Source: Chlamydiota bacterium
Lineage (GTDB): Bacteria; Chlamydiota; Chlamydiia; Chlamydiales; RGXB01
NCBI GenBank assembly: GCA_947494155.1
Contig: CANLTW010000018.1
Coordinates: 1-22,873, forward strand
Reading direction: 5' to 3'
Length of the DNA: 22,873 nt
Positions within the stretch are counted from its first letter, which is position 1. Each line of letters starts with the position of its first letter. The notes under the pieces were generated by a model, which saw only the letters and a program-made list of their open reading frames with translations, made no database searches and was not told the DNA's origin. Shown here piece by piece: positions 1 through 22,873 of the stretch. Both the position numbers and the translations under genes were made by a program.

Positions 1-125
1 ATATAATATAAATTATTTTACAATAAATGCTTAAGTCATTGAGGGTGTACTTTTTGCAAATCAGACTTTAGGTTTTTAAACTATCCAGGCTTGGGGGAAA
101 CGGGTACATCTGTATTCATTTTAAT

Positions 126-175
126 AAAAAAGGGGTTGAAATGAGCTCCACGCTATGGCTCACCGCAACCCCTTT
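126..175 (-). terminator. Intrinsic terminator downstream of the fdx-iscA pair
   Basis: 10-bp inverted repeat AAAGGGGTTG (129-138) / CAACCCCTTT (166-175) with an inner TGAGC/GCTCA stem. On the minus strand it ends in a U-run and starts 25 nt after the iscA stop. Confidence 0.65.
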
Positions 176-200
176 AATTAGGCTTTCAAGAATCAAAAAC

Positions 201-755
201 CTAGTAAGACTGGGATTTTCCGCACCCGCAAGAGCTTTTTGCGTTTGGATTAGAGATTTTAAACCCTGCCCCGTTTAGGCCCGAGTGGTAATCAATTTCG
301 GCACCAAGCAATAAACCAACTTTGCGATTATCGACATGGATATCTAGCCCGTTGGAATGAAACACCGTATCTAACTCTTTATCAGCCTCTTGAGAAAAAT
401 CGAGTACGTACTGGAACCCGCTGCAACCCCCGGGGATACAGTCGAATCTTAGGGCGGCATTTTCCAAACCTTCCGTTTTGGCGATCTCTTTAAAAGCTTC
501 TGCAGCTTTTTGGGTTACATGAATTCCATTCAACTCGAGCTTTTGTTCAAGGACAGTGTTCAGCGTGCGCACAAGACTCTCAATCTCCTCAGAATCGTAT
601 CCGTGAGAAAGCATCCCTGCTTCTAAAGTTTCGTAGCTGCTTGAATGACAGCCTACACAGTGTAAACCTGCGTCTGTAATAGACTGTGCAAGTTTTTGGC
701 TCTTTTCAGGAAAGCCGTTGAGGATCTGTTCGATCGTCATCTCTTTTGTAATCAT
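201..755 (-). CDS. IscA/HesB-family Fe-S cluster assembly accessory protein with an N-terminal DUF1858-like domain
   Basis: C-terminal HesB motifs GGCSGFQY and NPNAKSSCGCGKS. The N-terminal ITKEMTIEQIL...GLHCVGC...ETLE...HG resembles DUF1858. Confidence 0.9.
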   Translation of the reverse strand: MITKEMTIEQILNGFPEKSQKLAQSITDAGLHCVGCHSSSYETLEAGMLSHGYDSEEIESLVRTLNTVLEQKLELNGIHVTQKAAEAFKEIAKTEGLENAALRFDCIPGGCSGFQYVLDFSQEADKELDTVFHSNGLDIHVDNRKVGLLLGAEIDYHSGLNGAGFKISNPNAKSSCGCGKSQSY

Positions 756-770
756 GGGTTAACCCCTTTT

Positions 771-1076
771 TTAAAATCTGAATTTAACAGTGCCCTCGGA
801 GGCGATTTTGCATTGACATGCAAGCCTTTCTACCCCTTGACCTGGTTTAAGTTGCTCTGGTTTAGGACCCAAAAAGTCCTCTTCTGCCTCATTGTAGGGT
901 GAAAGATGGCTCCCCCCTTCAACAACCTCAATGATGCAAGTGCCGCAAATTCCCTCTTCACATGCAAAAGGGACCCCCGCCTCCTCGCAGCAACTTTTGA
1001 TAGAGGCGCCCTCTTCTAAATTTCCAAGCTCGATCTCTTTGCCCCGATCCAAAACAACTAATTTTGTGTGTGACAC
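771..1076 (-). CDS. 2Fe-2S ferredoxin
   Basis: C-x4-C-x2-C motif (ACEEGICGTC) plus distal RLACQC. GTG start with AGGAG at 1091-1087. Confidence 0.9.
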   Translation of the reverse strand: MSHTKLVVLDRGKEIELGNLEEGASIKSCCEEAGVPFACEEGICGTCIIEVVEGGSHLSPYNEAEEDFLGPKPEQLKPGQGVERLACQCKIASEGTVKFRF

Positions 1077-1341
1077 AGCGTATTAACTCCTAAATGCGAT
1101 TTGTTCGCCCATGGCCTGGGGGATAGTCGAATGAAAGAACCCCATTTTGAGGTGGGCCATAAACATTTTGATTCGAAGTTTATCAAAAAGTAACCCTTAA
1201 AGCAACCCTGTAGGAGGTTTTTTTTGACCAAAGATTGGGAAAAGCAATTTACAGTTTTTAACTAGCTCATTGTGAATTAGTTGAATCTAAATATTTCAAA
1301 AAGCATAATTAATTGATGTTCAATAAAAAAATCTTTTTGCT

Positions 1342-2274
1342 TTGCTTCAATTTACTAGTCTGGCCGCTTTTGGGGTGGTACCACCTTACCTTCAAGAAAA
1401 AGAGTCCTATTCTGCAGCTTTAAACAGCTATACACTTGTAGCTATCACATTTCACTATACCGAATCCCGATTTTGTTATTTGGAAGAGGTTCTTGAGCGT
1501 CTTAGCACTTTCCCCAAAGCCGATATCGTCATTTTTACAAATACCTGCGTACCGGAAAAAATAGCTAGAATTGAACAAAGCAGTAAAAAAGTTTTCCCCT
1601 CCGGTATCAAAGAGGGCTCTGTTTCGATCAAAAGTATCCCCTCACTCAAAGACCCATTTGATCTTACCTGGAGTCATAAGGAGCTCATTCAAAACGATTT
1701 TTTGGAAGAAAAAAAAGGGTATTCCCACTTTCTCTATTTAGAGGATGATATAGGCCTGGATTTCACCAATTTTTGTTACTTCCTCCATTTTCGAGAGGTC
1801 CTTAGACCAACAGGGCTTCTTCCCGCATTTTTACGGGTAGAAATAAACCAAAAAGGGGATCTTGTAGCAACCGATAATTGTGATGTTTTAGACTTCTCAA
1901 AGCGAAAGAGGCTCAGTTATGAGAATTTGATTTTTATCAATCCAACATCACCCCATATGGGCTGTTTTATTTTAGATAAAGAGCTTGCTAAAGAATATGT
2001 GCAAACCGACTCTTTTCAAAAAGAAAAAAGCAAGAACGTTTGTCCTTGGGAGGTGAGGGAGAGGGCTGCTATGGGATTGTGTTTTGAAAATATCCCCTAC
2101 CCCTTTGGTGGTCGCTATGTTGTCCCAATAACTCAAGACGGAATCGGAAAATACCAGAATAGATTTGTGTGCCCAGAGTTTAGTATAGTCTATCATTTAC
2201 CAAATACTTATGCAAATGATCCAGAAAGTAAATATGGTAAAATGCCCATAGAGTCTCTTTTTACCTGCTTGTAA
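1342..2274 (+). CDS. Putative GT-A-fold glycosyltransferase, paralog 1 (5' end possibly frameshifted from ATG 1316)
   Basis: Shares AITFHY, LTWxHK, YxHFxYLEDD, PxFLRVE, CFILDxELAxEY, RAAMGLCF and HLPNxY with the next two ORFs. EDD after a hydrophobic beta-strand is typical of GT-A DxD sites. The function is inferred. Confidence 0.6.
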   Translation: MLQFTSLAAFGVVPPYLQEKESYSAALNSYTLVAITFHYTESRFCYLEEVLERLSTFPKADIVIFTNTCVPEKIARIEQSSKKVFPSGIKEGSVSIKSIPSLKDPFDLTWSHKELIQNDFLEEKKGYSHFLYLEDDIGLDFTNFCYFLHFREVLRPTGLLPAFLRVEINQKGDLVATDNCDVLDFSKRKRLSYENLIFINPTSPHMGCFILDKELAKEYVQTDSFQKEKSKNVCPWEVRERAAMGLCFENIPYPFGGRYVVPITQDGIGKYQNRFVCPEFSIVYHLPNTYANDPESKYGKMPIESLFTCL

Positions 2275-2351
2275 AAAATGAGCCCGATTGGCCTAAATAT
2301 GGAGAACATATAACGATGATTTCAAATAAATTAAAATAGCGAAAAAACGTA

Positions 2352-3323
2352 ATGATTAATAATCTTCTCTTGCGGACGCTTGGATATATTGTGGGTTTCA
2401 GTGTATCTATTTTATCAAGTACAAAAAAAGAGCTCCCCCCTTTCATAAAAGAGGGTACATCCTATCAATCGGCCTTGGATTGTTATCCATTGATTGCAAT
2501 AACTTGCCACTACAACCCCGAGCGATTGGAGTGCCTGGAAAAGGTTCTACAGACACTAAAGACTTTCCCGAAAGCCGATATAGTCCTTTTGACAAATACC
2601 GGACGCAAAAGAAAAACTAAAGAGATCGAGGAGTGTTATAAAAAAGTTTTCCCCGCTGGTATCGAAAGTAAAACAGTATCTATGCGCACATGCCCAGACC
2701 TCATGCATCCTATTGAGCTTACCTGGTCCCATAAACAGCTGATCAAAGACGAATTTCTCGATCCTCAAAAGGGGTACACCCACTTTATTTATCTTGAAGA
2801 CGATATAGCGCTTGACTTTGATAATTTCTGTTATTTTGTCCATGCGCGCGATGTTCTAAAGGAAAAAAGGCTTATTCCCTCTTTCTTACGCGTCGAGACT
2901 AACAATAGAAATCAGATTGTTAGCTCCAGTAGCGCATACAAAATTGCGGTCAATAAGCATCCTCAGGCCCCCTACAGACACCTCCTTTTTCTGAACCTTA
3001 ATGACCCTTTTTGCGCCTGCTATATTTTGGATAAAGAACTCGCTGAAGAGTATAGCAATTCCCCCTCTTTTGACCTAAAAAACAGCTCCAAAGTATACAG
3101 TTGGGGAATACGGATGCGCGCGGGGATGGGATTATGTTTTGAAAATATCCCCTCTCCCTTTTATCACCGTTTTGTCATCCCTTTGGATGTGGACCGATTA
3201 ACCTGCCCATTTTATGCACAAGTGAGCCATATCCCAAGCAGTTTAGCGCGAACCTCCTCAAATTTAGACCATAAAATTCCGGTCGATTCTCTTTTCTATT
3301 TCACACAAAAGGGGGAGAAATGA
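2352..3323 (+). CDS. Putative GT-A-fold glycosyltransferase, paralog 2
   Basis: Same motif set (YTHFIYLEDD, LTWSHK, MGLCFENIP), hydrophobic N-terminus, and an ATGA overlap with paralog 3. Confidence 0.6.
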   Translation: MINNLLLRTLGYIVGFSVSILSSTKKELPPFIKEGTSYQSALDCYPLIAITCHYNPERLECLEKVLQTLKTFPKADIVLLTNTGRKRKTKEIEECYKKVFPAGIESKTVSMRTCPDLMHPIELTWSHKQLIKDEFLDPQKGYTHFIYLEDDIALDFDNFCYFVHARDVLKEKRLIPSFLRVETNNRNQIVSSSSAYKIAVNKHPQAPYRHLLFLNLNDPFCACYILDKELAEEYSNSPSFDLKNSSKVYSWGIRMRAGMGLCFENIPSPFYHRFVIPLDVDRLTCPFYAQVSHIPSSLARTSSNLDHKIPVDSLFYFTQKGEK

Positions 3324-4306
3324 GGCCCTTTTTAACGGTATCTTTTTGGGTAATTTCCTTCATCGCCAACCTGTCTGGGGGCACACTCCCCCCCCCTTTT
3401 TTGCAAGACCTCTCATCTGTCGAGGAGGCAAGGCAAAGTAGTGTTTTAGTAGCAATCACTTTTCACTACGACTCTAAAAGGTTTTGTTATCTGGAACAAG
3501 TTTTAAGTTTTCTTGCGACATTTCCAAAAGTGGATATCGTAATTATTACAAACACCAAGGAAGAAAAGAAGATCCGGCAGATTGAAGAGAGTTTTCAGAA
3601 GGTGAATGGGACAACACCCATCAAAGGTTCGAAAAGCATCCGCAGTTTTCCAAACCTCGAACACCCCCATAACCTCACCTGGTGCCATAAAGATCTCATC
3701 AGCAACGAGTTTTTTGACCAAAAAAATGGCTACACCCACTTTATCTATTTAGAAGATGACATGGGGCTGGACTTTAACAATTTTTCCTATTTTGTCCACT
3801 TTCGCAAAGAGTTGAAAAACCTCGGAGTTATCCCCTCTTTTTTAAGAGTAGAGGTGAATCAAAATAATACGTTTGTCAGCACAGATTACACTTCGAGGGT
3901 AAATATTGATAACCGCTTTCAGGTTCACTACGAAAATTTCGTGTTTGTAAACCCCAAAAACCCCTACACGGCCTGTTTTATTTTAGATCATGAACTGGCC
4001 CAAGAATATGTAGCCTCCCCCTCTTTTGATAGAACTGAAAGCTCTGTTTTGTGTAATTGGGGGACGCGCGAAAGGGCTGCGATGGGGCTTTGTTTTGTCA
4101 ACGTACCTCCAGATTTTACGAGTCGCTACGTGATTCCTTTAGTGAAAAAATCACATTTAATCCCAAGCTATATTTGGATTTACCACCTACCCAATAATTA
4201 CGCTAACGATCCAACAACAAACCTGGGTAAGATAAAAATAGAAAATCTTTTCTTCTCCCGCCAAAAAAATCCTAGTTACCGTAAAGGGTTTATTTTGAAA
4301 CCTTAA
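3320..4306 (+). CDS. Putative GT-A-fold glycosyltransferase, paralog 3
   Basis: Same motif set (YTHFIYLEDD, RERAAMGLCF, YHLPNNYAND) and a signal-peptide-like N-terminus MRPFLTVSFWVISFIANLSGG. Confidence 0.6.
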   Translation: MRPFLTVSFWVISFIANLSGGTLPPPFLQDLSSVEEARQSSVLVAITFHYDSKRFCYLEQVLSFLATFPKVDIVIITNTKEEKKIRQIEESFQKVNGTTPIKGSKSIRSFPNLEHPHNLTWCHKDLISNEFFDQKNGYTHFIYLEDDMGLDFNNFSYFVHFRKELKNLGVIPSFLRVEVNQNNTFVSTDYTSRVNIDNRFQVHYENFVFVNPKNPYTACFILDHELAQEYVASPSFDRTESSVLCNWGTRERAAMGLCFVNVPPDFTSRYVIPLVKKSHLIPSYIWIYHLPNNYANDPTTNLGKIKIENLFFSRQKNPSYRKGFILKP

Positions 4307-4437
4307 CATTTTGAAGCCATCACTTTTTTCCTAGTCCCATTTAGGGGGACACCCCTCTTGGGGATTTTTAAAGTCATGAGAGGGGGGGGGTAATTTTGAG
4401 TAGTTCTGTAAAGAAATCTTCCTTTAAAAATAAAAAA

Positions 4438-4464
4438 TGGTATACTAACTCCTCTTAAAGGAGG
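4438..4464 (+). promoter_or_regulatory. Extended -10 element and RBS for the 4470 ORF
   Basis: TGGTATACT at 4438-4446 after an A-rich tract, and AAGGAGG at 4458-4464, 5 nt before ATG 4470. Confidence 0.45.
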
Positions 4465-4469
4465 CCTAA

Positions 4470-4727
4470 ATGATTGTTTCTTTTTTCGGTAAAACCATTG
4501 CTAAAAACGCCCCTAATGCACAAGGAGCTTTTGATCCCCTCCTTCTTTTGGCCAAAACCATCGCGGGACTACAAAAAAGCATGATCGACAACTCCCGCAA
4601 AATCCAGGAAAAAAACAGGGAGCAGGAGAAAGCAATCCGGATTTATAGAGAAAATTTTGAGACAAAAAAGATGCTCGTAAAGCGGGAAAACCGCCTTCTT
4701 GAATGGATCAAAAAGGCTAAAAAATAG
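4470..4727 (+). CDS. Small hypothetical protein with a charged, probably helical C-terminus
   Basis: 85-aa ORF with a strong RBS and a promoter-like element. It fills the gap between genes on the same strand. Confidence 0.6.
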   Translation: MIVSFFGKTIAKNAPNAQGAFDPLLLLAKTIAGLQKSMIDNSRKIQEKNREQEKAIRIYRENFETKKMLVKRENRLLEWIKKAKK

Positions 4728-4775
4728 CCGTCGAAATCTTCCCCTAAAAAAAAGCGATCCGCTAACATTCTCTTT

Positions 4776-5714
4776 ATGAGCTATTACCTGTATCTCGCCT
4801 CGATTTTTTATCTCTTCGGTCTTTGGGCAAAAGAGCCTATAAAGCTGATTTGGCTTTCCCAAAAACCGGAACACAGCTGGGAGGACACCTGGCTCCATGA
4901 GCTTTTTGAAGAGTGTGGGGCTCCAATTGTGGATGTGGTAGATCTCTCCATGACAAAGATAGAAGAAAGGGCGGTTCTTGTTATTTCCAACCCCCCCTTG
5001 GAGAAGCTCACTCACCTACTGACCACCTATCGCCTGCTCAATATCCCATTTGGTGTGATTCAGCTATCGGACGAAGAGCTCCACTATAGCGATATTGACT
5101 ATCAAAGCGCCTCTTTTATTCTGAAAAATTACTGGTGCGCTTCCTTGGAAAAAAGGGATAAACGGGTACTTTTCTTCCCTTTAGGGTACAAAAGAAATTT
5201 TTGGAAGGGGTTTCATGGCGTAGTAAAGCCCGCTTTTCAGCGAGCCTATAATTGGAGCTTTGCCGGAAATGTCGCTAGGCCTCAGAGGCTTAAGATGGCG
5301 CGACATATGGGATGTATTGAGGGGTATTTTTTCTATCGTGCCGATGGCTTTAACAGCCAGCACGCTTTGAATACAGCACAGTATAGGGATTTACTACTTG
5401 AGTCGACATTTTCCCCTTGTCCTATCGGAAACAGTTCGTTTGATTCTTTTCGGGTGTATGAATCGCTTGAAGCGGGATCCATTCCTATTGTCCAAAGTAC
5501 CCATAAAGGGGACTATTTTACCCATCTTTTGGGTCCCCACCCCCTCCTAGTTGTAGAGGACTGGCAGGAGGCGCCAGGTTTAGTGCGAAAGCTTCTTGAA
5601 AACCCCTTACAGCTCGAAAATAAAAGGCTCGCCTGTTTGAGTTTTTGGGAAAAAAAGAAAAAGGAGCTAAAATCCACAATCAAAGCTCTTGTGGATGAGA
5701 CATTTAAAGATTAA
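4776..5714 (+). CDS. Exostosin-like (GT47-type) glycosyltransferase
   Basis: WSFAG...R, YRDLLLESTFSPCPIGN and DSFRVYESLEAGSIPIV match the exostosin C-terminal signature (S-x-F-x-x-C-P-x-G...R-x-Y-E-x-L-x-x-G-x-I-P). N-terminal hydrophobic segment present. Confidence 0.75.
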   Translation: MSYYLYLASIFYLFGLWAKEPIKLIWLSQKPEHSWEDTWLHELFEECGAPIVDVVDLSMTKIEERAVLVISNPPLEKLTHLLTTYRLLNIPFGVIQLSDEELHYSDIDYQSASFILKNYWCASLEKRDKRVLFFPLGYKRNFWKGFHGVVKPAFQRAYNWSFAGNVARPQRLKMARHMGCIEGYFFYRADGFNSQHALNTAQYRDLLLESTFSPCPIGNSSFDSFRVYESLEAGSIPIVQSTHKGDYFTHLLGPHPLLVVEDWQEAPGLVRKLLENPLQLENKRLACLSFWEKKKKELKSTIKALVDETFKD

Positions 5715-5717
5715 AAA

Positions 5718-5903
5718 CTAAAACTCATTAGCCGGGTCGCTATTTTCATGAATCATGTTCTCTACGGTTTTTTTAAGAGTCATAATTCCCCGACGAAATC
5801 CGCACTCAAGCAATATACGATCTAAGTAACTCCACTCCGTCTCGAAGTGATCAAGCCTGGTCTCTAGTCTGGCAATCTCTTTTAAAAGCTCTTTTTCACG
5901 CAT
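5718..5903 (-). CDS. Small conserved hypothetical protein (chlamydial-type)
   Basis: The pattern IARLET-x-x-D-x-x-x-x-E-x-x-YLD-x-IL-x-x-CGF-x-x-G-x-x-TLK is one I recall from environmental Chlamydiae. It converges tightly on the GT47 stop. Confidence 0.65.
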   Translation of the reverse strand: MREKELLKEIARLETRLDHFETEWSYLDRILLECGFRRGIMTLKKTVENMIHENSDPANEF

Positions 5904-6164
5904 CCACTACACCCTTTGCCGCTCGCCCCGAGGAAATCGGAATCCACGTTATTTTTCAGTTCACTTATAAAGTATATTATAAATTAATTTAATAAACAAA
6001 CAAAAGTTTAACTACTTTGTTTCGAGAGTATTAAAACTTTTTACACCCGTAGACCACACGTTATCAACAACCTAGGAATTATTAAAAATATTTAGTTTAT
6101 TAAAATTAAAATTTTGTATTATAATAGTTTTTGTAAAAGAAAATAAAAACCAAAAGGTAATAAT

Positions 6165-7271
6165 ATGAATGCCGCATCATTTACAGATTCAACTCATTCG
6201 GGTAATGCTCCACCTCATCTACCGAATCAACACGATAGCATCGCCGCCGATAACACAAGCAGAGTCGTCGATAGCGCATCACAAGGTCTTTCAAGCAGCA
6301 TGAGGGAAAGAGTGTCTTCACTCCGTACCAGTATTCAAGAAACGTTCCTACCAGAAACTCATCGAGAGAATAACGCCGCAATTGAAAGTAGAAATGAAAA
6401 ACTAAGTAATTTCCTTAGAACCGTTAAGCAAACATTAAAAAATCCTGGTTTAGCTGAAGCTGATATTAGAAATTCTGTCTTGTCCGATGGCCTTTCTCTC
6501 GAAGGGTTACCCGAAGATCTTGTGGCGCCAATCAGAGCTGAATTTAAACGTTTACCAACTGAGAACCGAACTTTTGGAGCGTTGAGTGACATTGTTTTAA
6601 AAAATAAGCAAGAGGAAAAATGTGTCTTTTCTAATTACGGAACTCGACTCATGCAGTTAGTGGTTGATTACGGAACTACTGATTTTACTACTACTCCAAA
6701 GGTACTTACTGATAAAAACAAGACACACACAATCGCGCAAATTAAAGAAACTTTTAGCGAAAATAGTCCTGTAAAGGGAGCGTTTTTAGCTACAGGCAAG
6801 TTGCTCGAGACTGTTTATAAAACTACCGCAGATAGAGGATTAGTCGGGAAGTACAATCTAATCGACCAGTGTGCAAAAACATTTCGCGACAAGGTACATG
6901 ATGGTAGTAGTTGGACCATAACGAAAGTGGCTGTTACTCTACTTGCATTCCCCCTTCTTGGTTTAAAACTAGCTTCCAAAGCTGCCCGTTTTGGTTTAGG
7001 GGTAATTGCTGTATTAGGGACAATCGCTCTAGCAGCATTCCTAGGCGTTTGTTTAGCCGCCGGGTTTGCTATCAAAGAAGGCGTACAATTGGTTGGTAGA
7101 AAAATCGGTTATTACGACAACGATGTTGCAGAGTATTTTAAGTATAGAATTCCAGATGCTGCATATCATGCTGATTTCTTCCAACTGAACGTATCCAGAA
7201 AATTGGTAAAGTTAATGGAAAACGACGCGGATTACCAAACATTCAAAAAAGAAGCAAAAGGTGAGGAGTAG
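6165..7271 (+). CDS. Hypothetical protein, Inc-like / type III effector candidate
   Basis: Ser/Asn/Thr-rich low-complexity N-terminus and a roughly 50-aa bilobed hydrophobic stretch (VAVTLLAFPLLGL...FGLGVIAVLGTIALAAFLGVCLAAGFAI). It has its own AT-rich upstream region (TATAAT 6120-6125, AAAGGT RBS) and its own terminator. Confidence 0.6.
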   Translation: MNAASFTDSTHSGNAPPHLPNQHDSIAADNTSRVVDSASQGLSSSMRERVSSLRTSIQETFLPETHRENNAAIESRNEKLSNFLRTVKQTLKNPGLAEADIRNSVLSDGLSLEGLPEDLVAPIRAEFKRLPTENRTFGALSDIVLKNKQEEKCVFSNYGTRLMQLVVDYGTTDFTTTPKVLTDKNKTHTIAQIKETFSENSPVKGAFLATGKLLETVYKTTADRGLVGKYNLIDQCAKTFRDKVHDGSSWTITKVAVTLLAFPLLGLKLASKAARFGLGVIAVLGTIALAAFLGVCLAAGFAIKEGVQLVGRKIGYYDNDVAEYFKYRIPDAAYHADFFQLNVSRKLVKLMENDADYQTFKKEAKGEE

Positions 7272-7327
7272 TTTAAGCTCCGTATTACGGCGTAGGATTT
7301 TCCTTTGCGTAATCTAGGTGTTTAGCC

Positions 7328-7362
7328 AAAAGGGTGATTTCGAGAGAAATCACCCTTTTTTT
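7328..7362 (+). terminator. Intrinsic terminator
   Basis: Perfect 14-bp stem AAAAGGGTGATTTC / GAAATCACCCTTTT with a GAGA (GNRA) tetraloop, ending in a T7 run. Confidence 0.9.
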
Positions 7363-7407
7363 GTATAGGTTGACTTTTTCGCCGTTTTTGCTGTATGGAT
7401 CGGGTCT

Positions 7408-10125
7408 ATGGTAGACGAGATCCCCTGGTATACAAAAAGTGTTGAAGAGGCGTTTCCCCTTTTAGGTACCGACATAGGGGGGCTCAGCGATAAAGAGGCC
7501 ACTACCAGACTTCGCACATTCGGTCCCAATCTTTTGGAGGAGAAAAAAAGGCGCTCTCTGTGGTCTATTTTTCTACGTCAATTCCTTAACCCCCTCGTTC
7601 TTATCCTTATCATCGCCTGTTTCTTTAAATTTTTCATCCAAAGCCACACTGACGGGATCGTCCTACTCACTACGCTTTTGCTTATGGCCTTAATAGGCTT
7701 TATCCAGGAGGCTAAGGCTGAAAAAGCGATGCAAGCGCTCAAGCAGCTTTCGGGCCATCGCTCTAAGGTCAAACGCAACGGTCATGTAGTTACGATAGAC
7801 TCACAGTTTCTTGTCCCGGGCGATATTGTCATTTTGGAGCCGGGTGATAAAATTGGTGCCGATTTACGGGTTGTGGTGACAATCAACTTACGTGTCAATG
7901 AATCGACCCTTACGGGTGAGTCGGTTCCTGTGGAAAAATTTAATAAAGTGATTGAAAATCACCCTCCCCTGGTTGACCGGATCAATCTTCTATTTATGGG
8001 GACCACAGTCTCAGCCGGCAAAGCCACCGCTGTCGTCATCGGAACCGGGATGCGCACAGAGCTAGGTAAAATCGCCAGCTCATTGAAAGAAATTGAGGAG
8101 CAAAAGACCCCGCTGCAAAAAAACGTAGAGTCTATCGGTTTTTGGATCCTCCCCATGATTGCCGTAGCCATCCTTTTTTTTGTATGGATTGCCATGGAGC
8201 AGGGTTTGGGCCTTACCGAAATCTTTTTGTTGAGCGTCTCTGCAGCCGTTTCTGCTATCCCTGAGGGTCTCCCCGCCTCTTTCACAATCACTTTAGCTGC
8301 CGGCATGTCGGAAATGGCTAAAAAAAATGCGATTGTTCGCAAGCTTCTTGCTGTGGAGACGCTGGGCTCCACCACCCTGATCGCCTCCGATAAAACCGGA
8401 ACCCTTACCCTCAATCAAATGAAGGTGACCGAAATATACATCGACGGGCATGAGATTGTGATTGAAGGGGACGGGGATTCTCCCTATGGCTCTTTTCAAG
8501 ATGAGGGGGGGAGAGTACACCCCGAAACCCATTCGCACCTTCAGCAACTCCTTTTTGTCGCTGCACTTTGTAACGATGCCCTCGTTACCCAGCAGGAAAA
8601 TCGACTAACCACGATTGGAGACCCCACTGAAGGGGCCCTGATGGTTGCTGCTATCAAAGGGGGGGTCGATATTGACAAGCTCAGTCGCGACCACCCTAGG
8701 ATTCATGAAATCCCCTTCTCCAGCGAACATTTGTACATGGCAACTATGAATGCCAATACCAAATATGAAGAGATCCTTATCAAAGGAGCTCCCGAAAAGA
8801 TTCTCGAGTTCTGCAGCCATATTTTGACTAGCAATGGTCGAGAAGAACTCACCCCAGACAAAAAGCAAAAGGTGGAATTTCACCTGGAACGCATGTCCCA
8901 AAAAGCTCTGAGGCTCATTGGGTGCGTTACCATGCGCCATACAGGGGGAAATTTAGATACCGAAAGGCTGAAACACAAAGATGGCACCTTTATTGGGTTC
9001 ATGGGAATGATGGATCCACCCAGAGCCGAGGCAATTGAAGCAGTAGCCGTCTGTAAAGAGGCCGGAATTCAAGTAGCCATGATCACAGGCGATAGCGCGA
9101 TCACAGCAAAAGCTATTGCTCACGAGCTGGGAATCCATACAAAAGGGGTTTTACGAGGGTCGGATGTGAAGCTTTTGAACGATGAGCAACTTTGTGAAGA
9201 GATAGGCCTTATGAAGGTTTTTGCCCGGATAGAGCCCGTCGATAAGCTCAAAATTGTGCGAGCTTTCCAAAAAAATGCGCATATCGTTGCCATGACCGGA
9301 GACGGGGTGAATGACGCCCCGGCCCTGGAGGCTGCCGATATCGGAATCGCTATGGGTGTCACCGGAACCGATGTGGCTAAAGAATCGGCAGATATGATCC
9401 TCATGGATGATAATTTCGCCTCAGTTGTTCATGCCGTCGAGGAGGGCAGGGCCATCTTTAACCGCTTAAGAAACGTCACCGTGTTTCTGCTCACCACCTG
9501 CTTTGGCGAGCTTTTTGGGTTGATTCTGTCCGTTTACTATTTAGGGATTGCTCCCCTTACTCCCCTACAAATTTTATGGGTAAACCTCGTGACCGGTGTG
9601 ATTTTAGCTATCCCCCTTGGGCTGGAGCCAAAAACTGGCAGAGAGTTGAAGCAGCCCCCCAGAAGCCCCGGAGTTGGGCTTTTATTTCAAGGGATGCTCT
9701 ACAGAATCGGGCTTATGGCTTTCTTGCTGGGGATCTCTATATTCAGCGTGTTTTATGCCTGTTTAGAGTCGGAAAATCTCCACCAGGCCCGCACGATAGT
9801 ACTTACGGCTCTTGTTGTGTTCGAGTGGCTAATAGCGTTTAATTGCCGCTCCGATGAAATCTCTATTTTTCAACAGGGTTTGTTTACAAACCGCTACCTT
9901 CTAATAGGGGTAATAAGCGCTATCTTTTTGCATCTTGCGATCCTTTACACCCCTGTCCTCGAGATGGCCTTTAACGTCCACCCCCTTGACTTTGACGAGT
10001 GGAAAATTGCCCTTATCCCCGGAGGGGGAATTTTTCTTTTGGAATCGCTTCGAAAACAGCTCCTCCCTACCCTTTTTTCCTTTGGTAAATGGAAAAAAAA
10101 CCGTCGTCTTCGCCGCATCTCTTGA
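7408..10125 (+). CDS. Cation-translocating P-type ATPase, P2A (SERCA/PacL-like) architecture
   Basis: Motifs TGES, IPEGL, DKTGTLT, KGAPE, DPPR, MITGD, TGDGVNDAPAL and QILWVNLVT, plus the N-terminal cation-ATPase motif (GLS...RL..FGPN). Confidence 0.95.
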   Translation: MVDEIPWYTKSVEEAFPLLGTDIGGLSDKEATTRLRTFGPNLLEEKKRRSLWSIFLRQFLNPLVLILIIACFFKFFIQSHTDGIVLLTTLLLMALIGFIQEAKAEKAMQALKQLSGHRSKVKRNGHVVTIDSQFLVPGDIVILEPGDKIGADLRVVVTINLRVNESTLTGESVPVEKFNKVIENHPPLVDRINLLFMGTTVSAGKATAVVIGTGMRTELGKIASSLKEIEEQKTPLQKNVESIGFWILPMIAVAILFFVWIAMEQGLGLTEIFLLSVSAAVSAIPEGLPASFTITLAAGMSEMAKKNAIVRKLLAVETLGSTTLIASDKTGTLTLNQMKVTEIYIDGHEIVIEGDGDSPYGSFQDEGGRVHPETHSHLQQLLFVAALCNDALVTQQENRLTTIGDPTEGALMVAAIKGGVDIDKLSRDHPRIHEIPFSSEHLYMATMNANTKYEEILIKGAPEKILEFCSHILTSNGREELTPDKKQKVEFHLERMSQKALRLIGCVTMRHTGGNLDTERLKHKDGTFIGFMGMMDPPRAEAIEAVAVCKEAGIQVAMITGDSAITAKAIAHELGIHTKGVLRGSDVKLLNDEQLCEEIGLMKVFARIEPVDKLKIVRAFQKNAHIVAMTGDGVNDAPALEAADIGIAMGVTGTDVAKESADMILMDDNFASVVHAVEEGRAIFNRLRNVTVFLLTTCFGELFGLILSVYYLGIAPLTPLQILWVNLVTGVILAIPLGLEPKTGRELKQPPRSPGVGLLFQGMLYRIGLMAFLLGISIFSVFYACLESENLHQARTIVLTALVVFEWLIAFNCRSDEISIFQQGLFTNRYLLIGVISAIFLHLAILYTPVLEMAFNVHPLDFDEWKIALIPGGGIFLLESLRKQLLPTLFSFGKWKKNRRLRRIS

Positions 10126-10176
10126 TTTTTTCCCTAAAAATCGCATACATTATTTTCGTCATACAAATCGGGGCGT

Positions 10177-10737
10177 ATGCAATTTTTCTTTTTAAGACAC
10201 GGCGAAACGTTGTGGAATCTCGAAAAACGGTGTCAGGGGAAAACTGATATCGCTCTTAGCGAAAAAGGGAGAGAAGAGGCCGAAAATTTTGCAAAAAAAT
10301 CGCTACATCTCCCGATTGGACACATCTTTACCTCTCCATTGAAGAGGGCACGTACCACCGCAGAAATTCTTAAAAAAAACCATCCCATGGCTGGTTTTAC
10401 CGCTTTGAAAGAATTTGAGGAGAGGGGTTATGGGTATCTGGAGGGCAAGCCAAGTGAAATGATGTATGCTTTCGAAGAGGAGGAAAAAAGAAACCCTACC
10501 AAGCCGATAGATCCCTCCGTCGAGAGTTTAGAAGCGATAAATTTTCGGTTGCAAAAAGGTCTTGAGACCGCTTTTGCAAAAGACTTTTCCCCCTTCATCG
10601 TCTCTCATGGTCGACTTTTTGTCTCCCTTTGCGAATATCTTGAGGTTCCTCACGAAAGCCAGATAAAAAACCTCAGTCTCTATGAGTTTAAAAAAACTTT
10701 AAAAAAATGGGAAATTCGACAGATTCTTTTCCACTAA
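10177..10737 (+). CDS. Histidine phosphatase (phosphoglycerate mutase-like) family protein
   Basis: Motifs RHGET, SPLKRA, EERGYG and VSHG. Confidence 0.9.
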   Translation: MQFFFLRHGETLWNLEKRCQGKTDIALSEKGREEAENFAKKSLHLPIGHIFTSPLKRARTTAEILKKNHPMAGFTALKEFEERGYGYLEGKPSEMMYAFEEEEKRNPTKPIDPSVESLEAINFRLQKGLETAFAKDFSPFIVSHGRLFVSLCEYLEVPHESQIKNLSLYEFKKTLKKWEIRQILFH

Positions 10738-10877
10738 ACAAGAAAAAAACTTGAAAAATAGTTGTGGAACAAATTTTGCTAAGGCCTCCAAGGTGGGGTT
10801 TTTTAAGGGCTCTTTTATTTCGTTACGTCCATCCAGGCTGATTGCCATATTTATAGAAAAATTTGATCGTATGCACT

Positions 10878-12257
10878 CTAAAAATGGAGGCTTTCGCCAT
10901 CGGCATTCCACACCGCTTCGATGAGAGCTTCACTGAGTGTCGGGTGAGCGATCATTAAGTGTTTTATTTCATCGATCGTCATTTTTTTGCCTATTGCCAA
11001 CTGAAACATCGGCAACATCTCCGATGCATGGCTGGCGACCACAGTCGCTCCCATGAGCCTTCTTGTCGATTGGCACACTAAAACCTTTACAAACCCCTTG
11101 AGATCCCCCTCAACAAGCCCTCGAGCATTCGCCTTAAGGGGAAATTTTCCCGTTTTATAAAGCAGATTGTGCCTCTTTAAATCCTCTTCACTCATCCCTA
11201 CATGAGCCACTTCGGGGTGGGTGTAGATCACATTAGGCACCTCATAAAGATTATAATTAGTCGATTTTCCTAAAAGGGTTTCGACTAGAGCAATCCCCTC
11301 ATGCGATGCTTTATGGGCCAGCATAGGGCCAATCGAGACATCCCCTATCGCGTAAACCCCCTCTACGCTTGTCTGTAGATCGGCTTTAGTTTCAATGAAA
11401 CCTTTTGCATCCAAAACAATCCCCCCCTTCTCTGGAGATAGGCCGGCAGTATTTGGTTTACGACCGATCGATTGCAAAACATAGTCCCCTTCCAGGATAC
11501 ATTCCCCTTTAGGCCCTCGACAGGTAAGTTTTACCCCATTTGGAGTGATAGCCCCCTGCTCAACTTTAGTATCCAAATAGAATTCGATCCCCCGCTCTTT
11601 AAAGATCTCCAAAAGTGTCTGGGATACATCGGTATCAAAACTTGAGGCTATTTTGGGAAAAAATTCTATAAATGTTACTTTTGAACCTAAAGCGCGGTAA
11701 ACGGAACCCATCTCAAGCCCGATCACTCCAGCGCCTATGATCAAAAGATGCTTCGGAACCTCTTTGAGAGCTAAGGCGCCTGTTGATGAGAGAACCCGTT
11801 TCTCGTCGATAGGAAAAAAAGGGAGGCTGATAGGTTGTGAGCCGGTAGCTAAAATGATGTAGTCGGCCTCAAGTATTTCGCCATTAGCCTCCAATTTTTT
11901 TGGAGCGACGAAACGGGCCTCCCCATGCACATGCCGGATCTTATGCTTTTTCAGCAGATAGGCAATTCCCTGAGTTAATGTATCCACGATTTTGGATTTC
12001 TCTTTTTGCATCAACGAGAAATCGAACCCTTTGAGCTCGGCAGCGATACCCACTTTGGCAAATTCATGGTCAAAAAGATGTTTGTAATGGGAAAACATCA
12101 AAAGCGCTTTAGACGGGATGCACCCTACATTCAAACATGTTCCCCCAAGCGTTGGACCCCGTTCAACTAAAGTGACTTTTGCTCCTAACTGGCTCGCCCG
12201 TATGGCGCTCACATAACCAGCGGGTCCTCCCCCCACAATCACAATCGATTTCGTCAT
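10878..12257 (-). CDS. lpdA: Dihydrolipoamide dehydrogenase (E3)
   Basis: GGGPAGY, redox disulfide [21 protein letters not shown] and HPTLSE. It overlaps the sucB stop by 4 nt. Confidence 0.96.
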
Positions 12258-13393
12258 AAACCTAAAACTCCGATTTCGGGATTTTCCAACCAGCGCTTGA
12301 CCTCAACTAAAAATCCAACAGCCTCTTTTCCGTCAATGATCCGGTGATCATAGCTTAAAGCGATGTACATCATAGGGCGTATCTCAACTTTTCCCTGAAT
12401 CGCTACAGGTCGGTCCAACGTCGCGTGCATCCCCAGAATTCCGCTTTGCGGAGGATTCAAAATTGGGGTCGATAATAAAGAACCAAACACCCCGCCATTT
12501 GTGATGGTAAATGACCCCCCCTCAAAATCCTTTACGGTTAATTTCCCCTCACGCCCCTTTTGAGCTAATTGGGCGATCTCTTTTTCCACTTGCGCCAATG
12601 TCAGCTTTTCCACATGACGCACTACCGGAACCACAAGCCCTCTCTCTGTAGAAACGGCTATCCCCACATGCACACCGGTGGGATAAACAATCGAATCTTT
12701 ATCAATACGTGCATGGACTTTTGGATAGATTCCAAGGGCCCGCTCGACCGCTTTTGTAAAAAAAGCCATAAACCCAAGCTTTATACCGTGCTGTTTGGTA
12801 AACGCCTCCTGGTGCTCTTTTCTCAATCGCATCAAAGCGCTCATATCCACCTCATTGAAAGTAGTGAGCATGGCCGTCTCGTTTTTGACGTCCACAAGAC
12901 GCTTTGCAATCGTTTTTCGAATGAGACTCATGGGCTCTCTTTTCTCGCCAGAGGCGCTTGTTTCCCCTTTTAATGGCTCAACTTTGGGTGGAGATTGCTC
13001 CAGTTTTGTCGGCTTTTGTAGAAATTCCTCCATCCCTTGCCGGATCACGCTCTCCCCGGTTTTTTTTGGCGATGGGGCCAAAGGGGCTTCGGGGGCCGAT
13101 TTAAGTTCGACTTTTTGAGGTTGAAGCGGCTCTTGCCCCTTTTTTTCTGGTTGGAAGGTCGTATCGATCTCGACAGCAATCGTGCCGACAGCATAGGTGT
13201 TTTGTGGTTCAATTTTAAAAAAAACCTTTCCGGAGGCTGGGGCAATCACCTCCATGGTAGCTTTGTCCGATTCGATTTCGCACAGAATCGCATCTTTGGA
13301 AACTAAATCCCCCTCCTTTACGAAAAAGCGGCTCACATGCACCTCTTTAACTGATTCCCCCGGCGCCGGCAGCTCCACTTGAATTTTACTCAT
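12254..13393 (-). CDS. sucB: 2-oxoglutarate dehydrogenase E2 (dihydrolipoamide succinyltransferase)
   Basis: Lipoyl site [40 protein letters not shown] and catalytic DHRIIDG. Confidence 0.96.
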
Positions 13394-16013
13394 GGAAAAT
13401 CTCCTTAAGAATATGCTCCAGCTCCATTACGGAAATTTTGGGAGAACCCGATGCAGGGGAACTCGACTCTTTTCTTCCGATATAGCTGAGCTCTTTACCA
13501 TTTAAAAGCGCTTCAATTTTAGGTCTGAGGTGTGGATAGGCGCCCATATTTTTGGGTTCGTCTTGCACAAAAACAAAACGGGTAATTCCCCTAAGATTTG
13601 CAAGCTCGGTCTGTAAAAAGTTTTCATCAAGCGGGTAAAGCTGCTCAATACAAAACAGAACAAAATCTTTACGCTGCAAACTCTCTGCTTTTTTTTGGAT
13701 ATCGTAGGCTATTTTTCCAAAAGTAAAAATACAAAGAGAGCTTCTTTCGCCGTCCTTATTTTTTTTTAGTATAGGATGAAACTCTTGGGTATGAACCTCT
13801 TCAACGGGCGAAAAAGAGATCTCATCTCTCAAAAGACTTTTTGGAGTGAACAGAATAAGGGGCCGCTTGGGGTGAGAAATCCCCTGCCTGCGCAGCAGAT
13901 GAAAGAGTTGGGCTGTTGTAGTGGGTATTGCACAAACGATATTTTTTTCTGCCGCAAGCTCAAGAAATCGCTCTATGCGTGCCGAAGAGTGCTCGGGACC
14001 TTGACCCTCAAATCCATGGGGAAGATAGAGCACTAATCCGCTCGTCACACCCCATTTCGTCTCAGCGGATACAAGGTATTGGTCAATAATAATTTGAGCT
14101 CCGTTTACAAAATCCCCAAATTGCCCTTCCCAAATCACTAAAGAGTTTGGATGCGCTAGGGAGTAGCCGTATTCAAACCCCATCACGGCATATTCGGACA
14201 AATAGGAATTGATTACGGTAAACGGGGCCTGATTGATGCTTAGATTATTCAGTGGGACAAATACGTTCCCGTTCTTTTGATCCACAAGGGTGGAGTGTCT
14301 ATGGGAAAATGTGCCTCGTCTGGAATCCTCCCCAGATAAGCGCACCGCAATACCCTCTTCAAGGAGGGTACCAAAAGCCACAGCCTCTGACATGGCCCAA
14401 TCCAGTTTCTCTTTGGCCCCCCTTTCCTCAACAATTTTTTTCAATCGGGGATGGATCTGAAAGTCAGAAGGGATTTTTGCGATCTTTTTTAAAATATCTT
14501 GGGCCTGTTTTAAGTCGATTTTTGAGCTTTTGAACAGGGTGTTTTGCACCCCATTCGCGCTAAAGCCTTTTTTTTGCCGAGCAAATTCCTTGGCAAGCTG
14601 GTACATTTGCTCCAATTCGCTCTCTATCGTCTCTTGAGTTTGTTGTTTAAACGTCTCATCAACAGCAACCAAACTTGAAACTTCAGGCATCTGCTTGATT
14701 TTTTCCACCATAAGGGGCTGGGTAAAACCGGGTTCATCCCCCTCATTATGACCGTATTTGCGGTAGCCTAGAAGATCGATGAATACATCTATATGAAAGG
14801 TTCTCGCAATGTGTAGAGCAAGTTTGGTAATCCGAACGCAACTCAACGGATCCATAGCATTCACATGAAATACGGGGCAGTTGAACGCTTTTGCTACGTC
14901 AGTGCAATAGACGGTAGATCTGCTCTCCTGTGGTGTTGCTGTAAAACCGATCTGGTTATTGATAACGATGTGGATTCCTCCCCCCACCTTGTAACCCTCA
15001 AGTCGCATTGCCTGAAGACTCTCATAGACCACCCCTTGACCCGCAAGTGCTGCGTCTCCATGAATGGTTACTGCTAGAGCTGTAGGTTTGTTGGCCAAGT
15101 CGCATTTTGCCCTACACATTCCCAAAATAACCGGATCAACCGATTCCAAATGGCTTGGGTTTGGTGCTAGTGTTACCTCAATACCCTCCCTTTTTTTGGC
15201 GTAGCCCATGTGATACTTCACATCGCCGCTTCCTGAATACATCGGGGTATAGTCACCCTCGAATTCGTAGAATATCTGACTGATTTCTTTTTCTAACACA
15301 TGCGCTAAAACATTTAGGCGACCCCGGTGAGCCATCCCGATAACAAGATCGGTCAAACCGCACGATTTGCCCATTTTGACCAAACACTCCAGCATAGGGA
15401 TCAGACTCTCTGCCCCCTCTAATGAGAATCGCTTCTTGCCCATGTGCCTTTTATGTAAAAAGCTCTCGAAACTTTCCGCCCTTTTGAGATTCATAAAGAT
15501 CTCTTTGGATTCCCTTTCGTCAATTTGAGCCTGGTACTCTTCACGTAAATAGCGGTCAATTTCCCGAATCACAAGGGGAGAATCCTGCAAATGCATATAC
15601 TCAAAACCGACATTCCCCGTATATCGGCTTTTTAAAACCTCAAGCAAAAAAGATAGCGGAGCTGTTGGTTGCGGCAAGATATCGAAAGTGGGGACCTCTT
15701 TTTCAAGGTCTTTTGTATCCAGTTTGTGTTCTTTAAGGGTGAGCTCTAAAGGCGTCAAGGGGAGCTGGCTTAGAGGGTTTGTGGTGGCCTTATAGTGGCC
15801 ACACCGCTTGTAGTGATCTACCAGCCGATAAACGTTGAAAGAAAGATCAGGAACCTCTTTCGAATAGTGCAAGGATGTGGTCATGCCATGGTAAGCAAAC
15901 TCCACCCCTTTAAAAAAAAGAGCTTGGTCTTTAGGGACGCTTTCGGGGTCTTTAAGATACTCCTCAAAGGCCCTCTCCAGATATTCCTGACTTAAGAAAA
16001 AAAGCTCGCTCAT
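13386..16013 (-). CDS. sucA: 2-oxoglutarate dehydrogenase E1
   Basis: [35 protein letters not shown]...[29 protein letters not shown] and [10 protein letters not shown]. Confidence 0.97.
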
Positions 16014-16235
16014 CCCCCAAAAAACCCTTCTTAATTGTCTATTCCTCCCTCCATAGCAAAAAACTCAATTTACCAAAATAAACTTCTTCCCCGTCCACAA
16101 AAAGGGAAAATATGTATTCTTTTTTACAATCTAAGCTTACTGAGCAATAGTTCTATTTTTTTAAACGATTTTCGGTTAGACTAGTATGGTCTTTTATAGG
16201 GCGTGTGCTCACAAGCTTAAGGGGTTGAATAAACG

Positions 16236-17126
16236 ATGCAAAGTACTCTATTACGCGAGGTTTCGCGTACATTTGCTTTAACTATCCCTCTTTTGAACGC
16301 CCCTTTGATTCCAGTAATCACCGATGCCTACCTCTTTTTAAGAATTTTGGACACAATTGAAGACGAAGAGGCTCTTGAATTTGAGGATCAAAAAAAATTT
16401 ATAAAGATATGGATTGAATCGCTCCATAATCCTGAAACTTTGCCCGAATTTATTCAGCAGATCGTCCCCCTACTCACCAAAAGCACAAAAAAGGGGGAGC
16501 TTCAGCTGGTACAAGACGCCTCTATTCTTATCGAAAGAATCCTTACCTACGACAAAACAATACAAGAAAGCATCTATCGGGTAGGAAAGGTGATGGGTAA
16601 CGGAATGCTGAAATTTTTGGAGCGAAAAGGGGGCGATAGAGTCCGCACGATCCAAGAGTTGGAGGAGTATTGTTATTACGTCGCCGGATGCGTAGGGGAA
16701 ATGTTGACCGAAATTTTTTGTTTTGTGGGAAAATTCGACCAAGCAAAAGGGGCTCTTCTTTTGTCATCTGTGGACTTTGGCAAAGGGCTACAGCTTACTA
16801 ATATCCTGAAAGACGTGGAGCAAGACAGAGAAAGGGGGGTAGAGTGGATTCCCCTACCTCTAAGATCAGAAACCGGCTTTGATAATCTCATTGAAAAAAC
16901 ACGCGGTTATCTTCATAAAGCATTGGATTTCATTTGTTTACTCCCTTCCCATGAACGTCAAATCCGTCGATTTTGTCTCATCAATGCACTTCTTGCCCTA
17001 TCGACTTTACGTACGTTGGCAAACGGGGGGAAAAAAATTTCTAAATTTACTGTATATTCGCACCTGTTCCTCTCAAAAATCGCCTGTTTTTCCAATCGTA
17101 TGGTACAGTGGTGTAAAAACGTCTAA
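16236..17126 (+). CDS. Squalene/phytoene synthase family protein (squalene-synthase-like)
   Basis: Head-to-head prenyl synthase motifs VSRTF, YLFLRILDTIEDE, YCYYVAGCVGEML and GKGLQLTNILKDVEQD. RFCLINALLALSTL resembles the SQS FCAIPQVMAIATL segment. Confidence 0.88.
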   Translation: MQSTLLREVSRTFALTIPLLNAPLIPVITDAYLFLRILDTIEDEEALEFEDQKKFIKIWIESLHNPETLPEFIQQIVPLLTKSTKKGELQLVQDASILIERILTYDKTIQESIYRVGKVMGNGMLKFLERKGGDRVRTIQELEEYCYYVAGCVGEMLTEIFCFVGKFDQAKGALLLSSVDFGKGLQLTNILKDVEQDRERGVEWIPLPLRSETGFDNLIEKTRGYLHKALDFICLLPSHERQIRRFCLINALLALSTLRTLANGGKKISKFTVYSHLFLSKIACFSNRMVQWCKNV

Positions 17127-17207
17127 CACCATAAAATACAACAAGTTAAATTTTAAATTTATTTATAATTAAATTTAATGTATACTCTTATGTAACTAAA
17201 TGTAAGA

Positions 17208-17702
17208 GTGGGGCATAAAATTATGCGTATCGGAGATTATATCCCGGTAATGGCCGAAAAATGCACAAGTTTTGTGATGAAAAATCCTGGCAAAGTTGCT
17301 CTTGTCGCAGCATTAGCCGCCTCTTGTTTTAGCCTTTGGTCTCTTGGGAGTGCGCTGAAACGGGCTCAGGATCTTGATGTTGATGAATTTGGCAACAAAG
17401 TGAGACCCGAAGAGTCTCTTCCTGTTGCAAATAGACCACCACGCCCTCGTCCTCCGCAAGTTCGTAACCAAATTAAACCCACATTAGAAACTATATTTGA
17501 GGATACGAAAGAGGAAAATATACCCGCTTCACCTAAGAAATGCAGAAGACCACCAAATCTTCAAATTAAAATTCCTGAAATTTCAGAAAACCAAAGCCCA
17601 CCCAAGTTGGATGCTGATTTGACGTTTGAAGAAGCCCGCAAAGCTTTAGAGCGCCAAGCTCAGATGAAAAAATGGGGTAGCAAATTTGTCGGAAATTTAT
17701 AA
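17208..17702 (+). CDS. Hypothetical protein with one hydrophobic segment and a Pro-rich disordered tail (start may be ATG 17223)
   Basis: 164-aa ORF after an AT-rich spacer with TATACT at 17181-17186. Hydrophobic segment VALVAALAASCFSLWSLG. Confidence 0.7.
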   Translation: MGHKIMRIGDYIPVMAEKCTSFVMKNPGKVALVAALAASCFSLWSLGSALKRAQDLDVDEFGNKVRPEESLPVANRPPRPRPPQVRNQIKPTLETIFEDTKEENIPASPKKCRRPPNLQIKIPEISENQSPPKLDADLTFEEARKALERQAQMKKWGSKFVGNL

Positions 17703-17757
17703 AATAAGTAAAAAGGTTCTTTGCAATTTTTTGTTAGGCTAGGCAAACTCACTAGCC

Positions 17758-18156
17758 ATGCAACCCCTTTCCCCGCTTCCTGCCCATCTTGTGCAGATAA
17801 ATAACCCCTTATTTGAACAAAAAACTACTAGTTTTGAACTCTCTTTTGTGTTCATAAGCACAGCTTTTATTGCAGTGAGTTTTTTTAAGATTTTCCTATC
17901 GAGAAATAGAGGTACTTCGGGGATATCAACCGAAAATAGAATGCAAACCGCAACAGTCAAAGAAGATATAGACATTCTTTCGTCCATTGAGGAGGAAAAA
18001 GGGTATGAAATGCGTTTTTTTCATAAAGGTTTGAAATTAGATGTATCACCCGAGATGCTAAATGCGCAGCGACCCCAGGAAGCTGCCGCTTTAAATCCAC
18101 AATCCTATCATTATTTAAAAAAGAGGTTTGGACACCGTTACGTTGGTGACCACTAA
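17758..18156 (+). CDS. Hypothetical protein with one hydrophobic segment, possible distant paralog of the 17208 ORF
   Basis: Hydrophobic LSFVFISTAFIAVSFF. The C-terminus KKRFGHRYVGDH resembles KKWGSKFVGNL of the upstream ORF. Confidence 0.65.
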   Translation: MQPLSPLPAHLVQINNPLFEQKTTSFELSFVFISTAFIAVSFFKIFLSRNRGTSGISTENRMQTATVKEDIDILSSIEEEKGYEMRFFHKGLKLDVSPEMLNAQRPQEAAALNPQSYHYLKKRFGHRYVGDH

Positions 18157-18191
18157 CCCCCTTTAAAAAAGAGTTTTTAAGACCTCAACTA

Positions 18192-18219
18192 TTGACATTT
18201 AGCCGTAGTCTGCTAAAAT
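18192..18219 (+). promoter_or_regulatory. Sigma70/sigma66-type promoter
   Basis: TTGACA (18192-18197), a 16-nt spacer, then TAAAAT (18214-18219) with the extended TG at 18211-18212, 26 nt upstream of ATG 18246. Confidence 0.7.
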
Positions 18220-18245
18220 GCTGAAAGTTTTTTTCCAAAGGTGCT

Positions 18246-18698
18246 ATGAAGTCCGAGAAACTCCGAAAACTAGAGATCGAGTTAGCCGATCTTCAAAAGA
18301 TGTTTGATCATGACCTTGTCCCAAAAAAAGAACGGGAAAAGTACCGGGTCGAAATCGAAGGGATACGAGCTAAAATTGAAGAAGAAAAGCAACGCTTGCA
18401 GTACCTCAAAGAGAGCGGAGAGACAGAGGATTTTGTTGCCCCAAAACGCAATAAGCAGAATCAGGGGTACGACCCGCAATCTATGCCTGAGATAGGCGTT
18501 GAGGAGGATCATTCAGAAATCAGCTATATGGACGAACGCTCATACGAAGATGATGACCCCTCTACCCTGTTTGAGGATGAGGAGTTTGAAGAGGGTGGAG
18601 AAAGAGGCTCTCAGGAGTACGATGAAGATCCTTTTAGCGAGCGTAATCGTTGGAAGCGCGCCAGGATGATTCAGGATCCCGAGCGGGACGACTGGTAG
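18246..18698 (+). CDS. Conserved chlamydial acidic protein (CT053-like)
   Basis: MKSE-x-L-x-KLE-x-EL-x-DL...LVPKKE...I-x-EEK-x-RLQ-x-LKE-x-GE and the C-terminal DEDPFS-x-RNRW...DP...W match my recollection of C. trachomatis CT053, which also neighbours hemN and sucA. Confidence 0.75.
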   Translation: MKSEKLRKLEIELADLQKMFDHDLVPKKEREKYRVEIEGIRAKIEEEKQRLQYLKESGETEDFVAPKRNKQNQGYDPQSMPEIGVEEDHSEISYMDERSYEDDDPSTLFEDEEFEEGGERGSQEYDEDPFSERNRWKRARMIQDPERDDW

Positions 18699-18711
18699 AA
18701 CCCTTTAACCT

Positions 18712-19830
18712 ATGGCAAATCCGATCAGTCTCTACGTGCATCTCCCCTTTTGCCGAAAAAAATGCCCCTACTGCAGTTTTTTTGTGCTCCCCTATTCGAA
18801 GGAATCGGAGAACCTCCTATTGGAGTCTCTTCTCCTGCACCTTGAAAAATACCAGGATGCCCTAAAAGGGAGAGAGTTAGTCTCTGTCTATTTTGGTGGG
18901 GGGACCCCCTCCATCCTCTCCCTTGATTTTCTAAAAACGCTTAAGAAAAAAATCGATGCTCTTCCCCTTGTTCATGGATCGTTTGTCGAGTGGACTATTG
19001 AGGCTAACCCGGAGGACGTAACAAAGGAATGGAGTGAAAACATCTCCCAACTAGGCTTTAATCGGGTAAGCCTAGGGGTGCAATCATTTGTAGAAAAAGA
19101 GCTTCATTTTTTGGGACGCAACTCCCAAAAGGGGGGCGCGCAAAAAGCAATCGACCATCTTGTCCAGTCAGGAATCAACAATATTTCTATAGATCTTATT
19201 TTCGAATTGATGGATCAAAAAAAAGGGGATTTTCTTGAAACTTTATATGGATTAAAGGATCTCCCTATCACTCACCTCTCGCTATATAACCTCATGATCG
19301 AGGAGGGCTCCTATTTTTACCGGGTTAAAAATGACCTGGAAAAGAGGCGTCCATCAGATGAGGCATGTCTTGAGATGCTCACCTCTGCTGTCGAGGTTTT
19401 AGAATCCATGGAGTTTGAGAGGTATGAAATCTCTGCTTTTTGCAAAAAAGGGCTCCGCTCAAAACACAATATTGGATATTGGACAGGCCGCGAGTTTATT
19501 GGGATAGGACCCTCAGCTTGGAGTTTTTTCAATAACAAGCGAACACAATGTTGCAAAAATCTGCATGAATATAAAAATACCCTTTTAAAAGGGGCAGACC
19601 CTTTTTTGTTTGAAGAAATGCTCTCATCTGATGCTCTTCTAAAAGAGCAGCTAGGACTATCCTTAAGATTAAAAGAGGGAGTTTTGAAAACCTCTGTTGC
19701 TCTTAAGGATAGTCTGGATTCTCTAGCTATCCTTCAAAAAAAAGGGTTGATAAAAGAAAATGCGCACTCCTTTGCTCTTACCGAAAAAGGGAGAAATTTT
19801 TACGATACCGTTCAAATGGAGCTTTTGTAA
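18712..19830 (+). CDS. hemW: Radical SAM heme chaperone HemW (HemN-like)
   Basis: YVHLPFCRKKCPYC (CxxxCxxC), YFGGGTPS, EANP, RVSLGVQSF, YEIS and the HemW-type HNxxYW (HNIGYW). Confidence 0.88.
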   Translation: MANPISLYVHLPFCRKKCPYCSFFVLPYSKESENLLLESLLLHLEKYQDALKGRELVSVYFGGGTPSILSLDFLKTLKKKIDALPLVHGSFVEWTIEANPEDVTKEWSENISQLGFNRVSLGVQSFVEKELHFLGRNSQKGGAQKAIDHLVQSGINNISIDLIFELMDQKKGDFLETLYGLKDLPITHLSLYNLMIEEGSYFYRVKNDLEKRRPSDEACLEMLTSAVEVLESMEFERYEISAFCKKGLRSKHNIGYWTGREFIGIGPSAWSFFNNKRTQCCKNLHEYKNTLLKGADPFLFEEMLSSDALLKEQLGLSLRLKEGVLKTSVALKDSLDSLAILQKKGLIKENAHSFALTEKGRNFYDTVQMELL

Positions 19831-19876
19831 AAAAGTAAAATGCTGTAGTATATTGATGCTTTTTATAAAGGATTTT

Positions 19877-20194
19877 ATGAAATTAACTAATTTATTACCC
19901 CTTTTGGCCTGGGACACGGATCGTCATCAGGGTGTGAGCGAAAAGGATACTCGTTTACTGAATATTTTTAAGCGAAGCGTTTGGATTTCTGTTGCCCTGT
20001 CGGTAATCGCAGAAGCTGCGCTGTCACTTCTGTATCCAGGTTCCTACTATTCAAGACCGAACACGAGATCAGCAAAAATTTTGGAAACGATCTCCTCATT
20101 TGCATCTCGCGCATTCCTACCTATGAGCTTTTTTTCAGTTCTACAATCCGCAAGAGTCTACTCAATCGTTAAAGAAGCAAAAAAGTCTTGCTAG
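19877..20194 (+). CDS. Small hypothetical membrane protein (about 105 aa)
   Basis: Part of track ORF 19760-20194. The in-frame ATG 19877 follows AAAGGA and avoids overlap with hemW. Two hydrophobic segments. Confidence 0.5.
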   Translation: MKLTNLLPLLAWDTDRHQGVSEKDTRLLNIFKRSVWISVALSVIAEAALSLLYPGSYYSRPNTRSAKILETISSFASRAFLPMSFFSVLQSARVYSIVKEAKKSC

Positions 20195-20362
20195 ACAAGG
20201 GGGCTTTGGAGTGTACTTCTAGCCTATCTGGGGGATAATTTTACTGTTTGGATAAGGAATCGACTGGATTCACAATCCCAAAAATGGTGCTATGATCCCC
20301 CTACCTACCATTTTATTCTACTCTTAGTTTGCTTTATTGCTCTCAGTATTGATCTTCATTAA

Positions 20363-20390
20363 TTGGCTAGATGTTTTTCGGGCCTATAAT
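20363..20390 (+). promoter_or_regulatory. Possible sigma70-type promoter upstream of peptide remnant A
   Basis: TTGGCT (20363-20368), a 16-nt spacer, TATAAT (20385-20390), followed by AAAGGT. Confidence 0.35.
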
Positions 20391-20403
20391 AAAGGTAAAT
20401 CCT

Positions 20404-20530
20404 ATAAAAAAACCAAAGCCAGCAAAACTGTTTCAAAGAAAACTAAAGCCAAGAACAAAAAGGAAAATGAAAAATTAATCAGGGGCGTTGCAATTTTCCT
20501 AATAGTTACCCACAAAGGGGGCATTTTAAT
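20404..20530 (+). pseudogene. Degenerate Lys-rich-leader / double-glycine peptide gene, copy A
   Basis: Reads AT[G missing] KKTKASKTVSKKTKAKNKKENEKLIRG. Restoring one G at about 20487 gives GG-CNFPNSYPQRGHF, which aligns with copy D (K..K.SK...KK..AK.K......[IV][RK]GG.N[FY]...GH). The end coordinate is approximate. Confidence 0.45.
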
Positions 20531-20653
20531 ATCTTCTCGTGGCTTTATTATCAACAAAAAACGGCTTAGACCCCGTTATTGACACGTATTCTCCTCCTTT
20601 TACTTTTGGTGATTTTTTTTATCTGAACTATTTTTTTTTATCTTTTTCATCAT
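20526..20653 (-). pseudogene. Frameshifted Lys-rich-leader / double-glycine peptide gene, copy B
   Basis: As read it is MMKKIKKNSSDKKNHQK* (20653-20600). One extra A in the A8 run (A9 in copy C) gives MMKKIKKNSSDKKKSPKVKGG-EYVSITGSKPFFVDNKATRRY*. Confidence 0.5.
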
Positions 20654-20926
20654 AAAACCTTATTTTAATTATCTATTTTTCTGCTGCTTCTTTTTTTGGT
20701 TTCGATTGTTATCAATACATATCATCCGCAATAAGTGGAATTACACGACTCACAACGTGCAAAAGCCGAATCTTCTCGACAGGAAATGCCCGATGCTCCC
20801 CCGACAGCTTTCTATTTTTTTTGATACATATTTCCCGTTGAACCATCATAGCAACCGCCTCCTTTTAGTTTTGCTGATTTTTTTTTATCTTTAATATTTT
20901 TTTTGCCTTTTTTCTTCATAAAACCT
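20593..20926. repeat. Imperfect direct repeat of about 68 bp (20593-20660 and 20858-20926)
   Basis: Both copies read CCTCCTTTTA-x-TTTTG-x-TGA(T8/T9)ATCT...CATAAAACCT, with a period of about 266 bp. The repeat covers the RBS and leader of peptide copies B and C. Confidence 0.8.
20812..20919 (-). CDS. Lys-rich-leader / double-glycine micro-peptide, copy C (35 aa)
   Basis: Manual translation MKKKGKKNIKDKKKSAKLKGG-GCYDGSTGNMYQKK*, with AGGT upstream of the ATG. It is below the ORF-track cutoff. Confidence 0.55.
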   Translation of the reverse strand: MKKKGKKNIKDKKKSAKLKGGGCYDGSTGNMYQKK

Positions 20927-21314
20927 ACTCGCAGTTTTTTTGCTGCTCTTTTGTGCGCTTTTTTGTTTTCCTACCTCGTTGGTAAATTACAAATACTAAA
21001 TTATTATATTATTATCCAGCTTTAGGTAATAAACATTGAAATTGAAAGAGTTACGTTTCTACTACAAAGGGGAAATTTAGAGGGCTATTAGCCTGTGAAA
21101 AACTTTTAAAGACCATTTCATCAGTCTTTTTTCATCTCTAAAGACAATCTGTTTCACCCGGTTCCAACATAAAATGCACCTACTGCTCAATCAACAACAT
21201 TTTCGATTGCTTTACATGCTTAAAAGTCTACTAGCTCTTTAAATTACATGGGCTTAAACGCTAAAATTGACAAAAAAAACTATAATGTTATTTAGAAAAA
21301 ATAAGGAGTAATTC

Positions 21315-21461
21315 GTGGTCAAAAAGCATCCAAAGAGCAGTAAATCAACTGCAAAAAAACAGCTAGCTAAGAGCAAAACGATAAGCAAAGAGGTTACTGT
21401 AAAAGGTGGGGGAAATTATACTCGTAACTGTACCAATGGCACTTACGGTGGGCATCCTTGA
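21315..21461 (+). CDS. Lys-rich-leader / double-glycine micro-peptide, copy D (48 aa)
   Basis: Manual translation MVKKHPKSSKSTAKKQLAKSKTISKEVTVKGG-GNYTRNCTNGTYGGHP*. GTG start with a strong RBS TAAGGAG at 21302-21308 and TATAAT at 21281-21286. Confidence 0.62.
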   Translation: MVKKHPKSSKSTAKKQLAKSKTISKEVTVKGGGNYTRNCTNGTYGGHP

Positions 21462-21522
21462 AATGGTGTATAAGGACTCGCAGCAAAAAAAAGGTGCATG
21501 AAACGGGGCACTTAAACTTATA

Positions 21523-21669
21523 CTAGTAGTCCCATCTATGGCTATTATCATAACAATTTTTACCTGCAGTTTCCCACCCCCCAGCCCCATATAATTTTTT
21601 TCTCCCATTCGATTTAGTTCTAGCCTCTAAGGATTGATCTTTTTTGCTTGGTTTGGAAGCCTTCTTCAT
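21523..21669 (-). CDS. Lys-rich-leader / GA-GG micro-peptide, copy E (48 aa)
   Basis: Manual translation MKKASKPSKKDQSLEARTKSNGRKKLYGA-GGWETAGKNCYDNSHRWDY*. Purine-rich AGGGGAAAGGT precedes the ATG. It converges on copy D and shares CYD with copy C. Confidence 0.55.
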   Translation of the reverse strand: MKKASKPSKKDQSLEARTKSNGRKKLYGAGGWETAGKNCYDNSHRWDY

Positions 21670-21787
21670 ACCTTTCCCCTTTTTACCAACAAATAAGATA
21701 AATGCTTTTCGTTTACAATTTAAAGTTTTATAGCTGTAAGCTTGAGGAACTTAGTCCTCTTTAGGCTGGGGGGCAACTTAAAAAGGG

Positions 21788-22612
21788 CTAGGTGAGAAAG
21801 AGGTCCCGATGGGAAAGGAGACGCGTATAGAGCAGATCAAACAGTATTGTTTCGGGAAAGCTAGCGCTTTTAGCGAGCATCTCCAGCTCTAGTAAAAGGG
21901 GGAGAAGGCCTAAAAAATAGTCCATGCCCAGGGCGTCTCGCTCTTTTTTCTGAGCTAAAAGATCTTTTTTTCTGAAAGGGGGAATAGGAGCTGCGGGCTC
22001 GATTTCAAAACTAAAGAGGTTATAATAGACCTCCTGACGCAATTTTGAGATAAAACCGAGCATGTCTAGAGGGGACGGGCGCAAGCTGTGTTGCGGATTT
22101 AAAAGCATATGCCTCGCTTTTTCCCAATCGTTTGGCCCTAACTCATAAAGGTGATGTTTTTCCAGGTCTTCAAGGGTGATTTGAGATTTAGAGTGGGTCA
22201 AAAGAATCTGTTCTACATGACGCAAAATACATAGACCAAACCCTTCCGATAGACGAAACAGGCGATCAAAAGCCTCTTTCTGTAATGTTTTTTTCTGCTT
22301 TTGGCAAACATGATCGATCCACTGAAAGATCCTTTTCTGCCGTTCCCACGGTTTCTCTGCTGAAAAATTATGGCATTCTACCGAGGGGATACTTTTTAAA
22401 CTCTTAGAGAAAAAAAGTGTGATTGGTACAGAAGAAAATTGCAAAAGATCCCAATCCATTTTTTTAGGCAAAGAGTCAATGCGCGCGTACAAGGGATCGT
22501 TTTCAGCAAAAAATGTGGGATTTTCCACTTGGGCGTACAGCGCTTCAAGACTTGGGAGCTCTTTTGCCCTGGGACAAAAAAGCTCCACGAAAAGGGGCAT
22601 ATCCTCATCCAT
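21788..22612 (-). CDS. DNA polymerase III delta subunit-like (HolA / CT047-like) protein
   Basis: LYAQVENPTFFA resembles the delta-subunit clamp-binding SLF motif region. Also PWERQKRIFQWI, a helical lid ending in ITLEDLE, and C-terminal LELEMLAKS. The start was moved from track position 22672 to in-frame ATG 22612. The family assignment is from recollection. Confidence 0.55.
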   Translation of the reverse strand: MDEDMPLFVELFCPRAKELPSLEALYAQVENPTFFAENDPLYARIDSLPKKMDWDLLQFSSVPITLFFSKSLKSIPSVECHNFSAEKPWERQKRIFQWIDHVCQKQKKTLQKEAFDRLFRLSEGFGLCILRHVEQILLTHSKSQITLEDLEKHHLYELGPNDWEKARHMLLNPQHSLRPSPLDMLGFISKLRQEVYYNLFSFEIEPAAPIPPFRKKDLLAQKKERDALGMDYFLGLLPLLLELEMLAKSASFPETILFDLLYTRLLSHRDLFLT

Positions 22613-22622
22613 ATGATCAAAG

Positions 22623-22873
22623 ATGATAGCCCTGATCAAGATAGCTTTTGCTTTTGTTGTCACAATCACCAATATACAACAAAACAGTGTTAACAGGAAA
22701 ACAAACTTCGCAACCTATTCTGCTTACTTTTACTTTTTAAGCTTGGCGCTGCTGGTTGCCTTGGCCTCTATGGGGATTGAGAAGGGGACGATCAAAGATG
22801 ATGTACTTCAAAAGGCGATGGAGATCCCTCAAATCCAGAAGTATGTAGATAAAGCAATTGAACGGATTATTTT
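22623..22873 (+). CDS. Partial membrane protein, possibly YihY/BrkB family (runs off the window end)
   Basis: Open frame from ATG 22623 to the window end: MIALIKIAFAFVV...FATYSAYFYFLSLALLVALASMGIEKG..., loosely resembling the first TM region of YihY proteins. Confidence 0.4.
   Translation, partial: MIALIKIAFAFVVTITNIQQNSVNRKTNFATYSAYFYFLSLALLVALASMGIEKGTIKDDVLQKAMEIPQIQKYVDKAIERII

Follow-up and report, generated by a model that had tools for sequence, protein, structure and literature searches.

The window, by which we mean the whole stretch of 22,873 nucleotides that was analysed, belongs to the 1.41-Mb genome of an uncultured freshwater chlamydia. It contains a 1.6-kb spacer that proves to be a strain-variable island, made of six modules of a single family of small peptides with a lysine-rich leader. 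Three of these modules are open in the window (C, D and E), while B is frameshifted in a homopolymer, C' lies 3' of a nonsense codon and A is decayed. They are as follows, leader and core being given on either side of the GG/GA motif that ends the leader:

A, 20404-20582, + strand: decayed family member, with a Lys-rich leader-like stretch at 20404-20487
B, 20526-20653, - strand: family member, frameshifted in this strain
C', 20722-20811, - strand: second module in the same frame as C, past its TAG; KAVGG followed by the core ASGISCREDSAFARCESCNSTYCG, with four Cys; stop at 20722-20724
C, 20812-20919, - strand: 35-aa ORF with an ATG start; leader MKKKGKKNIKDKKKSAKLKGG, core GCYDGSTGNMYQKK
D, 21315-21461, + strand: 48-aa ORF with a GTG start; leader (M)VKKHPKSSKSTAKKQLAKSKTISKEVTVKGG, core GNYTRNCTNGTYGGHP
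E, 21523-21669, - strand: 48-aa ORF with an ATG start; leader MKKASKPSKKDQSLEARTKSNGRKKLYGA, core GGWETAGKNCYDNSHRWDY

The original prediction placed five hidden micro-ORFs here, and this is right for C, D and E, which are intact as reading frames, but B is broken by one base in this strain, A is a startless remnant and C is truncated. The head of A holds no ATG, GTG or TTG, either in the window or in the sister genome G006; its frame as it stands ends at TGA 20580-20582, and the core with Cys after GG (GG, then CNFP...) can be reached only via a frameshift. As the start codon is missing and the frameshift is needed in both genomes, A, which had been put forward as a gene after repair, is treated as a remnant. 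Compared with G006, 2 of 84 sites are different in its leader part and 7 of 41 in the stretch directly after it, and a promoter-like TTGGCT-16-TATAAT lies nearby, at 20363-20390. The suggestion that B would be readable after a one-base repair was borne out. The reading frame of B breaks at a run of eight A (A8; T8 on the + strand, 20613-20620), its two parts lying in different frames, and one further base restores the leader MMKKIKKNSSDKKKSPKVKGG and the core EYVSITGSKPFFVDNKATRRY; that base is present in three related strains where the gene is intact, namely G006 and the contigs of runs X3 and X4, which have an extra T after 20612, the X2 contig being without it and matching the window. Between the window and G006 the leader of B shows no difference over 62 sites, and its core 5 over 68.

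C had been taken as a complete gene. Its stop is the TAG at 20812-20814, a codon that reads Gln in the 65-aa database protein P0008 and Lys in G006, and there the frame continues to a core with four Cys; judged from these alignments, C is an allele, shortened by a nonsense codon, of a gene for a 65-aa precursor. The TAG cannot be put down to an isolated slip in assembly, since the X2 contig agrees with the window letter for letter over 20416-21551. The G006 version of C', ALGYSCRDEASVSKRYESCNPTYCG, retains all four Cys through substitutions at 12 of 82 sites and a 3-nt indel; the X4 contig carries a 3-nt insertion after 20773, and in one run contig 75 nt of the C' core are swapped for 40 other letters. 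D has AAGGAG 7 nt upstream, and its ortholog in G006 is open, with two leader changes and a C-terminal extension (...GGHHGKGL); run X3 is variable at 21444-21456. E is preceded by a purine-rich, RBS-like stretch, and the head of its leader, together with upstream DNA, is duplicated on contigs C22 and C14 (paralogs with 81% and 79% DNA identity). Three more leaders of the E subfamily are found on contig C149 of G006, two ending in GA and one in GG. In the core of E, 16 of 53 sites are different in G006, whose copy is frameshifted by a 7-nt deletion, and contigs of three runs diverge from the window at 21612-21614.

The island is absent from the syntenic site in the genome G005. Promoter and terminator scans gave counts close to those of shuffled sequence (7 against 4.5±2.1, and 3 against 1.4±1.2). 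Metagenome contigs scanned with D yielded zero matches, and scanned with the 105-aa flanking ORF they yielded one distant locus, at 38% identity. A hint of RNA comes from a single 190-nt metatranscriptome contig (run X20, depth 3), identical to 20388-20577 in the region of A; a second X20 contig, of 118 nt, overlaps 20870-20904 with 5 mismatches and probably represents a paralog.

A genus-restricted family with variable cores

Some 16 intact and 7 decayed copies of the family are scattered in this genome. Its members begin with MKK, carry a leader of 20-32 aa with about 40% Lys that ends in GG or GA, and continue into a core of 11-29 aa, usually with Cys. Fifteen aligned intact members have M1, K2, K3 and the GG column in common, the latter invariant or nearly so in 15/15 (E has G-A), and composition switches at this point: Lys falls from 40.5% in the leaders to 6.1% in the cores, and Cys rises from 0% to 6.4%. 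Acidic residues are almost missing from the leaders and hydrophobic ones are few. Ser and Thr make up 15.5% of core residues; at least one Cys is present in 13/15 cores and at least two in 6/15, while 13/15 combine Cys with Ser or Thr, Cys being absent from the core of the one operon-linked member described below. The decayed copies outside the island include one on C22 that has lost its ATG and degenerate ones on C10 (31391-31480) and C17 (26238-26357). Most family genes lie far from transporters, in the neighbourhood of ankyrin, F-box, patatin and CesT-chaperone genes, and the 150 nt upstream of 16 members hold no clear common motif apart from A-runs.

The original prediction spoke of a chlamydial lineage; the family is indeed chlamydial, but this wording was too broad, as it is present in 3 of the 151 genomes of the order, all from one genus. 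The family profile gave zero matches at E<=0.01 in the 148 others, and these genomes double as a negative control for AT-rich DNA in chlamydiae. Within the genus, this genome (G000) and G006 have many members and G002 has one, while G001 and G003 have none at E<=0.1. That the family is undescribed, as had been supposed, holds for the literature and model libraries searched: neither C, D and E nor the 15 members matched a Pfam or NCBIfam model, the relevant NCBIfam models (including TIGR01847, TIGR03793 and TIGR03798) returned 0/15 at E<=10, and an ESM Atlas query with P0008 gave no usable match. Related database proteins number 10 among 5.8 billion clusters, none functionally named and two labelled 'hypothetical protein'. 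In the accessible portions of two papers, chlamydial peptides of such a kind are mentioned only as generic 'RiPP-like' clusters (PMC9666466, PMC13229535). From its sequence features the family is probably a new form of double-glycine precursor peptides, and it illustrates how much small-gene content gene callers miss.

These micro-ORFs are not chance ORFs. A relaxed pattern matched three times in the island region, to be compared with 2000 first-order Markov shuffles, of which 1995 gave no match and 5 gave one. Genome-wide, a strict pattern gave 16 matches (among them one ORF counted twice for its MM start, an alternative, overlapping frame, and a doubtful ORF on C12), against 0 or 1 in each of 30 local-composition shuffles, and an RBS-like motif preceded 12 of these 16, against none of the shuffle matches. 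A looser pattern returned 19 matches in the genome and 1-8 in 10 shuffles. With only C, D and E as input, an HMM was too weak for a good separation of real from shuffled DNA: beyond the contig it found 4 matches of at least 12 bits, and each of 6 shuffles gave 0-1.

Comparison with G006 reveals how unevenly the two halves of these genes have changed. Cores differ at 42/295 sites (14%), leaders at 5/300 (1.7%) and spacers at 22/646 (3.4%), the contrast of cores with spacers reaching p=5.6e-9 in a Fisher test, a value that is overstated since sites hit by recombination are non-independent. In-frame indels of 3 nt are seen in cores, and P0001 and P0009 share an identical 20-aa leader while their cores are very different. 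The aligned members, the shuffles and the divergence from G006 agree with the view that the family is real, has expanded and is diversifying, and that it joins a conserved basic leader to a variable core at a GG/GA boundary.

Export operons and known peptide systems

The genome encodes two complete export operons, on contigs C5 and C8, each composed of an HlyD adaptor, an ABC transporter with a C39 peptidase domain and a second ABC protein (ABC2), and it also encodes a TolC-like partner. The best NCBIfam matches of both operons are TIGR03794, TIGR03796 and TIGR03797; five of the six scores fall just below the curated cut-offs (833 and 808 against 853.3, 691 and 700 against 709.4, 145 against 156.2), and the sixth, 164, stands above its cut-off of 156.2. 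The C39-ABC protein aligns over its full length with PCAT1 (4ry2) at 306 bits, with Cys, His and Asp opposite the matching PCAT1 residues; these three and a Gln are invariant in 21 chlamydial C39 domains. The C8 operon is headed by a family peptide whose core, GGGFTTPGSKP, is without Cys, followed by a 156-aa gene, a 187-aa gene, a gene for a DUF4135 protein of 535 aa, and then HlyD, C39-ABC and ABC2. The 535-aa protein covers DUF4135 and, of the 932 positions of the LanM model, only 10-271, and the LanC-like cyclase domain PF05147 was not found in the genome. The 187-aa protein has three close database relatives and a weak resemblance to the 156-aa one (E=0.17). In G006, the expected site of the operon-linked precursor falls between two contigs.

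The original prediction had named C39 peptidase, HlyD and LanM genes as partners to look for, and these were found. Its idea of processing in trans is plausible, in view of two C39-ABC/HlyD exporters with intact residues and of a family-headed operon with a LanM-type dehydratase, but the leaders themselves offer less comfort. In the accessible text of PMC6363468, the structurally studied C39 domain LahT150 requires hydrophobic leader residues at -4, -7 and -12, and processing ceased once a charged residue, acidic or basic, stood at -4 or -7. In the present family, hydrophobic residues occupy -4 in 9/15 leaders, -7 in 2/15 and -12 in 3/15; with those at -7 and -12 mostly missing, recognition by a C39 domain cannot be assumed.

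The distribution of genes speaks in several directions. Within the genus, the C8-type transporter and the DUF4135 gene occur only in G000 and G006, both rich in family members, a co-occurrence that counts as one evolutionary event and not two. G002 has one family member, though no C39 transporter was found in that genome (89% complete). G001 and G003 have the C5-type transporter and, at E<=0.1, no family member, which means that at least the C5-type operon must serve something else. Only 1 of about 16 intact family genes adjoins a transporter. No convincing Lys-rich GG peptide was seen in 20 transporter neighbourhoods of other genomes (17 from other genera, 3 from the same genus), where 6 loose matches resembled chance ORFs, nor in 8 DUF4135 neighbourhoods, nearly all from other chlamydial genera. 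As to other substrates, NHLP (TIGR03793) and Nif11 (TIGR03798) leaders were not found in the genome at E<=0.1, the TIGR03793 search being weak, with its control silent in every control genome, and TIGR01847 gave two sub-threshold matches genome-wide, both within longer ORFs (283 and 321 aa) and not in the peptides. With leaders of these three types not found, the family peptides are the only candidate substrates seen.

It is instructive to set the family against known systems. Double-glycine peptides (class II bacteriocins, microcins, competence pheromones) share with it a short precursor, a GG/GA motif and a small, often Cys-paired core, and the PCAT1, ComA and LahT systems share the C39-ABC protein with its Gln, Cys, His and Asp, as well as HlyD and TolC-like partners. 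In contrast with these peptides, the family leaders are rarely hydrophobic at -7 and -12 and do not match TIGR01847, and most family genes have no adjoining transporter or immunity gene. Prochlorosin-type systems pair precursors that have Nif11/NHLP leaders with a single promiscuous LanM and an NHLP-type export cluster. They are similar in their many paralogous precursors per genome, some far from the enzymes, with conserved leaders, hypervariable cores and a GG boundary; they differ in that the LanM relative is here a 535-aa dehydratase part in a genome without a detected LanC-like cyclase, and in that a chlamydia with a reduced genome takes the place of a cyanobacterium as host. NHLP/Nif11 systems likewise have the HlyD, peptidase-ABC and ABC2 cluster and a LanM-family enzyme beside the transporter. 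Their precursor leaders are described as uncharacteristically long in the accessible part of Haft et al. (2010, PMC2887384), whereas the family leader has 20-32 aa, some 40% of them Lys, without a match to TIGR03793 or TIGR03798. Class II lanthipeptides, finally, recall the DUF4135/LanM N-terminal domain protein of the family-headed operon and have cores with Ser/Thr and Cys, but here a cyclase domain or LanC gene was not found, the core of the operon peptide has no Cys, and the leader models were not matched.

Proposed cleavage and export of the cores, and the rival readings

The reading that we favour, with a probability of roughly 60%, is that of a strain-variable island of genus-restricted precursor peptides that would be cut behind GG/GA, the core leaving the cell through an NHLP-type system. 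A Lys-rich leader with few hydrophobic residues would be removed at the motif, while the core would pass through the HlyD adaptor, the C39-peptidase ABC transporter and the second ABC protein; the likeliest system for this is the C8 operon, with a family member in first position and a cyclase-less LanM-type dehydratase inside. Most cores would probably be unmodified or disulfide-bonded, and some may carry dehydrated Ser or Thr. The cores diversify far faster than neutral spacer, through point changes, replacement of cassettes and leader-to-leader recombination, and this would fit peptides of conflict or recognition, directed at the host or at rival bacteria that share its cell. A complex prediction for the C8 C39 domain (21-row alignment) with the operon peptide (15-row) scored 0.02, the mark being 0.32, and makes no call either way.

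It is unlikely, to our mind, that the peptides are real and stay uncleaved, their polycationic N-terminal half being the working part (in binding of nucleic acid, ribosome or membrane, or in entry into a target cell) and GG a flexible hinge to a variable tail, with secretion, if any, by another route such as type III. Such an arrangement would agree with leaders lacking the hydrophobic -7 and -12 that a studied C39 domain needs, with the placement of most genes away from transporters and beside genes typical of host-directed factors, and with the member kept by G002, where a C39 transporter was not found. It sits badly with the sharp change in Lys and Cys content at GG, with a conserved Lys-rich half joined to a hypervariable tail, which is the usual pattern of leader and core, and with the member that heads a peptidase-transporter operon; moreover, a histone-like Hc1 model matches one ordinary gene and none of the family peptides.

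We give still less credit to the idea that the loci are mostly decaying remnants, a gene graveyard in which deletion is slow and core divergence reflects relaxed constraint and gene conversion. The list of broken copies is admittedly long: A is startless in two genomes, B frameshifted here and in X2, C cut by TAG, E frameshifted in G006, the copies on C22, C10 and C17 damaged as described, and the island itself is missing at the G005 site. Yet relaxed constraint alone is not enough to account for cores that diverge about four times as much as the flanking spacer (14% against 3.4%), and the four Cys of C' have survived an in-frame indel as well as 12 substitutions. Some 16 copies are still open and begin with MKK, an RBS-like motif standing at 12 of the 16 strict matches, B is intact in G006, X3 and X4, and the export operons are intact. 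Most improbable of all, and already disfavoured, is that the ORFs are non-coding by-products of A-rich repeated intergenic DNA, either a promoter/UTR module or a small mobile repeat. That Lys codons are A-rich and the island has 35% GC in a genome at 42%, that the head of the E leader was duplicated along with upstream DNA, and that the looser pattern still finds 1-8 matches in shuffled genomes would all suit this view, but the strict pattern and the island region separate clearly from their shuffles, core indels are in frame, and the 148 other genomes of the order are silent. Furthermore, the MKK start, the position of GG and a stop 11-29 codons on are common to copies whose DNA is otherwise dissimilar.

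A bolder version of the favoured reading, which we offer as a tentative and rather doubtful extension, would see in these genes a prochlorosin-like combinatorial library built on a new class of short polycationic leaders, read by charge by a dedicated C39 transporter. The leader would then probably be disordered, and the cyclase-less LanM dehydratase perhaps also guided by charge; the poly-A and poly-G tracts to which Lys and Gly codons give rise would, being prone to slippage, turn genes on and off, and recombination from leader to leader would swap core cassettes. If this were true, it would amount to a new RiPP or bacteriocin leader class and to the first diversified arsenal of secreted peptides described for an obligate intracellular symbiont. 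A working polylysine leader would run counter to the accepted view of C39 peptidases, in which they recognise a hydrophobic helix preceding GG; it would also give genome mining a larger field to search and could provide a new secretion tag. Should the cores of the favoured reading be cleaved and exported, a 1.4-Mb chlamydia would be spending some twenty loci on fast-diversifying secreted peptides, an indication of active conflict or signalling within the host cell. Against the favoured reading stand the broken copies (A, B and C in the window, E in G006), which suggest that part of the family may be decaying.

The micro-ORFs and their alleles

The genome that carries the peptides (GCA_947494155.1, hereafter G000; 1.41 Mb in 24 contigs, 42% GC, rated 97.6% complete), of which the window is one whole 22,873-bp contig (C18), codes for three TLC nucleotide transporters, one Hc1 histone-like protein, a CesT chaperone, and ankyrin and F-box proteins, a content that agrees with that of a chlamydial genome. 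The micro-ORFs lie in a 1.6-kb spacer of 35% GC, flanked on one side by a HemN-like radical-SAM gene and a conserved 105-aa ORF, and on the other by a 294-aa ORF.

Features of the spacer and its flanks (window coordinates)
19877-20194, +: 105-aa ORF
20404-20582, +: A, Lys-rich stretch without a start codon
20526-20653, -: B, frame broken at an A8 run (20613-20620)
20722-20919, -: C with C', one frame parted by a TAG alone; C' is a second GG and a four-Cys module
20812-20919, -: C, open
21315-21461, +: D, open; GTG start, AAGGAG upstream
21523-21669, -: E, open
21788-22672, -: 294-aa ORF

Because it is 98.7% identical in the sister genome G006 and keeps 69% DNA identity in G005, another genome of the genus, the 105-aa ORF is probably a real small gene, albeit of no Pfam family. 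At the syntenic site of G005 the spacer measures 200 bp and holds no such micro-ORF. The 294-aa ORF, first labelled 'holA-like', has no Pfam match at E≤0.001; the 3′ end of this ORF, with the leader region of E, is duplicated on contig C22 at 81% identity.

The original prediction counted five genes in the spacer, and C, D and E are indeed open, with the sequences first read. With one A added, B reads as a leader MMKKIKKNSSDKKKSPKVKGG and a core EYVSITGSKPFFVDNKATRRY. G006 has this base, as do contigs from two further freshwater runs (X3 and X4), so that B is a real gene, intact in relatives and off in the window strain; a contig of another run, X2, is the same as the window there. A, which requires a frameshift in the window and in G006 alike, is a remnant. 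The first reading also missed the TAG that terminates C, beyond which the same frame gives KAVGG and then ASGISCREDSAFARCESCNSTYCG. P0008, a 65-aa database protein with two GG sites, is identical to this joint reading except for a Gln at the TAG codon, while G006 has Lys at that codon and a core, ALGYSCRDEASVSKRYESCNPTYCG, that retains all four Cys, which makes C of the window a nonsense-truncated allele. The TAG-bearing sequence was also met in an independent sample (X2). Precursors of the P0008 type may be two-core precursors or a fusion of two genes.

Where family members are broken, the break sits in a homopolymer run to which Lys (AAA) or Gly (GGG) codons give rise, as in B, with A8 or A9 depending on the strain, or in E of G006 (locus L013, last 260 nt), where a 7-nt deletion adjoins a G-run; they could reflect slip-strand on/off variation or plain decay. 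The sole hint of expression is a 190-nt metatranscriptome contig of depth 3, identical to 20388-20577 (the A region), which may come from DNA carry-over.

Extent and divergence of the family

That such ORFs might be equally frequent in shuffled DNA is not what the controls gave. A strict pattern had 16 matches in the whole genome, of which 12 had an RBS-like motif; each of 30 local-composition shuffles gave at most one match, never with an RBS. A relaxed pattern (ATG or GTG start, two Lys among residues 2-4, leader of 18-33 aa with at least 30% Lys+Arg and a G-G/A end, core of 8-35 aa) found three ORFs in the region, and none in 1995 and one in 5 of 2000 first-order Markov shuffles of it. Separation was less clean with a looser genome pattern (19 real vs 1-8 shuffled) and with a three-sequence HMM, a weak test.

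About 16 intact members were recognized in G000 (contigs C18, 3; C17, 5; C7, 1; C8, 1; C10, 2; C13, 2; C14, 2), with some seven further degenerate or partial copies (A and B, and others on C22, C10, C17, C1 and the end of C5). All start with MKK, MQK or MMKK. Their leaders, of 20-32 aa, contain 40.5% Lys, 3.4% Asp+Glu and no Cys; their cores, of 11-29 aa, contain 6.1% Lys and 6.4% Cys, with at least one Cys in 13/15 and at least two in 6/15. The members are mosaic: C17_b and C17_c have in common their upstream DNA and first nine residues, C17_a and C17_b the last twelve leader residues, and the head of the E leader, with its upstream DNA, is found again on C22 and C14. Genes around members are unrelated accessory ones (ankyrin, F-box, patatin, CesT, an MFS-OEP efflux operon), and no modification enzyme was found among these neighbours.

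Clusters on other contigs
C17:22759-26357 (locus L005): largest cluster, five intact members and one degenerate, near a contig end
C13:28057-28326 (locus L008 5058-5327), -: two members immediately 3′ of, and co-directional with, an MFS transporter gene and one for a TolC-like outer-membrane protein

Leaders of the C17 cluster are visibly mosaic, and ribosome-binding regions are identical in two of its tandem copies; C10:31391-31480 is a copy of one C13 leader with an internal TAG.

Homologues with the GG/GA boundary exist, and their range is narrow. The family profile had 14-16 matches in G000, 2-5 in G006 (where at least nine Lys-rich members are visible by eye, three of them on contig C149), one in G002 and none at E≤0.1 in G001, G003, G004 and G005; 148 other genomes of the order gave no match to a 15-member profile at E≤0.01. 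Among 1.84 billion representative proteins there were only six matches, all from the same lineage, and among 5.8 billion clusters ten, none functionally named and two labelled just 'hypothetical protein', although gene finders often miss small ORFs, so that not meeting them in protein databases says little.

When the window is aligned to G006 (about 95% identity), leaders prove conserved and cores variable, as anticipated: 5/300 sites differ in leaders, 22/646 in spacers and 42/295 in cores (A 7/41, B 5/68, C' 12/82, D 2/51, E 16/53). The excess of cores over spacers has an odds ratio of 4.7 (p=5.6e-9, too optimistic if recombination exchanged blocks). That cores diverge beyond the neutral level suggests diversifying selection, cassette exchange or both. 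Among contigs of other strains there are 3-nt in-frame insertions, sequences that break off at the E leader, and one case in which 75 nt of the C' core are swapped for 40 unrelated letters; the database proteins P0001 and P0009 have identical leaders and different cores, and, read by eye, P0003 departs from the C10 peptide at 3 core positions and P0005 at 6. These genes form a real, lineage-restricted and fast-diversifying small-peptide family.

Candidate export machinery and leader recognition

The C39 peptidase and HlyD genes that were to be sought are both present, in two operons; of LanM there is the dehydratase part only.

Candidate export and modification genes
C5:58122-64405: HlyD, C39-peptidase ABC transporter, second ABC protein (roughly 995 aa)
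C8:45482-51756: the same three genes
C8:51818-53425: 535-aa protein, LanM dehydratase part alone (DUF4135), in the 5′ part of the operon
C8:53425-54465 (locus L003 10426-11466), -: 187-aa and 156-aa lineage-specific proteins, between precursor and dehydratase gene

In NCBIfam both operons match best the NHLP trio for bacteriocin export (TIGR03794/96/97), with five of six scores slightly under the curated cut-offs. The C8 transporter aligns with PCAT1 over its full length (306 bits), and both transporters keep the peptidase Gln, Cys, His and Asp, invariant across 21 chlamydial C39 domains. The 156-aa protein has a faint match (E=1.9e-4) to a peroxidase-related (AhpD-like) model, the 187-aa protein has just three close relatives in 5.8 billion clusters, and beyond them stands a family member, MKKQPKNPGKKEQKSSDKNREKKITGG followed by GGGFTTPGSKP. 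G000 yielded no LanC-like cyclase and no leader of the NHLP, Nif11 or classical GG type. Because the C8-type transporter and DUF4135 occur in the genus in G000 and G006 only, and G001 and G003 have just the C5-type transporter and no family member, the distribution, which amounts to one shared ancestry, suggests that the cognate system is the C8 operon.

The leaders weigh on the other side. Passages of PMC6363468 on the C39 domain LahT150 describe a need for hydrophobic leader residues at -4, -7 and -12, and report that processing is lost on charged replacements at -4 or -7; in the family a hydrophobic residue is found at -4 in 9/15 members, at -7 in 2/15 and at -12 in 3/15, and its leaders match no leader model. 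The peptides thus resemble GG-leader precursors in layout but fail a defining recognition feature; either the C39 domains here respond to another signal, or they do not act on these peptides. On balance we predict, with a probability of about 0.6, that the family consists of precursors cut after GG/GA and exported by the NHLP-type system. Of the undescribed, diversifying family of secreted peptides originally proposed, the family and its diversification are upheld, within a narrow lineage, and secretion is a prediction.

In logic, the closest analogue is the Nif11/NHLP precursor system, described in passages of Haft et al. (PMC2887384) as having many paralogous precursors, some distant from the enzymes, an export trio and, in cyanobacteria, LanM. 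G000 has the same trio and the same scattering of paralogues, and differs in leader, absent cyclase and host. Passages of PMC9666466 and PMC13229535 treat chlamydial biosynthetic clusters in general terms only, as 'RiPP-like' or proteusin, and a full-text literature search returned nothing on Lys-rich double-glycine leaders or such chlamydial peptides.

NHLP-type C39-ABC exporters occur in 19/120 genomes of the order, and 20 exporter loci of other chlamydial genomes (L056-L075) had no convincing Lys-rich GG peptide adjoining. DUF4135 is found in 26/151 genomes of the order; it often makes up a protein by itself, of about 500-550 aa and with no cyclase, and full-length ORFs of LanM size (960-1011 aa) are present in a few genomes (DUF4135 loci L076-L083).
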